Assembly: GCF_937873765.1 (NCBI RefSeq)
Contig: NZ_CALMZC010000058.1
Coordinates: 5,713-69,712 of the forward strand
Origin: an uncultured Thiothrix sp.
Lineage (GTDB): Bacteria; Pseudomonadota; Gammaproteobacteria; Thiotrichales; Thiotrichaceae
Direction of reading: 5' to 3'
DNA: 64,000 bases
Shown: positions 1-64,000 of the stretch, one piece after another
How positions within the stretch are numbered: position 1 is the stretch's first letter
Layout of the letters: each line of letters starts with the position of its first letter
Notes under the pieces: generated by a model
Databases searched by the model: none
Seen by the model: the letters and a program-made list of their open reading frames with translations, nothing else
Told to the model about the DNA's origin: nothing
Position numbers and translations under genes: made by a program

Positions 1-632
1 TCTAAGGCTTTAAGGACGGTTTCAAATAAAACTTGTCGATTAAATTGGCTATGATCTTCGCGGGTAATCACCATAGCTTGCATGGTTGGGGCAAGGCCCA
101 CAATCACAAATAAGCGTCCCCCAATCTTTAACCGTTGTTCAAACCCGGTGTGATACTGTGGGATAGAGCCAGTCACGGCAATCACATCATACTGTTTGCC
201 GGGATTTCCCTCCCATCCGTAACCTGCATCATCGATATAAAGATTAAAATTGTTAATATCTACTGAATAAAGGTTTTTTTCCGCTTGTTGGGAGAGATCC
301 GCATACACATCAACACTATCAACGTGTTTGCCCATGTGTGCGAGACATGCTGTAACAAAGCCACTGCCGGTGCCAATTTCAAGGCATTCGTCATTGGGCT
401 GAACATCAAGGTCTTGTAGCATACGTGCCTCAATACGCGGAAACATCATAGATTCACCGTGCCCGAGTGGAATCTCAATGTCGGAAAACGCCAGATTCTG
501 CCATTGCGCGGGAACGAATTTTTCGCGAGGAAGAAACCTGAAGGTATTTAAAACGGTCTGATTTAATACAGCCCAGGGACGAATCTGCTGCTCCACCATA
601 TTAGTGCGTGCCCGATCCAGATTCAGGTTCAT
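1..632 (-). CDS. pcm: Protein-L-isoaspartate O-methyltransferase (3' end runs off the window)
   Basis: Not in the ORF track. Manual translation from ATG 632 gives MNLNLDRARTNMVEQQIRPW...ECLEIGTGSGF, with the PCMT N-terminal motif and SAM-binding motif; the frame is open to base 1. Confidence 0.9.
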   Translation of the reverse strand, partial: MNLNLDRARTNMVEQQIRPWAVLNQTVLNTFRFLPREKFVPAQWQNLAFSDIEIPLGHGESMMFPRIEARMLQDLDVQPNDECLEIGTGSGFVTACLAHMGKHVDSVDVYADLSQQAEKNLYSVDINNFNLYIDDAGYGWEGNPGKQYDVIAVTGSIPQYHTGFEQRLKIGGRLFVIVGLAPTMQAMVITREDHSQFNRQVLFETVLKAL

Positions 633-740
633 TAGAAACTCCCTAATGATGCAAATAATGAGCCGTTTAGAGTACGTGTTCCCTGTTGAGGCTGCAAGTG
701 ATCAATGTACGAAAATAGTAATGCTTTAGCGAGGTGAATC

Positions 741-1055
741 ATGAACTGGGTTAGCTCTGGGGGGGCTGGTCTATGGTTGGGCTTATTCTTGAGCGTTAGC
801 ACCGCAGACCAAGCCTTATTGCTGCCAAAAGTCCCTACTGTAGTAGTGACTCATGCAAATTTTGTAGCCTGCAAGGAACCACGCCCAGAAATCTGCTATG
901 AAGTTTACGCGCCAGTCTGTGCGGTACGCAAAGTCCAAAGGCAATGTACTTTAGCACCTTGCTTAAATACAGAGCAGAAGACCTATGCCAATGATTGCCA
1001 AGCTTGTTCTGACCACAAAGTCCTTGGTTTTGCACAGGGTGGTGAGTGTTCATAG
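741..1055 (+). CDS. Small secreted Cys-rich protein, Kazal-like domain
   Basis: Hydrophobic N-terminus; C-x7-C-YEVYAPVC...TYANDC-x2-C...C pattern with 8 Cys. Confidence 0.6.
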   Translation: MNWVSSGGAGLWLGLFLSVSTADQALLLPKVPTVVVTHANFVACKEPRPEICYEVYAPVCAVRKVQRQCTLAPCLNTEQKTYANDCQACSDHKVLGFAQGGECS

Positions 1056-1099
1056 CTTTAAGAATCTAGGATCACTACTGAAACGCTCAGCAGTCTGTC

Positions 1100-2515
1100 T
1101 TAAGGCTGTGCAGTATTCAGTGCTTGTCGCTCAGCTTCATTAAGTAACTTGCGTAAATTCCGCAAAGTAGTTGCTTGGCTATTTGGTAGCTTCAAGGCTT
1201 GTTCAGCAGTTGCTACTGCATGTTTATACTCACCTAAGCGTAAGCTACGTGAAGCATGATAAAAGCTAGCTTCGGCGGGTTGATTCGCCTGTTGGGCTAA
1301 GCGCTGTGCGGCTTCGAAAAATTCTAAACCAGTGGTTTCAGTGAGACGCAATTTGCTCAGGGTCTGCATCGCCAGTGCAGTTTTATTTTGTCCTAACTGA
1401 CTTTCCGCCAACACTAGATTTAAAGCAGCATTCGTAGACACCTGACCAGCAAAGCTTTGTAAGCGTTGCTCTGCTTCAGTATAGCGATTTAAATCATTCA
1501 AAGCTTGAGCTTGTAGGACAGTAGTAGTGACTGAACTAGTATTAAGCGTAGTGGCTGCAGTAGGATTACCTGAACGCCACCTTTGATAAGCTTGGGCATA
1601 ATTAGCGGCGCTACCTTTGAGATTATTGGCTGTTAAAGGTGCTGCATTTTGCCCCGTAATAATTCTTAGCTTCTCACGGGCAAACACATAATCAAAACTA
1701 TCTTGTGGTTTACGCTTAGGGAGTTGATTGACTAGGCTACGCGTATCGCTCAAACGATCAATTGACATCGGGTGTGTATATAAATATTTGGTGAGATCAC
1801 CATACGTATTGCTTTCACTACGTTCTAACTTTTCTAAGAAATAGGGCATCGCTTCTGTATTAAAGCCTGTATTTGCTAGTGTTCTTAAACCCACTCGATC
1901 TGCCTCCGCTTCCGCCCGTTGGCTAAAGACAATCTGCTGATGCGCTTGCATAGCTAAAGTGCCAGTGACAATGGCTTGGGCAGCATCTGGGCTTTGGCTT
2001 GCGACCGCTGCACCTGCTAGAACGCCTAGACCCGTCATTAAGGGGCTATTTTTGCCTTCCTCCTGCATTCGAGCGAGATGCCGTTGCGACACATGCGCTA
2101 TTTCGTGAGCCATGACGGCGGCTAATTCGCTTTCAGATTGGCTGCTAAGAATAAGACCAGAATTGATCACAATCACACCACCTGTGAGTGTATAGGCATT
2201 CACCACATTATTTTTTTCAATCATAAAATATAATTTGCCGCTATTAGGACTACGATTGGCGAGACGTTGGCCGAGTTGATTAATCCAATCCACTAAAGCT
2301 GGATCTTCAACGAACGGACGCCGACTACGTAACTCCCGTAATAAACTTAGGCCAGCTTGTTGTTCTTGCGCAGTGCCTAAGTCACCAGCACTACCAACAA
2401 TATCGGGCATTTCAATTTCAGGAATTTTTAAATTTAAATCAGCGGCATAGCTCGAAGTGGTCAAGACAACGCTACTGGCTAAGAGAACCGTTAAGAGCAT
2501 AAGTCGGTTTAACAT
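1100..2515 (-). CDS. bepA: M48 family metalloprotease/chaperone with TPR-like C-terminus (BepA/YfgC)
   Basis: Signal peptide, HEIAH zinc motif, EAEADRVG and THP motifs. Confidence 0.85.
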   Translation of the reverse strand: MLNRLMLLTVLLASSVVLTTSSYAADLNLKIPEIEMPDIVGSAGDLGTAQEQQAGLSLLRELRSRRPFVEDPALVDWINQLGQRLANRSPNSGKLYFMIEKNNVVNAYTLTGGVIVINSGLILSSQSESELAAVMAHEIAHVSQRHLARMQEEGKNSPLMTGLGVLAGAAVASQSPDAAQAIVTGTLAMQAHQQIVFSQRAEAEADRVGLRTLANTGFNTEAMPYFLEKLERSESNTYGDLTKYLYTHPMSIDRLSDTRSLVNQLPKRKPQDSFDYVFAREKLRIITGQNAAPLTANNLKGSAANYAQAYQRWRSGNPTAATTLNTSSVTTTVLQAQALNDLNRYTEAEQRLQSFAGQVSTNAALNLVLAESQLGQNKTALAMQTLSKLRLTETTGLEFFEAAQRLAQQANQPAEASFYHASRSLRLGEYKHAVATAEQALKLPNSQATTLRNLRKLLNEAERQALNTAQP

Positions 2516-2675
2516 GATGGTGATTACCTAGATCGCTCGTTTGTATCATTACACTATAGATGACACTGCATATTTAGTTGCAAGCGGCTAGCTTAGCAGT
2601 GGGGCTTGACTTGACAAAAAACACCTATTATTAGAATATTATTATAATTTAATGTTTTGTTTTTCAGAGAGTCTT

Positions 2676-3005
2676 ATGTACGGAATTAGTGAAGTTGATG
2701 CAGCAGAATTGAAAAACATGCTCAATAATGGCGAAAAATTGCGCTTGGTGGATGTGCGTTCTGAAGCGGAATTTCAGCAAGGTATCATTGAAGGTGCAGA
2801 GTTTTTACCTTTGCATGTCTTGCCGCTACGCATGAATGAGTTAGCAGGCGATGAGAAAGTTGTACTTTATTGCCGTAGTGGAGCACGCTCTGCACAAGCT
2901 TGCATGTACCTAAAGCAAAATACCGGCATTGATGCAATTAACCTACGCGGTGGCATTATTGGCTGGTACCAGTCGGGTTATCAGATTGTACGTCCTGCCG
3001 CTTAA
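2676..3005 (+). CDS. Single-domain rhodanese (sulfurtransferase)
   Basis: LVDVR and active-site loop YCRSGARS; start moved to the ATG at 2676. Confidence 0.9.
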   Translation: MYGISEVDAAELKNMLNNGEKLRLVDVRSEAEFQQGIIEGAEFLPLHVLPLRMNELAGDEKVVLYCRSGARSAQACMYLKQNTGIDAINLRGGIIGWYQSGYQIVRPAA

Positions 3006-3094
3006 AGCCTTGGGTTTTAATAGGTAGCTTGGAGAGGAGGGTTTCCGCAGCTAGCATGATCGGAAGCTCAAGGTGGAAATAAGAGGAATGAGTT

Positions 3095-3559
3095 ATGGCA
3101 AAGAAATTAGCAATTATTGCAACGAAAGGTACTTTAGATTGGGGGTATCCTCCTTTCATTTTGGCTTCAACAGCCGCTGCACTCGGCTATGATGTGAAAA
3201 TTTTCTTCACATTTTATGGCCTGCAATTATTGAAAAAGGATATGAAGCTTGCAGTGACTTCTCTCGGTAATCCTGCGATGCCGATGCCATTTCCTGTTCC
3301 AGTCATCCTGCAAACTTTACCCGGTATGCAATCGATGATGACCACCATGATGAAAAAGCAAATGGCCGGCAAGGGTGTGGTTGACCTGAGTGAATTACGC
3401 GAGCTGTGTGTTGAAGCTGATGTTAAATTTATTGCCTGTCAGATGACGGTGGATTTATTTGACATGGAGTATTCTGAATTTATGGATGGGGTTGAATACG
3501 CGGGCGCCGCCTCTTTCTTAGAATTTGCTGGTGATTCAGATATTTGCTTATTTATCTGA
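3095..3559 (+). CDS. DsrE2-type (DsrE/DsrF-like) sulfur-trafficking protein
   Basis: KKLAIIATKGTLDWGYPPFILASTAAALG, FFTFYGL and IACQMTVDLF motifs. Confidence 0.85.
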   Translation: MAKKLAIIATKGTLDWGYPPFILASTAAALGYDVKIFFTFYGLQLLKKDMKLAVTSLGNPAMPMPFPVPVILQTLPGMQSMMTTMMKKQMAGKGVVDLSELRELCVEADVKFIACQMTVDLFDMEYSEFMDGVEYAGAASFLEFAGDSDICLFI

Positions 3560-3594
3560 TCGGCCTGCATTAGTTTTATTGTATTAGAGATAAG

Positions 3595-3626
3595 AAGCCG
3601 GGCTTGATGTCCGGTTTTTCTTTTTT
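3595..3626 (+). terminator. Probable intrinsic terminator after dsrE2
   Basis: AAGCCGGG/TCCGGTTT stem followed by TTCTTTTTT. Confidence 0.6.
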
Positions 3627-3675
3627 AGCAGTCTTGCTGTTAAAGTATCTAGCTAAATCTGATCTGGGGTTATTC

Positions 3676-4284
3676 ATGCAAATTACGATTATTAGCGGTA
3701 GTCATCGTCACCATTCTGAAAGCGAAAAAGTCGCTAAGCATGTGCAAACCGTGTTAACTGCACGAGGCATTCATGCTGAGATTTTTAGTTTAGCGGGAAA
3801 TCCTTTGCCTCTTTGGGATGAATCGATTTGGGACAATAATCCAGCATGGAACCAAATTTTAGCACCTTTGTCAGTCCAGCTAGCAGCAAGTGATGCTTTT
3901 GTCATCATCACGCCTGAATGGCATGGACAAGTGCCCGCAGGATTAAAGAATTTTTTCCTACTCTGGGGGCAAAACGAGCTTGCGCATAAGCCAGCATTAA
4001 TTATTGCTGTGTCATCCTCGACGGGTGGGGCTTATCCTGTAGCTGAGCTGAGAATGAGTAGTTATAAAAATAATCGTATTTGCTACCTTCCAGAGCATAT
4101 TATTATACGTCAGGTTACCAACGTGTTGAATGAAGACGCCAGTACCAATGACCCAACAACTGATACTTATTATCGTAAGCGGATTGATTGGGCTTTAGGC
4201 ATTTTAGAGCGTTATGCACAAGCCTTAGCACCTGTTAGAGCAGCAGACGGTTTATTTAATGAAGAATTTCGCAATGGGATGTAA
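3676..4284 (+). CDS. NADPH-dependent FMN reductase family protein
   Basis: MQITIISGSHR start, TPEWHGQVPAGLKN motif. Confidence 0.85.
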   Translation: MQITIISGSHRHHSESEKVAKHVQTVLTARGIHAEIFSLAGNPLPLWDESIWDNNPAWNQILAPLSVQLAASDAFVIITPEWHGQVPAGLKNFFLLWGQNELAHKPALIIAVSSSTGGAYPVAELRMSSYKNNRICYLPEHIIIRQVTNVLNEDASTNDPTTDTYYRKRIDWALGILERYAQALAPVRAADGLFNEEFRNGM

Positions 4285-4308
4285 ACCATTGATTGCAGAG
4301 GCCTAGTT

Positions 4309-5175
4309 ATGCTAAAAGCAGGTAAAACCCCTCAAATAGTGCTGAATAAGATCGGGAAATTTGATTATTTCCATGATGAGCATCATGCAGTACGGCGCAA
4401 TGAAATTCGCTGGCTGGTTGAGGAATTTACCGAAATTCCCATTGCCCATTTGCCGCCTTCTTTAGAAGGTTTCACCATTGTGCAATTGACTGATCTGCAT
4501 TTACGCCCTTTTACGCAATTAGAGCATATTGAACGTGCCGTGGTGCGTACCAATTTACTCAAGCCAGATTTAGTGGTTTTAACCGGTGATTATGTCTGGC
4601 ATGACGAGCAAGATATTTTAGATTTAGCCCCAGCACTAGCTAAATTAAATGCACGCTTCGGTTTATTCGCGGTCTTAGGTAATCACGATATCAAAGCGAA
4701 TGCTGCTTTAATTACCCAAGCTTTTGAGCGCAATGGTATTAAAGTACTGTGTAATCAAGGTTTGGATATTCAAGTTGGATATGATTGCTTGCATTTAGCG
4801 GGAATTGATGATGGTTGGCTCGGCAAGCCGGATATTAAGGCCACGTTAGCTGGGCATCGGGGTAAGATACCCGTTGTGCTGTTGGCGCACGAGCCGGATA
4901 TGATTGATTGGTACGCAGATGATACAAGAATTTCACTGCAGCTTTCAGGCCATACGCATGGTGGGCAAGTACAGGTAAAGCCGGGGAAACCTTTTATCCG
5001 ACCTTATTTGGGTAAAAAGTATGTTCAGGGTTTGTATCGGGTCAATCAGTCTTGGGTGTATACCAGTCGTGGTCTTGGGACAACTGGCTTACCGATAAGA
5101 CGCAATTGTGCTCCAGAAATTACGCATCTCACTTTGGTGAGTGGGCCGACAACTACCATCCAGACAGCGGCTTGA
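4309..5175 (+). CDS. Calcineurin-like metallophosphoesterase (YkuE-like)
   Basis: DLH, GD, GNHD and GHTHGGQ motifs. Confidence 0.9.
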   Translation: MLKAGKTPQIVLNKIGKFDYFHDEHHAVRRNEIRWLVEEFTEIPIAHLPPSLEGFTIVQLTDLHLRPFTQLEHIERAVVRTNLLKPDLVVLTGDYVWHDEQDILDLAPALAKLNARFGLFAVLGNHDIKANAALITQAFERNGIKVLCNQGLDIQVGYDCLHLAGIDDGWLGKPDIKATLAGHRGKIPVVLLAHEPDMIDWYADDTRISLQLSGHTHGGQVQVKPGKPFIRPYLGKKYVQGLYRVNQSWVYTSRGLGTTGLPIRRNCAPEITHLTLVSGPTTTIQTAA

Positions 5176-5362
5176 TGCGCTTGTCCGAAGAACCTTTGTG
5201 AGCGACAGGGGTTTCTTTAGACTGAGCATTAACCTTAATGGTCATGGTGCGAGTCAGCCAGAATCTGTCGGTAGATAGCAGTCTTAGATTATTCGTGGGC
5301 TTGCTAATGTGATTAGCTGACCTTTAAAAAACATAAATAAAAATAGATAAAGAGCGACGCGC

Positions 5363-5827
5363 GTGAATACGTCAGATCCAAACCAAGTTAATCCAGGTCG
5401 CGACCTGTCAGGCCTGAAGGTACTCATCATCGACGACAGCAAAACCATCTTGCGAACTGCAGAGGCTTTGCTATCTGAATGCCAATGCTGGGTAACAACC
5501 GCTTCTGATGGTTTTGAAGCCTTACCAATCATTGCTACCTTTAAGCCAGACGTCGTCTTCGTAGATATTATGATGCCGCGTTTAGATGGTTATCAGACTT
5601 GTGCCCTCATTAAAGCCAATCGTAATTATCGAGACATTCCAGTGATTATGCTTTCTAGTAAGGATGGTCTATTCGATTTAGCACGGGGGCGTTTGGCGGG
5701 TTCTGATAAGTATCTAACCAAGCCATTTACTCGCCAAGATTTGCTATCCACAATTTACAGTCATGTGCTGCCACATCTCCACGCTACTAAAGAGAAAGCT
5801 GGGGATGCAGCCACTACGCGGGAGTAG
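5363..5827 (+). CDS. pilG: Pil-Chp response regulator PilG
   Basis: IIDDSKTI, DIMMPRLDGYQTCALIK and LSSKDGLFD are PilG signatures. Confidence 0.9.
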   Translation: MNTSDPNQVNPGRDLSGLKVLIIDDSKTILRTAEALLSECQCWVTTASDGFEALPIIATFKPDVVFVDIMMPRLDGYQTCALIKANRNYRDIPVIMLSSKDGLFDLARGRLAGSDKYLTKPFTRQDLLSTIYSHVLPHLHATKEKAGDAATTRE

Positions 5828-5833
5828 TCAAGA

Positions 5834-6205
5834 GTGGCCAAGCACGTGCTGATTATTGATGATTCTTTGACAGAGACTCGAGTTTTCAAGTCCCTGCTAG
5901 AACATCATGGTTATAAGGTCAGCATTGCATGTAATGGGCAAGAGGGTATTGAGGTTGCACGTGTTTGCAATCCAGATCTAATTTTAATGGATGTTGTTAT
6001 GCCCTTAGTGAATGGGTTTCAGGCAACCCGTGAATTGAGTCGAAATCCAGATACTAAGCATATACCTATTATTGTATGCAGCTCTAAAGACACTGAAACA
6101 GATCGACTGTGGGCGCTACGGCAGGGTGCTAAGTCTTATCTGATTAAGCCGGTTAAATTACCGCTGCTTTTGGAGACAATCAATAAGTACTTGGCTGAAG
6201 GGTGA
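5834..6205 (+). CDS. pilH: Pil-Chp response regulator PilH
   Basis: IDDSLTE, DVVMP..NGFQATRELS, KDTETDRLWALRQGA; follows pilG. Confidence 0.9.
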   Translation: MAKHVLIIDDSLTETRVFKSLLEHHGYKVSIACNGQEGIEVARVCNPDLILMDVVMPLVNGFQATRELSRNPDTKHIPIIVCSSKDTETDRLWALRQGAKSYLIKPVKLPLLLETINKYLAEG

Positions 6206-6208
6206 GAT

Positions 6209-6769
6209 ATGGCCAGTCCTTATGAGTTGCTGATTGGTTTGGCTTTATTAAGAGAGAGAAAGCGCCAGCTTGAGGCAGATCAACAACAAGGGCCGATTCA
6301 AGCGTGGTCAGCGTTAGTAGTAAAAATAGGCTCTTGGCGCTGTGTAATGCGTCAAGATGAAGTCGATGAAGTAATAGCACCCAGTAAGTTAACTAAAGTG
6401 CTAGGTACACCGAATTGGATGCTAGGTATTGGTTACTTTCGTAATCAGTTACTGAATGTTTTAGATGGGCGTATGTTGTTTCTCGGCCGTTCCAACGGTT
6501 CGGTCAATCAGTTATCAGCACGTATCTTAGTTGTACAAGGGCAAGAAGAATGGTTTGGGATTAAGGTGGACGAACTGATTGGAATTCGGCACATTTGGTC
6601 TGATAGTGCTGAAATCAAAGCCCTAACTGACAAATTAAGTATTTGGCGTTCTTTTGCGACTCAATGCATTGTAATGAATGGCGAAGTAATGCCGATCTTA
6701 CAGGCAAGAGCTTTGATGCGTGGTTTAGAGCAGCAGTGTTCACCTGAACTCTCCGCTGTAGCAGTTTAA
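6209..6769 (+). CDS. pilI: CheW-like adaptor PilI
   Basis: TKVLGTPNWMLGIGYFRNQLL CheW-like motif; operon position. Confidence 0.8.
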   Translation: MASPYELLIGLALLRERKRQLEADQQQGPIQAWSALVVKIGSWRCVMRQDEVDEVIAPSKLTKVLGTPNWMLGIGYFRNQLLNVLDGRMLFLGRSNGSVNQLSARILVVQGQEEWFGIKVDELIGIRHIWSDSAEIKALTDKLSIWRSFATQCIVMNGEVMPILQARALMRGLEQQCSPELSAVAV

Positions 6770-6801
6770 TGAGCGAGCTTGAATATAAGAATTAAGAACA
6801 A

Positions 6802-8061
6802 ATGAATCATTCAATGCAACTCTCAAATATCTTTTTTACTGGAAAAATGATTTGGGTTCCGATTGGCCTGCTGTTATTTAGCATCGTCGGCATGATCATT
6901 TTTTTTCTAGTCGCTTCATCTTGGTTTGATTATCAACAGACCATGCACATTGGCATTTTAGGCTGCTTTATTATTCTCTTGAATATTCTCTGGGTCACTT
7001 ATCTGTTTTACCGCTTTTATACCCAACAAACCGCTTGGAGTAAGGTGGAGTCAGAACAGCAAGAGTCGATTATGTGTTTACTCGATGAAATGAGCACTCT
7101 AGCAGAAGGTGATTTAACTATTCGTGCTACTGTGTCAGAAAATATTACGGGTGCAGTGGCTGACTCAGTAAATTATGCAGTTGATGCACTGCGCGAACTG
7201 GTTATTAAAATCGATGATACCTCTGGGCGGTTGACACGTTTTGCACAAATTGCCGATAAGCGCATTTCACAGTTGTCTCAAGCCAGTACTCGGCAGTCTG
7301 AAGAAATTTCCATGGCATCTTCAGCGATTGCGGCGATGACCCATTCGATTCATAAGGTTTCGCGTAATGCCGCAGCCTCTACTGAAGTTGCACGGAAATC
7401 GCTGGAAATTTCTCAAGCTGGTGCGCACACAGTACGCAGTGCTATGAGCGACATGGTAACGGTACGTGAACAAATTCAAGCCACCTCTAAACGAATTAAG
7501 CGTCTGGGCGAAACCTCACAAGAGGTAGGCGATATTGTGCGTCTGATGAATGATATTGCTGAGCAAACCAATATCTTAGCTTTAAATGCTTCTATTCAAA
7601 CCTCATCGATGTCTGGGGGGAGGCGCAGTTTTGAGCGTGTGACCGATGAAGTCCAACAATTGGCACAGCGTTCAGCCGAAGCGAGCCGCAAGATTGATTT
7701 ATTAGTACGTGCAATTCAAACCGACACTCAAGAAGCAATTGCCTCGATGGAGCAAACTACTGCTCGTGTGGTGACCAGCTCGCGGAATGCTGAGTCAGCA
7801 GGAGCGGCTTTGGATGAAGTTGAAGAGGTTTCTACTAGTTTAGCACGCTTGATCGCGAATATTTCTGATGCTTCCTTTAAGCAAGCGGATATGGCGACAC
7901 GAGTTACCAGTACCATGCAATCAATTCAGGAAGGTACTCTACAAACTGAACAGTTTAGTAAAGAAACCACCGAACTTGTTGCTAACTTGAACGAAACTGC
8001 GAATGAATTACGGCGTTCGATTGCCGACTTTACTTTGAATAAAGCCGGGTCGACCAAGTAG
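6802..8061 (+). CDS. pilJ: Methyl-accepting chemoreceptor, short and divergent PilJ
   Basis: Two TM helices; LLDEMSTLAEGDLT and EQTNILALNA motifs; operon position. Confidence 0.8.
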   Translation: MNHSMQLSNIFFTGKMIWVPIGLLLFSIVGMIIFFLVASSWFDYQQTMHIGILGCFIILLNILWVTYLFYRFYTQQTAWSKVESEQQESIMCLLDEMSTLAEGDLTIRATVSENITGAVADSVNYAVDALRELVIKIDDTSGRLTRFAQIADKRISQLSQASTRQSEEISMASSAIAAMTHSIHKVSRNAAASTEVARKSLEISQAGAHTVRSAMSDMVTVREQIQATSKRIKRLGETSQEVGDIVRLMNDIAEQTNILALNASIQTSSMSGGRRSFERVTDEVQQLAQRSAEASRKIDLLVRAIQTDTQEAIASMEQTTARVVTSSRNAESAGAALDEVEEVSTSLARLIANISDASFKQADMATRVTSTMQSIQEGTLQTEQFSKETTELVANLNETANELRRSIADFTLNKAGSTK

Positions 8062-8130
8062 AAGGCAGAAAATGATGAGCAATAATAATGATTATAAAAA
8101 AATGCACAGACGTATGGGGGCGCAAGTCGC

Positions 8131-9948
8131 ATGATTTCTGATAAATCGAGTCTAGCTAGTCGTCTGGGATGGGTACTCGGAGAAACTGAGAAAGTCTTAA
8201 CCGAAACACGTCAATCATTTTCTACCTATGTGAGCGATACAGCTCTACCTAGTTTAGAGGCAGCTATTGGCAAAGCACGGCATGTCTTAGGTGTACTAGA
8301 TATTCTAGATACCGAAGGCGCTTATATGTTGGGGCGTGAAATCGTCCTGTTGATGGAGGCGATCCGCCAAGAAAAAGTTAAGCACTGGCAAGAAGCCTGC
8401 ACGATTACAGCGGATGGCTTGTTACAGCTTTCTGAATATTTGAAGCATTTGCGTGATGGCTATGCAGATTTGCCCGTGATTGTCTTGCCTATGATGAATA
8501 ACTTGCGAGCTGCACGTGAAGCTGAGTTATTGTCTGAGCATTTGGTGTTCCTTCCAGCCGAAGGGGTGGTCACAAATGAGCAAATCGGTACTGATAAATA
8601 TCTGTCTTTGCCGGCTGATAAATTAGATCAAGCCACTAAACGCTTACGTTTTTATATGCAAAAGGCGTTACTAGGCTGGTTTAACAATGATCGGCCTGCC
8701 TTCCATTTACAGGCCGCACGTAAAGTGGCTGTCAACATGATTACTCTGCATGAAAAAGAACGCTTGCGTGCTTTATGGTGGGTGACGAGTAGTTTATTGC
8801 AAGCCTTAGAGGAAAATAAGCTGGAAGACAGTGCTGCTGTTAAATTACTAATGGGGCGTATGGAGCGGGAAATTCGGCGCTTTGGTGATTTGCAAGAAAC
8901 AGCCTATAACGCATCTTTACCTGACGAGCTACTAAAAAACCTACTGTATTACGTGGGGTTAGCTGAAGAAAGTGACGGTACTTTAGCTGCGGTGAAACAG
9001 GCTTATCATCTTGATTTGTATTTGCCTAAAGGTAGTACTCTTCAAGAGTTGCGCACTTATTATACTAAACCGGGTCGCGAACTCTGGCAGGCTGTTTCCG
9101 CCTCATTACAAGATGAGTTAGCTTTATTAATGTCACAAGTAGAAAGCTTGGGGCTGCGTGAACATCCGACGGCTCTACTCGGCGACATAGCGAAACGTAC
9201 GGGTAGTTTAGCACAAACCTTAGGCATGTTAGGTTTAGGTACAGTGGCGGATCTCACTGATAAAATTGCTACTGAGCAACAGACGGTGGTCGCTGCTGAT
9301 ACACAGGTAAGCTCGGAGTTTTTAGAGCGCATGAGCGAGCACTACATTAAGTTGGAAAGTGTTCTGCGTGAATATGCTGAGACTGGCTATGATCTTACCG
9401 AAGAAATTTTCTTTGGAGAGGGGCAAAGTGGTAGTGAGTTGGGTGCAGCCCGTGAGGTTGTTCGCACTGCTTTAAGCTCTTTGGCTAAGGCTCAATCAGA
9501 ATTAGCCGCTTTCCATCAAGAAGAAGGTAATTTTGCGCGTTTGGATGAGATTTCCAAGATACTACGTAATATTTCTGGAACTTTAGAGATTCTAAATCAT
9601 CAAGAAGTACAGCCATTGGCTCAGGGTATAAAAGCTTATTTAGCTAAAGATCTGCAAGCTTCTAAGCGTAAACCTGCTGTAGAAGAAATCCACTGTGTTG
9701 CGGATATTATGACACTGCTGGAGGCAGCTCTATCTTGCATGAGTAATAATGAGGATCATTTACCTCTCTTACCAGTTGGCTTTGGCAAATTGCAGGAGTT
9801 AGATACTTACACTAAACTTGACCTAGTCCATGAGTCAGATTTGATACAAGCACAAGCTGAGTTCGATTATAAAAAAAAAGCGAAACAGCAAACCCCATCA
9901 ACTCTTTACCAGAAGCTACGCAATCAGCGCCTGCTGACCGAGGTTTAG
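8131..9948 (+). CDS. chpA: N-terminal (FimL-like, degenerate Hpt) part of ChpA in the unshifted frame
   Basis: FimL/ChpA-N-like content (LPVIVLPMMNNLRAAR, LLKNLLYYVG); stop comes 25 codons after the start of the A9 run. Confidence 0.75.
   Translation: MISDKSSLASRLGWVLGETEKVLTETRQSFSTYVSDTALPSLEAAIGKARHVLGVLDILDTEGAYMLGREIVLLMEAIRQEKVKHWQEACTITADGLLQLSEYLKHLRDGYADLPVIVLPMMNNLRAAREAELLSEHLVFLPAEGVVTNEQIGTDKYLSLPADKLDQATKRLRFYMQKALLGWFNNDRPAFHLQAARKVAVNMITLHEKERLRALWWVTSSLLQALEENKLEDSAAVKLLMGRMEREIRRFGDLQETAYNASLPDELLKNLLYYVGLAEESDGTLAAVKQAYHLDLYLPKGSTLQELRTYYTKPGRELWQAVSASLQDELALLMSQVESLGLREHPTALLGDIAKRTGSLAQTLGMLGLGTVADLTDKIATEQQTVVAADTQVSSEFLERMSEHYIKLESVLREYAETGYDLTEEIFFGEGQSGSELGAAREVVRTALSSLAKAQSELAAFHQEEGNFARLDEISKILRNISGTLEILNHQEVQPLAQGIKAYLAKDLQASKRKPAVEEIHCVADIMTLLEAALSCMSNNEDHLPLLPVGFGKLQELDTYTKLDLVHESDLIQAQAEFDYKKKAKQQTPSTLYQKLRNQRLLTEV
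9871..9879 (+). other. A9 homopolymer at the chpA frame transition (slippage site or indel)
   Basis: TAT AAA AAA AAA GCG; the -1 frame opens right after TAA 9870-9872 and stays open to 13382. Confidence 0.8.
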
Positions 9949-12900
9949 AGCTAACTGAACCGAATACCAAGCCCGTAACCTTAGAACCACCAAAAACTAA
10001 CCACAGCAGTACGGGTTTATATGACTCGTCAACTTTACGTGAGAAAGTTGGCGACGACATTTACGAAATCTTCGTTGAAGAAATCACAGAAATCCAAGCG
10101 AATTTCCAAGAGTGGATTCCTAGTTGGATTGGACAACGCACACTTTCTGAATCCTTAAAAGAAATTCGCCGCGGCTATCACACTTGTAAAGGTAGTGGGC
10201 GCATGGCGGGTGCTTTAGCCCTAGGTGATTATGCTTGGGCATATGAACGCATGCTCAATCAGGTTTTAGAGAAAACTCTGCCTATCAATGATCGCTTATG
10301 TAATCTATTAAATCAGTCTACGCAATACCTAACTAAGCGCTTAGATTTCTTCTTAACCGCTGTGCAAATCGACGATGACGCCAAGGCTGAAATCAAAAAG
10401 GTTGAAGATTTCATCCGTGATCCAAATATGATGGTCAATGCTGATCCAGATTTGTTGCTATTTGACTCTATTATTCAACTGGAATCTAAAGATCCAGCGA
10501 ATGAAAAAGAGCAGATAGTTTCTGAAATTGCCAATTCAGATTTTATTATTAAGGCAGACGAGGTAGTCGATGAAACACTATCAGCTCACCTAGAATATGA
10601 TGATAATTTCTTAAGTACCAGCATTGATGATGGATCAGAGTCTAGCTTCTTAATAGCTGTTGATGCTAGCGCAGTTGATGAGGCCATACCCAACTTACCA
10701 TTAGAGTTATTAGATAAATCAATAGAGTCAGAGCCTACAGCTACCCACAATCTAGATACCTTAGCGTGGCTCACACCGACTAATCCAAATGAATCTATTC
10801 CAGAGACGATAGAGACTGCTCCAATAGCTTTAGATACCTTTGATGATCAAAATGAAAATCAATTGGTCTGGGATTTGTTTCGTGAGGAGTTACCTGAGCA
10901 GTTGCAGAAGCTTGATCAATGGCTGCAGGTGTTGAATGCTAAGCCTACAGATTGGGAGGTCAGACGCTCTTTAGAGCGCGAGTTGCATACCTTGAAAGGC
11001 GGAGCACGCATGGCGCGCTTAATGGATTTAGGTGATTTAGCACATCAGTCGGAAACCTTATTAGAGAAATTAGGGCGGCATGCTAGCCCGGAAGAAGTAA
11101 AGGCTAAATTCCGCGTCTTACAAGATTTAGTGGATCAAATTAACAGCTTGGCCGAACATTATATGGCTTTGGATACGATGCCAACTGAGCAGAGTCCAGC
11201 TAAATTAGTGTCGACATTAGTTCAGCCAGATCAAACTGAGTCAGCTATAACATCGGCCGCTACTAAACTTGAGTCAACTAAACTACACACTTCGACTCCG
11301 GTAGAGTCACTGTCTAAAGCAGATGATACTCAAAGCCCCGACGCTTACTTGAATGCACCAAAACTTAGTGCGCCTGTTAAAACTTATGACAGCCTGCTAG
11401 AGCGTTTACTGGCTGAGAAAGCACAGACACTACCGGACTTGACGGTGTTGACTGATAAAAAGTCTGAAACCAAACAAGCTACACCTAGTTTAAATGAGGA
11501 TGCCAATTCAGCCCTTGCTCAAGAGCAAATTCGTCTGCCTGCCGTTTTCTTAGATAAGATGATTGATCGAGCTGGCAGTTTGAACATGCAACAAAATGCT
11601 CTCAGCGAGCGCTTACAGATTATGACCGATGATGTAAGCGAATTTAGTCGTACTGCCGCACGTTTAAAGCAGTTGTTACGCTCTTTAGAGTTAGAGACAG
11701 AAGCACAAATTCATGCAGGTTATCGCCAGTCAGTCGCTGCGCAAAATAAAGGTGCCGATTTTGACCCACTGGAAATGGATCAGTATTCCGAGCTACAACG
11801 TCTGTCCCGTGCTTTGGCAGAAAGCTTAAATGACTTAGTGAATATCGAGGCTGACTTAGGAGTACAACTGCGCAATAGCAGTATGGTACTAAAAGATGCA
11901 CTCAGCTCGAGCCGCTACTTGCACCAAGATTTATTGGAAACTCGCTTAGTAGAAGCAATGGTGATTGTGCCACGCTTAAAGCGAATTGTACGCCAGACCT
12001 CGACTGAGCTAGGGCGTGAAGTCAATTTAGACATTGACGGTGAAGCTTTTAAGCTAGACCGTCATTTATTACAGCGCATGACAGCACCGATTGAACACTT
12101 GTTACGCAATGCTGTTTCGCATGGGATCGAGACACCGCAAGAGCGGACAGTTGTAGGCAAGCCACTACAGGGACAAATAACCTTAAAAGTCTTCCGTGAA
12201 GATACAGAAATCATTTTCCAAGTCCAAGATGATGGACGTGGCTTAAATCGTAAGCGCTTAAGGGCTAAAGCTGAAGAACTCGGTTTAGTTAAGCCGCAAG
12301 ATACCCTCTCTGATCAAGATACCATGCGTTTAATTCTACGCCCTGGTTTCTCGACCGCTAGTTCCTTAAGCCAAATTTCTGGGCGCGGGGTAGGTATGGA
12401 TGTGGTGAGTTCTGAAGTGAAGGCTTTGGGTGGGCATCTACAAATCATCTCCACGGAAGGGCAGGGAACTTTATTTACTATGCGTTTACCCTTTGCGATG
12501 GCTGCCAATCCGGTTCTATTTGTGGGGACACAGAGCCAGACCTATGCACTACCCTTGGGCTATATACAGGGCTTAACACGTTTAGACTTGAACAAAGTAC
12601 GTGAACATCTGGATCAAGCCGATAAATATATCGCCTTTAATGGACAGGACTATGTAGTACGCTATTTAGGGGCTGTTTTAGAGCCGGGTACGCAATTAGT
12701 CTTACAGGATGATCATGTTTATCCTGTAATTTTTGTGCGTACCAGTGGCAGTCATTGTATTGCATGGATTGTGGATAAAATTTTTGGGCGGCGTGAGGTC
12801 GTTTTACAGTCGTTAGGTAGGTTGTTCAAAGAAAGTCGTTTCTATTCTTCTGCAACGATTACCAGTGATGGTGAAGTAGTACTTTTACCAGATATGGCTG

Positions 12901-13382
12901 ATTTGGCCTTACGTGTTAGTGGTTCAGCTAATCCTGCTCAGACAAGTGAGTCAATTTTTGTCACTCCTACTCCAGAACGCCATGAACGCCCACATATTTT
13001 AGTGGTGGATGATTCTATCACCGTACGTAAAGTCACCGAAAAGCTGTTAATTAGTGAAAATATGTTGGTAGGTACGGCTAAAGACGGTTTGGAGGCACTA
13101 GAAATTGTAGAAAAATTCGATCCTGATTTAATCCTCATGGATATCGAAATGCCACGTATGGATGGATTTGAAGTGCTAGAAACAGTTCGCCAGAACCCTG
13201 TTTGGAATCATGTGCCTATTATTATGATTAGTTCGCGTACTGCTGAAAAACATCAGCAGCGTGCTGAACAGTTAGGTGCAAATAGTTTCTTAGGCAAACC
13301 GTATCAAAATCAAGAGCTAATGGCTTTGATTCGGCGTTACTTAGCATTAAATCCTAATTGGACTGAGGAGATGGCCGCATGA
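9873..13382 (+). CDS. chpA: C-terminal part of ChpA: Hpt domains, CheA-like kinase, CheW and receiver domains (-1 frame)
   Basis: Frame reads VGDDIYEIFVEEI...EIRRGYHTCKGSGRMAG, so an Hpt domain spans the first ATG (10203). Second Hpt HTLKGGARMA, HLLRNAVSHG, DDGRG, SGRGVGMDVV and a C-terminal REC follow. Confidence 0.9.
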   Translation, partial: KKSETANPINSLPEATQSAPADRGLELTEPNTKPVTLEPPKTNHSSTGLYDSSTLREKVGDDIYEIFVEEITEIQANFQEWIPSWIGQRTLSESLKEIRRGYHTCKGSGRMAGALALGDYAWAYERMLNQVLEKTLPINDRLCNLLNQSTQYLTKRLDFFLTAVQIDDDAKAEIKKVEDFIRDPNMMVNADPDLLLFDSIIQLESKDPANEKEQIVSEIANSDFIIKADEVVDETLSAHLEYDDNFLSTSIDDGSESSFLIAVDASAVDEAIPNLPLELLDKSIESEPTATHNLDTLAWLTPTNPNESIPETIETAPIALDTFDDQNENQLVWDLFREELPEQLQKLDQWLQVLNAKPTDWEVRRSLERELHTLKGGARMARLMDLGDLAHQSETLLEKLGRHASPEEVKAKFRVLQDLVDQINSLAEHYMALDTMPTEQSPAKLVSTLVQPDQTESAITSAATKLESTKLHTSTPVESLSKADDTQSPDAYLNAPKLSAPVKTYDSLLERLLAEKAQTLPDLTVLTDKKSETKQATPSLNEDANSALAQEQIRLPAVFLDKMIDRAGSLNMQQNALSERLQIMTDDVSEFSRTAARLKQLLRSLELETEAQIHAGYRQSVAAQNKGADFDPLEMDQYSELQRLSRALAESLNDLVNIEADLGVQLRNSSMVLKDALSSSRYLHQDLLETRLVEAMVIVPRLKRIVRQTSTELGREVNLDIDGEAFKLDRHLLQRMTAPIEHLLRNAVSHGIETPQERTVVGKPLQGQITLKVFREDTEIIFQVQDDGRGLNRKRLRAKAEELGLVKPQDTLSDQDTMRLILRPGFSTASSLSQISGRGVGMDVVSSEVKALGGHLQIISTEGQGTLFTMRLPFAMAANPVLFVGTQSQTYALPLGYIQGLTRLDLNKVREHLDQADKYIAFNGQDYVVRYLGAVLEPGTQLVLQDDHVYPVIFVRTSGSHCIAWIVDKIFGRREVVLQSLGRLFKESRFYSSATITSDGEVVLLPDMADLALRVSGSANPAQTSESIFVTPTPERHERPHILVVDDSITVRKVTEKLLISENMLVGTAKDGLEALEIVEKFDPDLILMDIEMPRMDGFEVLETVRQNPVWNHVPIIMISSRTAEKHQQRAEQLGANSFLGKPYQNQELMALIRRYLALNPNWTEEMAA

Positions 13383-13843
13383 ATAGTAAAAAACCCATGA
13401 TTAAATGTGCGGTCTTGCGCTTACAACATGGTAGTTTGATTGTGCCATTTAATTTGATTGCTGAAATGGTCACCGTTGATCATTTAGAAAACTCGGATAT
13501 GCCGGGGATTTTGGGTTGGCTAAGTTGGCTGAATCGTCCCGTGCCGGTTGTTTCATTGGAGTCGCTGTGTTTGTTAGGTGAGGGGAATATTGAAACGGCT
13601 AGTAACTGCTTAATTCTACACACAGTATCAGACTGTGAGGATTTACCTTTTATTGCTTTGCAAGTACAAGGCGGCTTACAAACGGTTGAGATCAGCGAAG
13701 ACACTTTGCGTGATGATTATAGTGGTAACACTCAACGCTGCCCCTATGTCGCACGCCAAGTACGGATTTCGCAATTAGTCTGTTTAATTCCAGATTTACC
13801 TGCGCTAGAGGCTTCGGTAGTAGAGATTTTGGCTTATACCTGA
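13379..13843 (+). CDS. chpC: CheW-like protein ChpC
   Basis: GILGWLSWLNRPVPVVSLE; 4-nt overlap with the chpA stop. Confidence 0.75.
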   Translation: MNSKKPMIKCAVLRLQHGSLIVPFNLIAEMVTVDHLENSDMPGILGWLSWLNRPVPVVSLESLCLLGEGNIETASNCLILHTVSDCEDLPFIALQVQGGLQTVEISEDTLRDDYSGNTQRCPYVARQVRISQLVCLIPDLPALEASVVEILAYT

Positions 13844-14337
13844 TTCACTAATAACACTGACATGACTAAAGCCAGTACTACAACAATCACAAAGGCGGAT
13901 TTCACGGGGCTGGCTTTGGTTTGTTGCTCCATATAGGCCACACGCTCAGCAGCATTACGCATGATTTCTATCCGTGATTTTACATGGAAAGTTTCTGCTT
14001 TCTCAAAGACGGCATTCCCACCACGTAAATTAATCAAGGGGATCAAAATATTAATATTAATATGCGCCATGATGGCATTTTGTGTTGGGCTATCAAAGTT
14101 AATCAGCATCGGTGGTTTGAACATAAACATCTGATCAATCACCGCCGCTTTCATTTGATCTTGAGCTTGACTAATCACAGTACGATTATGCTTAAGAGCA
14201 CGCTCCAGTTCTTCAAGGCTAGCACTCATGGGTGGAGTACCCGTTTGGACATAGTAATCTTTGCCTAAGATATTAACTTTAAGAGTGCCCACATAATTAG
14301 AAGGTTGGGGCGCATTATCCTTTTTCTCGTCGCTCAT
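13834..14337 (-). CDS. Hypothetical protein with C-terminal membrane anchor
   Basis: 167-aa ORF overlapping the apaH stop; hydrophobic tail AFVIVVVLALVMSVLLV. Confidence 0.65.
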   Translation of the reverse strand: MSDEKKDNAPQPSNYVGTLKVNILGKDYYVQTGTPPMSASLEELERALKHNRTVISQAQDQMKAAVIDQMFMFKPPMLINFDSPTQNAIMAHININILIPLINLRGGNAVFEKAETFHVKSRIEIMRNAAERVAYMEQQTKASPVKSAFVIVVVLALVMSVLLVNQV

Positions 14338-15154
14338 ACTCGTGACAAGCCTGCCCTATACTATTTTTAGTATCAATATTTAGCGCAGTTAACGTACCAC
14401 CCCACACGCAGCCTGTATCTAGCGCTATAAAATCATGCTCCTGATAATACCCTAAAGTTGACCAGTGCCCAAAGCAAATTGTATAAGGAATAGGCAGACG
14501 ACTAGGATATCGAAACCAAGGTATTAATTCTGGTTGAGACTGACTAACTGTTATAGGGTTCAATTTTTGTTGAAACTCTAAACTTGCATCTGGCAAGCAA
14601 TAGCGCATCCGCGTAAAAGCATTGAGACTGTAACGGTCTTGTTCTTCCTGAGTATGACACGCGCGCCAAGCAGTCGGTTTATTACCATAAGCCAGCTCTA
14701 GCCAAGCTTTTGGATTTTCTTGCTGTAAAGCTTGTTCTAAACGACGCGCTTGAGTTTGTGCAGTCGCTAAATCCCATTCGGGGGAAATCCCCGCGTGAAC
14801 TAAAATTGCTTGTTTTGCTTCATCAACATGCATAAAAGGGCGTTGGCGTAGCCAATCAATTAATTCGAATAAATCAGGCGCATCCATTAATTTGCGCAAG
14901 CTTTTATGTGGTTCTAACAAGCCATAAGCGGCAGCAATCAAGCTAATATCATGATTGCCTAATACACTAATTGCAGCATTTTCTAAAGAAAGCGAGCGCA
15001 CAAAGCGCAGCGTTTCTAAAGAATGTTTACCTCGATTGACTAAATCACCTGCAAACCAAAGTTGATCTTGCTTGGGGTTGAAACGAATTTTGTCCAATAG
15101 GCGTCGCAAAGGTTCATAGCAACCTTGAATATCACCAATAACGTAAGTGCCCAT
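14315..15154 (-). CDS. apaH: Symmetrical bis(5'-nucleosyl)-tetraphosphatase
   Basis: GDIQGC, GDLVNRG, LGNHD, FGHWSTLG and LDTGCVWGG motifs. Confidence 0.95.
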   Translation of the reverse strand: MGTYVIGDIQGCYEPLRRLLDKIRFNPKQDQLWFAGDLVNRGKHSLETLRFVRSLSLENAAISVLGNHDISLIAAAYGLLEPHKSLRKLMDAPDLFELIDWLRQRPFMHVDEAKQAILVHAGISPEWDLATAQTQARRLEQALQQENPKAWLELAYGNKPTAWRACHTQEEQDRYSLNAFTRMRYCLPDASLEFQQKLNPITVSQSQPELIPWFRYPSRLPIPYTICFGHWSTLGYYQEHDFIALDTGCVWGGTLTALNIDTKNSIGQACHEYERREKG

Positions 15155-15186
15155 TATCGAATTCTTAATAATTAAAGGTAGAAATG

Positions 15187-15212
15187 AAAAAGGCGCTACT
15201 GAGCAGCGCCTT
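15187..15212 (-). terminator. Probable intrinsic terminator after the Bax-inhibitor gene
   Basis: 8-bp stem AAGGCGCT/AGCGCCTT with an A-run on the left (U-tract on the minus strand). Confidence 0.6.
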
Positions 15213-15233
15213 CTTGCTTAAGAGACAGCTAAA

Positions 15234-15956
15234 TTATTCGCTGCTGCCCAAGCTCATCAAGAACTGGACAATATACCAGAAAATTAAGGCAACGCTTGAG
15301 AACAAACCTAAAGACGCTGCGACATATTGTTCGCTATTATATTCATGGATAATTTGTGAAGTTTGATAGAGCATCACTACACCCGCAAAAATCACCATTG
15401 CACCAAAGAATACTAAGCCTAAACTAAAGCCGAAGATAATGCTGGCTAAGATTAAACCTAAAGCTACAAAGCCACCAACTGTGATGAACGGGGCTAGGAA
15501 TGAGAAGTTCTTTTTAGTACTAAAGGCTGTAAAGGTAATCCCACCTGCAAGCATTAAGGTCATTAAGCCAGCACTCAATAGAACGTTTGAGCCAGTGGCA
15601 GCAGTAAATTTTAGTGCCATATAAATCAGCGGCATAAAGACAATTGCTTCAGCCACCACAAATAGACCTAAACCCGCATATTGCATGCCACGGGAAATGG
15701 CTGAATGTGCCCAACGATCAGCGATATAGGACACACCCATAAATAAAGCCATTACTACTAGCCATGACCATTTACTACCACTGAGCATGCCGACGAAGGA
15801 TTCAGCGACACCAGAGCGAATCAATAAGGCTTCCAAAATCGTGAAAGCTAAAATAGCACCTCCCAAATGTAGATAGGTGCGACGGATAAAGCCAGCGCGT
15901 TCGGCTTCCGAAGCCTGTGCGACGACTAAACCAGTTCCTGTATCAAAATAAGCCAT
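15234..15956 (-). CDS. Bax inhibitor-1/YccA family membrane protein
   Basis: [13 protein letters not shown], about 7 TM segments, KNFSFL; start moved to MAYFDTG. Confidence 0.85.
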
Positions 15957-16012
15957 GTCTACTCCTTTAACTGTTGCCAATAGTTATTCTACTAAAATTA
16001 TCAAAGACATTA

Positions 16013-16693
16013 TTACAAGCGAATTTCCATTGCGCTAATTCCCATACCTGATAATGTCTGTTTCCAACGGTTAGCTATGTTTGGATCGTTGGTAGGGCCT
16101 AAACGTACCCGATACCAACGCTCACCTTTAATTTCCGTCGCTTCCACACGGGTATTTAAACCTTTCTGACTCGCTAGGCGTTGAATCTGATTGGCTTGCG
16201 CCTCAGATTTATAAGCACCGAGTTGGTACATCAACTTGCCACCTGTGGTGGCTGACTTTTCGATAGTAGCGACTTGCTCTGGCTTAGATGCTTCAATTTC
16301 AGCAAGTTTTTCTTTCGGTACAGGTTTTTTTTCTTCAGTTGATATTTTAGTAGTCGCTCCATCGGGATTATCTTCATGTATACTAATAGGCACTGACATT
16401 TCCAATTGTGGCAAGACTGCATGGTAGCTAAAGCCCGGACGATTATCTGTATTCGCTGGCTTATCTGCTAGGCTATTTAAAGCGTTGGCGTTGTTGGGTG
16501 TTGTGCTAGCCAGCGTGGGCGTTTGGCTAGTACCCGGCGCAGCTGCTGACACCACAGGTGTATTCGGACTCATTAATACATAAACTACTGCACCTGCTAA
16601 TAAGCCGACCGCAATCCCACCTAAAACCCAGCTAATCCCATATTGTGAAGAAGCAGTGGCCTCTGTTATTTTGAAATCTTTAGTCATGATCAT
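16013..16693 (-). CDS. SPOR-domain cell-division protein (FtsN-like)
   Basis: One TM, low-complexity linker, FSYHAVLP motif, C-terminal SPOR (YQLGAY...WYRVRLGP); downstream of priA. Confidence 0.75.
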   Translation of the reverse strand: MIMTKDFKITEATASSQYGISWVLGGIAVGLLAGAVVYVLMSPNTPVVSAAAPGTSQTPTLASTTPNNANALNSLADKPANTDNRPGFSYHAVLPQLEMSVPISIHEDNPDGATTKISTEEKKPVPKEKLAEIEASKPEQVATIEKSATTGGKLMYQLGAYKSEAQANQIQRLASQKGLNTRVEATEIKGERWYRVRLGPTNDPNIANRWKQTLSGMGISAMEIRL

Positions 16694-16773
16694 AATTAAT
16701 CCATTAGTGGCGCAGTGAACTTACGCAATCCTGAGGTTTAGTTAATGTATTGTGGCAAAAAGTCCATCCAGCA

Positions 16774-18969
16774 TTATGATAATTCTACAGGATCTATGTC
16801 TATAGACCAGCGAATGCTTTTTTGGTTTGGGCTGTTTTTTTCTTGGCTAGTTAAATAAGTTAAACAAATATGACGTAAATGACGGTTTTCTGCTTGAACC
16901 AACAGTTGTGCTCGATAGCGCTCTGCACGTTTTTCTAAGGGAGCAGGTACTGGTCCCATAATAGATACCCCTGTTTGGCTTGGAATCACTGCACGTAACT
17001 GCTCAAGATGCTGCAAAGCTTGCTCCATTTCAGCGGCTTCTGCGCGAATCAAAGCTTGGTAACTAAATGGTGGAAATTGCCAACGTTTACGTTCTTCAAT
17101 TAATTGCTGCGCAAAAGCTAAATATCCACTTTGGAGTAAAGTGAGCAACATCGGATGCTGCGGCTGGGTGGTTTGTAAGATGACATGCCCCGGTTTGTCA
17201 CTACGTCCTGAACGTCCAGCTACTTGCGTGAGCAATTGCCCGAAACGCTCCAAAGCGTGGTATTCCGAGCTTAACAAGGCTGCATCTACATCTAAAATAA
17301 CTACGAGGGTTAAATTGGGAAAGTCATGCCCCTTTGCCAACATTTGTGTACCCACTAGTAGCAAGCGGTCAGTGGTACGTACAGTTTCTAAATGCCGCTC
17401 GAGTGCGCCTTTCCGACTAGTGGTATCTCGATCAATTCTCACAATGGGTGTTTCAGGAAAATATTGTTGTAAAACTAGCTCAATCCGTTCCGTGCCATGC
17501 CCTTGAGTCATCAACTGTGGATGATTGCAAGCAGGGCAGTGTGATTCTGCGTGTTCATCCGTGCCACAATGATGGCAAATTACGCGGCTCTTACGGGCAT
17601 GATAAGTCATATTTGCACTACAAGCGGGGCAGTGTGCTAACCAACCACAGGCTGGGCACAGCAACATCGGCGCAAAGCCCCGCCGATTAATAAACAGCAT
17701 CGCTTGCTCATTACGCTCTAAGGTGCGCTCTAGCGCTTGCAAGGTCAGCTTACTTAGACCTGAGTGCAAATGCTGTCCGCGAATATCTTGTACTTCTAAG
17801 CTTGGTTGGCGTGCTTTTCCCGGACGCTGTTCGAGGCGGAAATAGTGATAACGTCCCTGCTCAGCATTATGCAAAGTTTCTAAAGAAGGCGTGGCAGTAC
17901 CCATTAAAATCGGAATATTCAGCATCTGCGCGCGCTTAATGGCTAAATCGCGGCCATGATAGCGAAAGCCTTCCTGCTGCTTCAAGGAGGTATCATGCTC
18001 TTCGTCAATGATGATCAGCCCTAAATGAGCAAAGGCTGTAAATACTGCTGAGCGTGTACCAATCACAATATCTGCTTGTCCGGAGCGCGCTTCCATCCAT
18101 GCTTGCAGGCGTTCAGTGTCATTTAAGCCTGAATGTAAACAGCTAATGCGCTGCTCAGGGAAATGGTCTGTGAAGCGTTGTACTAATTGTGGGGTTAGAC
18201 CAATTTCGGGAACGAGAATGAGAGTTTGTTTATGGCTAGCCAAAGCGTCTTCAATCAGGCGCAAATAGATTTCAGTTTTGCCGCTACCCGTCACTCCATG
18301 GAGCAAAGTCGGTTGGGGGTTAGGTGCTTTTATCCAAATCCGACATTGTTCAAGGCAGGTGTTTTGTTGCTGGCTGAGTTCAAGTTTAGGTGTCACTGTT
18401 CCCAAATAAGGTAAGCCAGCTTGTGACAGACTGAGCTGTTCTTGAACTAAGCCTTTGTCTATCAAGGCAGCTAATACTTGGCGCCACCCATCGCCTACAT
18501 GGGTATGAATCGTACTAGCTGAACAGGGAACATTTTGCTGAATCAGCCACTGATACAAATCTGCTTGACGTTTAGCGCGCTTAAGTTGACTACTCGCTGC
18601 CGATTTATGGAGCGCTTGCCAAGTCATGGTTTGAGGTAACGGTTTGCCATCACGCAAGGCATTAGGGAGTGCAGTAAACACCACCTCACCAATCGTATGC
18701 TGATAATAGCGTGTAGCCCATTGAATAAGCTCTAGTAAATGAGCATCCAATAAAGGCTCTCGATCCAATAAGGTCTTAATCGCTTTGAGTTTGTATTGGT
18801 TAATTGCCTGTTCATCTGCTAAGCCTAAGACCACGCCAATACTACTACCATGCCCTAAGGGCACTGAGACGCGACAGCCTAAAAGGTCGATAGGGTTAGT
18901 AGTTGGATGAACATAAGTCAGTAAAGTCCGCAGCGGCCGAGGGACAGCGATGAGTAGTTTTGCTTCCAT
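16774..18969 (-). CDS. priA: Primosomal protein N'
   Basis: GVTGSGKT, DEEH, two CxxC zinc knuckles, GTQMLAKGHDFP. Confidence 0.97.
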   Translation of the reverse strand: MEAKLLIAVPRPLRTLLTYVHPTTNPIDLLGCRVSVPLGHGSSIGVVLGLADEQAINQYKLKAIKTLLDREPLLDAHLLELIQWATRYYQHTIGEVVFTALPNALRDGKPLPQTMTWQALHKSAASSQLKRAKRQADLYQWLIQQNVPCSASTIHTHVGDGWRQVLAALIDKGLVQEQLSLSQAGLPYLGTVTPKLELSQQQNTCLEQCRIWIKAPNPQPTLLHGVTGSGKTEIYLRLIEDALASHKQTLILVPEIGLTPQLVQRFTDHFPEQRISCLHSGLNDTERLQAWMEARSGQADIVIGTRSAVFTAFAHLGLIIIDEEHDTSLKQQEGFRYHGRDLAIKRAQMLNIPILMGTATPSLETLHNAEQGRYHYFRLEQRPGKARQPSLEVQDIRGQHLHSGLSKLTLQALERTLERNEQAMLFINRRGFAPMLLCPACGWLAHCPACSANMTYHARKSRVICHHCGTDEHAESHCPACNHPQLMTQGHGTERIELVLQQYFPETPIVRIDRDTTSRKGALERHLETVRTTDRLLLVGTQMLAKGHDFPNLTLVVILDVDAALLSSEYHALERFGQLLTQVAGRSGRSDKPGHVILQTTQPQHPMLLTLLQSGYLAFAQQLIEERKRWQFPPFSYQALIRAEAAEMEQALQHLEQLRAVIPSQTGVSIMGPVPAPLEKRAERYRAQLLVQAENRHLRHICLTYLTSQEKNSPNQKSIRWSIDIDPVELS

Positions 18970-19075
18970 TAGCTTATTTTACAGGATTGCCTACGCTGTA
19001 GCGGAATATATTTTTTGGTGCATACCTTTGTGTCAAAACGATGACAAATCCTTGCTGTATAAAGAAAATTAAGGG

Positions 19076-19296
19076 TTATGCACAGAACCTGTGGATAAGT
19101 CTGTGGGTATCTTGCGGATAGTCTTTTGCACCGTAGGAGTATCATAGGTGTTAACAGATTGATTAAAAATTAATCAATTTATTTTTAATCATAAAATCAA
19201 ATACTTATAAATATTCTTGTTCGATAATATTGGCTAGAGCTTTGATGTTAAAGAGCTTGACAAGTGGATAGTTTCTTCATAGTAGGGTGTGGAAAA
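19076..19296. promoter_or_regulatory. DnaA-box cluster with IHF site and AT-rich core (DARS-, datA- or oriC-like)
   Basis: TTATGCACA 19076, TGTGGATAA 19090, TGTGGGTAT 19102, TGCGGATAG 19113, AGTGGATAG 19263, TGTGGAAAA 19288; WATCAANNNNTTR match at 19195-19207. Confidence 0.65.
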
Positions 19297-19321
19297 CTTT
19301 TAAAAAAGTACTTGCAATTTA

Positions 19322-20326
19322 CTAGAACTGCTGTTCTAAGCTAGCAATCACTTGTAAGCAATCACCCATTTTTATTAAAGAAGGTACATGTCGAGCCATT
19401 ATAATGCCACCACGTGGTGCATAATAAGACTGAGGTTTTTGATCCGTGCGCTCTATTACGTGAATGCGCGCAATTAATTGGTCAACCTCTACCTTTTCTC
19501 CTAAAGACACACAAGGTTCTAATAAACCCTGATGCTCAGAAAATACATAACTATTTTGATTCATCACTAAATGTTGGCTAGCGTTTGGTTGCGGAAGGGC
19601 TGATTGCCTGAGAATGCCTGTATGGATTAAGAAGTTTTCTACTCCTTGTTTGGCGATAGCAATTGAATAGGGATTAGTTGTACCGCCCCCACCTAATTCA
19701 GTAGAGACAAATACTTTTCCCATCGATTCAACTTGATGGTCATACATGCCACGCGTATCCTCTAACAACTTCAAGGCATAAGGTGCGCCAAAAGCTAGCA
19801 TGGCGGCTTCACATTTAGCTTGCTGTTGTTTATCGGCTAATTCATGGCAAGTGGCAAAAGGTAAAAAGTCGAGTGTTTTGCCCCCTGAATGAATATCGAG
19901 CACATAATCCGCCATCGGTAATAAAATCCGACTGAAGTAATCTGCTAAAACCTGAGTGACTGAGCCATCGACTTTACCCGGAAAAATCCGATTCATATTT
20001 AACTGATCGAGTGGTGAAATGCGCGTGCCCGCTTGAAAAGCAGGATAATTCATCGCTGGAATAATAATAACTCGACCCTGAAAGCTAGCTAAATCAGTAC
20101 GTTGTGTAAAATTATATAAAGCAATAGGGCCTTCATATTCATCCCCATGATTCGCACCAGTCATTAAAGCAGTGGGACCTGAGCCATGTTTAAACTGCAC
20201 AATAGGGATTAGAAGTGCTCCCCAAGCAGAGTCATTACGTGAATAAGGTAAGCGCAGAAAACCGTGCTGAATGCCCTCTTTAGCAAAATCAATGCTGCTT
20301 TTAATGGGGTGATCAAGATTACTCAT
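19322..20326 (-). CDS. doeB: N-alpha-acetyl-diaminobutyrate deacetylase (DoeB/EutE)
   Basis: LRLPYSRNDSAWG, GANHGDEYEG, DIHSGG and TELGGGG; adjacent to doeA. Confidence 0.92.
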   Translation of the reverse strand: MSNLDHPIKSSIDFAKEGIQHGFLRLPYSRNDSAWGALLIPIVQFKHGSGPTALMTGANHGDEYEGPIALYNFTQRTDLASFQGRVIIIPAMNYPAFQAGTRISPLDQLNMNRIFPGKVDGSVTQVLADYFSRILLPMADYVLDIHSGGKTLDFLPFATCHELADKQQQAKCEAAMLAFGAPYALKLLEDTRGMYDHQVESMGKVFVSTELGGGGTTNPYSIAIAKQGVENFLIHTGILRQSALPQPNASQHLVMNQNSYVFSEHQGLLEPCVSLGEKVEVDQLIARIHVIERTDQKPQSYYAPRGGIIMARHVPSLIKMGDCLQVIASLEQQF

Positions 20327-21517
20327 TTATTTTACTAATAATTGCCGTGGTACATTCGCCAAACATCGACCGCCTTGCTCAGTCACGGTAATGCTTTCAG
20401 TCATTTCAAAGCCCCAATCGTCAAACCACATGCCTGGCATAAAATGGAAACACATGCCTGCTTGTAAAACAGTTTGATCATTTGTGCGTAAGCTCATCGT
20501 GCGTTCACCCCAATCCGGTGGATAACTCATGCCGATTGAATAGCCACAGCGATTGTTTTTATCATAACCGTGCTTTTGTAAATGTGTAAAAAAGATTTGT
20601 GCTAGCTCACCACAGGTATTACCCGGCTTAAACAGTGGCAGAAGTAGCTCAATACTATCGCCGATGACTTTTTCAATATCGCGGTATTTAGCGGGTGGCT
20701 CGCCAAAATAAAGCGTGCGCGAAATCGGACAATGATAGCGATTATGTGCACCGGCTAATTCTAGGAACATACCATTGTCTTGCTCGAGGTGAGTGCCATC
20801 CCAAGTTAAATGGCAAGCAGACGCCTCTTCACCCATGCCCATCAGCGGCACAATCGCAGTGTAATCGCCATAATATTCTGGGGTTCCCCAAGTGCCTGCA
20901 TGCAAAATCTCTGCAGCTAGCTCATTTTTACGCATACCCGACTCTGCGACTTGCATAATCCGCTGGTAAACTTGTTCAATCACTTGCCCCGCACGCTGCA
21001 TATAAATGATTTCTTGTGGCGATTTAATGGCGCGCTGCCAATTAACTAAGCTGGTTGCATCTTGGAATTGAGCATCAGGCAGTGAGTGTGTAAGAGCTTC
21101 CATCGCACGTGCTGAGAAATAGTAATTATCCTTCTCGACACCGATTTTTCCTGTATGTAACTGACGTTGCTTAAGTATGTCGGCTAGGTATTCCATCGGA
21201 TGAATATCCGGCGACTGTACATAATGATCAGGGTAAGGAATCACTTCACTCTGCGGCAGATCAGTCGTTAGATAGGCTGTTGGCGCATCAATCCCGCGCC
21301 CAAACCAAAACAGCTCACCATGACTGCCAATCACTACACATTGGTGTACGTAAAACGACCAGCCATCAAAACCAGTGAGCCAGCACATATTGGAAGGGTC
21401 AGAGACAATCAGCAAATCAAACCCTTGTTGTTCCATGGCAGAGCGGGTTTTGTTTTGGCGAGCTGCGTATTCATCCTTCTCAAAGCGACGGCGGCTTTCT
21501 TTCATGATGTGATCCAT
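20327..21517 (-). CDS. doeA: Ectoine hydrolase (DoeA/EutD, M24 fold)
   Basis: WLTGFDGWSFYVHQC, GYSIGMSYPPDWGERTMSLR. Confidence 0.93.
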   Translation of the reverse strand: MDHIMKESRRRFEKDEYAARQNKTRSAMEQQGFDLLIVSDPSNMCWLTGFDGWSFYVHQCVVIGSHGELFWFGRGIDAPTAYLTTDLPQSEVIPYPDHYVQSPDIHPMEYLADILKQRQLHTGKIGVEKDNYYFSARAMEALTHSLPDAQFQDATSLVNWQRAIKSPQEIIYMQRAGQVIEQVYQRIMQVAESGMRKNELAAEILHAGTWGTPEYYGDYTAIVPLMGMGEEASACHLTWDGTHLEQDNGMFLELAGAHNRYHCPISRTLYFGEPPAKYRDIEKVIGDSIELLLPLFKPGNTCGELAQIFFTHLQKHGYDKNNRCGYSIGMSYPPDWGERTMSLRTNDQTVLQAGMCFHFMPGMWFDDWGFEMTESITVTEQGGRCLANVPRQLLVK

Positions 21518-21518
21518 G

Positions 21519-21600
21519 TTGTATACATATAATATTTTTAACGGATTAAATTCTAGTTTTCAAGTCTATTTTTCCATGTTATTAATATATTTGTATACAA
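21519..21600. promoter_or_regulatory. Two GntR-type operator palindromes in the divergent doeA/GntR promoter region
   Basis: TTGTATACAT 21519-21528 and perfect TTGTATACAA 21591-21600. Confidence 0.6.
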
Positions 21601-21619
21601 TTTAAGAGTGATCAATTTT

Positions 21620-22303
21620 ATGACTGAAATGCCCAGTACCACTTCTGAAGCAGAGCAGCGCTTTCAATGGATTTACCAGTCACTACGCTCGCGGATTATC
21701 TTGCTTGACTATGAGCCGGGTACACGCCTGTCAGAAGAGCAACTGGCCAAAGAGTTCAAAGTAAGCCGCACACCGATTCGACGTGTGTTAAATCGGTTAG
21801 AAGTAGAGGGTTTGTTAGAAATTCGCCACGGTGCGGGTAACTTTGTCACTGAATTGAGCATGCCGGAATTATTGGAAGTGTTTGAGTTACGTATGGAGTT
21901 GGTGCGCTTAATGGATGTACTGGCACCAAAAGCTGCGACGGAAGGTTTGATTCAGCGTTTACATAACTTACAAACCGCTTGCTTAAGTATTGCTAATGAT
22001 TCTAACCCGAAGCGACGCTTTGCAGAGGTGAATGTCGAAGTATTCTTAAGTTTTATGGATTTGGTGGGGAATCAAGCGCTACGTGAAGTCCAAGAACAGT
22101 TATTTTACCGTACCGCACGCATGTGGCCGTATTGGTTGGATGAGAAAAATGTCCGCCATGAAGCGGAGTTCTTACATGCTGAAATCAGCGAAGCCTTGCG
22201 CTTATTAGCAAACAATCATTACCCCTCATTTGGGCATCTTTATCGTTGCCATTTAGCGATGGCTTGCCAGCGGCTCGCAACAATGCAAACCACAGGAGTT
22301 TAA
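21620..22303 (+). CDS. GntR family (FadR/FCD-type) transcriptional regulator
   Basis: wHTH PGTRLSEEQLAKEFKVSRTPIR plus an FCD-sized C-terminal domain. Confidence 0.88.
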   Translation: MTEMPSTTSEAEQRFQWIYQSLRSRIILLDYEPGTRLSEEQLAKEFKVSRTPIRRVLNRLEVEGLLEIRHGAGNFVTELSMPELLEVFELRMELVRLMDVLAPKAATEGLIQRLHNLQTACLSIANDSNPKRRFAEVNVEVFLSFMDLVGNQALREVQEQLFYRTARMWPYWLDEKNVRHEAEFLHAEISEALRLLANNHYPSFGHLYRCHLAMACQRLATMQTTGV

Positions 22304-22305
22304 TT

Positions 22306-23688
22306 ATGGATCAACAGCTACACGCCGAACTGTCGGCTTTAGATCGCGCTTATACAATGCATCCGTCCACACATTTAGCGCAATTTGCGCGTGGGGAAGC
22401 ACCGAATCGGATTATGGTCGGTGGGCAGGGCGTATATGTGGAAGATAATACCGGCAAGTGTAGTCTCGATGGTTTTGCGGGTCTCTACTGTGTGAATATT
22501 GGCTATGGTCGCCAAGAGGTGGCTGAAGCAATTGCCCACCAAGCCCAACAACTCGCTTATTACCATGCTTATGTCGGCCATTCGCACGAACCACTGATTC
22601 GCTTATCCGAGCGCATTGTGCGCCAAGCAGGGATGGGTATGCAGCGGGTCTATTATGGCTTGTCCGGTTCGGATGCGAATGAAACTAATATCAAACTGGT
22701 TTGGTATTACAATAATATCCTCGGTCGCCCACAGAAGAAAAAGATTATTTCCCGCCAGCGCGGTTATCATGGTTCTGGCTTAATGACCGGTAGTTTAACG
22801 GGCTTGCCAGTGTTTCATAATGCCTTTGATTTGCCTTTAGATCGAGTGTTGCACACGATTTGCCCACATTATTATTGGAATGCGCAAGAGGGTGAAACTG
22901 AAGAGGAGTTTTCGGAGCGCTGTGCAGCCGATTTGGAGCGCTTAATTCTTGCTGAAGGTGCAGAAACGATAGCGGCATTTATTGCCGAGCCTGTGATGGG
23001 CACAGGTGGCATTATTCCACCTCCTAAAGGTTACTGGGAAGCGATTCAGCCGATCTTACAGAAGTATGAGGTGCTGTTGATTGCAGATGAGGTCGTGACC
23101 GCTTTTGGGCGCACTGGACGCTATTTCGGCTCACATACTTATAATATCCAACCCGATTTAATCACCATTGCTAAGGGGCTAACTTCTGCGTATCTACCAC
23201 TGTCTGGAGTGATTGTTGGTGAAAAAGTTTGGAAGGTGTTGGAGCAGGGCACTGATCAACTCGGTGCTTTAGGGCATGGCTGGACGTATTCAGCGCATCC
23301 GGTTTGCGTCGCGGCGGCGCATGCGAATTTAGATATTGTTGAGCGCGAGGATTTAACGGGTAATGCACGTGAGGTCGGTGCTTATTTGCAAGCCCAGCTA
23401 CGCGAGCAGTTTGCTGATCATCCTTTAGTGGGGGACGTGCGTGGTGTGGGTTTATTAGCGGCTTTGGAGTTTGTGGCTGATAAGAAAGCTAAACAGCGCT
23501 TTGCTACTACTCAGGGCATTGGTGCGAAAGTATCAGCCGCCTGTTTGCAAGAGGGCTTAATTGCTCGTGCTATGCCGCATGGAGATATTTTGGGTTTAGC
23601 CCCGCCTTTGATTATCACCCGTGATGAAGTGGATTTAGTCGTGAGCATGGTCAAACGTGCAGTGGATCAGGTGTATAGCAGTTTATGA
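22306..23688 (+). CDS. doeD: Class III PLP aminotransferase (DoeD-like diaminobutyrate transaminase)
   Basis: DGFAGLYCVNIGYG, GSDANETN, ADEVVTAFGRTG and AKGLTSAY; AGGAG RBS before ATG 22306; clustered with doeAB. Confidence 0.82.
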   Translation: MDQQLHAELSALDRAYTMHPSTHLAQFARGEAPNRIMVGGQGVYVEDNTGKCSLDGFAGLYCVNIGYGRQEVAEAIAHQAQQLAYYHAYVGHSHEPLIRLSERIVRQAGMGMQRVYYGLSGSDANETNIKLVWYYNNILGRPQKKKIISRQRGYHGSGLMTGSLTGLPVFHNAFDLPLDRVLHTICPHYYWNAQEGETEEEFSERCAADLERLILAEGAETIAAFIAEPVMGTGGIIPPPKGYWEAIQPILQKYEVLLIADEVVTAFGRTGRYFGSHTYNIQPDLITIAKGLTSAYLPLSGVIVGEKVWKVLEQGTDQLGALGHGWTYSAHPVCVAAAHANLDIVEREDLTGNAREVGAYLQAQLREQFADHPLVGDVRGVGLLAALEFVADKKAKQRFATTQGIGAKVSAACLQEGLIARAMPHGDILGLAPPLIITRDEVDLVVSMVKRAVDQVYSSL

Positions 23689-23835
23689 ACTTTAAGTCTC
23701 ATTTGCAGATTGCCTAGCAGAATTGCTTAATTCTAAGGCACTCCATTATTTAACGAATACGCAGACAAGCTAGGCCTGTCTTGCGCTTCAGGCTATAGTG
23801 ACTGCCGTTTCTATCTAATCTTCTAGGATTTTGGC

Positions 23836-24645
23836 ATGAGTACGGCAACTGATATTTCCCCTATCCAACAACTATTAAACATCATGGCGCAATTACGTGA
23901 CCCAGAGCTTGGCTGCTCTTGGGATCGTAAGCAGACTTGGCAAAGTTTGCTGCCCTATACCTTAGAAGAAACTTATGAAGTAGTCGATGCAGTGGATCGC
24001 AATGATGCACCAGCAGTCTGTGATGAGCTGGGTGATTTGCTGCTACAAGTTGTATTCATGGCACAAATTGCCGAAGAGCAGGGCTTGTTTAATTTTAATG
24101 ATATCGCGCGCGGAATTAGCGAAAAGCTCATTCGTCGTCATCCGCATGTATTTGATAGCACGGTGTATGCATCTGAAGCCGAGCAAAAGCAGGCTTGGGA
24201 AGCGATTAAGCAAGCTGAGCGTGCAGAAAAAGAGCAAAAAGGTTTGTTTGCGGGCATTCCAGCCGCAATGCCCGCTTTACGCCGCGCGCAAAAAGTACAG
24301 AAGCGGGCGGCGCAAGTCGGATTTGATTGGGCGAATTGGCAGCAAGTGGTGCCGAAAGTGCATGAAGAGTTGGATGAGGTTGCAGAAGCCGTCGCTAATA
24401 ACGAATCATTCACTCGCATTGAAGAAGAGATGGGCGATGTACTGCTAGCTGCAAGTAATATGGCGCGTATGCTTGGTGTAGATGCAGAGAATGCACTGCG
24501 CTTATCGAGTCGTAAATTCGAGAAACGCTTTGAGCGAGTAGAAGAGTTACTAGCCCAAGATCAGCTTAGTTTAGAAGCAGCCTCCTTGGCACAAATGGAT
24601 GCGGCTTGGGAGACTGCTAAGCTCGAAGAAAAAACTAAAACTTAA
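23836..24645 (+). CDS. mazG: Nucleoside triphosphate pyrophosphohydrolase MazG
   Basis: LRDPELGCSWD, EETYEV, ELGDLLLQVVF; tandem MazG domains. Confidence 0.95.
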   Translation: MSTATDISPIQQLLNIMAQLRDPELGCSWDRKQTWQSLLPYTLEETYEVVDAVDRNDAPAVCDELGDLLLQVVFMAQIAEEQGLFNFNDIARGISEKLIRRHPHVFDSTVYASEAEQKQAWEAIKQAERAEKEQKGLFAGIPAAMPALRRAQKVQKRAAQVGFDWANWQQVVPKVHEELDEVAEAVANNESFTRIEEEMGDVLLAASNMARMLGVDAENALRLSSRKFEKRFERVEELLAQDQLSLEAASLAQMDAAWETAKLEEKTKT

Positions 24646-25544
24646 GAGAAAATCACCGAACGCATTGAAATCGCACTACCTGCATAAGCACTGTTAAAGA
24701 AGCGTACTTGATCATCCTCATGTTTCGCACCCAGCGCATAGAATAAAGGCCATAAGTGGTCAACCGTTGGGTGTGCGAGCTTAATGAGCTTATCTTTATC
24801 CGCAAATTGAATCAGTGCTTGATCATCATGTTTTTGCAGCAGTTGCGCGATTTTTTGATCGACCGCTTGATTCCATTCATAAGGTTTGCCAGAAGCAAGA
24901 CGCTCTGCTTCTAAATTATGCACAATATTCCCGCTACCTATAATCAGCACACCACGTTCCCGTAGTGCTGCAAGTTGTTTACCCAAAGCATAGTGATAAG
25001 CAGCAGGTTTGAAATAGTCAATGCTGATTTGGAACACGGGAATATTTGCTTGTGGAAACATCGGTAACAGTACACTCCAAGTGCCATGATCATAGCCTTG
25101 GCGCATATCAAAAGCCGTTTTAATTTGCGTGCCGTTCGCTAACGGTTTTTTAAGTAATTCAGCAGTTAACTTAGCCGCTGGTGGCGAGCCATTTGCAGGA
25201 TATTGTTGTGCAAATAACTCCTCAGGGAAGCCGCCAAAATCATGAATGGTTGCAGGTTTGCTGGTCGCCATAATCGCGGTATGGCCATCACTTAACCAAT
25301 GCGCCGATACCATCAAAATCGCGCTAGGCTTGGGTAATTCTTTGCCAATTTTTTGCCAACTCTGCCGGAACGCATTATCTTCAATCGCATTCATCGGGCT
25401 GCCATGACCGACAAAGAGCACTGGCATTTTGGGTGTTGGTGGTAGGTCTTTTAGATCGGCTGGTGTGCCTAAAGCGTGTGCAAGCATGGGGTTAAGGCTT
25501 AAAGCTACTAAACTGGAGGCGCGAAGAAAGTCACGGCGTTGCAT
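24642..25544 (-). CDS. ygiD: 4,5-DOPA-type extradiol dioxygenase (YgiD/LigB family) with twin-arginine leader
   Basis: LFVGHGSPMNA, SAHW, DHGTW, GSGNIVHNL and HPTVDH; N-terminal QRRDFLR...AHA. Confidence 0.85.
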   Translation of the reverse strand: MQRRDFLRASSLVALSLNPMLAHALGTPADLKDLPPTPKMPVLFVGHGSPMNAIEDNAFRQSWQKIGKELPKPSAILMVSAHWLSDGHTAIMATSKPATIHDFGGFPEELFAQQYPANGSPPAAKLTAELLKKPLANGTQIKTAFDMRQGYDHGTWSVLLPMFPQANIPVFQISIDYFKPAAYHYALGKQLAALRERGVLIIGSGNIVHNLEAERLASGKPYEWNQAVDQKIAQLLQKHDDQALIQFADKDKLIKLAHPTVDHLWPLFYALGAKHEDDQVRFFNSAYAGSAISMRSVIFS

Positions 25545-25633
25545 AGCGAATCGTCCTAGCTGATTTTATGAGTCGTCGATCAACTATGCCGTAAATGCCT
25601 AGGTAGAACTAGGTGTGAAAAGTTAACAGAGTG

Positions 25634-26404
25634 TTAGCGTAAGGCTAAATTTTCAGAAGGCTGTACAGTTAAGCTCATCACCGACCGCAATTTGTAACGA
25701 TCTCCCGGATGCGTCAGTACTGCAAAGCTAATCAAACGCTCACCTGACCAAGTACGCCGACTGACTTGCAGACAAGGTAAATGTGCGTCCAGTTTCAAAT
25801 AATCTTTGGCATGCTGACTGGGTAAAACGGCTTCGACAATATGCTCCATTGAGCTTAATGCATAGTGTTCGGATAAATATTGATTCGGGGTTTTTTGGGT
25901 AAAATCTTGCTGTAGATAGTGAGGTAAAACACTCGCGGCTAAATAACGCTCTTCGAGTTGAATCGGTAATTGATTCTCCAAATGCACAATCAGCGAATGA
26001 AATACGCGGCTATGCAACGGAATACCCAATTGCATCGCCACAAATTCGGACGCTGCTTGCTCATTCAAGGCTAAGACTTGGCTGGTATATTGATGACCGC
26101 GCTCCCGCACTTCTTCGGCGATATTGCGTACTTCTGCCAAAGGTGATTCGGCTTTCGGTGGAGTAACAAAAGTCCCAAGTCCCGGGTAGCGGATTAACCA
26201 ACCCTCTTGCACCAAATCACGCAAAGCCTTATTCACGGTCATGCGGCTCACACTAAATTGCTCGACTAATTCAGCTTCAGTAGGGATTTTATCGCCCGCT
26301 GCATACTGCTGATTACGAATAGCGTCGCTAATGAATTGCTTGATTTGTTGGTAACGGGGTCGATGGTTCACCCAAAACTCCTGAGAATAATTCTGAGTGA
26401 TCAT
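25634..26404 (-). CDS. hutC: Histidine utilization repressor
   Basis: GntR HTH (VSRMTVNKAL) plus UTRA domain; last gene of the hut operon. Confidence 0.93.
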   Translation of the reverse strand: MITQNYSQEFWVNHRPRYQQIKQFISDAIRNQQYAAGDKIPTEAELVEQFSVSRMTVNKALRDLVQEGWLIRYPGLGTFVTPPKAESPLAEVRNIAEEVRERGHQYTSQVLALNEQAASEFVAMQLGIPLHSRVFHSLIVHLENQLPIQLEERYLAASVLPHYLQQDFTQKTPNQYLSEHYALSSMEHIVEAVLPSQHAKDYLKLDAHLPCLQVSRRTWSGERLISFAVLTHPGDRYKLRSVMSLTVQPSENLALR

Positions 26405-26414
26405 CTTAGCAGTT

Positions 26415-27947
26415 TTATGTACTGGGCAGTAACTCAGGCGGCATATAATGCCTCAAAGCCCCACTACTAACCCATTGCTTGGCGCGTTCAATATCGGGCG
26501 CGAAGTAGCGATCCTTATCATAAAATGCTACTCGCTCGCGTAACTCTGCTTTCGCTGCTTCCAAACGCTCAGTCGTTTTTAAGGGTGCACGAAAATCCAA
26601 GCCTTGTGCTGCAGAAAGCAGTTCAATCGCCACAATCCCACACGTATTATCCGCCATTTCTAGTAAGCGCCGTGCGGCAAAGGTTGCCATCGACACATGG
26701 TCTTCCTGATTCGCAGAAGTGGGCATACTGTCCACTGAAGCGGGATGAGCAAAGGTTTTATTCTCGGAAGCTAAAGCGGCTGCGGTCACTTGCGCAATCA
26801 TAAAGCCGGAATTTACCCCACCATTGTTCACCAAAAACGGTGGCAATTTACTCAAGCTTGAATCAATCAATAAAGCCATGCGCCGCTCCGAAAGTGCACC
26901 AATCTCAGCAATCGCTAAGGCTAAATTATCTGCTGCGAATGCAATGGGTTCGGCATGGAAATTACCGCCGGAGATAAATTCATTTTCCTCTGCAAACACT
27001 AAAGGATTATCCGAAACCGCATTGGCTTCAGTAAGGATGACCTCGGCTGCTTGGCGAATTTGCTGCAAACACGCACCCATCACTTGCGGCTGACAACGTA
27101 GCGAATAAGGATCTTGTACCTTGCCACAGTTTTGATGTGAACTGCCTAGTTCTGAACCAGTACCCAATAAATGTCGATAGGTTGCCGCTACATCGATTTG
27201 GGTTTGATGACCACGCACGGCATGTACACGTGCATCAAAGGGCTTGCGGCTACCGAGTGCTGCTTCGACGGAAAACGCCCCTGCAACCGTTGCTGCTGCG
27301 AATAAGTCTTCCGCCGCAAATAAGCCTTGCAAGGCAAAAGCGGTAGAAGCTTGGGTGCCATTTAACAGGGCTAAACCTTCTTTGGGTGCAAGGGTAAGCG
27401 GGCTTAATTCCGCCTGCTTTAAGCCTTCGGAAGCGTGCAGTCGTTTGCCATCAATCATGACTTCGCCTTCACCTAAGAGCACCGTACTCATATGGGCTAA
27501 CGGGGCTAAATCCCCTGATGCTCCCACTGAACCCTTTTGTGGTACACAAGGATAGACTTGCTTATTGAGCAATTGCATCAAAGACTCAATCACTGCGTAG
27601 CGAATGCCTGAAAAGCCGCGCGCGAGGGAATTGATTTTTAATACTATCATCAAGCGCACGGTGGCTTCTTCCATGAGCGCTCCCGTACCTGCTGCATGCG
27701 AAAGCACAATACTACGTTGCAGCAGCTCTAAATCATGTGGCTCAATGCAGGTATTGGCGAGCAGACCAAAGCCGGTATTAATTCCATACACCACACGATT
27801 TTCGGTAATGACTTTGGCAACCGCTGCCGCACTGGCCTCGATTGCCGCACGGCAACTTGGATCAAGACTTACGTGAACGGGTTGTAAGGCGATTTGGCGT
27901 AGCTCGGCGAGGGTCAACTCCCCCGGCTTAATGACTAATTCAAACAT
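26415..27947 (-). CDS. hutH: Histidine ammonia-lyase
   Basis: [20 protein letters not shown] (MIO motif), [10 protein letters not shown]. Confidence 0.97.
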
Positions 27948-27948
27948 C

Positions 27949-29619
27949 TTAAGCCCCCGACATGGGTAAATCTAAGCCATGCTCACGTGCACAAGTTTGT
28001 GCAAGCTCATAACCTGCATCTGCATGGCGCATCACCCCGGTAGCTGGATCATTGCGTAAGACGCGCGCTAAACGCTTAGTGGCTGCCTCGGTACCATCGG
28101 CAACAATTACCACACCTGCATGTTGGCTAAAGCCCATCCCTACACCCCCACCATGATGCAGGGAGACCCAAGTTGCGCCGCCTGCAGTATTCAACAGGGC
28201 ATTCAATAAAGGCCAATCCGACACCGCATCTGAGCCATCTCGCATACTTTCGGTTTCACGATTGGGGCTAGCCACCGAACCCGAGTCTAAATGATCGCGT
28301 CCGATGACAATGGGTGCTTTCAATTCACCCGATTTGACCATCTCATTAAAGGCTAAACCTAAGCGCGCTCGATCTTTTAAACCCACCCAACAAATACGCG
28401 CGGGTAACCCTTGGAAGGCAATGCGTTCACGCGCCATATCCAGCCACTGATGCAAATGAGCATCGTCTGGAATCAGTTCTTTGACCTTCTGGTCAGTTTT
28501 ATAAATATCTTCGGGATCACCCGACAAAGCAGCCCAACGGAAGGGACCAATACCTTGACAGAACAGGGGGCGAATATAAGCAGGTACGAAACCGGGGAAA
28601 TCAAAAGCGTTTTCTACGCCTTTTTCCAAAGCCATCTGCCGAATATTATTGCCATAATCAGTAGTAGGAGCGCCGCGTTCTTGTAGGGTCAACATGGCAC
28701 GTACTTGAATCGCCATCGACTCTTTCGCTGCATGCACGACCGCATTTGGATCGGTTTCGCGCCTAGCTTTAGCTTGCTCCAAAGTCCAATCTTTGGGTAA
28801 ATAACCATTTAAAGGATCGTGCGCACTCGTTTGATCAGTGACGACATCCGGCAAAATATTCCGGGCGACAATTTCGGGGTAAATATCCGCGCAATTACCT
28901 AAGAGACCTACTGAAATTGCTTGGCCTTCGGCCTTAGCCGTGGCAATCATGTCTAAAGCCTCATCAAGGCTAGAAGCTTTTTTATCCACATAACGGGTGC
29001 GTAGACGAAAGTCGATGCGCGTTTCATCACATTCGACCGCGATACAAGAAAACCCTGCCATCGTTGCCGCTAAAGGTTGAGCACCACCCATGCCGCCTAA
29101 GCCGCCGGTGAGAATCCAACGTCCTCTAGTATCGCCGTGATAATGCTGCTTCGCCATCGCTACGAAGGTTTCATAAGTACCTTGCACAATGCCCTGCGAA
29201 CCAATGTAAATCCATGAGCCAGCGGTCATTTGTCCATACATCATTAGACCTTGCTTATCCAGTTCATTGAAGTGCTCCCAAGTCGCCCAATGGGGTACGA
29301 GATTAGAGTTGGCTAATAACACCCGCGGTGCATCCGCATGGGTTTGGAAGACACCGACGGGTTTTCCGGATTGAATTAATAAGGTTTGGTCGTCTTCAAG
29401 GCGTTTGAGTACTTCGATAATTTTGTCATAGCAAGCCCAATCGCGTGCCGCTCGCCCAATGCCACCGTAGACTACTAAGTCTTCAGGGCGCTCCGCGACA
29501 TCGGGGTGCAGGTTATTCATTAACATGCGCATCGGGGCTTCGGTGAGCCAAGATTTACAGCTTAGGGTTGTACCCGTGGGGGCGATAATGCGACGGTATG
29601 CGTCATGACGCTTATTCAT
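27949..29619 (-). CDS. hutU: Urocanate hydratase
   Basis: [24 protein letters not shown]; start placed at [12 protein letters not shown], overlapping the hutG stop. Confidence 0.97.
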
Positions 29620-30565
29620 GCTGTCCTCCAGTGATGCTATAAAACAGTCGTGCAGCGACACGGGCTGTCTGTAAATCTTGATCGTAGTTAGGGTTATATT
29701 CTGCAATATCGGCGAGGCGCAATTTTTGGCTGGCGCGAATCAATTCAATGACAGGCTCTAACACTTCTAAATTCACCCCTCGTGCGGCTGGTGCGCTCAC
29801 ACCGGGGGCGACACCTGCCGGCAAAACATCCAAATCAATCGTGAGATAAAGGTGATCACAGCCTGCGATGAAGTTTTTCACTTGTAATAAGGTGTCGGCT
29901 GAATCCAGCAAGCTCATCTGCTTATCCAAGCGATAAGACACTTGCCAATTCTGAGCGCGTTGGAATAAAGCTTGAGTATTTGCCATTTCACTCACACCCA
30001 AACAGCAATACTGAAACGGCCAGCCCCGCTTCTTGCAGCTTTGCGCAATTTGATAAAAGGGTGTCCCTGAGTTGCAGCCATTCGCATCCGTGCGAAGATC
30101 AAAATGTGCATCGAAATTGATGATACCGATCTTGGGGGCTGGTGTACGAGCTAAGTGATTGGCTAAACCCAACCAAGACCCATAAGCTACTTCATGTCCA
30201 CCCCCGAGGGTAATCGGGAAATGATTTTGTTCAAGTAGCTGAGTAATTTGGTTAGCAAGATTGATCTGTGCGCTTTCCAAATCGCCTTCTAAACAACACA
30301 CATTACCTGCATCATAAACTACTTGCTTGATACTCCATGGAATACCCGCCAAGAGTTTGCGAATTTGGTTCGGCGCTTGGGCTGCACCGACCCTTCCTTG
30401 ATTACGGCGCACGCCTTCATCCGAGCAAAAGCCAACAATTGCTAAACCGCTGGAGTTCGCCCTAGCAAGCGGTTTGATCAACTGATGCAATCGCTGGGAG
30501 AGTTCAGGAATTTCACCCTGATCAATTCGCCCTGTCCAAATACCCTTAAAATCAAACTCAGACAT
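29612..30565 (-). CDS. hutG: Formimidoylglutamase
   Basis: [38 protein letters not shown] (arginase fold). Confidence 0.93.
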
Positions 30566-31796
30566 AGGTAATCTCTCCTGCAAATACACGCTGTTTAATC
30601 GGATTAATCCCCACTTGATAAGCTAGTTCGGCGGGATGTTGGATATCCCAAACGATAAAATCTGCTGCAAAACCATTGCGTAATTGCCCGATTTGGTTTT
30701 GCAGACCTAAGGCTTGTGCTGCATGGCGAGTCACACCCATTAAGGCTTCCTCTGGTGTTAAGCGAAATAAAGTACAAGCCATGTTCATCGCCAAACGAAT
30801 TGAAGCCAAAGGCGCCGTACCGGGATTAAAGTCCGTTGCTACCGCCATCGGCACTTGATAGCGACGTAATAGCTCAATCGGTGGAACTTTAGTTTCGCGT
30901 AGGAAATAAAATGCAGTGGGCAATAGGGTTGCAACCGTGCCAGACTCCGCCATTGCCGCGACACCGGTTTCATCCAACCATTCCAAATGATCGGCTGACC
31001 ATGCGTGATAGCGTACCGCTAAAGTAGCTGCCTGTTGATTACTCAGTTGTTCGGCGTGGACATGAATGCCTAAACTGTGGGCTTGTGCTGTCTGCAAAAT
31101 ACGCTCGGTTTGTGTAGGGTTAAAGGCAAAATGCTCACAAAATACATCGACTGCATCGGCTAGATGTTCTGCCACAGCCGCAGGAAGCAGTTCTGCACAA
31201 ATCCAATCCACATACGCATCAGCACGATGTTTGTATTCTGGAGGTAAAGCATGTGCACCTAATAAGGTGGTGGATACGCGTACTGGAAAACGCTTGGCTA
31301 ATTCACGTGCTGCCTGCAGCATTTTGAGTTCAGTGCCTAAATCCAAACCATAGCCAGATTTTATTTCAATAGTGGTGATACCTTCGGTAATCAGTGCTTT
31401 TAAGCGTGGAACTGCTAATTCAATCAACTGCTCAACACTGGTATTGCGGGTCGCTCGAACCGTAGAAAGGATACCACCACCTTGTTGGGCGATTTGTTCG
31501 TAACTTGTACCTAATAAGCGCTGTTCAAATTCTTGGGCACGGTTGCCTGCATGGATGAGGTGAGTGTGGCAGTCAATTAGACCGGGGGTGAGGAGAGCAC
31601 CTTGGACGTCGAGGATTTGAGAGTGCGTTAACTGTGAAGATTCTTGTTCAAAGGTCGCCATCGGTGCAATGCAATGAATTACACCTTGGCTAACGCCTAA
31701 AGCTTGGTTAGGTAATAATCCATAGGCTAGCGTTGAGATGGGGTCAAAGCTTGCCAGTTGAACGTTAATCCAAATTTTCTCACAGAGTTGAAACAC
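30558..31796 (-). CDS. hutI: Imidazolonepropionase
   Basis: PGLIDCHTH, EIKSGYGL, HAEQLS and ATDFNPG; GTG start with GAGGAGGAG RBS. Confidence 0.95.
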   Translation of the reverse strand: MFQLCEKIWINVQLASFDPISTLAYGLLPNQALGVSQGVIHCIAPMATFEQESSQLTHSQILDVQGALLTPGLIDCHTHLIHAGNRAQEFEQRLLGTSYEQIAQQGGGILSTVRATRNTSVEQLIELAVPRLKALITEGITTIEIKSGYGLDLGTELKMLQAARELAKRFPVRVSTTLLGAHALPPEYKHRADAYVDWICAELLPAAVAEHLADAVDVFCEHFAFNPTQTERILQTAQAHSLGIHVHAEQLSNQQAATLAVRYHAWSADHLEWLDETGVAAMAESGTVATLLPTAFYFLRETKVPPIELLRRYQVPMAVATDFNPGTAPLASIRLAMNMACTLFRLTPEEALMGVTRHAAQALGLQNQIGQLRNGFAADFIVWDIQHPAELAYQVGINPIKQRVFAGEITYV

Positions 31797-31814
31797 AACT
31801 CCTCCTCAGGTATT

Positions 31815-31834
31815 TGTATATATATGTATATACG
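31815..31834. promoter_or_regulatory. Probable HutC operator
   Basis: TGTATATATATGTATATACG matches TGTA-N2-TACA-type HutC boxes and lies just upstream of hutI. Confidence 0.65.
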
Positions 31835-31915
31835 TTAACAGCCTGAAAGCAAAAGTCAAGTTACTATCTTGTTTAATAGACTTGAGGATTTTCCTCTATT
31901 AATTCCGCTTATCTG

Positions 31916-31943
31916 AAAAAACAAAACCCCCGGCTAGCGGGGG
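31916..31943 (-). terminator. Intrinsic terminator of the candidate sRNA
   Basis: Minus strand CCCCCG-CTAGC-CGGGGG followed by TTTTGTTTTTT. Confidence 0.85.
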
Positions 31944-32021
31944 CAGAGGTTGCAGGTTTACACCTGTATAATTATTCTTATTGTAGTTCTGATCGAAGTT
32001 CTCAGGACACTCTGTTTTAAA

Positions 32022-32249
32022 TCCCCCCTGCGCTGTTAACACAGGGGGTATCAGGAGTCGAGGCATGGCAGGCTACTTATTTTTATTATGTATTAAGCCT
32101 AACTCGCTACCTCTTAGGGCTTGCTGTTGAACTTCTAACTTCTCCTAAAGTCCCCCCCACTTACGCAGGGGGTATCAGGAGTCGAGGTCTTACAGGCAAC
32201 TTATTTTTGTTGTTGTTTTATGCCTGCTTTCTACCTCTTGGGGCTTGTT
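32022..32249. repeat. Two copies of a ~100-bp module (32022-32125 and 32151-32249)
   Basis: Identical 22-bp core CAGGGGGTATCAGGAGTCGAGG at 32042 and 32166, 124 bp apart, with similar flanks. Confidence 0.9.
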
Positions 32250-32305
32250 GTCTTTATTCCGTTAACCCTTTCTTTTTTTATTCTCGTCCCTTGTGATCTG
32301 TATAC

Positions 32306-32322
32306 TGCAACGGCTGTGCCAA
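32306..32322 (-). promoter_or_regulatory. sigma54 (-24/-12) promoter
   Basis: Minus strand TTGGCAC-AGCCG-TTGCA, a full match to TGGCAC-N5-TTGCA. Confidence 0.85.
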
Positions 32323-32409
32323 CTTGATTGGTAGCGACTTAACTACATGATCTGTAAGGTGTTCAAAGAAATTAAGTTTATTTAATCGACAAAGCTAATC
32401 AGTATGAAA

Positions 32410-32486
32410 CTGTCAAGAAGTGACAGAACTGACAGTAGCAATTGACACAAAACAGCCAGAAGTCGGCTTTGTGTCACTGATTGTCA
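32410..32486. promoter_or_regulatory. Candidate enhancer (UAS) for a sigma54 activator
   Basis: Six TGTCA/TGACA pentamers in 77 bp, including CTGTCA-N5-TGACAG, 115-190 bp upstream of the predicted +1. Confidence 0.6.
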
Positions 32487-32510
32487 GATTATGAGCGGTA
32501 GAAAGGAGCG

Positions 32511-33122
32511 TTAGCTGAGGCTAGAGCGTAAAGCTTGGCGAATCATTTCTTCAACATTGAGATTTTGATTTTCTAAAGGCGCAATCATTTTGCTGGCTTG
32601 AGCAGGTTTATAGCCTAAAGCTAATAACGCATTGAGCGCCTCTTCAACAGGGGAAATAATTGTGAAAGGAGTGTTTGACTGTTTATGGTTGCCTATAAGT
32701 GGCTGGCTAGTATCGACTCTTGGTAAGCGATCACGCATTTCGATAATTAAGCGCTCAGCGGTTTTTTTACCTACGCCCGGAATGCGACTCAGGGCATTGG
32801 CATCGGCTGCATGAATTAGTTGGGCAAATTCAGTGGGAGTCATACCTGAAACGATGGCTAGAGCCATCTTTGGGCCTATGCCTGTGACCTTCAGAAGATG
32901 ACGGAAGAGGGCGCGTTCATCTTGTGAGCTAAAGCCAAATAAGGTTTGAGCATCTTCGCGCACGACGAAATGCGTATAAATTGTCACTTCAGTTTGCTGA
33001 TCAAGCGGCAGATTATAGAAGGTATTCATGGAAGCTTGTAGCTCATAGCCTACACCATGCACTTCAAGTAAAAGTTCGGGAGGCTGCTTATAAATAACTT
33101 TGCCGCGCAATAAGCCGATCAT
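32511..33122 (-). CDS. ruvA: Holliday junction branch migration protein RuvA
   Basis: MIGLLRGK, LLKVTGIGPKMALAI, IPGVGKKTAER. Confidence 0.97.
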   Translation of the reverse strand: MIGLLRGKVIYKQPPELLLEVHGVGYELQASMNTFYNLPLDQQTEVTIYTHFVVREDAQTLFGFSSQDERALFRHLLKVTGIGPKMALAIVSGMTPTEFAQLIHAADANALSRIPGVGKKTAERLIIEMRDRLPRVDTSQPLIGNHKQSNTPFTIISPVEEALNALLALGYKPAQASKMIAPLENQNLNVEEMIRQALRSSLS

Positions 33123-33149
33123 GGTCTTTCCTTTGAATGAAGCGAATCT

Positions 33150-33659
33150 TTAGCGGATCAGGCGCACCGCTTGAGCAATGCGATTATTTAAATGACTGGT
33201 ATGAGCATGGCACAAGGCGACAGCTAAGGCATCCGCAGTGTCCGCTTGTAATTGGCCTTGGAGATTGAGTAAGACTTTTACCATATGCTGCACTTGCGCC
33301 TTATCTGCAGCGCCTTTACCGACGGTTGCTTGTTTAACTTGCTTGGCGCTGTATTCATGCACGGGCAACAGCAAAGTCACCCCCGCACAAATCGCTGCAC
33401 CCCGTGCTTGGCCTAATTTTAATGCGCCACCGGCATTAGTGGCCACGAACACATCTTCCACACTCATTTCATCAGGATGCCAAGCGCGAATGATTTGTGA
33501 GATTTCAGCAAAAATAATCCCCAAACGTTCAGGTAAAGGACGATCACCTAAGCGGATACAGGTACTATAGATATGCTTGATTTTTTGTCCATCGGTCTCA
33601 ATGACACCGATTCCGGTAATCCGAGAACCGGGGTCAATACCGATGATGCGCCGAGTCAT
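33150..33659 (-). CDS. ruvC: Crossover junction endodeoxyribonuclease RuvC
   Basis: IIGIDPGSRITG, ALKLGQARG, DTADALAVALCH. Confidence 0.97.
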   Translation of the reverse strand: MTRRIIGIDPGSRITGIGVIETDGQKIKHIYSTCIRLGDRPLPERLGIIFAEISQIIRAWHPDEMSVEDVFVATNAGGALKLGQARGAAICAGVTLLLPVHEYSAKQVKQATVGKGAADKAQVQHMVKVLLNLQGQLQADTADALAVALCHAHTSHLNNRIAQAVRLIR

Positions 33660-33671
33660 CTTAATTTTCGC

Positions 33672-34430
33672 TTATTCAGCCGTTAAAGCGGTCATTACAG
33701 ATTCTGAAATATCTGCATTGGAATAGACCTCTTGAACATCATCTAAGTCCTCTAAGAGATCAATCATTTTTAACAGCTTCTCGGCGACTTCTAAATCAGT
33801 AATTTCAGTCAAATTATCCGCCCGCATAGTGACTTCAGAGCTATCAGGAGTAAAGCCTGCTTCTACTAAAGCTGTTTGCACGGCTGCGAAATCTTCTGGA
33901 GTAGTGATAACTTCAATAGTGCCATCATCTTCAGTGACGACATCACTCGCACCGGCTTCTAGAGCAGCTTCCATCAGGGCATCTTCATTCACACCCGCAG
34001 CGAAACTCATCACGCCTAGGTTTTTGAACATATAAGCCACTGAACCATTCGTACCTAAGTTACCGCCATTCTTACTAAAGGCATGTCGCACTTCAGCAAC
34101 CGTGCGATTGAGGTTATCGGTTGAAGTTTCCACTAAAACCGCAATCCCACCAGGGCCATAACCTTCATAAGTGACATCGGTATAATTGTCTGCACCTAAT
34201 TCACCAGCCCCGCGTTTGCAGGCTTTTTCAATCGTATCTTTCGGCATATTTGCGCCGAGTGCTTTGGCAACCGCTAAACGTAAACGTGGATAAGCATTCG
34301 GATCAGCGGTTTTGCCTTCACGGGCGGCAACGGTGATTTCCCGAATCAGTTTCGTCCAAACTTTGCCACGTTTTTTATCCACTGCGGCTTTCTGGTGTTT
34401 AATATTTGCCCACTTACTATGGCCAGCCAT
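33672..34430 (-). CDS. yebC: YebC/PmpR family protein
   Basis: [20 protein letters not shown]. Confidence 0.97.
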
Positions 34431-34502
34431 AACTCAATCTCATCTACTAACTTCAAAAAATGGCAGGTAGTCTATCACAGCCTATTTATGCTTGGGCGGG
34501 TT

Positions 34503-34667
34503 TCAAATCTCGACCATCACAAAATCGGCTTTAGTGACCCCACATTCTGGGCAAACCCAATCATTAGGTACATCATCCCAGCGCGTACCAGGAACGATAC
34601 CTTCATCAGGTAAACCCAGTTCTTCATCATACATAAAGCCACAGACAAGGCACATCCAAGCTTTCAT
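34503..34667 (-). CDS. Rubredoxin (54 aa)
   Basis: Below the ORF-track cutoff. Manual translation [54 protein letters not shown] has two CxxCG motifs. Confidence 0.95.
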
Positions 34668-34798
34668 CTAATCTACTCCAAGCAAATTACAATCAGGTAT
34701 CTGGCTGGTGATTATCAGAAATGAACCTGAATAATTCAAATAAAGCTGGTGGGCAAAGTAAGAAGTAACTGGGGAAGAAAGGAGCAGTAGAAGACAGA

Positions 34799-34852
34799 TC
34801 CACTCAAACGAGTCTAAGTAGAGGAGGAGTTACTTAAACTCGCTGAGCTGGA
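34799..34852 (-). ncRNA. Cuckoo-like hairpin with ACUCCUCCUC loop in the DUF1127 3' region
   Basis: About 21-bp stem with 2 bulges; core CGAGUUUAAGUA/UACUUAGACUCG closes a 10-nt anti-SD-like loop; starts 16 nt after the stop. Confidence 0.6.
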
Positions 34853-34867
34853 GGAAAATACTTAAAC

Positions 34868-35086
34868 TTAAGCAACATGACGCTGTTCATCGTCGATGCC
34901 TTTACGGCCATGGCGAACAGCATATTCGATTTCACTACGTACTAAACCCATATCGCTTAAATCACGGTCACTTAAGGAATGCAGGTCACGGATTGCTTGA
35001 CGAATTTCAGAGCCGCTATGTTCGCTGTCATTAGCGGCAGCTTCTGGGTGCACTAAACTACTAAAAAAATTAAATAAACTTTTCAT
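34868..35086 (-). CDS. DUF1127 (YjiS-like) small protein
   Basis: DLHSLSDRDLSDMGLVRSEI fits the L-x2-LSD-x2-L-x-DxG-x2-R pattern. Confidence 0.85.
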   Translation of the reverse strand: MKSLFNFFSSLVHPEAAANDSEHSGSEIRQAIRDLHSLSDRDLSDMGLVRSEIEYAVRHGRKGIDDEQRHVA

Positions 35087-35137
35087 TTTATCTCCGCTAA
35101 AAGTTATTTTGTTTTGACCAGTGTAGCTTAAGAATTT

Positions 35138-35152
35138 TGTTGCATTGCAGCA
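35138..35152. promoter_or_regulatory. Near-palindrome resembling a PhaR-type operator upstream of the DUF1127 gene
   Basis: TGTTGCATTGCAGCA. Confidence 0.4.
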
Positions 35153-35301
35153 AGCAAGGCTTTTTCAAGGGGAGGGTGAGATAAGTTAACCTTACAATGC
35201 ATTTAAGTCGGGAACTTTTAGCGCTTTTGCTAACACCAAGCTTTCTTGGTTTTCAGGTATACTCGCCGCCATTTATAGAGCTAACCTAATATTTAAGCAG
35301 C

Positions 35302-37197
35302 ATGATTGTTTTTTCTGAACTCTCTTTACGTCGTGGCCCCAAGGCTTTACTCGAAAGTACTTCTTTTAGCATTCACCCGGGACAAAAAGTCGGTTTGACC
35401 GGTGCTAATGGTGTAGGCAAGTCGAGCTTATTCGCTCTGATTCGCGGTGAACTGGGGCAAGACAGTGGTGTTTTTTCCATGCCCCCCGCTTGGGTGTTAG
35501 CGCATGTCAAGCAAGAAACCCCTTCTAGTACGCAAACCGCCTTAGAGTATGCCCTGCAAGGCGACGCGGAATATGTGAACTTACAAGTTCAGATCGCAGA
35601 GGCAGAGGGCGCACGCTTAGGTGAACTACATGCGCGCTTAGATGCCATTGATGGTTACACGGCTGAAAGTCGTGCGGCGACCTTGCTACATGGTTTAGGG
35701 TTTAAACCTGAAGAGATGCAGCGTCCGGTTTCGAGTTTTTCCGGTGGTTGGCGGATGCGTTTGAATCTGGCACAGGCTTTAATGTGTCGTTCCGATTTAT
35801 TGCTGCTTGATGAGCCGACTAATCATCTGGATTTGGATGCGGTGATTTGGCTGCAAGATTGGTTAAAAAGCTATCGTGGCACTTTGTTACTGATTTCGCA
35901 TGACCGTGAGTTTCTGGATGCGATTTGTACGCAAATTGCGCATATTGAACAAGCACGTTTGACTTTATACGGCGGTAATTATTCGACTTTTGAAATTACC
36001 CGTGCAGAAAAGCTTGCTCAGCAACAATCTGCTTATGAAAAGCAAAAGCGTGAACGTGAGCATATGCAGCGCTATGTCGATCGTTTCCGTGCCCAAGCCA
36101 CCAAAGCTCGTCAAGCTCAAAGCCGCTTAAAAGCCCTTGAGCGTATGGAGGTGATTGCTCCAGCGCATGTGGATTCACCCTTCAGTTTTAGCTTTCGTGA
36201 CCCTGAAAAAATGCCAGATCGTTTACTCAATCTGAGTGGGGTGAGCGTCGGCTACGGTGATAAAACCATTATTGCCCATGTGCGCTTACAGATTTTACCC
36301 GGTGAACGCATTGGTTTGATTGGCCCGAACGGTGCGGGCAAATCCACTTTAATTAAATTCCTTGCGGGTCAATTACCCGCTCAAGCAGGTGAATGCTGGC
36401 AAGCACAAGATTTAAAAGTGGGTTATTTTGCTCAGCATCAATTAGAGCAGCTCAAAATTGATCAATCACCTTTACAGCATTTGCGTGCCTTAGATAAGCA
36501 AGCACGTGAACAGGATTTGCGCAATTATCTCGGTGGCTTTGCCTTTCATGGCGAACGAGTGGATGAAGCGGTTGAGCCGTTTTCGGGTGGGGAAAAAGCG
36601 CGTCTCGCTTTAGCTTTATTGATTTATCAGCGTCCTAACTTGCTGTTGCTTGACGAACCTACCAACCATCTTGATTTAGACATGCGCCTAGCCCTAAGCA
36701 TGGCTTTGCAGGAGTTTAATGGCGCGATGGTGATTGTTTCGCATGATCGCCACATGTTGAAAACCGTCACTGATCAACTCATCTTAGTCGATAGTGGTAA
36801 GGCGACTGAGTTTGATGGTGATTTAGACGATTATGCAACATGGCTACAAAACCGCTTTCGCGACGAAGAAGCAGCTAGTAAACCGGCTGCAACCACTACG
36901 ACAGCCCATAGTGCGGCTGGACGCAAAGATCAACGTCGTGAGTCAGCAGAAAAGCGTAAGCAACTGCAGCCACTCAAGCGTAAAGTCGATCAACTTGAGC
37001 AAGAAATGAATAAGCTCCATCAGCAGAAAGTCAAATTGGAAGCCGTTTTAGCTGCTCCTGAAAGCTACACTGACACGAATAAAGCCAATTTAAAGCAATG
37101 GCTACTGGATAAAAGTGCCTTGGAAGAACGTTTAGAAACCGTTGAGCTGGAATGGATGACCTTAAGCGAGGAGTATGAAACCGCTTTAGCGGAGTAG
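35302..37197 (+). CDS. ABC-F family ATPase (YheS-like)
   Basis: Two ABC domains (GANGVGKS, FSGGWRMR, GPNGAGKS, FSGGEKAR), no TM segments, coiled-coil tail. Confidence 0.92.
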   Translation: MIVFSELSLRRGPKALLESTSFSIHPGQKVGLTGANGVGKSSLFALIRGELGQDSGVFSMPPAWVLAHVKQETPSSTQTALEYALQGDAEYVNLQVQIAEAEGARLGELHARLDAIDGYTAESRAATLLHGLGFKPEEMQRPVSSFSGGWRMRLNLAQALMCRSDLLLLDEPTNHLDLDAVIWLQDWLKSYRGTLLLISHDREFLDAICTQIAHIEQARLTLYGGNYSTFEITRAEKLAQQQSAYEKQKREREHMQRYVDRFRAQATKARQAQSRLKALERMEVIAPAHVDSPFSFSFRDPEKMPDRLLNLSGVSVGYGDKTIIAHVRLQILPGERIGLIGPNGAGKSTLIKFLAGQLPAQAGECWQAQDLKVGYFAQHQLEQLKIDQSPLQHLRALDKQAREQDLRNYLGGFAFHGERVDEAVEPFSGGEKARLALALLIYQRPNLLLLDEPTNHLDLDMRLALSMALQEFNGAMVIVSHDRHMLKTVTDQLILVDSGKATEFDGDLDDYATWLQNRFRDEEAASKPAATTTTAHSAAGRKDQRRESAEKRKQLQPLKRKVDQLEQEMNKLHQQKVKLEAVLAAPESYTDTNKANLKQWLLDKSALEERLETVELEWMTLSEEYETALAE

Positions 37198-37239
37198 TGG
37201 TTATGCTTACAGGGTCGCGTGAGTGTAAGCAGGCTGCTG

Positions 37240-37722
37240 ATGAACAACCCCTACAAGACCCCACAGGCTATCCTTCAGGATTTAAGCTATCAACCTTTAC
37301 CCCCGGCCTTAAAGACTTTGTATTGGCTAATGGGTTTGGCTTTTAGCTGTTCATTTATTTCTACCACGATAGGTTTTGTCAATGTCGTCAAAGCCGCTTC
37401 GTGGATTTTCCTTTTACCTTGGACGCAGCAATTGATGCTGTTAGGCTTAGCCGGTTCTGGGTATGCCTTATTATTCGCTTTCTATTACTTTTTAGTGTTT
37501 CGACCTTTGCAATTACGTAGGCGCACGACTAGCCGCTGGTGGTTGATTGCAGTTTTGATTTTAGCGCTTTTGTGGTTATGGTTTGTGCTACTGCCTGATG
37601 ATAATCCGCAGGTAGTAAGCTCTATGGTTGATGTAAGCTTAGCCGCTGCAGAAATTGGTTTATTGATACTCGGTGGTTTATTAGCAGCTCGACCGGCTGC
37701 TTTAGAGCATTTAACGAACTAG
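37240..37722 (+). CDS. Hypothetical 4-TM membrane protein, paralog 1
   Basis: 160 aa; NPYxxP start; aligns without gaps to the next ORF. Confidence 0.75.
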   Translation: MNNPYKTPQAILQDLSYQPLPPALKTLYWLMGLAFSCSFISTTIGFVNVVKAASWIFLLPWTQQLMLLGLAGSGYALLFAFYYFLVFRPLQLRRRTTSRWWLIAVLILALLWLWFVLLPDDNPQVVSSMVDVSLAAAEIGLLILGGLLAARPAALEHLTN

Positions 37723-37783
37723 TGATGTCGTGTACTTGAGTAATGGGCTATGCTTGATTAATCACTTAGCATAATTGATCAGC

Positions 37784-38266
37784 ATGAATAGTCTCTATGA
37801 ACCCCCGCGCTCTAAAGTTAAAGACTTAAATTACCGGCCATTGCCCTATTCTTTAAAACTACTGTACGGATTGATGAGCTTAGCTGTGCTATATTCCGTC
37901 TTGTTTACAACAATTAGCTTTATTGTAACCCTACAAAAAGAGCCTTGGATTCTAAGCTTATCGTGGGATGGTCTGTTCCTTTTTATAATAGCTCTTCTTG
38001 CATCTTATAGTTTCATTTTTGTTTTTTACTATTTTTTAGTATTTCGTCCTTTATATAAGCGCCGACGATCAACATACAAATGGTGGTTAAGTGCACTGTT
38101 AATCTTGTTAGGGCTTTGGATAGTTGTTTTATTATTCACTGCTGGGGTTAGTTCTGAAAAAGGCTTATTAATACAAAAGATATTAAGTGGTTTAGAGCCG
38201 ATATTTTTAGGCTTAGGCGTTATTCTTGCTGCTCGCCCGACTACTTTAGCGAATTTACCGAATTAA
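37784..38266 (+). CDS. Hypothetical 4-TM membrane protein, paralog 2
   Basis: 160 aa; shares FYYFLVFRPLxxRRRxTxxWWL and LAARP with paralog 1. Confidence 0.75.
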   Translation: MNSLYEPPRSKVKDLNYRPLPYSLKLLYGLMSLAVLYSVLFTTISFIVTLQKEPWILSLSWDGLFLFIIALLASYSFIFVFYYFLVFRPLYKRRRSTYKWWLSALLILLGLWIVVLLFTAGVSSEKGLLIQKILSGLEPIFLGLGVILAARPTTLANLPN

Positions 38267-39159
38267 ACCGCTGCCCATAATTCATATTGTTCAGATGAGA
38301 GCTTGAGCAGTGCGCATAACGCTTGTAAACGCGCTAAATCTTTGGGTTTGCGCGTTAAATCGGTGGGTGCTTCTGGGACTTGACAATTAATCGTGGTGAG
38401 TTGTCGAGCTAAGCGAATGGTATCCTGATGTTGAGTGACGAGCTGCTGCAAACGCTTTGCACCTAAAACTTGCATACTGCCAATTTGCTCAAGATTTGCC
38501 AGCATATTATCCAAAGAACCGAAGCGCTTCAGCAGCTTAGCCGCAGTTGACATACCCACTCCCGGCACACCCGGAATATTATCGGCTTTGTCGCCAGCAA
38601 TCGCGAGTTGGTCAGCAATTTGCTCAGGCCAAACTCCAAAGCTATCTTTGACCCCACCCGCATGCAGAGCACCACGCCGGTTATAATCCCACCAAATATC
38701 TTCCGCTTTTAGTAATTGTGCGAGATCTTTATCACCACTAACAATGATGATTTGTCGGTGTGGATTGCGGTTTTGTGCTGCCCAAGTGCCGATTAGATCA
38801 TCGGCCTCATGCGTGGTGCTTGCTGCTTGCGTAATGCCTAAGGCATCTAAAAAATCACGGCAACACTGAAATTGATATTTCAATTCATCAGGTGCTGAGC
38901 TGCGGTTGGCCTTGTATTCTGGGTAAATCGTTTTACGCTCTGAGCTTTGCAGGCTAGTGTCAAAAGCGAACCCAATCTGCTGTGGTTTTTGTTCATGCAA
39001 TAGGTGATATACAAAACGCAAAAAGCCATGTACTGCATTGACAGGATTACCAGCCTTATCCTTAGGAAAGGGGTTACGGATAAACCAAGCACGGAAAACA
39101 AAAATACTCGCATCAATGAGCCAAATGCGCTCGAGTGAAACCTGTAAAGAGTTGGGCAT
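38263..39159 (-). CDS. Stand-alone 5'-3' exonuclease/flap endonuclease (PolA N-terminal-like)
   Basis: LIDASIFVFRAWF, HEADDLIGT, SGDKDLAQL, GDKADNIPGVPGVG. Confidence 0.88.
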   Translation of the reverse strand: MPNSLQVSLERIWLIDASIFVFRAWFIRNPFPKDKAGNPVNAVHGFLRFVYHLLHEQKPQQIGFAFDTSLQSSERKTIYPEYKANRSSAPDELKYQFQCCRDFLDALGITQAASTTHEADDLIGTWAAQNRNPHRQIIIVSGDKDLAQLLKAEDIWWDYNRRGALHAGGVKDSFGVWPEQIADQLAIAGDKADNIPGVPGVGMSTAAKLLKRFGSLDNMLANLEQIGSMQVLGAKRLQQLVTQHQDTIRLARQLTTINCQVPEAPTDLTRKPKDLARLQALCALLKLSSEQYELWAAV

Positions 39160-39193
39160 ACTGAGGTATAGTTTATAAAAGCTTAAGCATAGC

Positions 39194-39219
39194 AAACCAC
39201 CGTAAACATACGGTGGTTT
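39194..39219. terminator. Perfect 11-bp hairpin (terminator or stabiliser)
   Basis: AAACCACCGTA-AACA-TACGGTGGTTT. Confidence 0.55.
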
Positions 39220-39228
39220 AATGAAAGA

Positions 39229-39413
39229 AATCCTTTACCTTAAAAGCCTTGGCTTGGGAGCATCCGCTGTTGGTATGAGGCTGAAACGTTTTTTTATAAT
39301 TCCGGTAAAGGATTCGGGCATTTTCCGGTTGTTGAACTTCACTTGAACTAGCTAGTCCTTTAGGTTCAAGCCTCGTTCATCATCTGTTCAGTATTGTATA
39401 TAGCCGCTTTACC
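39229..39413. ncRNA. Candidate structured RNA in the exonuclease/DUF1131 intergenic region
   Basis: Rod-like fold at 39304-39413 with an alternative pairing to 39229-39239. Confidence 0.35.
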
Positions 39414-39602
39414 TTTAAGCTGGGCAGTTGCTGTAATATAAGGTGGTAGTTAACCGACGAACGGTAAGCATGTTGATTTAATTCGCAATTTTTTTAAGTT
39501 ATTTTTAGTTTTAAGGCTATGCTTTAAAAATGGACAGCAGACTGCTTCAGAACAGGGTATTTTGATAGCTGGCAGGAATCAAAAGGGCAAGGAGCTTGCA
39601 GT

Positions 39603-40205
39603 ATGAAGGTTAAATCGCTGTATCACTTAGCTGCGTTAATGTTAGGAGCGAGTCATTTGGCTGCCTGTAGCAGTCGTGAGGATGTGCAGGCTTCCATCGT
39701 TGAAAATGTACCGACGCCCGCGTTTATGCTCTCAGAAGACGGTGTTGGACCCTTAAATGCCGATACGCCGTTTAATCTAGTGCGCATTGGTGATGCTTTC
39801 CAAAACTATAATGTGGCCGAAGAAACTCCACTGAATGGTGGTGAAGACAATCGCATCATTACGGTTAAGGAACAAGTTAAGCCTGTCTTAACTATTAATC
39901 CAGACTTCCAACAAAAACGCATTTTCTCAGTGATCGTGCATGACAACTTGGTGGGCAATAAACTAGGCCATACTTTGGGCACTAGATTCTCTGAAATTTA
40001 TACGCCACAAACCCTTGAACAATGTGCGCCGGGTGTCGATGACTGGGCAGGGAAAGTAATGTGTTATGCACCGAAAAATACCCGCATTTTGTATTTATTC
40101 AGCGGGACTAGCCCTAAGATAACGGACAAAGTACCGACTCCTGCAGAAATGCAAGATTGGGTTTTAGAAGAGTTTGTTTGGAAAGCACCCACAAAACAAC
40201 CCTAG
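39603..40205 (+). CDS. DUF1131 (YfeY-like) lipoprotein
   Basis: Lipobox LAAC; GVGPLNADTPF; CYAP...ILYLFSG. Confidence 0.7.
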   Translation: MKVKSLYHLAALMLGASHLAACSSREDVQASIVENVPTPAFMLSEDGVGPLNADTPFNLVRIGDAFQNYNVAEETPLNGGEDNRIITVKEQVKPVLTINPDFQQKRIFSVIVHDNLVGNKLGHTLGTRFSEIYTPQTLEQCAPGVDDWAGKVMCYAPKNTRILYLFSGTSPKITDKVPTPAEMQDWVLEEFVWKAPTKQP

Positions 40206-40209
40206 CGGC

Positions 40210-40236
40210 TTGCTCCTAAGCTGAACTTAGGAGCAA
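40210..40236. terminator. Hairpin between convergent genes
   Basis: TTGCTCCTAAG-CTGAA-CTTAGGAGCAA. Confidence 0.7.
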
Positions 40237-40253
40237 ATAACTCTAGATATGTC

Positions 40254-40520
40254 TTAAGCTGGTTTGTAATTATCGATCTTAGTCGCACCTGCACCGAAGA
40301 AGAATTTTTCCATTTCTTCTTCAAGAAACTTACGATCTTTTGGATTAATTGGGCTTAAGCGATATTCATTTAAGAGCATAGTTTGTTGACGTAACCATTG
40401 TTGCCAAGCCTCCTTCGAGACATTTTCATAAACACGCTTGCCTAAATCTCCGGGATAGGTTAGGCGATCTAAACCTTCTGCTTCGCGGCCTAAGAGTACG
40501 CAATTTACCATTCGAGTCAT
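40254..40520 (-). CDS. yggX: Fe-S cluster/oxidative damage protection protein YggX
   Basis: MTRMVNCVLLG, SKEAWQQW, LLNEYRL; follows mutY. Confidence 0.95.
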   Translation of the reverse strand: MTRMVNCVLLGREAEGLDRLTYPGDLGKRVYENVSKEAWQQWLRQQTMLLNEYRLSPINPKDRKFLEEEMEKFFFGAGATKIDNYKPA

Positions 40521-41566
40521 ACTTCCTCCGTTAAGTGCTTTAAAAGACGTTGAGCTGCGCTAGACAGCCCACCGCTAAATTCAGTACCGGCTTTATACCA
40601 AAGCCAGCTATCCCTATCCATTATTCTATCAGTGGCTGCGTGTAAATCCTGCACATCGACTAACAAAGGCTTTAAGTGCAAAGTAAAATGTGAAAAGCTA
40701 TGTGTGATGGTAGGTAAGCTGGCAATTGCTAAGGGTTGGGTCGTCACAGTGGCTAAAGCGGTTTGTTCGTCAGGAAACTCTGGAAAACTCCATAATCCAC
40801 CCCAAATGCCAGTGGGTGGACGTTTCTCTAAAGCAATTTCGCCCTCAGCATTTCTGAGCATTAAAGCCACGGCTTGTTTTTCAGGTAAGTCTTTAGCAGG
40901 GTGTGGGGCAGGATAGGCTTCAGGCCTACCTAGCTTAAAGGCTTGGCAATCGGTTTGAATCGGGCATAGTAAACAGGCAGGATTGCTGCGCGTACACAAG
41001 GTTGCGCCCAGATCCATCATTGCTTGAGTATAAGCGGCATTCCGTTCTGGTGGTACATGCTGTTCTGCATGAGCCCAGAGTTGCTTCTGTACCGCTGACT
41101 GCCCCGGATAACCTTCCACCGCATGATAGCGTGCTAACACGCGCTTCACATTGCCATCTAAAATCGCCTGTGCCTGATTAAATGCTAAGGAGAGAATTGC
41201 ACCTGCTGTAGAGCGTCCAATGCCCGGTAAAGCTTCAACTCCCGCTAAAGTAGTGGGAAATTCACCAGCATGCTGAGTACAAATAAGTTGGGCTGCTTTG
41301 TGTAAATTGCGAGCACGGGTGTAATAGCCTAAGCCTTCCCAATGCTTGAGCACCGCATCAGACGAAGCATTCGCTAAACTTTGAATATCAGGAAAGCTTT
41401 GCATAAAGCGCTGATAGTAGGGAATAACCGTAGTCACTTGCGTCTGCTGCAGCATGATCTCAGAAATCCAGACGCGATACGGCGTGGGATTATGTTGCCA
41501 AGGCAAATGCCTGCGACCGTTCTGATCAAACCACGTCAATACTTTATCTGCAAAGCTTTCAAGCAC
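40517..41566 (-). CDS. mutY: A/G-specific adenine glycosylase
   Basis: WISEIMLQQTQV, GLGYYTRARNL, LPGIGRSTAGA, C-x6-C-x2-C-x5-C. Confidence 0.97.
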   Translation of the reverse strand: MLESFADKVLTWFDQNGRRHLPWQHNPTPYRVWISEIMLQQTQVTTVIPYYQRFMQSFPDIQSLANASSDAVLKHWEGLGYYTRARNLHKAAQLICTQHAGEFPTTLAGVEALPGIGRSTAGAILSLAFNQAQAILDGNVKRVLARYHAVEGYPGQSAVQKQLWAHAEQHVPPERNAAYTQAMMDLGATLCTRSNPACLLCPIQTDCQAFKLGRPEAYPAPHPAKDLPEKQAVALMLRNAEGEIALEKRPPTGIWGGLWSFPEFPDEQTALATVTTQPLAIASLPTITHSFSHFTLHLKPLLVDVQDLHAATDRIMDRDSWLWYKAGTEFSGGLSSAAQRLLKHLTEEV

Positions 41567-41734
41567 TGATACTACCCATCTAAAGATGCAAAAACCTAGG
41601 ATAGTGAAATTCTGGGCAGATGTATAAATCCCCTAAGCTCTCCATCAGCTTTCCGTGAAACTAAGCGGTTCTTAGCCTAGATGATTGTTGTCTGTAGAAA
41701 AACACTCTACAATAGCGCTCCTACTCACACGAGT

Positions 41735-41808
41735 GCGGGTGTAGTTCAATGGTAGAACGGCAGCTTCCCAAGCTTCATACGAGGGTTCGATTCCCTTCAC
41801 CCGCTCCA
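41735..41808 (+). tRNA. tRNA-Gly (CCC)
   Basis: GCGGGTG acceptor stem, TT-CCC-AA anticodon loop, GGTTCGATTCC T-arm, encoded CCA. Confidence 0.96.
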
Positions 41809-41836
41809 AATACTCATTTCAAGCCTTACCTTATCA

Positions 41837-41998
41837 GTGAAAACCTTCAGCCGCAGTGTAGGGATGGAGTGTGGTTTATTCGATGAGCTTGTTGATGTTT
41901 TGGCTCAAGCGGAAGCGGCTAAGAAGAAATGTGGCCGTCCGAGTTTAAGTCTAGAGAATCAACTGTGCCTGACATTGAGCTATTGGCGCGAATGTTGA
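41837..41998 (+). mobile_element. IS5-family (ISL2/IS702-like) transposase N-terminal remnant
   Basis: KTFSRSVGMECGLFDELVDVL...KKKCGRPSLSLENQLCLTLSYWRE then stop; resembles the GRPxxLSLExQLxxTLxYWRE HTH segment. Confidence 0.65.
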
Positions 41999-42002
41999 AC
42001 AC

Positions 42003-42137
42003 GCTGTGTCCTATGAGACTGTGCGTAATGACTTAATAGTACTAGCTAATAAGTTGAAGCTGCTGGATAAGTTCAAGAGTGGGCATGAGTATGTGTTGAT
42101 ATCATCGGCTCATTTACTAGAGCGAATTCAACAGTAA
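42003..42137 (+). pseudogene. Possible C-terminal remnant of a Fic-family protein (HTH tail)
   Basis: AVSYETVRNDLIVLANKLKLLDKFKSGHEYVLISSAHLLERIQQ; no start codon; similarity recalled, not computed. Confidence 0.35.
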
Positions 42138-42241
42138 GCAGGTTAAAAAGGGTAGATTAGCGGGTACATTATTAAATTTCTATTTCTATAATTTAATCAA
42201 TATCTTATGTTTATGTGTTGATTTTCTTCACTGTCTTAGCC

Positions 42242-43132
42242 ATGAATTTTACACAAGCCTTTATTACTAGTTTAGTATTGATTAATCTAATAGCTTGCTC
42301 TAGTCAAGTAAGCCCCATAAAGGCTTGGGCTGAGTTCTGGCATCCTATGCCTCAGCGCTATGTAAACACAGTTATTCAGCGTTTAACAGCCACTGGTTTA
42401 CCTATGCAGTCATTAGGTAGTGTGCACTATGCACAACAAACCTTTCCGTTAAAAGTTGTGCGGGTGCAACGAGTGGCCAAACAAGCGCCCGTTTGTATTT
42501 TTGCGGGGGTGCATGGCAATGAAATTGCGGGTACTGAAGCGGCCTTATCGTTAATTGATGATCTAGCTAGAGATAGCAGCCTTTATCCGCAAACGAATTT
42601 TGCCATTCTACCACTCGTCAATCCTTGGGGTTGGGAGCATGGCTTTCGTTATAACTATGAGGGGCAGGATATAGCCCGTAATTTTGCATTGCAAGGCACG
42701 CAAGAAACTGTTTTGGTAAAGCAATTATTGGCCAAAGAGAGTTGCCGTTTGGTCGTGGATTTGCATGAAGATAGCCAGCACTCGGGCTTTTATTTGCTCA
42801 CTTATGCGAACCCTGATCCTAGTTTTACGCCAAGGTTAGTACAACAGCTAGCTAAGGCATTAGGGGTGGAGGTCGCAAAACAAGTACCGCAAGGGGTGTA
42901 TCAAGTAGCGGCGGAGGATTTTGCTACTAACCCACGTCCGACTCTTTCCCAATATGCCCGTGAACAAGGTGTGGAGCAGACTTATATTATTGAGACGCCC
43001 ATGCAATTAGCCCTTGAGCAACGGGTGAGTATCCATCGAAAGGTTTTAGATAAATTACTCACTCAGCTACCTTCTCATACAAGGCATTTAGCTCCTTGTG
43101 AAAATAGAGGCGCGCTGCTTGAAACCTTCTGA
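42242..43132 (+). CDS. M14-like zinc carboxypeptidase/deacylase, probably a lipoprotein
   Basis: LIAC lipobox-like motif; GVHGNE, VNPWG, DIARNF, DLHED, IETP. Confidence 0.75.
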   Translation: MNFTQAFITSLVLINLIACSSQVSPIKAWAEFWHPMPQRYVNTVIQRLTATGLPMQSLGSVHYAQQTFPLKVVRVQRVAKQAPVCIFAGVHGNEIAGTEAALSLIDDLARDSSLYPQTNFAILPLVNPWGWEHGFRYNYEGQDIARNFALQGTQETVLVKQLLAKESCRLVVDLHEDSQHSGFYLLTYANPDPSFTPRLVQQLAKALGVEVAKQVPQGVYQVAAEDFATNPRPTLSQYAREQGVEQTYIIETPMQLALEQRVSIHRKVLDKLLTQLPSHTRHLAPCENRGALLETF

Positions 43133-43135
43133 GCT

Positions 43136-43909
43136 CTAAAAGCGCAAGTGCTTAACTGACAGGCCGTTATTAATCAATTCGTTGAGTGAGTCGATACCAA
43201 TACGTAAATGCTGCTCAACAAAATCGGCACTTACTTTTTTATCGCTGGCTTCAGTTTTAACACCTTCGGGTTCCATTGGGCGATCTGAAACTAGCAATAA
43301 AGCCCCAACAGGAATTTCATTGAAGAATCCAGCACTAAAAATAGTCGCGGTTTCCATATCAATCGCCATACAGCGGATACTTTTTAAATAGGCTTTGAAA
43401 GTATCGTCATGTTCCCAAACGCGGCGATTCGTGGTGTACACCGTTCCTGTCCAATATTCGCGTTGGTATTTGCGCGAAATGGTGGTGGAAACGGCTTTTT
43501 GCAAACTAAACGCCGGTAAGGCGGGTACTTCGCTTGGGAAGTAATCGCTAGAAGTACCTTCACCGCGAATCGCAGCAATCGGCAGGATTAAATCACCGAG
43601 CTGATTCTTCTTTTTTAGGCCGCCACATTTGCCTAAGAACAGTACTGCTTTAGGGTGTACCGCACTTAATAAATCCAGAATCGTGGCTGCATTGGGGCTA
43701 CCCATGCCAAAATTAATAATCGTAATATTATTCGCGGTCGCATTCGGCATACTGCGGTCAGCCCCAAGCATGGGCACATTATGCCAGCGAGCAAAAATTT
43801 CCACGTATTGATTGAAATTGACCAACAGAATATATTGCCCAATGCTTTCTGGAGTTAAGCCGGTATAGCGAGGTAGCCAATTAGCCACAATCTCTTGTTT
43901 AGTGCGCAT
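43136..43909 (-). CDS. amn: AMP nucleosidase, short form
   Basis: NWLPRYTG, NFGMGSPNAAT, FLGKCGGL, IDMETAT, LLLVSD. Confidence 0.9.
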   Translation of the reverse strand: MRTKQEIVANWLPRYTGLTPESIGQYILLVNFNQYVEIFARWHNVPMLGADRSMPNATANNITIINFGMGSPNAATILDLLSAVHPKAVLFLGKCGGLKKKNQLGDLILPIAAIRGEGTSSDYFPSEVPALPAFSLQKAVSTTISRKYQREYWTGTVYTTNRRVWEHDDTFKAYLKSIRCMAIDMETATIFSAGFFNEIPVGALLLVSDRPMEPEGVKTEASDKKVSADFVEQHLRIGIDSLNELINNGLSVKHLRF

Positions 43910-44027
43910 ACGATGTTCGTCCTTATTGTTATTAGCGGAACCTGTCTGTGATGCAGGCTTTTAAATAGAGGAAGGAGATAATAATCTTCTTAGAAAGTTC
44001 CTATCTTTCTAGCCTCAAAGTCTAAAT

Positions 44028-44573
44028 TTAAGCAGCTTGCATGAGTTTGGCAAGTAATGTTTGTCCTTGCTCCCAAGCACCTAAACCGCTGCTGGCATTA
44101 ATATGCCCATAGTCACCGATCACGGCTAACTCACTACCCCAAGCCTGTGCGCAGTGCTGCATGTATGCTGCTGAACCATAAGGATCATTCGTACTGCAAA
44201 CTATAATACTTTTGAATGGCAGAGGCTGCATCGGTGTCTGTTCATAACCTTTAGCATCCTTGGGAAAATTGGTTCCTTGTGGATCAGGCACAGAGACTAA
44301 TAAAGCGCCTTGAAGGTGTTGCTGTGTTTGTGCTGACCAATGAGCGACTGTTAAACAGCCTAAGCTGTGAGCAACTAGAATCACAGGTTGAGTTTGTTGT
44401 TGGACAGCTTGTTCAAGCGTTGCTACCCATTCAGTGCAACTGGGGTGATCCCAGTCACGTTGTTGTACGCGGGTGGCATTAGGGAAGATTGCTTCCCAAC
44501 GAGTTTGCCAGTGATCTGCATCGGAATTGTAGATGCCGGGGAGGACGAGAAGCTGGGGAGTACGGGTTTGCAT
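44028..44573 (-). CDS. RBBP9/YdeN family alpha/beta hydrolase
   Basis: PGIYNSDADHWQTRWE, AHSLGC, STNDPY, GHIN. Confidence 0.9.
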   Translation of the reverse strand: MQTRTPQLLVLPGIYNSDADHWQTRWEAIFPNATRVQQRDWDHPSCTEWVATLEQAVQQQTQPVILVAHSLGCLTVAHWSAQTQQHLQGALLVSVPDPQGTNFPKDAKGYEQTPMQPLPFKSIIVCSTNDPYGSAAYMQHCAQAWGSELAVIGDYGHINASSGLGAWEQGQTLLAKLMQAA

Positions 44574-44677
44574 GATTGGTATCCGCTTAACTTTTCAGAG
44601 TAGTCTAACTGAAAGCTTGTAAAAGTAGTTATGCTATTATAGTTCAATGAGCTTATGTATTTTTTAGGTGGTTGTTC

Positions 44678-45163
44678 ATGGAGTGGTCGGAAGTAATTCA
44701 TAATCCTTTCTTGAAGGATTTACCTTTTAAAATTGAGCTAAATAAATTTGGTAAGTTGTTAATGAGTCCCGCCTCAAATAGTCATGGGCGTTTTCAAGGG
44801 CGGATTGCGGGCTTGCTGTGGCAAGGTTTACCAGATGGTGAAGTGATTACCGAGTGCTCTGTTCAAACCTCAGAAGGTGTTAAAGTGGCGGATGTTGCGT
44901 GGGCTTCTGCGGAGTTTATCGCTGAGTTTGCTTATGCCACACCATATCTTAAAGCGCCGGAGATTTGTGTTGAGATCGTGTCACCGTCCAATTCTAAGCT
45001 GGAGATTAGCGAAAAGGTTGATTTGTATTTAGCTAAGGGTGCTAAAGAGGTTTGGGTGGTTTATTTGGATAACCGCTTAGAGATTTTTTCACATGTCGGT
45101 TTAGTCGAACAAAGTATTTTTTTAGGGGATTTTAAGGAAAAATTTTTTAATTCAATAGGATGA
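44678..45163 (+). CDS. Uma2 (DUF820) family endonuclease-fold protein
   Basis: KVADVAW, APEICVEIVSPSN, YLAKGAKEVWVV. Confidence 0.88.
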   Translation: MEWSEVIHNPFLKDLPFKIELNKFGKLLMSPASNSHGRFQGRIAGLLWQGLPDGEVITECSVQTSEGVKVADVAWASAEFIAEFAYATPYLKAPEICVEIVSPSNSKLEISEKVDLYLAKGAKEVWVVYLDNRLEIFSHVGLVEQSIFLGDFKEKFFNSIG

Positions 45164-45219
45164 CTTGTCAGTAAACGACGTTAAATATTACAGCCATTAG
45201 GTTAAGAAAATAAGAGTTA

Positions 45220-45840
45220 TTATATTTCTAGCGGGTCAGCTAATCCGTATATTTTACAAAGACAATTGTTTTTTATGATAATTGGAGCTTGATAGTTAGA
45301 CCTCCCTATAAGATGCATACCCCCATCAATCAAGTCAGCCCAAGGCATTTTGGAGTGATAAGCATTATGCATGATAGAGAACTCTATTCTTTCGCGTTTT
45401 CTCTTTTCAACTACAGAAGCTATAAAAAGCCGATAAGCATTAAGTTCTTTATGAATAGCACTAACAAGATAGTCTTTATTCTCATAGAATAACTGCATAT
45501 TTTCTCTAGCATAGCTCCACCCATGCCAAAGTTCTTGGCGAATGCCTTGTTTTGCGAGGTCAATATCAAGAATAGTATAAGACCCATTCATATATGCACG
45601 CGTATGCTGGTAAATACGTTTTTTTGTTGAGCTAGTTACACCAACAGAACGCAAAATATAACCATCTCGGTATTCAAATGTTAGCAAGTAAACGCCTGCA
45701 ATATCTGGAAGAGACGGTAGTCGATTCACCTGTTCGTATTTAGGCCAAGAAAACGGGCCTGACCATTGAAGCTCTTCAGTCAAAATTAGTTCGCTATCTC
45801 TGGAGCGATTAAAGCTCCAGAATTTGGGTAAATCTTGCAT
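45220..45840 (-). CDS. Hypothetical protein, possible divergent GIY-YIG nuclease
   Basis: PDIAGVYLL...RSVGVTSSTKKRIYQH...RERIE; AT-rich relative to neighbours. Confidence 0.5.
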   Translation of the reverse strand: MQDLPKFWSFNRSRDSELILTEELQWSGPFSWPKYEQVNRLPSLPDIAGVYLLTFEYRDGYILRSVGVTSSTKKRIYQHTRAYMNGSYTILDIDLAKQGIRQELWHGWSYARENMQLFYENKDYLVSAIHKELNAYRLFIASVVEKRKRERIEFSIMHNAYHSKMPWADLIDGGMHLIGRSNYQAPIIIKNNCLCKIYGLADPLEI

Positions 45841-45920
45841 GTTTATAAATAAGAATTTACTGCTAGACCTAAATCTTACCCCCCATCACCTGCATTAAGA
45901 ATGGAGGGTAAGAAGTAGTT

Positions 45921-48900
45921 TTACTCCATCTCCACCACTAAATCCCCTTGCTCCACCAACTCACCTTGATGCAGATGAATTTGTTTCACTTTACCTGCAG
46001 TGGGTGCAGTAATCGTTGTTTCCATTTTCATGGCTTCGATGACAAATAGCGGGGTATTTTGCTCCACTTCTTGGCCGGGTTTGACCATGATTGCGGAGAG
46101 TTTACCTTGTAGTGAAGTACCGATTTCTTTTTCACCCACCGCTTTACGATTGCTCGCTTTGGTCGGTTTGACAGAAAGATCACGCACTTGTACTGAACGA
46201 ATCTGGCCGTTGAAGTCGAAAGTGACGATACAATTGCCGTTTTCATCTGCATCCGAGCGATACAACAAGCGGATGATTAAGACTTTACCTTGACCTAATT
46301 CAACTAAGACTTCTTCATTGAGCTTCAGGCCGTAGAAGAATAGTGGCGTGGGTAAATGGCTTACATCCCCGTATTCCTGCTGGTGTTTATAAAACTCTTT
46401 ATAAACAGCGGGATACATTTTGTAGGATAAGAAATCGAGGAAGCTACGATCCACATCAAATTCTTGTTTGAAGGCCGCGAATTCAGCGTCCAAATCAACC
46501 GGTTGCAGGTGATCATTCGGGCGACCTGCATTCGGCTTGTCACCTTTTAGCACAATGTCACTGAGTTGAGTCGGGAAACCGCCGGGGACTTGCCCCAAAC
46601 CACCTTTGAACAGATCAATCACTGAATCAGGGAAGGCGAGGGTGCTACCACGTTCCATCACATCTTGTTCGGTCAGGCTATTCGAGGTCATGTAAATCGC
46701 CATGTCACCGACCACTTTGGAAGAGGGGGTCACTTTGACAATATCACCGAACATACGATTCACTACCGCATAGTTTTCTTTCACTTCCTCAAACTTATGC
46801 TCCAAACCTAGTGCTATCGCTTGGGGACGTAGGTTCGAGTATTGACCGCCCGGAATTTCGTGATTGTAAACTTCCGCCGTTCCAGCTTTTAAGCCCGATT
46901 CAAACGGATAGTACATTTCACGCACATCTTCCCAGTAGTTTGCATAATCATTCAGTGAGCGCAGATCAAATTTCTGTTCACGCGGATGGCCTTCCATTGC
47001 CGCAATCAGTGAGTTTAAGTTCACTTGCGAAGTTAAGCCAGACATGGAACTCATACAACCATCGACCACATCAACACCACATTCAATCGCTTTGAGTAAG
47101 GTCGCGGCTTGGATTGAAGCGGTATCGTGGGTATGCAGATGAATCGGAATGCTCACCGCTTCTTTCAAAGCAGGGATGAGCTTCGCCGCCGCATACGGCT
47201 TCAATAGACCCGCCATATCCTTGACTGCGAGCATATGTGCACCCGCATCTTCGAGCTGTTTAGCCAGATCGAGATAATATTGCAGGTTGTATTTATAGCC
47301 GGGGTCAGTACGCAGCACATCGCCGGTATAGCAAATCGTTCCTTCCGCAATCCCGCCAGTGCGCTCGCGTACCACTTGAATGGATTTACGCATACCTTCA
47401 ATCCAGTTCAGGGAATCGAAAATACGGAAGACATCAATGCCTTGTTCCCATGACTTTTCGATGAAGGCTTGAATTAGATTATCAGGGTAAGCGGTATAAC
47501 CGACCGCGTTTGAGCCACGGAAGAGCATTTGGAATAGAATATTCGGCACGGCTTCGCGCAATAATTTCAAGCGATCCCACGGGCATTCATGTAGGAAGCG
47601 CATGGAGACGTCAAAAGTCGCGCCGCCCCACATTTCCAAAGAGAATAGCTGCGGATGGTTTTTCGCAAAGCCTTCAGCGACGCGCAACATATCATCCGTC
47701 CGCACGCGGGTGGCGAGTAAAGACTGATGCGCATCGCGCATGGTCGTGTCGGTGTAGAAAATATTCGGCTGCTCTTTCACCCATTGGCAGAATTTCTCTG
47801 CACCCATTTCCGTTAGTAGATTTTTTGTACCTTTTGGATACTCACCAACCACAGGGAAATCAGGAATAATTGGCTTGCGGAAATGCTTATTCGGATTCGG
47901 ATTTTTAACATCCGGATTACCATTCACGGTGACATTCGCCACGAACTTGAGCGTTTTTGTGCCACGGTCAAAACGTTGTGGGGTGTGGAATAGTTCTGGA
48001 TGTTGGTCAATAAAAGTAACGGTACATTTGCCATCCGCAAACACGGGATGCTCTAGAACATTTTCTAAGAAGCCAATATTGGTTTTGACCCCGCGAATCC
48101 GAAACTCTTTTAAACCGCGCAGGTTACGGCTAATCGCGCCATCTAAAGTCCGACCCCATGAGGTGACTTTAACTAGCATCGAGTCAAAGAATGGCGATAC
48201 TTTTGCCCCCGGATAAGCTGCACCCACATCTAAGCGAATCCCGAAACCACCCGTGGAGCGGTAAGCGATAATCGTACCGTAATCCGGTTTGAAACCATTT
48301 TCAGGGTCTTCAGTCGTAATCCGACATTGCACCGCATAGCCATTGCAGCGAATTTCATCCTGCGAATTAATATTAATGCCGTTGTCGCTGAGTTTGCGCC
48401 CATCCGCCACTAAAATTTGGCTACGCACAATATCGATGCCAGTAATTTGTTCAGTGATGGTGTGCTCGACTTGCACCCGTGGATTCACTTCAATGAAGTA
48501 AATATTTTCCTCAGCATCGACTAAAAACTCGACCGTACCGGCACAGGAATAATTAACATAGCGGGTAATCGCTAAGGCATAGTCATAGAGTTTCTGGCGA
48601 GTTTCATCTTTTAAACCCGTGCTTGGAGCGACTTCCACCACTTTCTGGAAGCGGCGTTGCACAGAGCAATCACGTTCATACAAGTGGATTAAGTTGCCGT
48701 GCGTATCGCCAAGGATTTGTACTTCGATGTGCTTGGGCGAGTCGATATATTTTTCTAAGAAAACAGTGTTATCGCCGAAGGCTTTGAGGGCTTCATTGCG
48801 TGCATCATTATAGGCTTTCTCTAATTCATGGGGTTTACGTAAGACGCGCATTCCACGCCCACCACCACCAGCCGCCGCTTTCATCATCAGCGGATAACCA

Positions 48901-49364
48901 ATGCGATCTGCTTCTTTACGCGCAATCTCTAAACTATTCAAGGGCTCTTGGCTGTCTTGAATAATAGGCAGACCAGCAGCGATGGCGATTTCTTTAGCAG
49001 CGACTTTATCGCCAAGTTTTTCCATGGCTTCTGGGCTAGGGCCCACGAAAACAATGCCCTCTTCACGGCAGCGGCGGGCAAAGCGCACATTTTCCGATAA
49101 GAAGCCATAGCCGGGGTGAATCGCCGACACGCCATGACGTTTAGCAATCTGAATAATGCCTTCGATATCGAGATAAGGCTTCAATGGCTCATCATCTGCA
49201 CCAATTTGGTAAGCTTCGTCTGCCTTATAACGGTGCGGCGAAAAGCGATCTTCGTAGGTATAAATTGAGACAGTTTTAAGCCCAAGCTCTGCCGCAGCAC
49301 GCAAAATCCGAATGGCAATCTCGCCACGATTGGCGATGAGCAGCTTTTTAATCTTCAAACCCAT
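45921..49364 (-). CDS. pyc: Pyruvate carboxylase, single polypeptide
   Basis: ANRGEIA, HPGYGFLSEN (BC); DTTMRDAHQSLLATR, WGGATFD (CT); EAMKME biotin site. Confidence 0.97.
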   Translation of the reverse strand: MGLKIKKLLIANRGEIAIRILRAAAELGLKTVSIYTYEDRFSPHRYKADEAYQIGADDEPLKPYLDIEGIIQIAKRHGVSAIHPGYGFLSENVRFARRCREEGIVFVGPSPEAMEKLGDKVAAKEIAIAAGLPIIQDSQEPLNSLEIARKEADRIGYPLMMKAAAGGGGRGMRVLRKPHELEKAYNDARNEALKAFGDNTVFLEKYIDSPKHIEVQILGDTHGNLIHLYERDCSVQRRFQKVVEVAPSTGLKDETRQKLYDYALAITRYVNYSCAGTVEFLVDAEENIYFIEVNPRVQVEHTITEQITGIDIVRSQILVADGRKLSDNGININSQDEIRCNGYAVQCRITTEDPENGFKPDYGTIIAYRSTGGFGIRLDVGAAYPGAKVSPFFDSMLVKVTSWGRTLDGAISRNLRGLKEFRIRGVKTNIGFLENVLEHPVFADGKCTVTFIDQHPELFHTPQRFDRGTKTLKFVANVTVNGNPDVKNPNPNKHFRKPIIPDFPVVGEYPKGTKNLLTEMGAEKFCQWVKEQPNIFYTDTTMRDAHQSLLATRVRTDDMLRVAEGFAKNHPQLFSLEMWGGATFDVSMRFLHECPWDRLKLLREAVPNILFQMLFRGSNAVGYTAYPDNLIQAFIEKSWEQGIDVFRIFDSLNWIEGMRKSIQVVRERTGGIAEGTICYTGDVLRTDPGYKYNLQYYLDLAKQLEDAGAHMLAVKDMAGLLKPYAAAKLIPALKEAVSIPIHLHTHDTASIQAATLLKAIECGVDVVDGCMSSMSGLTSQVNLNSLIAAMEGHPREQKFDLRSLNDYANYWEDVREMYYPFESGLKAGTAEVYNHEIPGGQYSNLRPQAIALGLEHKFEEVKENYAVVNRMFGDIVKVTPSSKVVGDMAIYMTSNSLTEQDVMERGSTLAFPDSVIDLFKGGLGQVPGGFPTQLSDIVLKGDKPNAGRPNDHLQPVDLDAEFAAFKQEFDVDRSFLDFLSYKMYPAVYKEFYKHQQEYGDVSHLPTPLFFYGLKLNEEVLVELGQGKVLIIRLLYRSDADENGNCIVTFDFNGQIRSVQVRDLSVKPTKASNRKAVGEKEIGTSLQGKLSAIMVKPGQEVEQNTPLFVIEAMKMETTITAPTAGKVKQIHLHQGELVEQGDLVVEME

Positions 49365-49459
49365 GTAAACTTAACCTCGTAACTAAGATGTAAACCCAGC
49401 CTAACAGGGTGTAGCACAGTTTTTATGTGCGGCTAGTATAGCGATTTTAAGAAAGCGAG

Positions 49460-49475
49460 GCAGGATTCATGCCAG
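49460..49475 (-). promoter_or_regulatory. Possible sigma54 promoter for pyc
   Basis: Minus strand CTGGCAT-GAATC-CTGC (GG-N10-GC), about 95 bp upstream of the ATG. Confidence 0.35.
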
Positions 49476-49500
49476 TTTTTGCATACATGTGGCTAGGTAT

Positions 49501-50337
49501 TTAGAGAACTCTTGATCCATATAGACGCACCACCGCCCAGCGTCGTTGCCACCGCCGACTTTTCACAAAGAAGCGCTTAATACTTTGCCAAGCTGTCAAA
49601 CGAAAGCCTTGATAGCGTCCCGGAATATCAGAATCGCCACGAGTTTGCTCAATCAAAGGTTGGCTTAAGAATGCTTGTCTCAGCAATCCATCGCTATAAC
49701 GCCAAACTAAATCGATAGGAAAATACAATTTGTCGCTTTGTGCTAAAAAGGCTTTCGCCGCCTCTAAAGAGACAATATATCCGCTACCCAAGGCGGGTGC
49801 AGGGTCACATTCACATAAAATCATCGCTGGGTTGATTGGATTTAGTTTGAAAATCCGCCAACGTCGGCGCCATTCAAGTTTGCGCCATAAGCTACGAGCA
49901 CTTTGCCAAAGTAAGGGGCGCTCCAAAATTTGCTGATTCAGCAAGCTATTTAAAGCACTTACTTCTAAAGGATAAGGTTCGGCTGAAGATAAATTCACAA
50001 AATCATAAGCTGTATAGACTTTAGTGTTTAGAAATTCAATCAGTTTAGGATTAAGGCTAATATCGTCTTCTAATATCAGAGCAAATGGCATATTGTGTAC
50101 AATCATTTGTTTCCAAATCAGGCGATGTGACTCTGCACAACCGATTTCACCCATCACCGCCGGTTTCTTTTGTTCTAAGAGGAAGCGCTCTTTTTGTAGC
50201 AAGGGGTAGTCAGCAGGTAATTGGTTACCATCGACTGCACTAATACGCTGAAACTCAAGACCTAATTGCTCTAATTGAGTTTTAACCTGTTCCAAACGAT
50301 CAGGGCGACGATCTAAATTAATGAGGAAAATCTGCAT
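49501..50337 (-). CDS. Glycosyltransferase family 25
   Basis: IFLINLDRRPDR, GEIGCAESH, ILEDD. Confidence 0.88.
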   Translation of the reverse strand: MQIFLINLDRRPDRLEQVKTQLEQLGLEFQRISAVDGNQLPADYPLLQKERFLLEQKKPAVMGEIGCAESHRLIWKQMIVHNMPFALILEDDISLNPKLIEFLNTKVYTAYDFVNLSSAEPYPLEVSALNSLLNQQILERPLLWQSARSLWRKLEWRRRWRIFKLNPINPAMILCECDPAPALGSGYIVSLEAAKAFLAQSDKLYFPIDLVWRYSDGLLRQAFLSQPLIEQTRGDSDIPGRYQGFRLTAWQSIKRFFVKSRRWQRRWAVVRLYGSRVL

Positions 50338-50341
50338 GGCG

Positions 50342-51448
50342 TTAAAGCATAGGTGTGTTGGCAGGAGTGGTTTGAGCTAAGTATTGTTCGGCAGCATAAC
50401 TAGGCGCAAATTCTGGCCTTAATGCAACTTGGAAGGCTGCTGGATTTTGGTTTAAAGCTTGAAGTTTGTCAGCAAAACCTTGTAGATCATCAATTGCGAC
50501 CAAATTAGCCGCTGGCAGAATTTCATTCGGGCCAGAAGGGCAGTCCGTGCTAATGACCGAAACTTTGAGGGCTAGTGCTTCTAAAATTACCAGCCCTAGT
50601 CCTTCAAAATCAGAGGAAAGCAACAAACCCTTAGCGCCTGCAATCAGTGGATAAGGATTAGAATGAAAGCCTTCAAAGATTACTCGCTCACTAATCCCCA
50701 ATTCTTTAGCCAGTTCTTGGGTGGTAGCGAGTAACTCACCTTGACCAACTAGTACTAGCGGCGTTTGTACCGAACTTAGTGCATAAGCACGCAAGAGTCG
50801 ATCATGGCGTTTAGCCTGCTTAAATTTACCCACGTGAATAAAATACTCAGGCAGTTTAATGGGATTAGGCTCTTGAGCTGCTTCAGCAATTAACTCTAAA
50901 TCGACGGGATTATAAATACACAAGGCTTGTTTTTGTTGCGGCACAAGCTGCTGTAAGTCTTCAAGCACGCCACGGCTCACTGCAATGCAAGATTTACGTG
51001 CGTAAATCGAAGCAAGCATTGAGCGTAATTCGCTTTGTTTTGCAGGTTTAGCCGTCGCTAATAGTTCTTGCGAGAGCGTGTTGTGTACGACGAGCTGCAC
51101 ATTTGGCAATTGGCTATGGCTCAGAATGCGGTCAGCAGGTAGGAGATTGGATAAAACTAAATCAGGTGTCCCCGTTTTGAGGCGAATAAACCGATCCAAT
51201 AAAGGTGCAACGACTCGCCCTCGAATTGAACGCGGTAGCCAGCGTAAAAATTGCAAAGGGAAGATATGCGTCTGAATGGTCTGTTTGCTACGCAACTCTT
51301 GGAAGCGCTTGAAGCAAATAATATGACAAGTTTGCCCGTAGGCTTGTAGCTCATCGGCTAAGGTCAAAACCACCCGTTCAGCCCCATTGCCTTTGAGGTT
51401 TGGAATAACAAAGACAAAGGTCTTGACGGGTTTTGTCTGAGCGTTCAG
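50342..51448 (-). CDS. Glycosyltransferase family 4; probable CTG start
   Basis: FVFVIPNLKGNGAERV lies upstream of the tracked GTG; HVGKFKQAKRH, SSDFEGLGLVILEA, STDCPSGP. Confidence 0.85.
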   Translation of the reverse strand: MNAQTKPVKTFVFVIPNLKGNGAERVVLTLADELQAYGQTCHIICFKRFQELRSKQTIQTHIFPLQFLRWLPRSIRGRVVAPLLDRFIRLKTGTPDLVLSNLLPADRILSHSQLPNVQLVVHNTLSQELLATAKPAKQSELRSMLASIYARKSCIAVSRGVLEDLQQLVPQQKQALCIYNPVDLELIAEAAQEPNPIKLPEYFIHVGKFKQAKRHDRLLRAYALSSVQTPLVLVGQGELLATTQELAKELGISERVIFEGFHSNPYPLIAGAKGLLLSSDFEGLGLVILEALALKVSVISTDCPSGPNEILPAANLVAIDDLQGFADKLQALNQNPAAFQVALRPEFAPSYAAEQYLAQTTPANTPML

Positions 51449-52239
51449 ACAAAATCCTCCGGCCTGAGTTGAATAGATCGTTTTTGGGCTTTACTCATCA
51501 CCGATAAATGCCGCAAGCCCATTTTAGTTTGCGAGGCTAAGCGCCTGAATTTGAAGCGTACTTGCTCAATGGGGTTTGCATAGGTCGGTTTAGGTTTAGC
51601 TTCCGCCAAAATGGAGGATACGGTTGGAATTGTATTGGTGACTTCGTAGGCTTCGCATTGGTCCAATTGAATCGCGGCTGCAGGCTCCAGTTGGTACATG
51701 TTCAATTCATAAGTGCTGGAGATGAAAGCATCAGCCAAAGCGGCTGGGCTAGCGCTCGCTTTATCCAATAGGACACGGGCAGCTTGCGGCCAGAGGATAT
51801 AAGCCGCTGCTCCAGTACGATCTTGATAAAGAGGCAAGAGCTTAAATTCATCGATTAGGGTTTCCCCTTCACCGACAATTTTTTGTCGCCCCCGTACTTC
51901 GAGGGTAATCAAATCACAGTCATCACGCTTTTCTAATAAGTTGAGCAGAATCGGGGTATAACGTGATAAGAGAGCATCATCCTCTAGAATCAAGGTAGGC
52001 TGGTTCTTTTTAAGTACCCACTGCCAAGCCTTATGATGGCTTAAAAAACAAGCCAATTCAGTGCGGCGCAGCGGTCGCTCCCAACCCATCGAAAGCTGGC
52101 AATGCGTCGTTTCATTAATATATGTGGTCGAGATCGCTTTTAGGACTTCGTAATTCAGGCCTAAACGTAGCATTTGCTTTTGTTGAAAAGCGAGTCGATC
52201 AGTAGCTTCAGCTAAGTTAATGATTAACACGTTCATCAA
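51445..52239 (-). CDS. Glycosyltransferase family 25
   Basis: LIINLAEATDR, ELACFLSH, ILEDD. Confidence 0.88.
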   Translation of the reverse strand: MMNVLIINLAEATDRLAFQQKQMLRLGLNYEVLKAISTTYINETTHCQLSMGWERPLRRTELACFLSHHKAWQWVLKKNQPTLILEDDALLSRYTPILLNLLEKRDDCDLITLEVRGRQKIVGEGETLIDEFKLLPLYQDRTGAAAYILWPQAARVLLDKASASPAALADAFISSTYELNMYQLEPAAAIQLDQCEAYEVTNTIPTVSSILAEAKPKPTYANPIEQVRFKFRRLASQTKMGLRHLSVMSKAQKRSIQLRPEDFV

Positions 52240-52242
52240 AAA

Positions 52243-52983
52243 TCACCACCAAGCCGTTTTCGCCCGTGTATGGCGCTGGCGAAAGCGTTGGTAAACAGTA
52301 TCATGGGTTTGTAGGCGCTGGAAAAGCTCAGCTAAGACCAAACCCATGGGGTTAGTTTGGCTGAGAGCATCTAAACGCCAGCGTAAGTTGCGTAAAGTAT
52401 CATCCGTACCAACCGCAAAGGCCGAGGTACCATCAAACAAAGCAACTCGTCCAGCTTGAAGTTGTTGTTGGCGTTCAGCTTGGTCAGTTAAGTGTTCGGC
52501 CGCTTGTAAATAACGCTCGGTTTCCTGCAGCTTAATGGTATTTACTAATAAGGACACTGCTAGTGCTAGTGCGCGTGTACTTGCATCCTTTGAGTGATCG
52601 GCAAATGTATCTGCGGCTGCAACTAACCAGCGCGTATTCAAATGCTCGCGTAAAAACTCAGCTTCGCTATCCCAGAGTCGTTCAAATAGCGCAAATTGTT
52701 CAGCGACTTGATACTCGCGCCGGATCAAGACAATCAGTTGCGCATGGTAGTATAAAAGCTCAGCCTGACCCGCAAACTCAGCCCGCAAGTTGTGCAAATG
52801 TTGGGTAATATCTTTAGTTGCACCGTGGGTATAAACTTGTTCAGTGTCGCTAATGAGCTGAATCTTAAGTGCCGAATAATCTGAAGTTCGCAAAGCAGTG
52901 GCAGCTTGACTAGCACCAAAGCGTTTACGGTGTTGGTTGAAGGAGAGCCAGCGCTCTAAACGAGATTTTTTGCGTGCTGCCAT
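52243..52983 (-). CDS. Conserved hypothetical protein inside the LPS glycosyltransferase operon
   Basis: Start at MAARKKS, 8 nt after the upstream stop; HAQLIVLIRR, LNTRWLVAAADTF, GTDDTLRN; ends in WW. Confidence 0.75.
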   Translation of the reverse strand: MAARKKSRLERWLSFNQHRKRFGASQAATALRTSDYSALKIQLISDTEQVYTHGATKDITQHLHNLRAEFAGQAELLYYHAQLIVLIRREYQVAEQFALFERLWDSEAEFLREHLNTRWLVAAADTFADHSKDASTRALALAVSLLVNTIKLQETERYLQAAEHLTDQAERQQQLQAGRVALFDGTSAFAVGTDDTLRNLRWRLDALSQTNPMGLVLAELFQRLQTHDTVYQRFRQRHTRAKTAWW

Positions 52984-52991
52984 ATCAATTC

Positions 52992-53723
52992 CTAAGCCCG
53001 CCAATAATCCGCGACCCATTGAGTCGGGCGCACCGGTCGATACCATTTATGGGTGATACCTTGAATCGCTTCATGCGGTTCAGGATGGCCGTGGAAGATA
53101 ATAATTTTTGCCCCTGTAGGAATTTTAGCGTCTTGAAAATAAGCCCAAGGCCAAGACTGCATACAATGATATTTAAAACTTGGACACCAAGTTTCTGGCC
53201 AGAAGCTTAACTCGTCACGCTGATGAATTTCGTGAGATAAATAAGCCTGTTCATTGCGAAAGGTTTGTTGTATTTCTGCATATTGCTTACGAAACTTATC
53301 AAGTACGGCTTGATAGCGCCCCACTTTAAAGCGGTACACAGAAGAGTTGCCAATCATATGCCGCTTAAGTTTCGCATCGCGGATAATCGCAAATTCAGCC
53401 GGATAACTAAACAGCTCATCAATATTGTCAACAATCACGACATCGAGATCGAGGAATAAAACATCCCCACTCAAGCCACCTAAATCAACTTGCAGGGTAG
53501 TGAGTTTATTCCAACCCCGTTCAGGTGCACATGCTGGTAGCTCTAGGGTAGGTAGTGCACCGATACGAACACGTCCATCAATACCGCTAGGGTCATCGGT
53601 AAAGCAAGTCAATTGGAAGGGTAGGGTAATATGTCGTGCAATCATGGCATAGAGCGTATTGACGTAATGAGCGCCATACTTGCCCCCCCATTTCATGCAA
53701 ATGATATTAACTGGTAAGTTCAA
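52992..53723 (-). CDS. Putative GT-A fold glycosyltransferase (IICMKWG family)
   Basis: NIICMKWGGKYG, LFLDLDVVI DxD motif, FHGHPEP; TTG start at 53723 is inferred. Confidence 0.75.
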   Translation of the reverse strand: MNLPVNIICMKWGGKYGAHYVNTLYAMIARHITLPFQLTCFTDDPSGIDGRVRIGALPTLELPACAPERGWNKLTTLQVDLGGLSGDVLFLDLDVVIVDNIDELFSYPAEFAIIRDAKLKRHMIGNSSVYRFKVGRYQAVLDKFRKQYAEIQQTFRNEQAYLSHEIHQRDELSFWPETWCPSFKYHCMQSWPWAYFQDAKIPTGAKIIIFHGHPEPHEAIQGITHKWYRPVRPTQWVADYWRA

Positions 53724-53913
53724 ACCGAGTAGCCCTTCAAGAAATCTTGTTGCAAAAAAGCACTTTTGGCAAAACGTCCAAAGCATACACTGCATGCCAT
53801 TTTAAAACTAGCCTAAGGCTTTTTATCAGTTACGATAGCTTATTGAATAAGCTTTCAGTAAGTTAGTATATATTCCCCTATAATCAATTGAATAAACATA
53901 ACAGGAGTAGCGT

Positions 53914-54609
53914 ATGGCAAATCTCAGAGTAGTCGGTGCTGGTGATTCAATTAGCTGGTATCAAGGTGGCTGGAAGATTTTTACCGCAAACATAGCCAAT
54001 TGGGTGCTGATGACCCTGATCTTAGGGGTGATTGCGATTGTTTTAAGCTTTATTCCTTTCATTGGCGCTATCGCCTTGTATCTGTTGTTGCCGCTATTTT
54101 TAGGCGGTATGTTTTACTCTGCACAGAAGCTAGATCAAGGGCGAGAGGCTGAGATTATGGATATTTTTGCCCTGTTTAAGGATCAACAACGTCTTACTCC
54201 GCTGATTATTCTGGGTTTGATTATGCTGGGTATTGGTTTTGTCAGTATGATGCTGATTGGTGGGATGATGTTTGCTTCCGTAAGCTCCATGGCTGCTGGA
54301 GCAGAAATGCCGATGATGCCCTCCATTGGTATGGGCGGAATTTTAGTCGCTCTGATTGTCATGGTCTTAAGTGGTATGTTGTTTCTGTTTGCAACACCAC
54401 TCATCGTATTTCAAAATATGTCACCGATTGATGCTATTAAAAACAGCTTTATGGGTTGCGTGAAAAACTTTCCTGCCTTTATTATCTTTATGTTGATTTA
54501 TATGGTTTTGGCATTTATTGCTGCGATTCCTTTTGGCTTGGGTTTGCTGGTCTTAGTGCCAGTGTTTCTTGCGGCCACTTATATGGGCTATAAGCGTATT
54601 TTTGCTTAA
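53914..54609 (+). CDS. BPSS1780-like membrane protein
   Basis: VGAGDSISWYQGGWKIF; multiple TM helices; IPFGLGLLVLVPV. Confidence 0.75.
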   Translation: MANLRVVGAGDSISWYQGGWKIFTANIANWVLMTLILGVIAIVLSFIPFIGAIALYLLLPLFLGGMFYSAQKLDQGREAEIMDIFALFKDQQRLTPLIILGLIMLGIGFVSMMLIGGMMFASVSSMAAGAEMPMMPSIGMGGILVALIVMVLSGMLFLFATPLIVFQNMSPIDAIKNSFMGCVKNFPAFIIFMLIYMVLAFIAAIPFGLGLLVLVPVFLAATYMGYKRIFA

Positions 54610-54636
54610 CTCACCCAATAAATTATAAATCCGCTA

Positions 54637-54669
54637 AAATCGCCTGTCTGAACTTTCTACAGGCGATTT
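54637..54669 (+). terminator. Hairpin between the BPSS1780-like gene and waaA
   Basis: AAATCGCCTGT/ACAGGCGATTT 11-bp stem. Confidence 0.55.
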
Positions 54670-54678
54670 CCTTACCTT

Positions 54679-55959
54679 ATGAGCCTTGCGCGTTTTAGTT
54701 ATTCCTGCCTGCTTTATGGCTTACTACCCTTTACTTTCATAAAGTTATGGTGGCGTGGACGCCTTAACCCTGACTATCGACAAGCTTGGGGTGAACGCTT
54801 AGGTTATGTCAAAGCCGTGCAATCGCCCCAACCTTGTATTTGCTTACATGCGGTATCAGTGGGGGAAACGATGGCTGCGCGTCCACTGATTGAGCAACTG
54901 TTAATACGTTATCCGGAGTATAAACTTTGGATTACTTCAACTACGCCAACAGGTGCTGCAACGGTCGAGCGTTTATTAGGTACACGTGTGGAGCGTAGTT
55001 ATTTACCCTATGATACGCCTGCCGCTGTTCAGCGCTTTTTGAGGAAGGTTCAACCGCAATTATTATTGATCATGGAAACTGAGCTTTGGCCGAACTTATA
55101 TGCTGCTTGTGCTGAAGCTAAGATTCCTCTTGTAGTAGTGAATGCGCGTCTCTCAGAGCGCTCCGCCCGTGGCTATGCCCGTATCCAAGGCTTAACTCGG
55201 GAAACTTTAGCCAACATTAGTTTGCTTGCAGCACGTGAGCAACAAGATGCAGAGCGCTTCTTAGCCTTGGGCGCAGTACCTAAGCAGCTTAAAGTCTTGG
55301 GTAATATTAAATTTGATGCACCCATTGCTACGGAGCTAAGAGCGAAAGCTATAGAGCTACGGGGAGCTTGGGGCGAGCGTTTGGTGTGGGTGGCGGCTAG
55401 TACGCATCGGGGTGAAGATGAGCTAATTCTGCAAGCACATCAAGAGTTACTTCGGCAGTTTCCGCATTTATTGCTGATCTTAGTGCCACGTCATCCAGAG
55501 CGTTTTGTTGAAGTCGCGGTTTTATGTGAACAGGCGCAGTTAAAGTATCAGCGACGGAGTAGTGCTCAGGCATTGGTAAATACTAGCTCGGTATTGTTAG
55601 GTGATAGCATGGGTGAGTTATTAATCTGGTATGCCTGTGCCGATGTGGCTTTTGTCGGTGGGAGCTTAGTCGATGTGGGTGGACATAATCCCTTAGAGGC
55701 TTTGGCATTTGGTGTGCCTGTAATTAGTGGTCACTGTATCCATAATTTCCAAGACATTTATCCCAACTTGGTTGAGCGAGGTGCTGTGGTACTGGTTGAT
55801 TCTCCAGCGCTTTTAGCCCATCATTTAGCGGCTTGGTTAGCTAAGCCAGCGGCTCGCCACCAAGCAGGGCAAGTCGGTCAGCGTTTTTTAGAACAACAAC
55901 GTGGCGTCGTTACACGCTTATTACCGGATCTGGATAAGCTGCTTAATGCAGAAAATTAA
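54679..55959 (+). CDS. waaA: 3-deoxy-D-manno-octulosonic acid transferase
   Basis: HAVSVGE, ETELWPN, ASTHRGE, LVPRHPERF, GGHNPLE. Confidence 0.96.
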   Translation: MSLARFSYSCLLYGLLPFTFIKLWWRGRLNPDYRQAWGERLGYVKAVQSPQPCICLHAVSVGETMAARPLIEQLLIRYPEYKLWITSTTPTGAATVERLLGTRVERSYLPYDTPAAVQRFLRKVQPQLLLIMETELWPNLYAACAEAKIPLVVVNARLSERSARGYARIQGLTRETLANISLLAAREQQDAERFLALGAVPKQLKVLGNIKFDAPIATELRAKAIELRGAWGERLVWVAASTHRGEDELILQAHQELLRQFPHLLLILVPRHPERFVEVAVLCEQAQLKYQRRSSAQALVNTSSVLLGDSMGELLIWYACADVAFVGGSLVDVGGHNPLEALAFGVPVISGHCIHNFQDIYPNLVERGAVVLVDSPALLAHHLAAWLAKPAARHQAGQVGQRFLEQQRGVVTRLLPDLDKLLNAEN

Positions 55960-55978
55960 ACAAATATAAAGGCTTAAG

Positions 55979-56356
55979 ATGCAAAACTCCCATTTACTAA
56001 CCTTAATCAGTGTTGTGTTCGTCAGTCTATTAATCACCGCCTGTGGTGATAAAGCTTCAGAGCAAAAAGCAGTGCAAGCAGTTGAGAAATCGGCATTTCC
56101 ACAAACTACAGCTATGGCTAACAAAGTTGTAGGGGCTGATGCCCATCCGGGTAAAGCGCTACATGATGCGAATTGTATTAGCTGTCATGATACGAAAGTT
56201 TATACCCGAGTCGAGCGTAAAGTCTTGGATTACACCCAATTAGCTGCTCAAGTAAGGCGCTGCGATGCAAATTTAGGCTCGCGCTTATTTGATGAAGACT
56301 TGGCGCATATTACCGACTACTTGAATCAGGCTTATTACAAATACCCTAAGCCATGA
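55979..56356 (+). CDS. Monoheme c-type cytochrome with lipoprotein signal
   Basis: Lipobox ITAC; CISCH heme motif; QVRRCDANLG. Confidence 0.8.
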   Translation: MQNSHLLTLISVVFVSLLITACGDKASEQKAVQAVEKSAFPQTTAMANKVVGADAHPGKALHDANCISCHDTKVYTRVERKVLDYTQLAAQVRRCDANLGSRLFDEDLAHITDYLNQAYYKYPKP

Positions 56357-56658
56357 AGTCTTATACTGTTCACATTCACCAGACCGATTACCGATTTCAA
56401 GTTGCTGAACGAGAAACGATTTTACAAGCGGCTTTGCGCCAAAATATTCCTTTACCTTGGGGTTGCAATATGGGCATTTGCGGTGTGTGTATGGGCACGG
56501 TAATAGAAGGACAATTGGAGTATTTAATCGGCTCAAACTCACCCTTAGCTTTATTTGAAGAAGATGCAACGGAAGGCAAAGCTTTATTCTGCTGTGCCTA
56601 TGCGTGTAGTGACTTAGTGATTGCTGTGCCTGAACTAGGTTATGATTATCAGTCTTGA
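56353..56658 (+). CDS. 2Fe-2S ferredoxin
   Basis: C-x4-C-x2-C (CNMGICGVC) plus LFCCAYACSDL; ATGA overlap with the cytochrome gene. Confidence 0.88.
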   Translation: MKSYTVHIHQTDYRFQVAERETILQAALRQNIPLPWGCNMGICGVCMGTVIEGQLEYLIGSNSPLALFEEDATEGKALFCCAYACSDLVIAVPELGYDYQS

Positions 56659-57146
56659 ATCGTTTCTTTCCATGGTTTGTCAGCAATCAATAAATCTAAA
56701 ATGGCAGCATTTCCACGTTTATCAATGGAGACTTCAATCGCCCCCTTTTTCTGGGCAATCGTGCTTTCAAGCCGAGTTGCGTATTCTTGTGGGATATAAA
56801 AGCGATCTAAACCCGCAGTAAAGGCAGTGCTAGCGTCACATTCACCTTGTAAATAAACCTCACAAGTATTTGGGCGCTCATCGGCTGGATAAACTCGCTT
56901 TTCAGGGCGTAAACACAAAACAGCAGTAATATCACTAGCTGGGCAGCCATACTCACTAACGACACCATAGTCGACTTTATAAAATAAATAATGCCCAGAT
57001 AGCATATCGCGTGGATCGAAGCCTTCGATTGGGAATTTAAAGGTTTCACCAGCTTGGCGTTGCTGCTGATACATCCAAGTATTAGCAGCCAAAACCACGA
57101 TAGGAAAAAGGAGGGCAGCCACTAAACGGAGTTGTTGATTTTTCAT
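56649..57146 (-). CDS. GDYXXLXY domain protein
   Basis: GFDPRDMLSGHYLFY; ATGA overlap with the upstream gene. Confidence 0.8.
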   Translation of the reverse strand: MKNQQLRLVAALLFPIVVLAANTWMYQQQRQAGETFKFPIEGFDPRDMLSGHYLFYKVDYGVVSEYGCPASDITAVLCLRPEKRVYPADERPNTCEVYLQGECDASTAFTAGLDRFYIPQEYATRLESTIAQKKGAIEVSIDKRGNAAILDLLIADKPWKETIQD

Positions 57147-58339
57147 ACAGTCAACTCCTGACTCCAATTTTGTAAACGATCCCGACTGCTATACCAAAAC
57201 CAAGCAATTCCAATAATCATTAATCCAGATAAAATTAAACCTATTCCCGTGGCTGCTAAGCCCCCCATGGCTTGAAAATATAAAACAACAAAACGTAGGC
57301 CAATTAAGAAAGTGATTAAATTAAAGGTGCGATGATAACCACTATTTCCAGCATGAATAGCATATAGAAATAAGATTAAAATCGTTAAAACTGGAGCTCG
57401 AATATCATCTGCTGACCAAAGGCTAGCACGTATCACTGAGTCTAAGGCTGTAAAGGTATAGCGCGTCTGTCCAGTGAAAAGAATACTCGGTTCATAATAT
57501 AGCACTAATAAGAGAATCGCGGCGATTAATAAAGCTTTATTCAAAGGTTTATAAACATGTCGTAATAGAATTAAGCTAATCAGTAATGCAGACGTGAGCC
57601 AAGCAGGTAAATACCAATGCCAATCAAAAACTTGGGTATCTGCCCCTGAGCGCATGAGATCAATCGCAATCAATGCGATAAGGGCAGAGATTTGAAACCA
57701 AAAGAAGAAACTAGAACTTGTTCGATGTAAAATGGCCACACGTCTAGCTAATAAATAGAGTGTAGCTGAGAGTAAGGGAGCTAGTAGTAAAACTGCAGGT
57801 AATTCACGCATGGAACTGCGTAAGTTACCACCCGCTAAATCTACACTACTCCATACGGCTGCATTGATAAATAGACTTACCCACAGAAAATGCACCACTA
57901 CATGTCGTGCAAATAAGGCAATGGGTAAGCAGATCACACTCCACAGCATAATAGCATGATACCAACGCCCATTAATGTGATAAATTTGTGCAATTAAACC
58001 TATGCTAGCTAGACATAAAATCATAAAGATAGCAATTAAGCTATCAGCAACGATTGGTTTATTAAGATTTTGATACCAAAAAATAGCAACAGCTAAACTA
58101 ACTAATAAACTGAAATCAGTCCCTAATTTAAGGCTATCTGGAATTTGCACCCAATTGGCAGCAATTAAAGAAATAATACCTAAGCCAATAATAGCTGAGC
58201 CAAGAATTAATAAACTATAAAGCCACCAATTATTATTATGTTTTTTACCCTGTTCAAAGGACAAAATAGCTTCGTATTGATCGCCAGTAAGCAGGCCCTG
58301 CTGCTCCCATATTTGCAGCTTTTTTTCGATCAGTGTCAT
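57143..58339 (-). CDS. DUF2157 multi-TM membrane protein
   Basis: WEQQGLLTGDQ, LGIISLIAANW, LIAQIYHI; usual partner of GDYXXLXY proteins. Confidence 0.8.
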   Translation of the reverse strand: MTLIEKKLQIWEQQGLLTGDQYEAILSFEQGKKHNNNWWLYSLLILGSAIIGLGIISLIAANWVQIPDSLKLGTDFSLLVSLAVAIFWYQNLNKPIVADSLIAIFMILCLASIGLIAQIYHINGRWYHAIMLWSVICLPIALFARHVVVHFLWVSLFINAAVWSSVDLAGGNLRSSMRELPAVLLLAPLLSATLYLLARRVAILHRTSSSFFFWFQISALIALIAIDLMRSGADTQVFDWHWYLPAWLTSALLISLILLRHVYKPLNKALLIAAILLLVLYYEPSILFTGQTRYTFTALDSVIRASLWSADDIRAPVLTILILFLYAIHAGNSGYHRTFNLITFLIGLRFVVLYFQAMGGLAATGIGLILSGLMIIGIAWFWYSSRDRLQNWSQELTV

Positions 58340-58467
58340 TCGTTGTGCCACGCCCGTATCATGCTGATAGCTTGTTATGAACGATATAAGTTAGCACGAT
58401 TTAGCTAGAATCGCCTCTGCTTTAAGCAGGACAACCAGACTAGCATTAACTAAATTTACACATTAAG

Positions 58468-59673
58468 TTATAAATGCCGCTCTGGCGCTTTCGATAAATG
58501 GCTAAATGCAAATTTAGGAAGCTGCGGCTTGCGTCCAAAACAAATGCCTAAGGATTCATACCAACCGACTTGTTGCAAATCGACATGCCGTTGGCGAATG
58601 GCATCAGCCGTGTTCATATATTCAATCGTATTACCACGTACATTAGCTACCGTGACTCCACTCATGCCTGCTTGGAGCAAATGCAGGGCGGCTGCACCCG
58701 CTTCTAAACCAAAGCTGACATCAAAAGCTGAAGACTGACCACAACGTACTAAATGCCCCGGATTCACGGCTCGAACTTCAGGAATTTCATATTGACTGGG
58801 AACATACATGCCCATCGCTTGCATGAGAGCTGGAATTTCCGGATCAGCCTTTAAACGCTTACTCAGTTCAGCACAAACATAAGCACCTGCCCCAGTGAGT
58901 TTTTTATGCCCAAAAGCATCTGTGCCAGCGCTGGTATCGACGACTTCATGGCCTTGAGCATCGTGCATACCTTCTGCAACCATAATCAGATAAGTACCTG
59001 CGCGCACATCACTGCCTGCAATCCGCTCGAAATAGCGCTGTTTCATGTGCTGATAAAGCAGATCGAAATCCACACTAATCTCTGGAATCAAAATTGCGTC
59101 TGCTTCTGCGCCAATGCCACCTCGGAAGGCGGTATGACCGGCATTACGCCCAAAAACTTCTACCACCATGACACGGTTATGAGTACGTCCTGTGGTATGA
59201 ATATCACGGGCGAAGCTGGCAATCCGGCTAACAGTAGAGTCAGCTCCCACGGAGTAAGTCTGCAAATCCATATCCATCGTTTTGGGTACATGTACACAAT
59301 GTACGCCATGTGCTGCTAAATCCACCATCACTGAACCAGTGTCATCTCCACCACTAATAATTAGACCGTCTAAGTTAAATTTGGCTAAGCCATCCCGAAT
59401 TCGCTGGTATTTATTGGGATCGGCAAGTTTACGAAGATTGACCCGTGAATGGCCTGCTTCTGAGCCTGCGACGGTGCAATCAAAAATTTCTAAGCGCGCA
59501 GGAGTCAATTCAACAAGGTTTTCAAACTGACTGAGATTGTATAAGCCAGCATAACCATTAGGGATCACTAAGCATTGAATATTTTGCTGGTGGGCGACGA
59601 GAGTAACGCCCTTAATGACTGCATTTAAGCCACCACAATCACCGCCACTAGTGAGAATGCCGATTCTTTTCAT
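58468..59673 (-). CDS. 6-phosphofructokinase, probably PPi-dependent
   Basis: TSGGDCGGLN, GGDDT, PKTMD and EVFGRNAG. Confidence 0.85.
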   Translation of the reverse strand: MKRIGILTSGGDCGGLNAVIKGVTLVAHQQNIQCLVIPNGYAGLYNLSQFENLVELTPARLEIFDCTVAGSEAGHSRVNLRKLADPNKYQRIRDGLAKFNLDGLIISGGDDTGSVMVDLAAHGVHCVHVPKTMDMDLQTYSVGADSTVSRIASFARDIHTTGRTHNRVMVVEVFGRNAGHTAFRGGIGAEADAILIPEISVDFDLLYQHMKQRYFERIAGSDVRAGTYLIMVAEGMHDAQGHEVVDTSAGTDAFGHKKLTGAGAYVCAELSKRLKADPEIPALMQAMGMYVPSQYEIPEVRAVNPGHLVRCGQSSAFDVSFGLEAGAAALHLLQAGMSGVTVANVRGNTIEYMNTADAIRQRHVDLQQVGWYESLGICFGRKPQLPKFAFSHLSKAPERHL

Positions 59674-59752
59674 GCTTTTTTCTTTCCATGCTTTGCCAGT
59701 TATTCAAGAATAGAGCGCTGAACGAATTGCTGCAATGCTAAAAGATAAATGA

Positions 59753-60658
59753 CTAGTCTTGGGCGTTCAGTGCACAGCGAATTTCTATAGTTTGTTGTTC
59801 AATCACTTGAATAAAAGCGGTTAGCTTCGGTAGCAAACTACGGCTTGAGGGATAAATCAGTGCGGAGTGGAATAAATAAGGGGTGCCCTCGACCGCTTGG
59901 ATTTTTAAGCGTCCCTGCAAAACATCATCCGCGACCACACAGTTTGGCAACAAGCCTATTCCCATATTGGCCAGTAAACAGCGCCGGATCACTTCGACAT
60001 TAGTGAACGATTGACGCGGTTTTAGATTTAAACCTAAAGCTCGGAAATGTGCCTCGGCAGCGACTCTATAAGTGCAGCCCTCCTCAGTGGTAATCAGCGG
60101 ATGCTCATTCAAGGCCATTAAACTGAGCATTTGCGCTTGCCAGCGTTCGGGATGGCAGACGAAAACAACATCTTCAGCATATAGTGGATGATAATGGCTA
60201 GCTTCAGGGCGTACTTGGCTGACAATAATCGCCGCATCAATCTCGCCACTTTGCAAAGCTTGGCGATAAGCAAAAGGTTCATGGGTGAGCATTACCTCCA
60301 CTCGTGGGGCATGGAGCTGCAAGGCTTCGATAAGGCTGGGTAGGCGATAAATACACATCGAGCTGGGCGCGAATAATTTTAAGCAGCCACTCGGTTCATG
60401 CGCAATACTATGGGCTAGTTGGGTGATCTGTTCAGCGCTATTTAGAAAGTTTTGCAAACTCGTTTGAAGTTGACGTAAAGCACTGCTGGCAACAATCCCA
60501 CGTCCTGCGGGTTCAAATAAATTAACCCCTAGCTCAGTCGATAGCTCACGAATCTGTGCTGAAACACTAGAAGGCGCTAAGTACAAAGCCTCCGCTGCCC
60601 GATTGACGCTGCCTAATTCTAAAACAGTCAGCACACTACGTACTTGTCGAGGGGTCAT
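59753..60658 (-). CDS. LysR family transcriptional regulator
   Basis: HTH GSVNRAAEALYLAPSSVSAQIRELSTELGVNLFE; divergent from the GST gene. Confidence 0.9.
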   Translation of the reverse strand: MTPRQVRSVLTVLELGSVNRAAEALYLAPSSVSAQIRELSTELGVNLFEPAGRGIVASSALRQLQTSLQNFLNSAEQITQLAHSIAHEPSGCLKLFAPSSMCIYRLPSLIEALQLHAPRVEVMLTHEPFAYRQALQSGEIDAAIIVSQVRPEASHYHPLYAEDVVFVCHPERWQAQMLSLMALNEHPLITTEEGCTYRVAAEAHFRALGLNLKPRQSFTNVEVIRRCLLANMGIGLLPNCVVADDVLQGRLKIQAVEGTPYLFHSALIYPSSRSLLPKLTAFIQVIEQQTIEIRCALNAQD

Positions 60659-60762
60659 TATGCAAATTCTCCGCATGGTTAGCATAAAAATATTCGCTTT
60701 TATTGGATTTGTCAGCTCTTTATGCTGCATGACCTATCTACTAATCAATCAGGAACTCTGAA

Positions 60763-61422
60763 ATGCATTTGTATATTGCGTATAAAAACTATTCCTCTTG
60801 GTCTCTGCGCCCATGGATTGCTTTAAAAGTGGCGGGTATTCCTTTTGATGAAACGATCCTGCCTTTTTATCATAGCGATGCTTTAGACAAACTCGGAGAG
60901 CGCTATCAGATTCCAGCGAAAGTGCCGGTTATTGAAGATCAAGGCCTGATCATTTGGGATAGCTTAGCCATGTTGGAATATGTGCATGAGCAATATCCAG
61001 AGAAAAAATTATGGCCAGAGGATTTGGCATTACGGACGCTAGCACGTTCAGCCGCAGCGGAAATGCATAGTAGCTTTAATGCTTTACGGTCGCAACATCC
61101 CATGAATTGCCGTCGCCACATTAAAATGCAGCCCTCACCGGAAGTTCAAGTTGAGTTACTGCGTCTTGCCGAGATTTGGGCGCATTTTGAAAAAGCGAAT
61201 AAGCCAGCCGGTGATTTTTTATGTGGACATTTCACGATTGTGGATGCGATGTATGCACCCGTCATGTGGCGTGCTGTGGGTTATGGTTTAGAAGTTTCGC
61301 CAAGCTTCAAAAAATGGACTGAATCGATGTTGGTTTTACCTGCAATGCAGGAATGGCTCGCGGCGGCTAAAGCGGAAGAGGCTAAATGGACTATTGCACA
61401 ATATGATGAAGTGGGCGTGTAG
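60763..61422 (+). CDS. Glutathione S-transferase family protein
   Basis: KNYSSWSLRPW, KVPV, WDSLAM, DAMYAP. Confidence 0.9.
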   Translation: MHLYIAYKNYSSWSLRPWIALKVAGIPFDETILPFYHSDALDKLGERYQIPAKVPVIEDQGLIIWDSLAMLEYVHEQYPEKKLWPEDLALRTLARSAAAEMHSSFNALRSQHPMNCRRHIKMQPSPEVQVELLRLAEIWAHFEKANKPAGDFLCGHFTIVDAMYAPVMWRAVGYGLEVSPSFKKWTESMLVLPAMQEWLAAAKAEEAKWTIAQYDEVGV

Positions 61423-61449
61423 TTGCTGCCTCATTTTGAGTGATCTTAA

Positions 61450-61478
61450 ATAGCAGTGCCGCTTGTGGGCACTGCTAT
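61450..61478. terminator. Hairpin between convergent genes
   Basis: ATAGCAGTGCC-GCTTGTG-GGCACTGCTAT. Confidence 0.7.
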
Positions 61479-61503
61479 ATATTCAAAAAATAACAGGTTT
61501 ATG

Positions 61504-62388
61504 CTACCCCGGTGACATGCCCCGCAAGCGCTCAGAACGCCGCCTTAACAATTCCAAAGTGACTAATAAGGCGACAGAGAGTACGACTAGGATCGTTGCA
61601 ACCGCCAAAATTGTTGGGCTAATCTGCTCACGTAGGCCAGTAAACATCTGCCAAGGCAAAGTTTTATTCTTGGCAGAACCCACGAACATCACCACTACGA
61701 CTTCATCAAATGAAGTGATAAAAGCGAATAAAGCGCCTGAAATCACTCCCGGAATAATCAACGGCATTTGGACTTTAAAAAAAGTACGAACTGGACCAGC
61801 GCCCATTGAGGCGGCAGCACGTGTCAGGCTACGATCAAAGCCGACTAGAGTTGCAGTCACGGTAATGATGACAAAGGGAATACCTAAAGCAGCATGAGCC
61901 AGCACGATCTTAATATATTCAACTATATTCGCATTCATCCCTAAGCTATCGACCATGTAGTTGCCAAGACGGGCATAGAAGAAATACATACCCGTTGCAG
62001 AGATAATCAGCGGCACAATCATGGGCGAAATTAAGGTAGCCATAATCGCTCGGCGGAAAGGCACATGGCTTTGGCTTAAACCAATCGCTGCAATTGTCCC
62101 CAATACTACGGCAATAAGGGTGGCAACGGGTGCTATCTTCAGCGAGTTGCGCATCGCATTTTGCCAGTCACCATTGGTAAAAAAGTCTTGATAATGCTTT
62201 AAAGAATAGCCTTCGGGTTGCAGGCGTAACATCTCGGGTGTGAAGGTAAAAAAGTCAGTAGCATTAAAACTGAGTGGAATAATAATCAGAATCGGTGCAA
62301 TCAAGAAAAAGAAGATTAAGCCGCAAATGACACGAAAACTGTAGTACCAAACTTTTTGGCCGGTGCTTGCATAAATCGGTAAATTCAT
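61504..62388 (-). CDS. Polyamine-type ABC transporter permease (PotC-like)
   Basis: LISPMIVP, RAAASMGAGP EAA-like loop, FITSFDEVVV. Confidence 0.88.
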   Translation of the reverse strand: MNLPIYASTGQKVWYYSFRVICGLIFFFLIAPILIIIPLSFNATDFFTFTPEMLRLQPEGYSLKHYQDFFTNGDWQNAMRNSLKIAPVATLIAVVLGTIAAIGLSQSHVPFRRAIMATLISPMIVPLIISATGMYFFYARLGNYMVDSLGMNANIVEYIKIVLAHAALGIPFVIITVTATLVGFDRSLTRAAASMGAGPVRTFFKVQMPLIIPGVISGALFAFITSFDEVVVVMFVGSAKNKTLPWQMFTGLREQISPTILAVATILVVLSVALLVTLELLRRRSERLRGMSPG

Positions 62389-62394
62389 GGCTGC

Positions 62395-63642
62395 TTATCC
62401 CAATTTCACTTTATCAATACCGACAATGCGGTCATACACCCAATACAGCACGAGTACTAAGGTCAACAGAATTGTACCTAGCGCTGCCGCCATACCCCAG
62501 TTCAATGAGCTGGAAATATGATAAGCAATTCGGTTAGAGATAAAAGTACCTTGAGTCCCACCGACGAGTTCGGGGGTAATGTAATAACCGATGGCTAAGA
62601 TGAAGGTGAGAATCGCACCTGCTCCAATCCCTGCAATGGTTTGTGGAAAGTAAACGCGCCAGAAGGCTGTCCAATCAGTTGCCCCCAAGGATTTAGCCGC
62701 ACGCATATAGGATGGCGGAATAGTCCGCATCACTGAATAAAGTGGTAGAATCATAAAGGGTAGCAGAATATGTGTCATCGCAATCAAAGTACCCAACTGA
62801 TTATTGATCAATTCTAAACGCCCTGCGTGACTAATCATTCCCAGCCAAACCAGAATATCATTGATGACACCTTGCTGTTGCAGCAGTACTTTCCATGCTG
62901 AAGTACGTACTAAAAGGGAAGTCCAGAAGGGTAGTAGCACTAAAATCATCAGTAAATTTGAGGTGCGCATTGGCAAATTAGCGAGTAGCCAAGCAATGGG
63001 GTAGCCCAATAATAAGCACAGCGCAGTAATCACGATACTCATGAAAATTGTGCGGGCAAAGAGGTTGAGATAGATTCGATCTGATTCGGGCAATCTTTCG
63101 ATGCCATCAGGTGTTTTCTTCATATCCAAGGCGGCAAGGAAATAGCCATTGGTATATTCAGGTGAATAAAGTTTGAGTAAATTCCAAGTCTTTAAATCAC
63201 CCCAAGCTTTGTCGGCGGCAAGAAATTGCTCTTTATAGCTCAGACTCGCTTGCATTTTACTGACATCTTTCCCTACCTTCCGAAACAGTGAGGACATGCC
63301 ACTATTTTCATAATTAAGACGAGTACCGAGTTTGGTATGATTCTTCTGCTCAACGGCTTGCTTCAAATCATTATAGAGCGTGGTATAAGTAGCTTCATCG
63401 GGGAGTTGGGCTGATTTGGGATCCCAAGTTTCTAAGCTGGTGGTGGTTTGGGGAAGGGTTTCACTAACAATGCTGTTATCAATGGAGCGCAGCAACATGT
63501 CAGTAATAGGAATAACGAAAGTAATTAAAATAAAAATCAGTAGCGGAGCAATCAATAATAAAGCGCGCATTTTTTGTTTGAACAGGGCGCGGGCGATTTG
63601 CTTTTTTAACGGCACACCGTTAAGGGTTTGGATTTGCTCCAT
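62395..63642 (-). CDS. Polyamine-type ABC transporter permease (PotB-like)
   Basis: VLLPFWTSLLVRT, LPFMILPLYS, RAAKSLGA, GYYITPELVGG. Confidence 0.88.
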   Translation of the reverse strand: MEQIQTLNGVPLKKQIARALFKQKMRALLLIAPLLIFILITFVIPITDMLLRSIDNSIVSETLPQTTTSLETWDPKSAQLPDEATYTTLYNDLKQAVEQKNHTKLGTRLNYENSGMSSLFRKVGKDVSKMQASLSYKEQFLAADKAWGDLKTWNLLKLYSPEYTNGYFLAALDMKKTPDGIERLPESDRIYLNLFARTIFMSIVITALCLLLGYPIAWLLANLPMRTSNLLMILVLLPFWTSLLVRTSAWKVLLQQQGVINDILVWLGMISHAGRLELINNQLGTLIAMTHILLPFMILPLYSVMRTIPPSYMRAAKSLGATDWTAFWRVYFPQTIAGIGAGAILTFILAIGYYITPELVGGTQGTFISNRIAYHISSSLNWGMAAALGTILLTLVLVLYWVYDRIVGIDKVKLG

Positions 63643-63665
63643 AGCTCATTCCTGTGGCAAGAAGC

Positions 63666-63689
63666 TCCCTCCTCTAAAACGAGGAGGGA
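63666..63689. other. Intergenic stem-loop between the binding-protein and permease genes
   Basis: TCCCTCCTC-TAAAAC-GAGGAGGGA; typical mRNA-stabilising position in ABC operons. Confidence 0.55.
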
Positions 63690-63724
63690 TGTTGGAAGAA
63701 TGATGAGTAGCGAGTCAGCGCAGA

Positions 63725-64000
63725 TTACTTAGCTAACCAAGCCTCAAATTTCTTATTCATTTCGTCTTCGTTGTTTGACCACCACTCAATGTTATTCACT
63801 AAGAAGCGTTTAGCATTTGCAGGATTACTGGGCATATGCGGAGCCATTTCAATCCCTAAGACGGCATGCTTACCGACTAAAGGTTGGGAAGAAGCACGCG
63901 CAGGGCCGTAAGAGATATATTTGGCTTGATCCGCTAAACGTTGAGTATCAGTAGAGACTTTCAAAAAATCCATAACTCGCGCTTTGCGATCCTCTGGTAA
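63725..64000 (-). CDS. ABC transporter substrate-binding protein (C-terminal part; 5' end outside the window)
   Basis: Frame open to the edge; YISYGPARASS, WWSNNEDEMNKKFEAWLAK. Confidence 0.85.
   Translation of the reverse strand, partial: LPEDRKARVMDFLKVSTDTQRLADQAKYISYGPARASSQPLVGKHAVLGIEMAPHMPSNPANAKRFLVNNIEWWSNNEDEMNKKFEAWLAK

Follow-up and report, generated by a model that had tools for sequence, protein, structure and literature searches.

One chpA gene in the stretch of DNA analysed here probably encodes two proteins, a FimL-like protein and the full hybrid kinase ChpA, the latter being made when RNA polymerase slips on a run of nine adenines (A9). Programmed recoding at this run, with a FimL-sized protein and full ChpA as products, had been put forward in an initial annotation of the DNA. 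It is now substantiated by the layout of the sequence, a frame break that is conserved throughout the bacterial family, selection on both frames and a relative with a genomic A10 run, whose RNA is heterogeneous and whose DNA is homogeneous at the run. The whole stretch, 64 kb in length, is called the window below.

In the proposed mechanism, translation of a faithful A9 mRNA would end at position 9948 and yield the FimL-like protein of 605 aa and ~66 kDa. RNA polymerase slipping on A9 would insert extra As, and in transcripts with one added A (or four) the downstream 1167 codons would come into frame. Ordinary translation of such a slipped mRNA would then give a hybrid kinase of 1750 aa and ~190 kDa, consisting of the FimL-like module, a linker, two Hpt domains, the kinase domain, CheW and a receiver. 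The slippage frequency would set the ratio of the scaffold-like protein to the kinase, and losing the 3' RNA that is left untranslated in unslipped transcripts would probably sharpen it. Some ChpA may in addition come from ribosomes that shift by -1 on the in-phase A_AAA_AAA. Both proteins would be expected to accumulate, as is suggested indirectly by purifying selection on the 0-frame tail and on the -1 frame domains, which lack a start of their own, and the short product may act like FimL.

Layout of chpA in the window

The A9 run (context ...GAT TAT AAA AAA AAA GCG...) is the longest homopolymer within the 64 kb and contains an A_AAA_AAA heptamer in X_XXY_YYZ phase (Table 1). ORF translation agrees with the initial annotation on the frame-0 stop, and a frame scan agrees that the -1 frame opens at the run. 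A TAA in the -1 frame at 9870-9872 is formed by the T and the first two As of the run, and from 9873 the frame is stop-free up to the stop at 13382. As had been predicted, the edited sequence with one extra A translates without a stop into 1750 aa, and only after such recoding is the N-terminal FimL-like module joined to the kinase part in the window.

The first ATG, GTG or TTG of the -1 frame is at 10203. This start had been placed inside an Hpt motif, and indeed a Pfam Hpt domain spans residues 61-147 when the -1 frame is numbered from 9879, or about nt 10059-10320, while the protein begun at 10203 has no Pfam Hpt match. Because Hpt1 straddles the first canonical start, it can be produced only by recoding. 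The domain set of ChpA is complete in the -1 frame product (Hpt domains, HATPase_c, CheW and C-terminal receiver; Pfam). Directly upstream of chpA are two response regulators, a CheW protein and an MCP in the order pilG, pilH, pilI, pilJ, and the order pilG-pilH-pilI-pilJ-chpA is also found in loci L109 and L111.

Table 1. Coordinates of chpA features and neighbouring genes in the window.
Feature	Position	Strand	Remarks
pilG-like response regulator	5363..5827	+	
pilH-like response regulator	5834..6205	+	
pilI-like CheW	6209..6769	+	
pilJ-like MCP	6802..8061	+	
Whole recoded chpA	8131..13382	+	A10 mRNA instead of the templated A9 would give the 1750-aa ChpA
0-frame ORF	8131..9948	+	605-aa FimL-like product (FimL_2nd and FimL_C, no Hpt), predicted from unslipped mRNA
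A9 slippery run	9871..9879	+	Putative recoding site; TAT AAA AAA AAA GCG; RNA of L035 varies in length at the homologous A10 run
-1 frame ORF	9873..13382	+	Pro/Thr/Ser-rich linker, Hpt1, Hpt2, HATPase_c, CheW, receiver; no start codon before 10203
0-frame tail	9880..9948	+	AKQQTPSTLYQKLRNQRLLTEV and stop; unique to the short product; purifying selection
Junction tryptic peptide			SETANPINSLPEATQSAPADR; of predicted full-length ChpA
Hpt1	10059..10320	+	Phospho-acceptor motif HTCKGSG; Pfam
Hpt2	10869..11144	+	Pfam, residues 333-424 of the protein read from 9873
HATPase_c kinase domain	12090..12497	+	Pfam
CheW-like domain of ChpA	12513..12905	+	Pfam
C-terminal receiver (CheY-like)	12996..13331	+	Pfam
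chpC-like CheW	13379..13843	+	Start ATG shares bases with the stop of chpA (ATGA)

Conservation of the frame break and of the short product

In 40 of the 42 Thiotrichaceae loci that have a readable junction, the -1 frame encodes the kinase part, with an overlap of 61-133 nt, and a fused FimL-kinase protein occurs in none of the 114 homologous protein clusters of the family. In every case the overlap starts with an A-run that is in phase (A9G in 18 loci, A10 in 20, A13G in one and A_AAA_AAG in eight), and 39 Thiotrichaceae loci have a run of A9 or longer. Run length is fixed per clade, and all readable genomes are in the same frame state. Even relatives with as little as 33% protein identity have this single break, with two intact halves and no further stops. 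In 10 of 45 loci, the window included, the first canonical start of the -1 frame comes after the histidine of Hpt1, and it is unconserved elsewhere. The comparison of orthologs suggested in the initial annotation revealed conservation of both the run and the break. Relatives with an uninterrupted chpA that lacks the run, which had been regarded as contrary to recoding, exist outside the Thiotrichaceae, where chpA is a single ORF of 1875-2523 codons in all 32 readable outgroup loci; none was found within the family. The recoded gene belongs to a conserved chromosomal operon, pilGHIJ-chpA, and is vertically inherited through the family.

Precomputed Pfam annotation of the 114 clusters places PF26379 and PF27543 (FimL_2nd and FimL_C) on P0001, which is 98% identical to the 605-aa product, and on all homologues. 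The 605-aa ORF itself had no Hpt match in Pfam and no match in NCBIfam or in a Pfam set without PF26379/PF27543, and sequence and profile searches against the PDB returned chance matches only. Its tail of 22 residues is conserved: read in frame 0 it has a mean pairwise identity of 48%, the values for the -1 and +1 frames being 31% and 28%, and conservation is lowest at the third codon position. This purifying selection on the 0-frame tail argues that the 605-aa product is real.

Run length in DNA and RNA, and signals around the run

The A9 run of the window was reproduced without any difference in DNA contigs from four runs of two studies (depth 18-68), and a 99%-identical contig from another project (L082) also has A9, as does the 85%-identical Thiothrix eikelboomii ATCC 49788 (L004). 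On the RNA side, we turned to L035 (Ca. Thiothrix SCUT-1), which has a genomic A10 and about 49% protein identity to the window. In metatranscriptome assemblies of L035 from two studies, versions of the run with A10, A11, A13, A14 and A15 were present. The RNA contigs of X21-X24 carry A10, A10, A11 and A13, and these are the only indels across 13.8 kb. In X25-X28, which are classed only tentatively as RNA but whose very uneven depth fits an RNA origin, the assembly graph branches at the run into parallel pieces. Reading run lengths from assembled contigs and unitigs, with rough k-mer depths as proportions, we obtained depths of 412 for A10, 340 for A11 and 96 for A14 in X25, and of 335 for A10, 130 for A11 and 96 for A15 in X28; X27 contains an A13 version. 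The A11 and A14 versions bring the kinase into frame. In contrast, DNA sequenced from the same sample (226x) assembled into one 10-kb contig with uniform A10, and no variants were seen at A8 and A7 runs of that RNA (730-1180x). RNA heterogeneity against uniform DNA is a signature of transcriptional slippage. Slippage of reverse transcriptase during library preparation is a less likely source of the variants; the uniform A10 DNA and the clean A7 and A8 runs disfavour an artefact of preparation or sequencing. A search for A9/A10 heterogeneity in RNA, as recommended in the initial annotation, was positive for the A10 relative (A10 to A15), and for the window itself no RNA run with its own sequence was found, including in a comparison with four wastewater RNA runs. 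By analogy, the A9 run of the window probably behaves like the A10 run of L035.

Two types of signal are present in the family. The crown clades, to which the window belongs, have a bare A9 or A10 run, whereas a deep clade of eight loci combines A_AAA_AAG with a Shine-Dalgarno-like (SD) element and a hairpin. In all eight, GAGG/GGAG is located 10-13 nt upstream of the heptamer and a 9-bp hairpin 5-6 nt downstream; one example is L038, with the signal at 3865-3946. Its stem has a dG between -10.7 and -17.9 kcal/mol, and the six scored loci gave a mean dG of -13.6 kcal/mol and a mean z of -3.45. The same stem occurs in two further members; the changes seen in it are one-sided G-U changes, with no true compensatory (double covariation) changes. 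In its sequence elements this is a dnaX-type -1 frameshift layout, and -1 ribosomal frameshifting is the likely mechanism in the A_AAA_AAG clade. No significant local fold follows the run in the window, where z is -1.67 over 80 nt and dG is -2.5 for the 45 nt after the run, and no SD-like element was detected 10-13 nt upstream; the initial annotation had likewise seen no clear stimulator. Folding 33 A9/A10 long-run sequences together gave no consensus pairs, and the 42 long-run loci have neither a conserved structure (mean z +0.19) nor an SD at the right spacing. Such a lack of conserved structure is expected under polymerase slippage. Of the two mechanisms initially considered, transcriptional slippage is better supported than ribosomal frameshifting for the A9/A10 clade, and the ribosomal -1 shift fits the A_AAA_AAG clade.

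Alternative explanations and comparison with known systems

We consider it unlikely that -1 ribosomal frameshifting on A_AAA_AAA(G) is the main route to ChpA in the window, with mostly uniform mRNA. The heptamer is in the proper phase and a complete dnaX-like signal exists in the deep clade of the same gene family (8/8 loci), but the window and the 42 long-run loci have no conserved hairpin or well-spaced SD, and their runs of 9-13 nt exceed what a heptamer needs. Moreover, the RNA of the A10 relative is strongly heterogeneous, and its abundant A11 means that in-frame mRNA is already supplied. Still less probable are two overlapping genes, a fimL-like one and a chpA with its own internal or non-canonical start, that would need no recoding. 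Such a split layout is found in L009/L084, where the run is interrupted (AAT AAG AAA AAA). There the kinase part follows two stops without a change of frame and has an ATG of its own shortly before Hpt1, which shows that the two parts can function as separate polypeptides. However, L009 branches from within the recoded crown clade, and A9 and the shift are retained in its sister L083, so the split in L009 is secondary. The window has no ATG, GTG or TTG before 10203, which is itself inside Hpt1, and start positions are unconserved across the family, and the slippery run is where the -1 frame becomes open in every locus.

Phase variation, in which changes of run length in DNA would toggle ChpA in subpopulations, had been offered as an alternative in the initial annotation and is very improbable. 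Homopolymer tracts are classical contingency loci, and a second, unrelated lineage has both states at the same run (L096 with A8 is broken, L097 with A9 is fused, as are P0126 and P0130). Yet polymorphism of run length was not seen in the DNA: every readable Thiotrichaceae genome is in the same 'off' frame with a clade-fixed run, the sample with heterogeneous RNA is uniform A10 at 226x, the four assemblies of the window sequence are uniform, and the tail of the short product is conserved. Homogeneous DNA and a single frame state leave phase variation unsupported. The other alternative kept in that annotation, a homopolymer sequencing or assembly error in a gene that is truly A10 and unbroken, is excluded for practical purposes by the four independent A9 assemblies with no gaps, joined by L082, and by about forty genomes, isolates as well as MAGs, that share the frame state; selection on the 0-frame tail speaks against it as well. 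In favour of an error, homopolymers are error-prone, the co-assembled MAG L028 has a run one base below that of its sisters, and the long-read MAGs L030 and L064 are garbled at the run. Decay of chpA into a pseudogene can be dismissed with similar firmness. A frame break in a long gene might suggest it, but conservation of the same break and of both halves down to 33% identity excludes it; all kinase domains are intact, and chpA is transcribed in a relative.

Polymerase slippage on A-runs has precedents. Few cellular, non-mobile genes of bacteria have conserved recoding, with dnaX and prfB as the textbook cases (PMC5009743). Like chpA, dnaX (tau/gamma) is a cellular non-mobile gene with two nested proteins per locus. 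The difference between E. coli dnaX (A_AAA_AAG with SD and hairpin) and that of Thermus thermophilus (A9 slippage) is the same split as between the deep and crown clades of chpA, and slippage in Thermus leads to mRNAs with one or more added As (PMC5009743, PMC3711429), as in chpA of L035. However, recoding gives the shorter product in dnaX, a replicase subunit, and would give the longer one in chpA, a chemosensory kinase, where the templated frame is short as in IS3 OrfAB or the phage tail-chaperone G/GT. IS transposases that are expressed by slippage on A-runs or by A_AAA_AAG frameshifting (Baranov et al. 2005) resemble chpA in that the upstream ORF is the default and fusion needs the -1 frame, run length is conserved among homologues and runs of at least 9 come without stimulatory structures (PMC1088944); a 9A run conserved among homologues was regarded as a sign of purposeful slippage (PMC1088944). 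In contrast to these mobile elements, chpA is part of a conserved, vertically inherited chromosomal signalling operon. The chemotaxis kinase gene of E. coli also produces two nested proteins, CheA-L and CheA-S, at a set ratio. CheA-S arises by internal initiation and lacks the N-terminus, whereas the short form of chpA would be the N-terminal module alone, made by termination without recoding.

In P. aeruginosa, the N-terminal ~563 residues of ChpA have a homologue in FimL, which has no phospho-accepting histidines (PMC3019171). There FimL binds FimV and PilG, and FimL and ChpA jointly bring PilG to the pole (PMC10519157). The 605-aa product resembles this FimL (FimL_2nd, FimL_C, no Hpt), being at the same time the N-terminal module of long ChpA. 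The Pseudomonas pair comes from two paralogous genes, whereas the frame arrangement suggests that the Thiotrichaceae pair comes from one gene by recoding. This bears on the question in type IV pilus biology of what a FimL paralogous to the N-terminus of ChpA is retained for in Pseudomonas (PMC3019171, PMC10519157): a free and a kinase-linked module would be obtained from one gene, and the secondary split of the L009 type shows that the parts are separable.

For the Thiotrichaceae as a whole we favour, with somewhat less assurance, a scheme in which the pilus-signalling kinase is made only via recoding and the free FimL-like scaffold is the default. Full ChpA would be obtained by polymerase slippage in the crown clades and by dnaX-like -1 ribosomal frameshifting in the deep clade, which would be the second natural mechanism swap in one gene family after dnaX. 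Slippage frequency and loss of 3' RNA would set or tune the ratio of scaffold to kinase, and the unrelated gammaproteobacterial lineage would have acquired the same A-run independently, and at the same domain boundary. A signalling kinase would thereby be added to the rare recoded cellular genes, on a comparative basis of about 50 loci and with support at the RNA level. Searches of the literature on ChpA, FimL, CheA or Thiothrix together with frameshifting or slippage returned nothing relevant and no prior report, and chemotaxis and histidine kinases are absent from the GeneTack survey with its accessible supplements and from a 2016 recoding review.

In the output of annotation pipelines the 5' part appears as a 'hypothetical protein', and the kinase is cut short at one or another arbitrary internal start; consequently, ChpA is mis-annotated in every Thiothrix, Thiolinea and Thiofilum genome. 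Members of these genera are filamentous bacteria involved in the bulking of activated sludge. The organism of the window, a member of the Thiotrichaceae related to Thiothrix/Thiolinea eikelboomii, likewise originates from activated sludge.

Reading frames of chpA in the window

The initial annotation described chpA as split into a 605-aa ORF and an open -1 frame at an A9 run, with a first -1 start at 10203, and this description was matched on re-reading. It regarded a homopolymer sequencing error as an equally live explanation. However, the region 9600-10200 showed 0 differences and 0 gaps to contigs of four DNA runs (two studies, depth 18-68), and a 99%-identical contig of another project (L082) has A9 too. 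The frame break at A9 is not an error, and the finding is real. By computation, one additional A yields a 1750-aa protein without stops. The -1 frame product harbors two Hpt domains, HATPase_c, CheW and a receiver.

The gene is preceded by pilG-, pilH-, pilI- and pilJ-like genes and followed by a CheW gene. The start codon of this chpC-like gene overlaps the chpA stop (ATGA), which suggests translational coupling; ribosomes that read the recoded chpA frame may therefore influence CheW output as well. The pilJ-like ORF has 419 aa, compared with 686-722 aa for PilJ in deeper clades.

Features of chpA and related loci (window coordinates unless a locus is named)
Feature	Position	Strand	Remarks
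0-frame ORF	8131..9948	+	605 aa; ...GAT TAT AAA AAA AAA GCG...
A9 run	9871-9879	+	longest homopolymer of the window
-1 frame TAA	9870-9872		T preceding the run plus two As
-1 frame without stops	9873-13382		
Earliest -1 frame ATG/GTG/TTG	10203		
Hpt1 domain	about 10059-10320	+	match lost when protein begins at 10203
ATGA overlap	13379-13382		chpA stop/CheW start
T8 run	6899-6906		within pilJ-like ORF, frame unbroken
A9 run class			NNT AAA AAA AAA GCN; 18 loci, window among them
A10 run class			e.g. GCA AAA AAA AAA GCN or CAA AAA AAA AAG; 20 loci
A13G run class			1 locus
A6G run class			TTA/CTA/TCA AAA AAG; 8 deep-branching loci
Genomic A10, Ca. Thiothrix sp. SCUT-1	L035:7737-7746		
Acidic linker 3' of Hpt1	L035:8505-8557		short tandem repeats
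Interrupted run, dolphin-oral MAG	L009:6640-6900		AAT AAG AAA AAA GCG
Co-assembled MAG	L028:7700-7800		A9, sisters A10
Second lineage, broken	L096:4141-4148		A8
Second lineage, broken	L108:4204-4212		A9
Second lineage, broken	L092:4270-4279		A10
Second lineage, fused in frame	L097:4216-4224		A9; likewise proteins P0126, P0130

Conservation of the frame break and recoding signals

With the first 883 residues of the fused protein as query, 114 protein clusters were detected in Thiothrix, Thiolinea, Thiofilum and unnamed Thiotrichaceae (98% to 34% identity; roughly 550-650 aa, with a few shorter partials). FimL_2nd and FimL_C were the sole domains in 114/114 and none was fused (0/114); fused Hpt-bearing proteins were confined to matches that, along most of the protein, share less than about 30% identity. 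Among 77 genomic loci retrieved for reading-frame analysis, orthologs display the conserved A-run and frame break that the initial annotation had proposed to look for: of the 42 readable loci from Thiotrichaceae, 40 encode the kinase part in the -1 frame, with 61-133 nt shared with the 5' ORF, and the overlap starts at an in-phase A-run in every case. In the outgroup (Thioalkalivibrio, Xanthomonadales, Chromatiales, Thiohalophilus and others), each of the 32 readable loci possesses a single ORF of 1875-2523 codons. KKK is nearly invariant within a variable linker. The GC 3' of the run is also nearly invariant; A10 loci mostly read GCA AAA AAA AAA, and the A9G loci listed for Thiotrichaceae carry a T directly 5' of the run, so that a -1 frame TAA is located exactly at the run start.

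Both frames are apparently maintained. Over the 17 codons 3' of the run, mean pairwise amino-acid identity was 48% for frame 0, against 31% for frame -1 and 28% for the +1 control, and the third position of frame-0 codons was the least conserved (0.58 vs 0.73 and 0.74). Codon conservation thus indicates purifying selection on the short-product tail (AKQ..PSTLYQKLRN...), which is made only without recoding. The indispensable kinase domains are encoded in the -1 frame, where the first canonical start falls 3' of the Hpt1 histidine in 10/45 loci and is scattered elsewhere.

The eight A6G loci, which form a deep clade, all have an SD-like GAGG/GGAG 10-13 nt upstream and a 9-bp stem (CCGCCAGAA...TTCTGGCGG) after a spacer of 5-6 nt. 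Predicted dG of the 45 nt downstream was -10.7 to -17.9 kcal/mol (mean -13.6, mean z against shuffles -3.45, n=6), compared with means of -6.1 kcal/mol and +0.19 at long-run loci (A8 and longer, window included; n=42). Within the stem, G-U changes were one-sided only and double covariation was not found. The deep-clade signal has the -1 frameshift layout of the dnaX type (PMC3711429). In agreement with the initial annotation, which saw no clear SD or hairpin, long-run loci including the window have no consistent SD-like element, and 0 consensus pairs occurred 3' of the run among 33 long-run sequences. Published work links transcriptional slippage to runs of at least 9 that lack stimulators (PMC1088944, PMC5009743).

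RNA heterogeneity and proposed mechanism

RNA of the A10 relative L035 was represented in metatranscriptome runs. Contigs of study P9 had A10 (X21, X22), A11 (X24) or A13 (X23), the sole indels across 13.8 kb. In study P10 (depth 150-2400) the assembly graph splits into parallel pieces at the run, with A10, A11 and A14 at depths 412, 340 and 96 in X25 and A10, A11 and A15 at 335, 130 and 96 in X28, rough fractions since assembled contigs only were examined; X27 had A13 and X26 A10, and X25-X28 carry the label 'RNA?'. Same-sample DNA (X33, 226x) gave a single 10-kb contig with A10, as did two further DNA runs, and one contig tip (X37 on L035:7737, depth 4.7) had A8. The A8 tip and the A9 of L028 are probably assembly noise, though they may be rare DNA variants. 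The exceptional loci also include two long-read MAGs, L030 and L064, whose sequences contain Ns or numerous indels. Reverse-transcriptase slippage may be an alternative source of the RNA heterogeneity. In the same RNA runs (depth 730-1180), the shorter A-runs of this operon, A8 and A7, showed no variant. Insertion-only, run-length-dependent and RNA-specific heterogeneity is the pattern left by RNA-polymerase slippage, known from Thermus dnaX. The RNA run-length heterogeneity that the initial annotation suggested to look for is present in the A10 relative; the window, with its A9, was not found in the RNA runs searched.

In L035, the kinase is in frame with A11 and A14, and A13 keeps frame 0. 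Unslipped mRNA would yield the 605-aa FimL-like protein, and ordinary translation of mRNA with +1 or +4 A would give the 1750-aa ChpA, to which a ribosomal -1 shift on A_AAA_AAA might contribute. Unslipped transcripts may in addition lose their untranslated 3' part. Contig depth, a rough measure, was about 4- to more than 10-fold lower at L035:7787-11590 than at L035:4300-7786 in eight metatranscriptome runs (mid-kinase vs pilJ to FimL-like: 16-19 vs 70-129 in P9, 0-60 vs 150-1250 in P10) and rose again in genes 3' of chpA. Polarity, or decay of the 3' region that stays untranslated in unslipped transcripts, could account for this drop, though contig depth is a poor expression measure.

Conservation, selection on both frames and the L035 RNA support the main interpretation of the initial annotation, that one gene gives both products by recoding; as a cellular gene, chpA is a supported candidate for programmed slippage or frameshifting. 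Literature searches and two main recoding surveys gave no report of recoding of chpA, cheA or fimL, and the case is of clear interest for recoding and pilus-signalling specialists. The closest analogue is dnaX, with A_AAA_AAG, SD and hairpin in E. coli and an A9 run in Thermus (PMC3711429, PMC5009743). However, the direction is opposite, as chpA recoding leads to the long product, similar to IS3-type OrfAB. P. aeruginosa has FimL as a stand-alone protein, a homologue of the N-terminal ~563 residues of ChpA that lacks the histidines (PMC3019171), and FimL and ChpA jointly recruit PilG (PMC10519157), whereas here one gene is predicted to supply a free FimL-like module and ChpA.

Second lineage and exceptional loci

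The same layout was observed in a distant uncultured lineage of Gammaproteobacteria (24-27% identity; P0121-P0133), with a ~615-aa FimL-like ORF ending just 3' of an A8-A10 run and a kinase part in frame -1. This layout probably arose independently, because a rough NJ tree places the lineage within the fused ChpAs. Broken and in-frame fused states exist side by side at the same run in this lineage. L009 (= L084) lies within the crown clade beside its close relative L083, which retains A9 and the -1 shift. In L009, the FimL-like ORF retains the tail; two stops separate it from the kinase gene, which continues in that frame and has an ATG of its own (MMNNADNE...) just 5' of Hpt1. This is a true fission, in which recoding was resolved into two ordinary genes. 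In the post-Hpt1 linker, repeat copy number differs between the L035 MAG and RNA contigs (joint from 8557 back to 8505, 16-nt insert), and the same linker is expanded as (ET)n in L081 and (SGSR)n in L032.

Follow-up and report, generated by a model that had tools for sequence, protein, structure and literature searches.

A modular RNA conserved downstream of ruvA in Thiothrix and Thiolinea and its possible role as an Hfq decoy

The window, that is, the whole 64-kb stretch of DNA analysed here, belongs to a species of Thiolinea and encodes on its minus strand, directly downstream of ruvA, a member of a new RNA family that lies outside Rfam and is conserved across genera. The RNA follows a sigma-54-type promoter, is built from structured modules and carries several A-rich tracts that are predicted to be unpaired. 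The most likely reading, to which we give an even chance, is that of an Hfq decoy under activator control, which would bind the distal face of the protein as an analogue of CrcZ; in this reading it would be a trans-acting non-coding regulator of the Thiolinea/Thiothrix lineage (Thiotrichales). Translational control by a sigma-54-driven, A-rich RNA that titrates Hfq is textbook knowledge for Pseudomonas, and published accounts restrict it to Pseudomonas and Azotobacter (PMC6296734, PMC8871633). The RNA gene comprises the following elements:

32306-32322, minus strand: sigma-54-type promoter TTGGCACAGCCGTTGCA, TTGGCAC-N5-TTGCA, with GG at -24 and GC at -12
31916-32295, minus strand: predicted primary transcript of ~380 nt, from +1 to the end of the U-tract
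31953-31966, minus strand: small hairpin CAGGUGUAAACCUG directly 5' of the terminator, conserved in the eikelboomii-like clade
31916-31944, minus strand: intrinsic terminator, GCCCCCGCUAGCCGGGGG then UUUUGUUUUUU (also given as GCCCCCGCTAGCCGGGGG then TTTTGTTTTTT), a GC hairpin followed by a U-tract

The first-pass annotation had proposed a promoter of this sequence and an RNA of ~380 nt ending in a GC hairpin and U-tract, and both proposals hold beyond the window: the -24/-12 promoter is kept at the same position in all homologues, ~200 nt past the ruvA stop codon, and a GC hairpin plus U-tract of equivalent kind closes the RNA in every homologue, across genera. Within the 64-kb window the promoter is the sole match to TGGCAC-N5-TTGCW, even with one mismatch allowed, although 3.8 such matches are expected there by chance with one mismatch, so that a single site is not rare. 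The promoter call is a sequence match, from which RpoN dependence would follow, and the +1 near 32295 is deduced from the promoter geometry. The predicted fold of the RNA (-119.5 kcal/mol, z = -5.4) is far more stable than those of shuffled sequences.

At least eight lineages of the Thiolinea type, two species of Thiothrix and one MAG carry a homologue directly downstream of ruvA (the window, L002/L013, L004, L006/L017, L011, L012, L014, L015, L092-L094, T. nivea L008, T. lacustris L095 and MAG L009), with a constant gene order of yebC-ruvC-ruvA-RNA and an RNA length of 283-514 nt, the T. nivea RNA measuring about 283 nt; the RNA is absent beside ruvA in T. caldifontis and in one Thiolinea-like contig. 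Between species, the RNA is 93-96% identical, compared with 78-84% for ruvA, 75-78% for hutI and 64-73% for the spacers, and the block with this high identity starts at the predicted +1 and stops at the U-tract. The RNA is thus under strong purifying selection. The hut genes lie 3' of the RNA in the eikelboomii-like clade only, the other homologues being followed by a convergent mazG or by type II secretion (T2SS) genes, so that the position beside a catabolic operon, which the first-pass annotation had mentioned, is incidental and it is the upstream neighbour, ruvA, that is constant. A motif search of the 64-kb window found none of crc, hfq, rpoN and cbrAB.

The RNA consists of one to three modules of ~107 nt, the number of which differs between lineages. 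In the window, a 124-nt internal direct repeat corresponds to two modules that are 76% identical over an 89-nt core:

32141-32248, minus strand: module 1, 109.3 bits with the R1 module model
32012-32124, minus strand: module 2, with the architecture of module 1 and P2 = UAGGCU/AGCCUG, 96.1 bits with R1
32174-32186, with a second copy at 32050-32062, minus strand: linker CUCGACUCCUGAU, 13 nt, near-invariant in the module alignment

Module 1 is composed, in order, of CAAGCCCC, helix P1 (GAGGUA/GACCUC), helix P2 (GCAGGCA/UGCCUGU), a 22-nt A-rich loop, the linker CUCGACUCCUGAU and a C/G-rich hairpin, P3; five species-level relatives have module 2 in identical or almost identical form. In alignment A2, whose 17 rows include paralogous modules of the same RNAs, all three helices covary, with 14 of 20 pairs compensatory and 94.6% of cells paired. 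None of 500 shuffles reached the observed values, and slid controls gave 39-51% pairing. The structure is therefore conserved with compensatory changes, as is expected of a structured RNA in general. Each module also contains two near-invariant blocks, CAAGCCCY and CUCGACUCCUGAU. For the linker of module 1, partial pairing with the downstream UUUAGGAG is predicted, giving a lower stem under P3, and module 2 has no downstream equivalent of UUUAGGAG; the linker may have a structural role, contact a protein or act as a seed for base pairing. The repeat, the fold stability and the upstream half-site cluster described below had been overlooked in the first reading of the sequence. A candidate second copy of the RNA at 45810-45920 scores weakly (20.7 bits with R1), overlaps the start of a gene and lacks an AAN loop, and we judge it a chance match.

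The four A-rich tracts reported by the first-pass annotation are found in place, as matches to AANAANAA at 32270-32282, 32201-32217, 32077-32087 and 31972-31982 (minus strand), and fall within four of the five features below:

32269-32283, minus strand: A-rich tract of the 5' leader, AAUAAAAAAAGAAAG, (A-R-N)x5, predicted unpaired, with an equivalent in all homologues
32244-32258, minus strand: second, weaker A-rich stretch AAUAAAGACAACAAG, lying in the loop that GGGUU and AGCCC enclose
32199-32220, minus strand: apical loop of module 1, UAAAACAACAACAAAAAUAAGU, (A-A-N)x6, from the alignment
32075-32095, minus strand: apical loop of module 2, UAAUACAUAAUAAAAAUAAGU, (A-A-N)x4, from the alignment and tract scan
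31972-31983, minus strand: 3' A-rich tract AAUAAGAAUAAU, (A-R-N)x4, with longer versions in other homologues such as L015 (AAUAAUAACAAUAAACAAUAAUAAUAA)

The window RNA holds 10 overlapping matches to AANAANAA, compared with 1.2 ± 1.3 in dinucleotide-preserving shuffles, none of 300 of which reached 10, and the background in the window is 0.5-0.8 tracts per kb. Enrichment over dinucleotide shuffles amounts to 7-25 fold in each of the 13 homologues, and no shuffle reached the observed count (300 per homologue). Counted as tracts, AANAANAA occurs four times in the window RNA and four to six times in the homologues, and (A-R-N) runs of at least four triplets number three to seven per homologue; in T. 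disciformis (L004), a 41-nt insertion consisting almost entirely of AAN repeats enlarges the second A-rich stretch. The predicted unpaired probability is 0.71-0.92 in the tracts and 0.38-0.47 in the rest of the RNA. In the apical loops, alignment columns 38,39 / 41,42 / 44,45 / 47,48 are invariant or near-invariant A while the third positions vary, giving AA-N-AA-N-AA-N-AA with an exact three-base step in hairpin loops that are predicted to be unpaired. With AA followed by a free third base, the loops show the pattern expected from the A-R-N pockets on the distal face of Hfq (PMC4063720). This periodicity, located in loops of the predicted fold, strengthens the analogy with CrcZ.

Upstream of the promoter lies a cluster of TGTCA/TGACA half-sites:

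32472-32486, minus strand: distal half-sites, TGACA at -165 and again at -155, counted from the promoter TGGCA
32411-32447, minus strand: proximal upstream activating sequence TGTCA-N8-TGTCA-N4-TGTCA-N5-TGACA, ending in the palindrome CTGTCActtctTGACAG
32340-32351, minus strand: IHF-like site ATCATGTAGTTA between the upstream array and the promoter, called as a consensus match only

A half-site cluster of this kind is kept in all homologues. The geometry of the proximal array, a candidate binding site for an enhancer-binding protein, differs by at most one base between the window, L013, L011, L012, T. nivea L008 and MAG L009. The distal half-sites, which overlap a hairpin 3' of the ruvA stop codon, have identical offsets in the window, L013 and L011, are shifted by one base in L012, and have counterparts in L008 and L009 (TGACA near -170/-169 and -156). 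Nowhere else in the window do six such pentamers occur within 100 nt, the expectation being 0.15 per 100 nt. When metagenomes were scanned with the array pattern for other promoters of the same regulon, all four matches were copies of the RNA's own promoter. The array fits none of the patterns of NtrC, GlrR (N10), NifA (N10) and CbrB; among ten upstream regions, GCAC-N5-9-GTGC is absent from every one and TGCACC/GGTGCA has a single match (L012, -18). Relative to TGGCA, a relaxed IHF pattern occurs at -29/-30 in five of ten homologues (the window, L013, L011, L012 and L015) and at -40 in L017; the strict IHF pattern WATCAANNNNTTR occurs in L013 and L012 (-31) and in L017 (-41). No GAFTGA-type activator signature was found within the 64-kb window.

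Before the decoy model is set out, other readings of this RNA have to be weighed. That it is not an independent RNA gene, but the 3' UTR of ruvA, read-through from that gene, a hut leader or the gene of a small protein, is very improbable. Some contigs from public RNA runs (X31, X25 and X33) do join ruvA to the RNA or contain promoter bases. Short contigs confined to the RNA occur too (X26, 31982-32262; X33, ending at 31915; X41, 394 nt, 31916-32308), but they stop where the conserved sequence stops, and at 80% likeness the flanking genes reach a depth equal to or higher than that of the RNA, so that we do not take these contigs as proof of a discrete or abundant transcript. The conserved sigma-54 promoter, upstream array and terminator of the RNA's own argue against read-through, as does a downstream gene that varies and is often convergent. 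Past the terminator, at 31816-31859, a -35-like hexamer and an operator-like palindrome apparently belong to hut itself; with its own promoter-like and operator-like elements there and a variable neighbour elsewhere, we reject a hut leader or any other link to the catabolic operon. The first-pass description of the RNA as free of ORFs was too strict, as a 55-aa ATG ORF (31899-32066, minus strand) and a 35-aa ORF on the plus strand are present, but its substance stands, since no ORF is conserved: the 55-aa frame carries frameshifts in relatives whose RNA is 93-96% identical and is therefore not coding, so that the small-protein reading is likewise rejected. Less remote, though still improbable, is a true but highly diverged CrcZ orthologue with a CbrB-like activator and Crc, which would make the circuit older or wider than Pseudomonadaceae. 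The two RNAs share promoter class, similar length, and motif type and number, CrcZ having six (A-R-N) runs in 407 nt (PMC4063720); moreover, TGTCAC is one base from the CbrB subsite TGTTAC, and both systems have at least three subsites and an IHF-assisted promoter, here a predicted one. In Rfam, no family claims the RNA at the gathering threshold for the window or for six homologous loci. At a permissive threshold, the best local matches to the CrcZ model RF01675 score 12.7 and 10.5 bits against a gathering threshold of 95; these are at noise level and confined to the A-rich segments, and the six homologues have no match. CbrB subsites are TGTTAC/GTAACA, non-palindromic and 12-16 nt apart (PMC6296734), whereas the core site here is palindromic and TGTTAC/GTAACA is not conserved, having no match upstream in the window and single matches in two of ten homologues (L012 and L015). 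CrcZ lies directly 3' of cbrB in the order cbrA-cbrB-crcZ (PMC8871633), whereas this RNA is ruvA-linked throughout. Reviews confine CbrAB to Pseudomonas and Azotobacter (PMC8871633), and the remark in the first-pass annotation that it knew of no description in this lineage agrees with the literature consulted, which places CbrAB/CrcZ only in these genera (PMC6296734, PMC8871633); we found no paper combining CrcZ with Thiothrix. The CrcZ-like reading thus survives in part: the sigma-54 promoter (by sequence match), the length, the several unpaired (A-R-N)n / AANAANAA motifs and the terminator are shared, and by Rfam score, upstream subsites and locus the RNA is not a member of the CrcZ family.

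Of greater weight, while still unlikely, is an Hfq-dependent base-pairing sRNA in which the AAN tracts and the U-tail would serve as an anchor only and CUCGACUCCUGAU, with its anti-Shine-Dalgarno-like CUCCU, would act once per module as a seed for target ribosome-binding sites. The near-invariance of CUCGACUCCUGAU across genera and modules, while the adjacent helices covary, is consistent with such a seed; identical repeated seeds are known from modular sRNAs such as the sigma-54-dependent NrsZ, and the terminator U-tract would suit the proximal face of Hfq. On the other hand, CUCGACUCCUGAU of module 1 is predicted to be largely paired with UUUAGGAG 3' of P3, the 64-kb window contains no site complementary to CUCGACUCCUGAU except in the RNA's own gene, and three to seven long AAN tracts, the number of which expands between lineages, far exceed what anchoring needs. 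The two near-invariant blocks per module, together with the modular repeats, could also suggest sequence-specific contacts with a different RNA-binding protein, so that the RNA would be a decoy for CsrA/RsmA, for ProQ or for a protein recognising CAAGCCCY or CUCGACUCCUGAU. We consider this improbable. A few A(N)GGA sites are conserved, such as ACAAGGGA at the 5' end and ACGGA, but GGA/ANGGA is at or below shuffle expectation in nearly all homologues, the hairpin loops show AAN rather than GGA, and the promoter is of the sigma-54 type, unlike those of the GacA/UvrY-dependent Csr/Rsm RNAs. The CsrA-sponge variant in particular is rejected because GGA, with 4-10 occurrences per RNA, shows no enrichment.

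Returning to the Hfq decoy, a role as an Hfq sponge is the favoured reading, given the sigma-54 promoter and the AAN tracts repeated in hairpin loops, and from the promoter, the array and the tracts we infer sigma-54 and enhancer-binding protein (EBP) dependence, Hfq binding and the decoy function. We propose a hypothetical course of events in which (i) transcription would start at the sigma-54 promoter, a type that requires an ATP-dependent EBP, presumably bound to the TGTCA/TGACA array 90-170 bp upstream and perhaps helped by IHF, and the RNA would therefore be made only once a signal activates the EBP; (ii) the RNA, as a string of modules with an A-rich leader and tail, would offer three to seven unpaired (A-A-N)n tracts, with n from 4 to 6, the type of sequence bound by the distal face of the Hfq hexamer; (iii) it would bind several Hfq hexamers, drawing Hfq off A-rich sites near the ribosome-binding sites of target mRNAs; and (iv) this withdrawal would lift the translational repression of these mRNAs, following the logic of CrcZ in Pseudomonas. 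Variation in module and tract number, like the insertion of pure AAN sequence in one lineage, would be expected under selection on how many sites there are for binding, which also operates in other titrating RNAs. Several observations run against the decoy model: the 64-kb window shows no Hfq, RpoN or GAFTGA-type activator signature, the RNA is absent beside ruvA in T. caldifontis and in one Thiolinea-like contig, the contigs confined to the RNA end with its conserved block, AAN tracts and a U-rich terminator also fit a base-pairing sRNA that merely uses the Hfq distal face, and the CAAGCCCY and CUCGACUCCUGAU blocks are neither needed nor explained by decoy action. More tentatively, and somewhat short of an even chance, we suggest that Thiothrix/Thiolinea possess a global Hfq-titration circuit, independent of or anciently related to CbrAB-CrcZ-Hfq/Crc, in which a sigma-54 activator on TGTCA-N5-TGACA would sense a nutritional signal and switch on a decoy whose valency is tuned by lineage (one to three modules).

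Thiothrix and Thiolinea are filamentous, sulfur-oxidising mixotrophs that include Eikelboom type 021N and its relatives and cause sludge bulking, and to our knowledge their regulation is essentially unstudied. If the decoy model is true, the Hfq-decoy strategy would prove more general: a structurally unrelated RNA from another order of Gammaproteobacteria would share its promoter class and the logic of its motifs, and the pair could be studied as natural convergence or as deep divergence. Under the circuit suggested above, 'reverse' catabolite control through an Hfq decoy would extend beyond Pseudomonads and would have acquired a new RNA architecture. The RNA offers an entry point to substrate preference in organisms whose overgrowth bulks wastewater sludge, the conserved upstream array can serve as a defined bait in the search for its activator and the signal behind it, and a new family model could be seeded directly from the module alignment.

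Several known RNAs resemble this one in part. NrsZ of Pseudomonas aeruginosa is sigma-54/NtrC-dependent, and its short modules are processed into units that base-pair with rhlA; it shares with the present RNA a sigma-54 promoter and tandemly repeated stem-loop modules, but here an NtrC-type upstream site and an Rfam match are lacking. GlmY of Enterobacteria, transcribed by sigma-54 with GlrR, is a decoy for RapZ, and GlrR sites have the form TGTC-N10-GACA. It is likewise a sigma-54-dependent sRNA acting by mimicry or titration, and its upstream region has several half-sites of the TGTC/GACA type; the spacing is N10 for GlrR and N7 here, and GlmY has neither AAN tracts nor modules. CsrB and RsmX/Y/Z resemble the RNA in being multivalent, in presenting one short motif in many hairpin loops and in a lineage-variable repeat number, but their motif is GGA instead of AAN and they are transcribed from GacA/UvrY-activated sigma-70 promoters instead of a sigma-54 promoter. 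Outside Pseudomonas, sRNA99 of Acinetobacter baumannii is another AAN-bearing small RNA, which its authors find reminiscent of CrcZ by its AAN motifs and its behaviour in Hfq RIL-seq; it has three putative AAN motifs and an experimental Hfq association, and the description consulted mentions neither a sigma-54 promoter nor modules, whereas the RNA described here has more tracts and strong comparative support (PMC12802169). From CrcZ, CrcY and CrcX themselves, the RNA differs in having no detectable homology of sequence or structure, in its tandem ~107-nt three-helix modules, in TGTCA/TGACA half-sites that include a TGTCA-N5-TGACA palindrome in place of the non-palindromic TGTTAC/GTAACA of CbrB, in its position 3' of ruvA instead of cbrB, and in a host order, Thiotrichales, in which CbrAB and Crc are undescribed. 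In common with them, it has a sigma-54 promoter, a multi-subsite upstream sequence and an IHF-like site (PMC6296734), a length of a few hundred nucleotides (283-514 nt here, 407 nt for CrcZ) closed by an intrinsic terminator, unpaired (A-R-N) runs of at least four triplets (three to seven here, six in CrcZ; PMC4063720) and, as predicted here, titration of Hfq through its distal face.

The predicted RNA is encoded on the minus strand between ruvA and hutI, and the sigma-54-type promoter, the hairpin and U-tract terminator and the four A-rich tracts claimed for it in the first-pass annotation were all located.

Features of the ruvA-hutI interval (window coordinates)
32511 to 31796, minus strand: interval holding the RNA gene, from the ruvA stop codon (32511) to the hutI start codon (31796)
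32306-32322, minus strand: sigma-54-type promoter, TTGGCACAGCCGTTGCA
32270-32282, 32201-32217, 32077-32087 and 31972-31982, minus strand: four AANAANAA tracts
31916-31944, minus strand: terminator, a GC hairpin followed by UUUUGUUUUUU
31899-32066: 55-aa open reading frame overlapping the RNA gene
31816-31859, minus strand: -35-like TTGACT and operator-like AT palindrome GTATATACATATATATAC, in the spacer between the RNA terminator and hutI

The promoter is the sole match to TGGCAC-N5-TTGCW in the 64-kb window with one mismatch tolerated. With GG placed at -24 and GC at -12, transcription is predicted to start near 32295, giving a transcript of about 380 nt to the terminator end. The description of this transcript as ORF-free stands only in part: the 55-aa frame exists, and relatives that share 93-96% identity in the RNA carry frameshifts within it. 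An internal tandem duplication of 124 nt had been overlooked. The predicted fold (-119.5 kcal/mol, z = -5.4) is far more stable than that of shuffled sequence.

Homologues follow ruvA in T. eikelboomii (ruvA loci L002/L013), T. disciformis (L004), Thiolinea sp. (L006/L017), four MAG species (L011, L012, L014, L015) and three metagenome contigs (L092-L094), and also in Thiothrix nivea (L008), T. lacustris (L095) and the MAG GCA_002747435 (L009). They are built from a module of about 107 nt, present once in Thiothrix, twice in most Thiolinea and three times in L009, in which CAAGCCCY is followed by the helices P1 (GAGGUA/UACCUC) and P2 (GCAGGC/GCCUGC, closing a loop of about 20-25 nt), the near-invariant linker CUCGACUCCUGAU and the C-rich/G-rich hairpin P3. 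Across 17 modules, orthologous and paralogous mixed, 94.6% of cells are paired and both partners have changed in 14 of 20 pairs; none of 500 shuffles equals the observed covariation score, and when the 3' partners were shifted by 1-3 columns, pairing fell to 39-51%. In L015, a third unit (3695-3768) keeps the linker and P3, lacks the A-rich hairpin and is degenerate (27 bits), while L017 carries an extension of about 200 nt (3660-3870) with two additional AAN tracts ahead of the terminator. As these extra or degenerate units after module 2 indicate, the family evolves via module gain and decay.

R1, a covariance model built for a single module, scored 71-115 bits on every module of the homologous loci. 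Applied to 2.5 kb around ruvA at 73 other loci (Leucothrix, Cocleimonas, other Thiotrichaceae MAGs, Methylococcales and others; E <= 1), it returned nothing except one weak partial match (15 bits) in a Cocleimonas MAG (L042), and no copy adjoins ruvA in T. caldifontis (L096) or contig L010. Within the window, R1 also matched weakly at 45810-45920 on the plus strand (20.7 bits, E about 0.016), in a gap between two minus-strand genes; this putative second copy has no AAN loop and was judged a chance match. We regard the RNA as a new RNA family, presumably of an already known regulatory kind.

Compared with three related species, the window shows 93-96% identity in the RNA, against 78-84% in ruvA DNA, 75-78% in hutI and 64-73% in the upstream and downstream spacers, and module 2 shows few or no differences across five species-level relatives. 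Part of the sequence was found in at least 18 metatranscriptome or RNA-Seq runs from wastewater, bioreactors and sediment. Several assembled contigs (X26, X32, X33 and X41, the last of unrecorded library type) are contained entirely within the RNA or stop precisely at its U-tract; since sequence conservation ends at these same points, it may be that only the conserved part was assembled. Promoter bases are present in other contigs, or ruvA sequence continues into them, and neighbouring genes reach a depth equal to or above that of the RNA at 80% likeness; on these data we treat the transcript as predicted.

RuvA of the window shares 91% identity with its counterpart in a 'Thiothrix sp.' MAG, 89% with those in 'Thiolinea sp.' MAGs and 84% with the Thiothrix eikelboomii protein, and most DNA runs containing the stretch are from activated sludge and wastewater; the window therefore derives from a Thiolinea-type bacterium (order Thiotrichales). 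The RNA gene is flanked by yebC, ruvC and ruvA upstream and by hutI, hutG, hutU, hutH and hutC downstream. In Thiolinea and Thiothrix, ruvB does not follow ruvA (window 32511-34430 and all ruvA loci); the RNA gene comes next after ruvA, and the order yebC-ruvC-ruvA is intact. Downstream, the neighbour varies: hutI in the eikelboomii-like clade only, a convergent mazG in T. disciformis, Thiolinea sp., L014, L015, T. nivea and T. lacustris, and type II secretion genes in L009. Because mazG (23836-24645) lies beyond the hut block (25634-31796) in the window and directly after the RNA in other lineages, the block looks inserted, which suggests an event in the eikelboomii-like clade and makes the reported position beside a catabolic operon incidental. 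The TTGACT element and the palindrome, the latter kept in L011, L012, L013 and L092-L094, suggest that hut has its own promoter and HutC-type operator. Elsewhere in the window, the only Rfam gathering-score match is a tRNA gene (41735-41805, plus strand, 67 bits), probably tRNA-Gly from its CCC anticodon loop, and two tandem paralogues (37219-37722 and 37775-38266, plus strand) encode small membrane proteins of about 165 aa with common motifs such as FYYFLVFRPL..RRR.T..WW.

Every homologue carries TGGCA[CT]-N5-[TCA]TGC[AT] about 200 nt past the ruvA stop codon, preceded by an array of TGTCA/TGACA pentamers (counted from TGGCA, TGTCA at -126, -113 and -104; TGACA at -94, -155 and -165). Proximal offsets are constant to one or two bases and distal ones to five in the window, L013, L011, L012, T. 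nivea and L009, a range that covers the deepest splits of the set. The core palindrome TGTCA-N5-TGACA occurs in 9/10 homologues, and IHF-like sites fall at -29/-30 in 5/10, among them the window (32340-32351), and at -40 in L017. Only the array reaches six pentamers per 100 nt in the window (expectation 0.15), and an exact-pattern scan of a metagenome collection gave four matches, all copies of this promoter. Read from its sequence, the architecture is that of an activator-dependent sigma-54 promoter. The patterns of NtrC, GlrR (TGTC-N10-GACA), NifA (TGT-N10-ACA) and CbrB (TGTTAC/GTAACA) do not fit the array, and the 64-kb window holds no signature of a sigma-54 activator (GAFTGA), Hfq or RpoN. 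A long imperfect palindrome 3' of the ruvA stop codon (32426-32490), which drew spurious low-score Rfam matches (miRNA, IS128), contains both a terminator-like hairpin (32454-32468) and the distal TGACA/TGTCA half-sites, so that the activator may bind where ruvA transcription ends.

The P2 loop has a strict (A-A-N)x4 register: columns 38,39, 41,42, 44,45 and 47,48 of the alignment are always or almost always A, and the third position is variable. The 5' leader, the loop ahead of module 1 and the segment ahead of the terminator also hold AAN runs, and T. disciformis has gained a 41-nt insertion that is nearly all AAN. Each of 13 homologues (283-514 nt) holds 4-6 AANAANAA tracts or, counted differently, 3-7 (A-R-N) runs of at least 4 triplets; overlapping AANAANAA matches number 9-19, compared with 0.4-2.4 in dinucleotide-preserving shuffles (0/300 in each homologue), and GGA and ANGGA are not enriched over shuffles. 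The tracts have a predicted unpaired probability of 0.71-0.92, against 0.38-0.47 for the remaining RNA.

We propose that the A-A-N tracts would bind the distal face of the Hfq hexamer, the RNA acting as a decoy; the varying number of modules and tracts among lineages would reflect selection on valency, and the promoter with its dedicated array would provide signal-dependent production. Tract register, length, accessibility and multiplicity, which correspond to the known binding preference of that face, together with varying valency and the promoter and array, favour such an activator-controlled Hfq decoy, to which we give about an even chance. The decoy model does not account for the near-invariant CAAGCCCY and CUCGACUCCUGAU blocks of each module. 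The main rival is a base-pairing small RNA whose AAN tracts would anchor it on Hfq and whose invariant linker would be the seed; we consider this rather unlikely. In Pseudomonas, Hfq/Crc represses at A-rich sites overlapping ribosome-binding sites. A phosphorylase-superfamily (PNP_UDP_1) gene (43136-43909) has a site of this kind, AAUAACAAUAAGGA, just upstream of its start codon (43909-43940, minus strand) and is a candidate target, as an anecdote only.

CbrAB/CrcZ has been stated to be confined to Pseudomonas and Azotobacter (PMC6296734, PMC8871633), and the only hint found beyond them is sRNA99 of A. baumannii (PMC12802169). Our literature search found no paper tying CrcZ, Hfq regulation or small RNAs to Thiothrix, in agreement with the earlier remark that none was known for this lineage. 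The CrcZ-like label holds for promoter class and A-rich tracts and fails for family membership: the Rfam CrcZ model scores 12.7 bits against a threshold of 95, the upstream region lacks CbrB subsites and the gene does not adjoin cbrB. CrcZ, an Hfq decoy that carries six (A-R-N) runs of at least 4 triplets in its 407 nt (PMC4063720), is matched in its A-A-N register, tracts of 4-6 triplets, predicted unpaired loops and multiple tracts per RNA. The RNA resembles CrcZ in its presumed action and, by the tests run, is not a member of its family.

Follow-up and report, generated by a model that had tools for sequence, protein, structure and literature searches.

A probable sigma-54-dependent small RNA with tandem A-rich modules downstream of ruvA in Thiolinea and Thiothrix

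NrsZ of P. aeruginosa is reportedly a sigma-54-dependent small RNA (sRNA) built of tandem stem-loop modules, the number of which varies between species. It is said to depend on NtrC, to adjoin ntrC, to consist of three seed-bearing modules of ~60 nt and to undergo processing. GlmY of Enterobacteria is another sigma-54-dependent RNA, reportedly a decoy that sequesters the protein RapZ and that is controlled by GlrR at repeated TGTC...GACA-type sites together with IHF. The GlrR site itself is TGTC-N10-GACA, and GlmY is an RNA of ~150-185 nt without A-R-N loops.

CrcZ, a 407-nt RNA, depends on RpoN, CbrB and IHF, and sequesters Hfq by several A-rich motifs (PMC8395346). Titration of Hfq/Crc by CrcZ takes place through its A-rich tracts, which attach to the distal face of Hfq (PMC8395346, PMC6422490, PMC6296734). 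Read-through from the upstream gene has been described for cbrB-crcZ (PMC8395346). Control of the CrcZ type, i.e. titration of Hfq by an A-rich RNA under a sigma-54 promoter, counts as a pseudomonad speciality tied to CbrAB, and both CbrAB and CrcZ have been reported to be confined to pseudomonads and Azotobacter (PMC6296734). An RNA of A. baumannii, sRNA99, is presented as CrcZ-reminiscent, with three A-rich AAN motifs and distal-face binding of Hfq in RIL-seq (PMC12802169). Our literature search returned no paper linking Thiothrix with Hfq and none on a Thiothrix sRNA; two papers name Thiothrix as well as Hfq, but an RNA of Thiothrix is the subject of neither. Thiothrix and Thiolinea are filamentous bacteria that cause sludge bulking in wastewater plants, and a global regulator of their substrate preference would for this reason be of practical interest.

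Here we describe a duplicated RNA module found in a 64-kb stretch of DNA from an uncultured Thiothrix sp. (the whole analysed stretch is called the window below). The two copies are very probably tandem modules of a free-standing, structured, sigma-54-dependent sRNA encoded by an independent gene. This RNA represents a previously undescribed family, the gene of which is located after ruvA in two genera of Thiotrichaceae, Thiolinea and Thiothrix.

Repeat, gene and relatives

Two direct copies of the repeat are located on the minus strand with a period of 124 nt and with 76% identity across 89 nt. The 20-mer CCTCGACTCCTGATACCCCC occurs exactly twice in the 64 kb (32044-32063 and 32168-32187), where shuffles lead one to expect no occurrence. 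The modules are 116-121 nt long, and both are contained in the interval 32002-32246 (Table 1). In each, the outer stem (P1) encloses an inner one (P2) that carries an A-rich loop of 21-22 nt, and the linker GACUCCUGAUA and a G+C hairpin (P3) come next. The outer stem is GAGGU/ACCUC in copy 1 and GAGGU/GCCUC in copy 2. The inner stem is CAGGCA/UGCCUG in one and UAGGCU/AGCCUG in the other, the loop-closing pair being changed from A-U to U-A. The linker segment CCUCGACUCCUGAUA is the same in both copies, and the C5/G5 hairpin differs between them in its loop. When compared with dinucleotide shuffles, both modules are more stable (z = -4.75 and -2.93). All components listed in the initial annotation, i.e. 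the duplicated module with its stems, A-rich loops, linker and C5/G5 hairpin, are thus present on the minus strand. Its framing has to be modified: the two copies are real, but instead of forming a self-contained element they lie inside a transcript of ~380 nt (~32295 to 31916).

Table 1. Features of the predicted sRNA gene in the window, in order of transcription
Feature	Position	Strand	Remarks
Upstream activating region	32410-32487	minus	six TGACA/TGTCA half-sites; presumed region of a sigma-54 enhancer-binding protein
Half-site element CTGACAATCAGTGACAC	32487-32471	minus	
Half-site element GTGTCAATTGCTACTGTCAG	32448-32429	minus	
Half-site palindrome CTGTCA-N5-TGACAG	32426-32410	minus	
AT-rich block GATTAAATAAACTTAATTTC	32368-32387	minus	between enhancer sites and promoter; TTATTAAATAAACTT in close homologs
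Predicted sigma-54 (-24/-12) promoter TGGCACAGCCGTTGCA	32306-32321	minus	TGGCAC-N5-TTGCA; predicted transcription start near 32295
Predicted small RNA, ~380 nt	31916-32295	minus	MFE -121.8 kcal/mol, z = -4.67; metatranscriptome contigs
5' single-stranded A-R-N tract	32268-32282	minus	AAU AAA AAA AGA AAG, 5 triplets
Hairpin P0 (GGGUU...AGCCC)	32241-32268	minus	18-nt A-rich loop AACGGAAUAAAGACAACA
Module 1	32131-32246	minus	covariance-model match 133.9 bits; MFE frequency 0.58, z = -4.75; covariation
Module 1, P1	32237-32233 with 32188-32184	minus	
Module 1, P2	32226-32221 with 32198-32193	minus	
Module 1, A-rich loop	32220-32199	minus	22 nt; holds AAC AAC AAC AAA AAU AAG
Module 1, linker GACUCCUGAUA	32183-32173	minus	
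Module 1, P3 hairpin	32172-32153	minus	GUAA loop
Module 1, P4	CUCCUGA 32181-32175 with UUAGGAG 32148-32142	minus	energy -9.5 kcal/mol
Module 2	32002-32122	minus	covariance-model match 111.5 bits; predicted fold
Module 2, P1	32113-32109 with 32064-32060	minus	
Module 2, P2	32101-32096 with 32074-32069	minus	
Module 2, A-rich loop	32095-32075	minus	21 nt; holds AAU AAA AAU AAG
Module 2, linker GACUCCUGAUA	32059-32049	minus	weakly paired or unpaired
Module 2, P3 hairpin	32048-32024	minus	UUAACAG loop
3' single-stranded A-R-N tract	31971-31982	minus	AAU AAG AAU AAU; precedes terminator; equivalent tract in every homolog
Rho-independent terminator	31916-31944	minus	GCCCCCG-CUA-GCCGGGGG, then UUUUGUUUUUU; 7 pairs, 6 of them G-C, T run

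The gene is preceded by yebC, ruvC and ruvA (ruvA end 32511) and followed by genes for a hutI-like amidohydrolase (start 31796), an arginase-family protein and urocanase, all on the minus strand. Its relatives were collected in several ways. The exact 20-mer is present in 8 of 185,579 species genomes, seven of them labelled Thiothrix or Thiolinea and one being a MAG labelled only Pseudomonadota; locus L003 is that of Thiolinea (Thiothrix) eikelboomii ATCC 49788. The DNA runs containing the locus are metagenomes of activated sludge and wastewater. Scanning of metagenomes with a degenerate 19-mer yielded 21 loci, of which L015, L021, L023 and L029 are real (three close homologs and the distant L021). 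The other 17 are chance matches in unrelated G+C-rich genes, and the search of these loci with the covariance model described below detected no module. Further relatives were obtained by tracing RuvA homologs to their contigs and inspecting the region after ruvA. The same gene was found there in Thiolinea disciformis (L031), a Thiolinea MAG (L033), a 'Proteobacteria' MAG (L034), Thiothrix nivea (L032), Thiothrix lacustris (L035) and the MAG L037; it is absent from the post-ruvA position in Thiothrix caldifontis (L036). Wherever found in Thiolinea and Thiothrix genomes, the sRNA gene follows ruvA (ruvC-ruvA), and its 3' neighbour varies. Only in the closest group is hutI located downstream; elsewhere this place is taken by mazG (often convergent), an aquaporin gene, a T2SS ATPase gene or others. 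In L005, L004 and L031-L035 the RNA precedes mazG, the aquaporin gene or the T2SS ATPase gene, without hutI.

The gap of 714 nt between ruvA and the hutI-like gene accommodates enhancer-like sites, an AT-rich block, the promoter, the RNA and the terminator. The promoter pattern TGGCAY-N5-TTGCW has a single match in the 64-kb window, with ~0.1 expected by our own calculation, and this one (TGGCAC-N5-TTGCA) is perfect. Its -24/-12 elements are retained in homologs with intact 5' flank, TTGCA being changed to CTGCA in L033 and to ATGCA in L035, and conservation of the RNA starts ~13 nt past TTGCA, as expected of a transcription start. A TGTCA-N5-TGACA enhancer is present ~90-180 bp upstream. This palindrome and the TGACAC...GTGTCA pair are kept in homologs with 5' flank, including the distant L021, L031-L035 and L037, and the DNA around and between the conserved promoter and enhancer elements diverges freely. 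The AT-rich block is a candidate IHF-type bending site, to which IHF might bind; such placement is typical of sigma-54 promoters. Consensus sites of CbrB, NtrC, GlrR and NifA were not found in the upstream region, and the 64-kb window contains no signature motifs of enhancer-binding proteins (GAFTGA, Walker), hfq, rpoN or IHF. Within the transcript, GGGUUAA and AAGCCC of P0 are conserved family-wide, and the terminator keeps its position in all homologs. A 55-aa minus-strand ORF (31899-32066, AUG in CCAUGCCUC) was considered and rejected: the reading frame extends across the terminator, L021 lacks the AUG, and L005 has an indel of 5 nt.

The RNA assembles from wastewater metatranscriptomes. 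The RNA-seq evidence comprises unstranded Logan assembled contigs of related species, which fix neither the strand nor the ends of the transcript. Contigs of 235-308 nt inside the RNA were present in four metatranscriptomes (X24, X26, X32 and X36). The longest one, of 308 nt, comes from X36, a small-RNA library, and has 13 unmatched nt at one end. Coverage of hutI was found in none of the runs and coverage of ruvA in X31 and X36 only, and contigs of X25 and X31 run on into the promoter or ruvA, which represents either DNA carry-over or read-through. Taken as they are, the contigs are consistent with an abundant RNA.

Two readings bear directly on the identity of the transcript. The initial annotation offered a tandem ligand-binding leader as an option, i.e. 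a cis-acting 5' leader (tandem riboswitch or attenuator) of hutI-hutG-hutU sensing histidine or urocanate. The next same-strand gene in the window and in its closest relatives is indeed hutI-like and is followed by the arginase-family and urocanase genes, but a strong, constitutive-looking intrinsic terminator stands ~120 nt before hutI, a conserved palindrome resembling an operator belongs to hutI itself, and both an anti-terminator pairing and an Rfam riboswitch match are absent. Because the downstream gene varies (mazG, aquaporin, T2SS ATPase) and the RNA has its own terminator, besides its own promoter, the leader can be regarded as practically ruled out. A functional transcript of the plus strand, where UAUCAGGAGUCGAGG would show GGA motifs and act as a CsrA/RsmA sponge, is very improbable, too. 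On this strand the linker reads AUCAGGAGU and looks like a CsrA site, but it is accompanied by no conserved promoter or terminator, and the loops would be U-rich. The minus strand, on the other hand, has the conserved sigma-54 promoter and terminators, including GCCCCGCUCCGGCGGGG followed by UUUUUU in L034.

Covariation of the module fold

A covariance model of the module (R1) with 116 positions and 19 pairs was built and used for searching the homologous loci. It matched two modules in the window clade, L031 and L033, three in L034, one in L021, T. nivea, T. lacustris and L037, and one truncated module in L004; the number of modules per homolog is thus 1-3. For the evaluation of covariation we used 27 distinct modules, drawn from some 14 genomes and metagenomes. 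In this set, 14 of the 19 pairs of P1, P2 and P3 are changed on both sides, and standard pairs occupy 90.7% of cells, as opposed to 38-56% when the partner columns are slid. The observed measures of pairing and covariation were reached by none of 500 shuffles.

P1 occurs as GAGGU/ACCUC, GAGUUGUG/CACAACUU, GAGAC/GUCUC and GAGAU/GUCUC. P2 appears as CAGGCA/UGCCUG, UAGGCU/AGCCUG, UAGGCU/AGCCUA, CAGGUU/UACCUG and AAAGUU/AGCUUU; in its correct register it is paired in 95.8% of cases and changed on both sides in four of six pairs, figures that come from P2 hairpins aligned alone, as MAFFT and model-fitted alignments set P2 of copy 2 one column off and so lower its pairing. In P3, both-sided changes concern 6 of 8 pairs, and the cap is often GNRA or UUCG. 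RNAalifold suggested that the linker of module 2 pairs over a long range with UUAGAAGUU; this pairing was dropped, since it is not conserved in L005.

Selection on structure, postulated at the outset from a single A-U/U-A swap, is borne out well beyond that swap, and the check then advised, a covariance model combined with a search of related genomes, led to homologs with covariation. The view that selection acts on the structure of the module is therefore well supported by comparison of these sequences.

A-rich tracts, linker and possible roles

The RNA in the window contains A-R-N runs of 5, 6, 4 and 4 triplets, and two more of 3 triplets. Runs of at least four triplets number four, against 0.89 expected from dinucleotide shuffles (7 of 1000 shuffles). 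Clusters of AANAANAA are also four in number, against 0.84 expected (2 of 1000 shuffles), and every homolog has 3-6 of them. With 35% A in the RNA, the enrichment of tracts is real, and it is modest in the distant L021, where 56 of 1000 shuffles contain as many. The tracts fall into regions predicted to be unpaired: the 5' end, the P0 loop, both P2 loops and the stretch before the terminator. In 25 of the 27 modules the P2 loop measures 19-24 nt, and an A-R-N run of 3-6 triplets is located at its 3' side. The loop of module 1 carries AAC-AAC-AAC-AAA-AAU-AAG, which makes six triplets and 18 nt. Hfq offers six tripartite pockets on its distal face, where exactly 18 nt are bound in a circular crown. 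The six triplets of the module-1 loop would therefore equal one full distal face, if the loop binds Hfq as its sequence suggests, and the closing stem would bring the ends of the A-R-N crown together.

On balance we favour, by a slight preference, the interpretation that the RNA is a sigma-54-dependent decoy for Hfq and a functional analogue of CrcZ, both the binding and the titration of Hfq being inferred. An enhancer-binding protein, presumably attached to the TGTCA/TGACA sites, would activate the sigma-54 promoter, possibly with the aid of IHF-type bending at the AT-rich block, and transcription would stop at the intrinsic terminator. The product would display 4-6 (A-R-N)n / AANAANAA tracts, two of them in the 21-22-nt loops held by P1/P2 and the rest single-stranded or in the P0 loop, and each A-rich tract would capture the distal face of one Hfq hexamer. 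Once the activator is on, this abundant transcript would by titration draw Hfq, alone or together with a Crc-like partner, off A-rich ribosome-binding sites and other sRNAs, and translational repression would be relieved in the same manner as by CrcZ in Pseudomonas. The P3 hairpin, in module 1 together with P4, would most likely act as a structural spacer and nuclease barrier keeping the A-rich loops open, and the conserved linker of module 1 would serve mainly as the 5' strand of P4.

The linker and the CCUC preceding it take part in pairing. CCUC forms the 3' strand of P1, and distant homologs carry covarying replacements of it. In module 1 of each RNA, CUCCUGA pairs with UUAGGAG located behind P3, giving rise to a longer P4+P3 hairpin. 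The P4 duplex of first modules has an energy of -7.5 to -9.5 kcal/mol and beats 91-98% of shuffles. Locus L033 shows a compensatory change (UUCCUGA with UUAGGAA), and T. nivea and L034 employ an alternative register, GACUC/GAGUC. In second modules the P4 partner is weak or absent, with -6.2 kcal/mol and equally good shuffles for module 2 of the window, and the predicted fold indicates that the linker motif may be exposed there. Throughout the Thiolinea clade, GACUCCUGAUA is invariant in 22 of 22 module matches (20 distinct sequences), including modules without a good pairing partner. It is replaced by GACUCUUCUG in T. nivea, by GACUCCUCUAA in T. lacustris and by CUACGAAG in L037, and the stems and A-rich loops persist in all three. 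Because the linker pairs in module 1 and is replaced in Thiothrix proper and L037, it is not the defining element of the family; it is in part structural and at most a functional site specific for one clade. Simple titration of Hfq leaves the invariance of GACUCCUGAUA unexplained, also in the modules without a good partner.

The initial annotation saw in the same segment a possible anti-Shine-Dalgarno seed or protein site. In a fuller form of this idea, the RNA is a base-pairing sRNA with tandem modules (a class II Hfq sRNA or NrsZ-like), in which GACUCCUGAUA is the seed for AGGAG-containing ribosome-binding sites, the A-R-N loop, the P3 hairpin and the U-rich tail only load Hfq, and units of ~125 nt are possibly released by processing. 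CUCCU does complement the Shine-Dalgarno sequence AGGAG, the linker is identical in all modules of the Thiolinea-like clade, including those of the divergent L021, L004, L031 and L033, and P3 is followed by AUUUA or ACUUUA, resembling an internal Hfq-binding hairpin with a U-rich stretch. Yet the motif is free or weakly paired in module 2 only: its CCUC is a covarying strand of P1, and CUCCUGA is sequestered in module 1 by a duplex that L033 preserves through a compensatory pair. Its loss from T. nivea, T. lacustris and L037, where the rest of the module is kept, also speaks against a seed, as does the linker complement ATCAGGAGT, which, with up to one mismatch allowed, is not enriched in the window (16 occurrences against 9.9 +/- 3.6). 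We therefore consider the seed unlikely as the main function of the RNA; a clade-specific seed or protein site at the linker may exist. It is quite unlikely that the RNA is a decoy or scaffold for some other protein (ProQ/FinO-type, Crc-like or CsrA-type), held by P3/P4 and the linker or by AAGCCC-AAGAGG, with the A-rich loops being secondary. Such a role would agree with the sequence conservation of AAGCCC(C/U)AAGAGG, the linker and the G+C hairpin beyond the needs of pairing, and with the occurrence of a few A(N)GGA motifs, e.g. UUAGGAG and ACGGAA. These motifs, however, amount to three per RNA (379 nt), none of them in a hairpin loop, which is unlike CsrB or RsmZ with their numerous GGA motifs, placed for the most part in hairpin loops, and the linker is not family-wide, whereas the stems and A-rich tracts are.

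The Hfq decoy could also have a dual function, a version that we put forward only tentatively and hold to be somewhat unlikely. Each module would contribute one A-R-N crown, complete or nearly so, in a loop of 20-24 nt closed by P1/P2, and would thereby capture one Hfq hexamer. The linker with P3/P4 would constitute a second element that can be switched: UUAGGAG would hide it in module 1, and in module 2 it would be accessible. Its task would be either to bring in a Crc-like co-factor or to base-pair with ribosome-binding sites containing AGGAG. If this were true, sigma-54-driven titration of Hfq would have arisen independently of CbrAB/CrcZ outside pseudomonads, and the number of modules (1-3) would tune its capacity.

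Comparison with known RNAs

At gathering thresholds, the Rfam models identified only a tRNA elsewhere in the window and nothing in six homolog loci. At E <= 10, the sRNA region gave noise and feeble matches to A-tracts of CrcZ, and no match to NrsZ, GlmY or a riboswitch. The CrcZ model RF01675 reached 12.7 and 10.5 bits, compared with a gathering threshold of 95, and its matches are confined to A-rich stretches. The parallel with CrcZ drawn from the start is apt as regards function, given the sigma-54 promoter, the length of ~380 nt and the four AANAANAA tracts, but it does not extend to a match with RF01675.

Among the remaining RNAs, NrsZ differs by its modules, which measure ~120 nt in our RNA and are dominated by A-rich loops, by the NtrC consensus, absent here, and by its gene neighbours. 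GlmY differs as well: TGTC-N10-GACA is absent from our locus, and the RNA has ~380 nt and A-R-N loops. The sRNA99 of A. baumannii is another candidate analogue of CrcZ outside Pseudomonas.

The closest likeness is that to CrcZ, CrcY and CrcX of Pseudomonas and Azotobacter. In both cases there is an independent sRNA gene of similar size (~380 nt here, 407 nt for CrcZ) with a sigma-54 promoter, recognized here at the level of sequence only, upstream activator sites, an IHF-type AT-rich block and an intrinsic terminator. The window RNA has 4-6 AANAANAA / A-R-N tracts, the binding of Hfq/Crc being known for CrcZ and that of Hfq being proposed for our RNA. The few contigs that span ruvA and the RNA recall the read-through of cbrB-crcZ. 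Homology to CrcZ is not detectable and any relation is by analogy. The locus is situated after ruvA in hosts of the order Thiotrichales, whereas crcZ is placed between cbrB and pcnB, and the 194 nt upstream of the promoter contain none of the CbrB subsites TGTTAC/GTAACA and six TGACA/TGTCA half-sites instead. Because a non-homologous RNA of Thiotrichaceae shares with CrcZ the promoter class, size and A-rich tracts, while its activator site differs and its fold is modular and covarying, the comparison suggests that dedicated decoy RNAs for the titration of Hfq may be a more general, possibly convergent solution. Unlike in CrcZ, the duplicated modules with their covarying P1/P2 enclose two of the A-rich tracts in loops of 21-22 nt, and the conserved linker and a G+C hairpin come after each. 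This arrangement is a natural experiment on the question whether six A-R-N triplets capture the distal face of Hfq more readily when displayed in a closed loop.

Copy number of the module

The number of modules, units of about 120 nt built of stems P1 and P2 with an A-rich loop, a linker and the P3 hairpin, varies among homologs of the sRNA. A single module is found downstream of ruvA in Thiothrix nivea, Thiothrix lacustris, the metagenome-assembled genome (MAG) L037 and the distant locus L021, two are present in the window clade, Thiolinea disciformis and the MAG L033, and three in the MAG L034. Tandem duplication or loss of this unit is thus still ongoing in the sRNA family. In Thiothrix caldifontis, the gene for PPi-type PEPCK follows ruvA after only 145 nt (L036, 2100-2245), and the covariance model built from the modules detects no module; this species is without the sRNA gene at the post-ruvA position. 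Hairpins of a second type, found in L033 and the homologous locus L004 without P1, linker or P3, are further presenters of A-rich loops inside the same sRNAs.

Features in the window and in homologous loci
Feature	Location	Strand	Description
Second-type hairpin	L004, 100-130		GGGC...GCCC stem, (AAU)n or (AAC/AAU)n loop
Second-type hairpin	L033, about 3690-3720		as for L004
55-aa ORF	window, 31899-32066	minus	AUG of CCAUGCCUC in module 2; extends through terminator hairpin
AT palindrome GTATATACATATATATACA	window, 31812-31835	minus	~15-40 nt upstream of hutI start (31796)
Small terminator-like hairpin, AGCCGACUUCUGGCU then GUUUUGUGUC	window, 32454-32468	minus	between enhancer half-sites
tRNA gene	window, 41735-41805	plus	Rfam match, 67 bits

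Other candidate elements

The 55-aa ORF is very unlikely to be coding, because its AUG is absent in L021 and a 5-nt indel is present in the homologous locus L005. Transcription of ruvA could end at the hairpin located among the enhancer half-sites; since its stem is kept in neither L002 nor L005, this hairpin may be incidental. Apart from the tRNA gene, nothing in the window reaches the gathering score of an Rfam family.

The palindrome upstream of hutI

The AT palindrome is kept 5' of hutI in six homologous loci (L002, L003, L006, L007, L015 and L029). Its conservation and operator-like sequence suggest that the hut operon has its own repressor-controlled promoter, separate from the sRNA; the palindrome matches GT-N-TA-N-AC, the operator pattern of HutC/GntR-type regulators.

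Follow-up and report, generated by a model that had tools for sequence, protein, structure and literature searches.

A conserved anti-Shine-Dalgarno hairpin in the 3'UTR of a gammaproteobacterial DUF1127 gene, compared with the cuckoo/CcsR RNAs of Alphaproteobacteria

Cuckoo RNAs, which consist of two to four hairpins with CCUCCUCCC in each loop, were found in Alphaproteobacteria only, among 2,680 genomes (PMC4615179, PMC8034643). Their DUF1127-linked neighbourhood, CIN1, is confined to the Rhodobacteraceae, Brucellaceae, Rhizobiaceae and Phyllobacteriaceae, and the link between DUF1127 and anti-Shine-Dalgarno (anti-SD) cuckoo RNAs has been reported from these four alphaproteobacterial families only (PMC4615179, PMC8034643). 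One DUF1127 protein, CcaF1, binds RNA and alters CcsR levels (PMC8034643). Another RNA, MmgR, is repressed by PhaR and carries a single-stranded C/U 10-mer, UUUCCUCCCU, that is needed to limit PHB accumulation (PMC12559287, PMC12542648). Both the CcsR/cuckoo RNAs and MmgR are thought to act by pairing with Shine-Dalgarno (SD) sites (PMC8034643, PMC12559287, PMC12542648). Finally, the 3' end of a Rhodobacter phasin mRNA yields a stable RNA of 75-88 nt, whose level and half-life shift upon deletion of RNase III (PMC4179960).

An initial annotation of a 64,000-nt stretch of DNA from an uncultured Thiothrix sp. (hereafter, the window) had described a DUF1127 gene followed, 16 nt past its stop codon, by a hairpin with an anti-SD loop, and had read the pair as the cuckoo/CcsR module in a gammaproteobacterium, present there by transfer or convergence. 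The layout is real: folding (z -5.5) and covariation across eight species support the hairpin, and gene and hairpin lie on the same strand in gammaproteobacteria of the Thiolinea/Thiothrix group. The published distribution also bears out the view that cuckoo and CIN1 are alphaproteobacterial (PMC4615179, PMC8034643). Like ccaF1-CcsR1-4 of Rhodobacter (Cereibacter) sphaeroides and the CIN1 cuckoo loci, including NfeR1, the locus combines a small DUF1127 gene with a hairpin that begins at most ~20 nt past the stop codon, on the same strand. It also shares with ccaF1-CcsR an anti-SD loop of the CCUCCUCC type and stems that covary around fixed loops. The identity of the two modules did not hold up, and we describe here a single-hairpin anti-SD element of a gammaproteobacterial genus that most likely resembles cuckoo/CcsR in its working, and that a promoter motif and a sister element appear to tie to the PHB regulon.

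The DUF1127 locus and its 3'UTR hairpin

The assembly from which the window was taken (4.0 Mb, 45% G+C) derives from activated sludge, and related records are those of Thiolinea/Thiothrix. Coordinates of all features are given in Table 1. The 72-aa DUF1127 protein matches PF06568 with 26.4 bits, against a gathering cut-off of 23.3, over residues 29-54. Its orthologues in seven species are 69-86% identical at the protein level, with 75% identity for the protein of T. eikelboomii ATCC 49788; the genome of the window carries a second DUF1127 paralogue. Orthologues and paralogues alike have the promoter layout TTGYTG-N17-TAnnnT; the DUF1127 promoter of the window is putative, because a consensus scan of 34300-35400 did not report that site. 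The rubredoxin gene, placed next in line by the initial annotation, is indeed there, and is found 3' of DUF1127 in 10 Thiolinea species that span two DUF1127 clades. The rubredoxin promoter is near-identical in seven of eight orthologous loci (TATTTGAAT...CATTTCTGATAAT). The complete layout, i.e., DUF1127 gene, hairpin, pyrimidine tract, rubredoxin promoter and rubredoxin gene, is common to eight species.

Table 1. Coordinates of features at the DUF1127-rubredoxin locus, in window numbering.
Feature	Position	Strand	Basis and details
Rubredoxin gene, 54 aa	34503..34667	minus	PF00301, E 1.8e-21; SD GGAG 34676-34679
Rubredoxin promoter TTGAAT-N17-GATAAT	34711..34739	minus	Consensus scan; sole promoter-like site reported in 34300-35400
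G-poor pyrimidine tract	34740..34799	minus	Composition; includes CUCCUUUCUUCCC at 34772-34784
3'UTR hairpin, 20 bp, one bulge	34800..34851	minus	Folding and covariation
Anti-Shine-Dalgarno loop, 10 nt, ACUCCUCCUC	34821..34830	minus	Loop core invariant in orthologues
DUF1127 gene, 72 aa	34868..35086	minus	ORF and Pfam PF06568; Thiotrichales-type C-terminus IEYAVRHGRKGIDD...HVA
DUF1127 Shine-Dalgarno GGAG	35092..35095	minus	Read from sequence
Putative DUF1127 sigma-70-like promoter	35125..35153	minus	-35 TTGCTG 35148-35153, 17-nt spacer, -10 TAAGCT 35125-35130
PhaR-type operator palindrome TTGCTGCAATGCAACAA (minus-strand reading)	35137..35153	.	Core YGCRNYGCR; overlaps -35 and spacer of the DUF1127 promoter

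The helix of the hairpin begins 16 nt past the TAA stop codon of the DUF1127 gene, and its inner 12-bp stem is formed by CGAGUUUAAGUA/UACUUAGACUCG. The 40-nt hairpin core folds with -16.0 kcal/mol, versus -4.7 +/- 2.0 kcal/mol in dinucleotide shuffles (z -5.5, with 0 of 200 shuffles as good), and folding of the hairpin gave z values of -4.6 to -5.5. The hairpin is kept in eight Thiolinea/Thiothrix species, as a single hairpin in every one of the eight orthologues. In an alignment of the eight 3' regions, 92.5% of helix cells are paired, compared with 19-48% when the partners are slid; double (compensatory) changes affect 8 of the 20 pairs, and none of 500 shuffles reached the observed values. 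Conservation of the loop at orthologous loci, which the initial annotation had made a condition of its reading, is strict: the core CUCCUCCU is invariant in all eight orthologues while the stems vary, the individual loops being ACUCCUCCUC, ACUCCUCCUCCUC, AACCUCCUCCUU and AUCCUCCUCCUC. We take ACUCCUCCUC to mimic the 3' end of 16S rRNA (CCUCC core). We conclude that the DUF1127 3'UTR hairpin is a selected RNA element, beyond what chance would give.

In the same alignment, 15 cells hold G-U pairs; read from the opposite strand, each would be an A-C mismatch. Therefore, the RNA structure lies on the DUF1127 sense strand. A reading of the opposite strand is ruled out by these cells, and there is no plus-strand ORF or start after GGAGGAG. 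The hairpin was also rejected as an intrinsic terminator: its stem is rich in A+U, the sequence after it is GGAUCUGUCUUC, and a terminator scan predicted no terminator-like site across 34300-35400. With no intrinsic terminator after the hairpin in the window, the 3' end of the RNA is undefined. The SD sequences of DUF1127 are ordinary (GGAG, AGGG), and extended complementarity between them and the loop was not found.

The pyrimidine tract beyond the hairpin contains 5-9% G, 30-41% C and ~70-82% C+U in the window and four orthologues, where ~22% G would be expected at the G+C content of the genome (45%). It is conserved in composition only, its sequence being not alignable among orthologues. 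The second C/U segment noted in the initial annotation, CUCCUUUCUUCCC, is present in this tract, but the proposed closure by ACUG/CAGU does not fold beyond chance (-0.3 kcal/mol, z +0.5). In the MFE fold of the full spacer, CUGCUCC (34781-34787) pairs with GGAGUAG at the rubredoxin SD.

Other architectures with the same motif were found behind more distant DUF1127 genes. In Thiolinea G016, a hairpin with loop ACCUCCUCCUCCUC 3' of the DUF1127 gene is followed by a single-stranded CCUCCC and a U7 terminator, with no rubredoxin gene downstream; in the DUF1127 3'UTRs of G007 and G013, a single-stranded CCCCUCUCCUCCUCUCCCC abuts a terminator hairpin, and rubredoxin follows. Altogether, an anti-SD motif lies within 130 nt of the DUF1127 stop codon in 11 of the 15 Thiolinea genomes examined. 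DUF1127 genes of Thiolinea G001, G010, G014 and G015 are without the element, and a comparable motif-bearing hairpin or tract was found at none of 12 DUF1127 loci from three other Thiotrichaceae genera; at three of these loci there is a lone CCUCCC. Since DUF1127 genes in four Thiolinea species and in other genera do without it, the element is dispensable for the protein. What Thiolinea keep behind their DUF1127 genes is the motif, not one particular fold. Among the long hairpins of this genome (at least 14 contiguous pairs, n = 119, strand-specific), CUCCUCC or CCUCCUC is displayed in the loop of three and the complement in none. When the loops of all hairpins of at least 9 bp are taken genome-wide, CCUCC is not enriched (31 occurrences versus 23 for the complement), so that the enrichment is confined to the long, strand-specific hairpins.

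The PhaR-type operator and the phasin hairpin

The palindrome at the DUF1127 promoter has the consensus TTGYTGCR-N-YGCARCA. Of 28 Thiotrichaceae DUF1127 loci, 22, which come from three genera, have it 59-74 nt 5' of the start (110 nt at two loci); hairpin-less loci and the second DUF1127 paralogue of this genome are among them. The PhaR (AniA) motif of S. meliloti is YGCRNYGCR with AT-rich arms, with boxes such as TTGTTGCAGTGCACAA and TTGTTGCGCTGCACAA verified by EMSA (PMC12542648). The operator of the window is predicted from its match to this motif, which is an alphaproteobacterial one. A strict box pattern has 12 sites in the whole 4-Mb genome. Boxes of the same type (TTGTTGCAATGCACAA and TTGTGCACTGCATCAA) lie 5' of a phasin gene, which adjoins phaR in this genome, and among 18 phasin loci from 15 genomes, the TTGTTGCAATGCACAA box stands 5' of phasin at 11 loci (10 genomes). 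The motif suggests that the DUF1127 gene may be under PhaR control.

A genome scan for hairpins with motif-bearing loops revealed one at the 3' end of the same phasin gene (C39:173210-173800, Pfam Phasin_2): a 15-bp hairpin that displays CUCCUCCUCUCCUCCUCCU in its loop and precedes an intrinsic terminator. Every Thiolinea genome with this gene, 16 in all, has both hairpin and terminator; across 19 copies, the hairpin is 97% paired, with double changes in 12 of its 15 pairs. No gene lies downstream of it, and it also occurs in Thiolinea species whose DUF1127 gene is without a hairpin. Its score against the ar14 model is sub-threshold (22.6 bits). A covariance model of the phasin hairpin, when run on this genome, matched the phasin copy only and did not find the DUF1127 hairpin, so that no homology between the two elements can be detected. 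They appear to share a principle with no detectable common ancestry. Both the PhaR-type operator and the phasin 3'UTR hairpin had been missed in the initial annotation.

Relation to cuckoo/CcsR, MmgR and phasin 3' RNAs

Covariance-model searches with RF02791 (CcsR1) and RF02344 (ar14), one of the checks named in the initial annotation, gave no match at E<=10 in the window and none at E<=1 in six Thiolinea loci, whereas scores of 27-62 bits (E 1e-12 to 1e-6) were reached by four control loci of Rhodobacterales, run together with these six. At E<=10, Rfam yielded only chance matches to eukaryotic families on the window region. The DUF1127 phylogeny did not join the locus to CcsR either. In a tree of 93 DUF1127 proteins, the window protein groups with Thiotrichales proteins, most of them without a hairpin, including relatives from three other genera; the CcaF1 clade, whose members bear CcsR arrays (42 rows), is separate from the Thiotrichales DUF1127 proteins with SH-aLRT 85-94, in an alignment of only 60 columns and hence limited resolution. 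The window protein and the CcaF1 type share a core, ELxSLSDRDLSDLG, which is 56% identical across 25 residues in a Rhodobacter protein of that type, and have different C-terminal extensions, IEYAVRxGR...AA in the Thiotrichales type and VAREAAYGK in the CcaF1 type. In both the Thiolinea and the CcaF1-CcsR groups, the first hairpin begins 10-20 nt past the DUF1127 stop codon.

The Thiolinea element also differs from CcsR in its build. It has one hairpin, whereas CcsR RNAs have 2-4 each and occur in arrays; its loop, CUCCUCCUC, retains the CCUCCUC core and is without the terminal CCC of CCUCCUCCC; it has no intrinsic terminator and matches neither Rfam model; and its host is a gammaproteobacterium. 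The protein, whose C-terminus is a different one, does not group with the CcaF1 clade, and the DUF1127 promoter carries a PhaR-type box, unlike the known RpoHI/HII promoter of CcsR. A cuckoo/CcsR RNA is further expected to be stable, induced by stress and processed by RNase E; for the Thiolinea element, low-depth metatranscriptome contigs, described below, cover the end of the coding sequence and the hairpin. Membership of the Thiolinea element in cuckoo/CcsR is thus not supported. As to the open choice between transfer and convergence in the initial annotation, a recent transfer of ccaF1-CcsR is disfavoured by the tree and by the C-terminal architecture, and, with the protein placed apart from the CcaF1 clade, convergence is a likelier origin than a transferred module.

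The element resembles MmgR/alpha-r8 of Sinorhizobium meliloti, and SisA-D of Caulobacter, in having a C/U-rich, anti-SD-like seed and a PhaR (AniA) operator, which is here a predicted one; MmgR is functionally linked to PHB and phasins (PMC12542648, PMC12559287). Unlike MmgR, a stand-alone gene that has a promoter and a Rho-independent terminator to itself and a single-stranded UUUCCUCCCU, the Thiolinea seed is a hairpin loop within the 3'UTR of a protein gene. The locus has no 10-mer of the UUUCCUCCCU type, no terminator, and no sequence similarity or Rfam match that would place it in alpha-r8/MmgR. For the phasin hairpin of Thiolinea, the closest precedent is 0381_3' of Rhodobacter sphaeroides, from a PhaP-like phasin mRNA (PMC4179960). 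Its host gene differs from the DUF1127 gene of the window, and no anti-SD motif is described in that paper.

Proposed function and rival explanations

No RNA-seq run of this organism turned up; contigs of close relatives were found in two metatranscriptomes. In a wastewater metatranscriptome (X26), a 115-nt contig of depth 8 from a close relative covers 34815-34925 (3' arm, loop and 5' arm of the hairpin, and the end of the coding sequence), and a second contig, of another relative, extends from the coding sequence into the hairpin's 5' arm. In a biofilm metatranscriptome (X21), a 151-nt contig from a close relative covers 34748-34898, i.e., the end of the coding sequence, the hairpin and ~50 nt of the tract. 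These contigs, which are short, assembled at low depth and from relatives, with DNA carry-over possible, and which cannot define RNA ends, fit weakly with co-transcription of the hairpin and the DUF1127 gene.

We propose, giving it about an even chance, that the element serves as a 3'UTR riboregulator linked to PHB, pairing with SD sites in the manner of CcsR and MmgR. The DUF1127 gene would be transcribed from its sigma-70-type promoter, which the PhaR-type operator overlaps. Given this position of the operator, the gene would probably be derepressed when PHB granules titrate PhaR. The mRNA would extend into the 3'UTR, where the 20-bp hairpin would present a 10-nt anti-SD copy in its loop, acting either while attached to the mRNA or after release as a stable RNA by processing or 3' trimming. 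Pairing of the loop with GGAGG-type ribosome-binding sites of other mRNAs, the presumed targets, would then lower their translation. This RNA may in turn be acted upon by the co-encoded DUF1127 protein, in the way that CcsR is by CcaF1. Hundreds of ribosome-binding sites would fit an anti-SD loop of 10 nt, which leaves specificity unexplained.

The DUF1127 family comprises more than 17,000 proteins, few of which, to our knowledge, have been studied functionally, chiefly the RNA-binding CcaF1. A wider reading, tentative and on balance doubtful, is that mRNA tails form an RNA arm of the PHB-sensing PhaR regulon: derepressed phasin and DUF1127 mRNAs would each deliver an anti-SD hairpin that damps chosen mRNAs, with the DUF1127 protein as a dedicated RNA partner. 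With the protein not of the CcaF1 clade, the pairing of DUF1127 with an anti-SD RNA would have arisen twice. Such a twofold origin, if true, would argue that DUF1127 proteins generally work on anti-SD RNAs, and would turn the protein-RNA partnership from a lineage quirk into a general, testable hypothesis. The PhaR-type operator points to PHB accumulation as a concrete condition in which to seek both RNA and protein, and the phasin 3'UTR counterpart suggests that carbon-storage status could be coupled to translation via mRNA tails. Since Thiolinea and Thiothrix are PHB-storing agents of sludge bulking, such regulation would be of practical interest for wastewater treatment.

Several other explanations of the locus can be weighed against the riboregulator reading. 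The one that we hold to be extremely improbable is a laterally acquired and decayed ccaF1-CcsR locus, in which one hairpin is left of a cuckoo array. The 56% identity over 25 residues to the Rhodobacter protein and the common 10-20 nt spacing of the first hairpin would fit such an origin, but the tree places the Thiotrichales proteins apart from the CcaF1 clade (SH-aLRT 85-94), among hairpin-less relatives of three other genera, the C-termini differ, the CcsR1 and ar14 models find nothing, and the PhaR-boxed promoter is common to hairpin-less Thiotrichaceae DUF1127 genes. Control of rubredoxin in cis, whereby the anti-SD loop or the C/U tract of read-through transcripts would pair with the rubredoxin SD and block translation, is very unlikely in our judgement. 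It would account for the pairing of CUGCUCC with the rubredoxin SD in the spacer fold, and for the constant order of DUF1127, anti-SD element and rubredoxin across 10 Thiolinea species and two DUF1127 clades. Yet the strongly conserved promoter in between means that the main rubredoxin mRNA is without the element, an intrinsic terminator separates the two genes in G007 and G013, the G016 element has no rubredoxin gene downstream and the phasin hairpin no downstream gene at all, and the segment that pairs is not conserved in sequence.

An explanation that we consider unlikely, and which is compatible with a riboregulator rather than exclusive of it, is a Rho-linked element for 3'-end formation or stability. 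The tract would be a rut site, at which transcription stops short of the rubredoxin promoter, the hairpin a barrier to exonucleases, and the C/U loop a part of the rut site or incidental. Rho binds YC-rich RNA, and the tract, with its 5-9% G and 30-41% C at five loci, keeps its composition without conservation of sequence; moreover, there is no terminator-like site in 34300-35400, and a metatranscriptome contig extends ~50 nt beyond the hairpin. However, the motif in the loop stays fixed whereas the tract varies, a barrier hairpin requires no particular loop, and in G016, G007, G013 and the phasin gene the motif stands beside intrinsic terminators, where Rho is unneeded. A Rho-dependent 3'-end module may coexist with the riboregulator. 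Quite unlikely, finally, is that the hairpin serves as a protein-binding site and not as an RNA that acts by base pairing, bound by the DUF1127 protein in autoregulation of its own mRNA, or by a general RNA binder such as ProQ, Hfq, S1 or RNase III. A 20-bp helix suffices in length for RNase III, and the helix of the hairpin is thus long enough. In Rhodobacter, deleting RNase III alters both the abundance and the half-life of the phasin 3' RNA (PMC4179960), and CcaF1, a DUF1127 protein, binds RNA and alters CcsR levels (PMC8034643). Against such a site, some Thiolinea species with a hairpin-less DUF1127 gene do have the phasin hairpin, and the part of the hairpin that is conserved is exactly the SD-complementary sequence.

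A PhaR-type box at DUF1127 promoters

At 22 of the 28 Thiotrichaceae loci, which belong to three genera, the DUF1127 promoter has a PhaR-type palindrome lying across its -35 element; the second DUF1127 paralogue of the window's genome (C54:66730) is counted among the loci with the palindrome (coordinates of all features are listed in the table). The motif suggests that DUF1127 genes are members of the PHB-sensing PhaR regulon. No report of such a link was found in the literature consulted. Further strict matches to the PhaR box in the same genome, taken together, form a candidate PhaR regulon. The genes downstream of them include an unannotated 127-aa protein with no Pfam match, an ORF with an isocitrate lyase-like N-terminus, and a carbonic anhydrase-like ORF (the latter two judged by eye), among others.

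Conserved blocks flanking the locus

The block GGTTAACTTATCTCACCCTCCCCTTGAAAAAGCC directly precedes the PhaR box and is part of the divergent region common to the DUF1127 and ABC-F genes. Its internal segment CCCTTGAAA resembles a sigma-32 -35 element, and no matching -10 element was seen. On the rubredoxin side, TATTTGAATTnTTnnGnnnCATTTCTGATAATC is nearly unchanged in seven of the eight orthologous loci, where the flanking tract is not alignable; an operator may be part of this block.

Features of the window, of its genome (G000) and of relatives (other G numbers; C, contigs; L, fetched loci)
Feature	Location	Remark
PhaR-type palindrome TTGYTGCR-N-YGCARCA	window 35137-35153	also 5' of DUF1127 genes in L007-L013, L106-L127
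Further strict PhaR boxes	G000:C65:20343, C34:26782, C20:66637, C50:85052, C14:185081, C10:10981	motif matches
Conserved block GGTTAACTTATCTCACCCTCCCCTTGAAAAAGCC	window 35160-35200 (-)	kept in close orthologues
Rubredoxin promoter block TATTTGAATTnTTnnGnnnCATTTCTGATAATC	window 34711-34750	near-invariant in orthologous loci
Phasin 3'-end hairpin and terminator	L128:2106-2200 = G000:C39:173815-173905	outside window
3'-end hairpin, CUCCUCC loop	G000:C54:~37570-37640 (-)
3'-end hairpin, CUCCUCC loop	G000:C6:~6880-6945 (-)
3'-end hairpin, CUCCUCC loop	G000:C56:~66690-66760 (-)
Hairpin, loop CUCCUCCUCUCCUCC	L042:672-734	Thiolinea G013
Three tandem DUF1127 genes	L016/L024/L025 = G014:C12:28082-28727	Thiolinea disciformis

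Hairpins at phasin and other genes

The phasin gene adjoining phaR is closed by a 15-bp hairpin with loop CUCCUCCUCUCCUCCUCCU, and an intrinsic terminator comes directly after it. The hairpin covaries across the 19 copies that 16 Thiolinea genomes hold: it is 97% paired, and double changes occur in 12 of the 15 pairs. The sole Rfam match, to the alphaproteobacterial cuckoo-type family ar14, is sub-threshold (22.6 bits). None of the three tandem DUF1127 genes of Thiolinea disciformis has an anti-SD element; one of the three carries two in-frame TAA stops. Two of the three CUCCUCC-loop hairpins are themselves terminators, and the third is preceded by a short ORF and followed by a terminator. The CUCCUCCUCUCCUCC-loop hairpin, located ca. 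770 nt upstream of the DUF1127 gene in Thiolinea G013, matches the phasin-hairpin covariance model with 17.4 bits.
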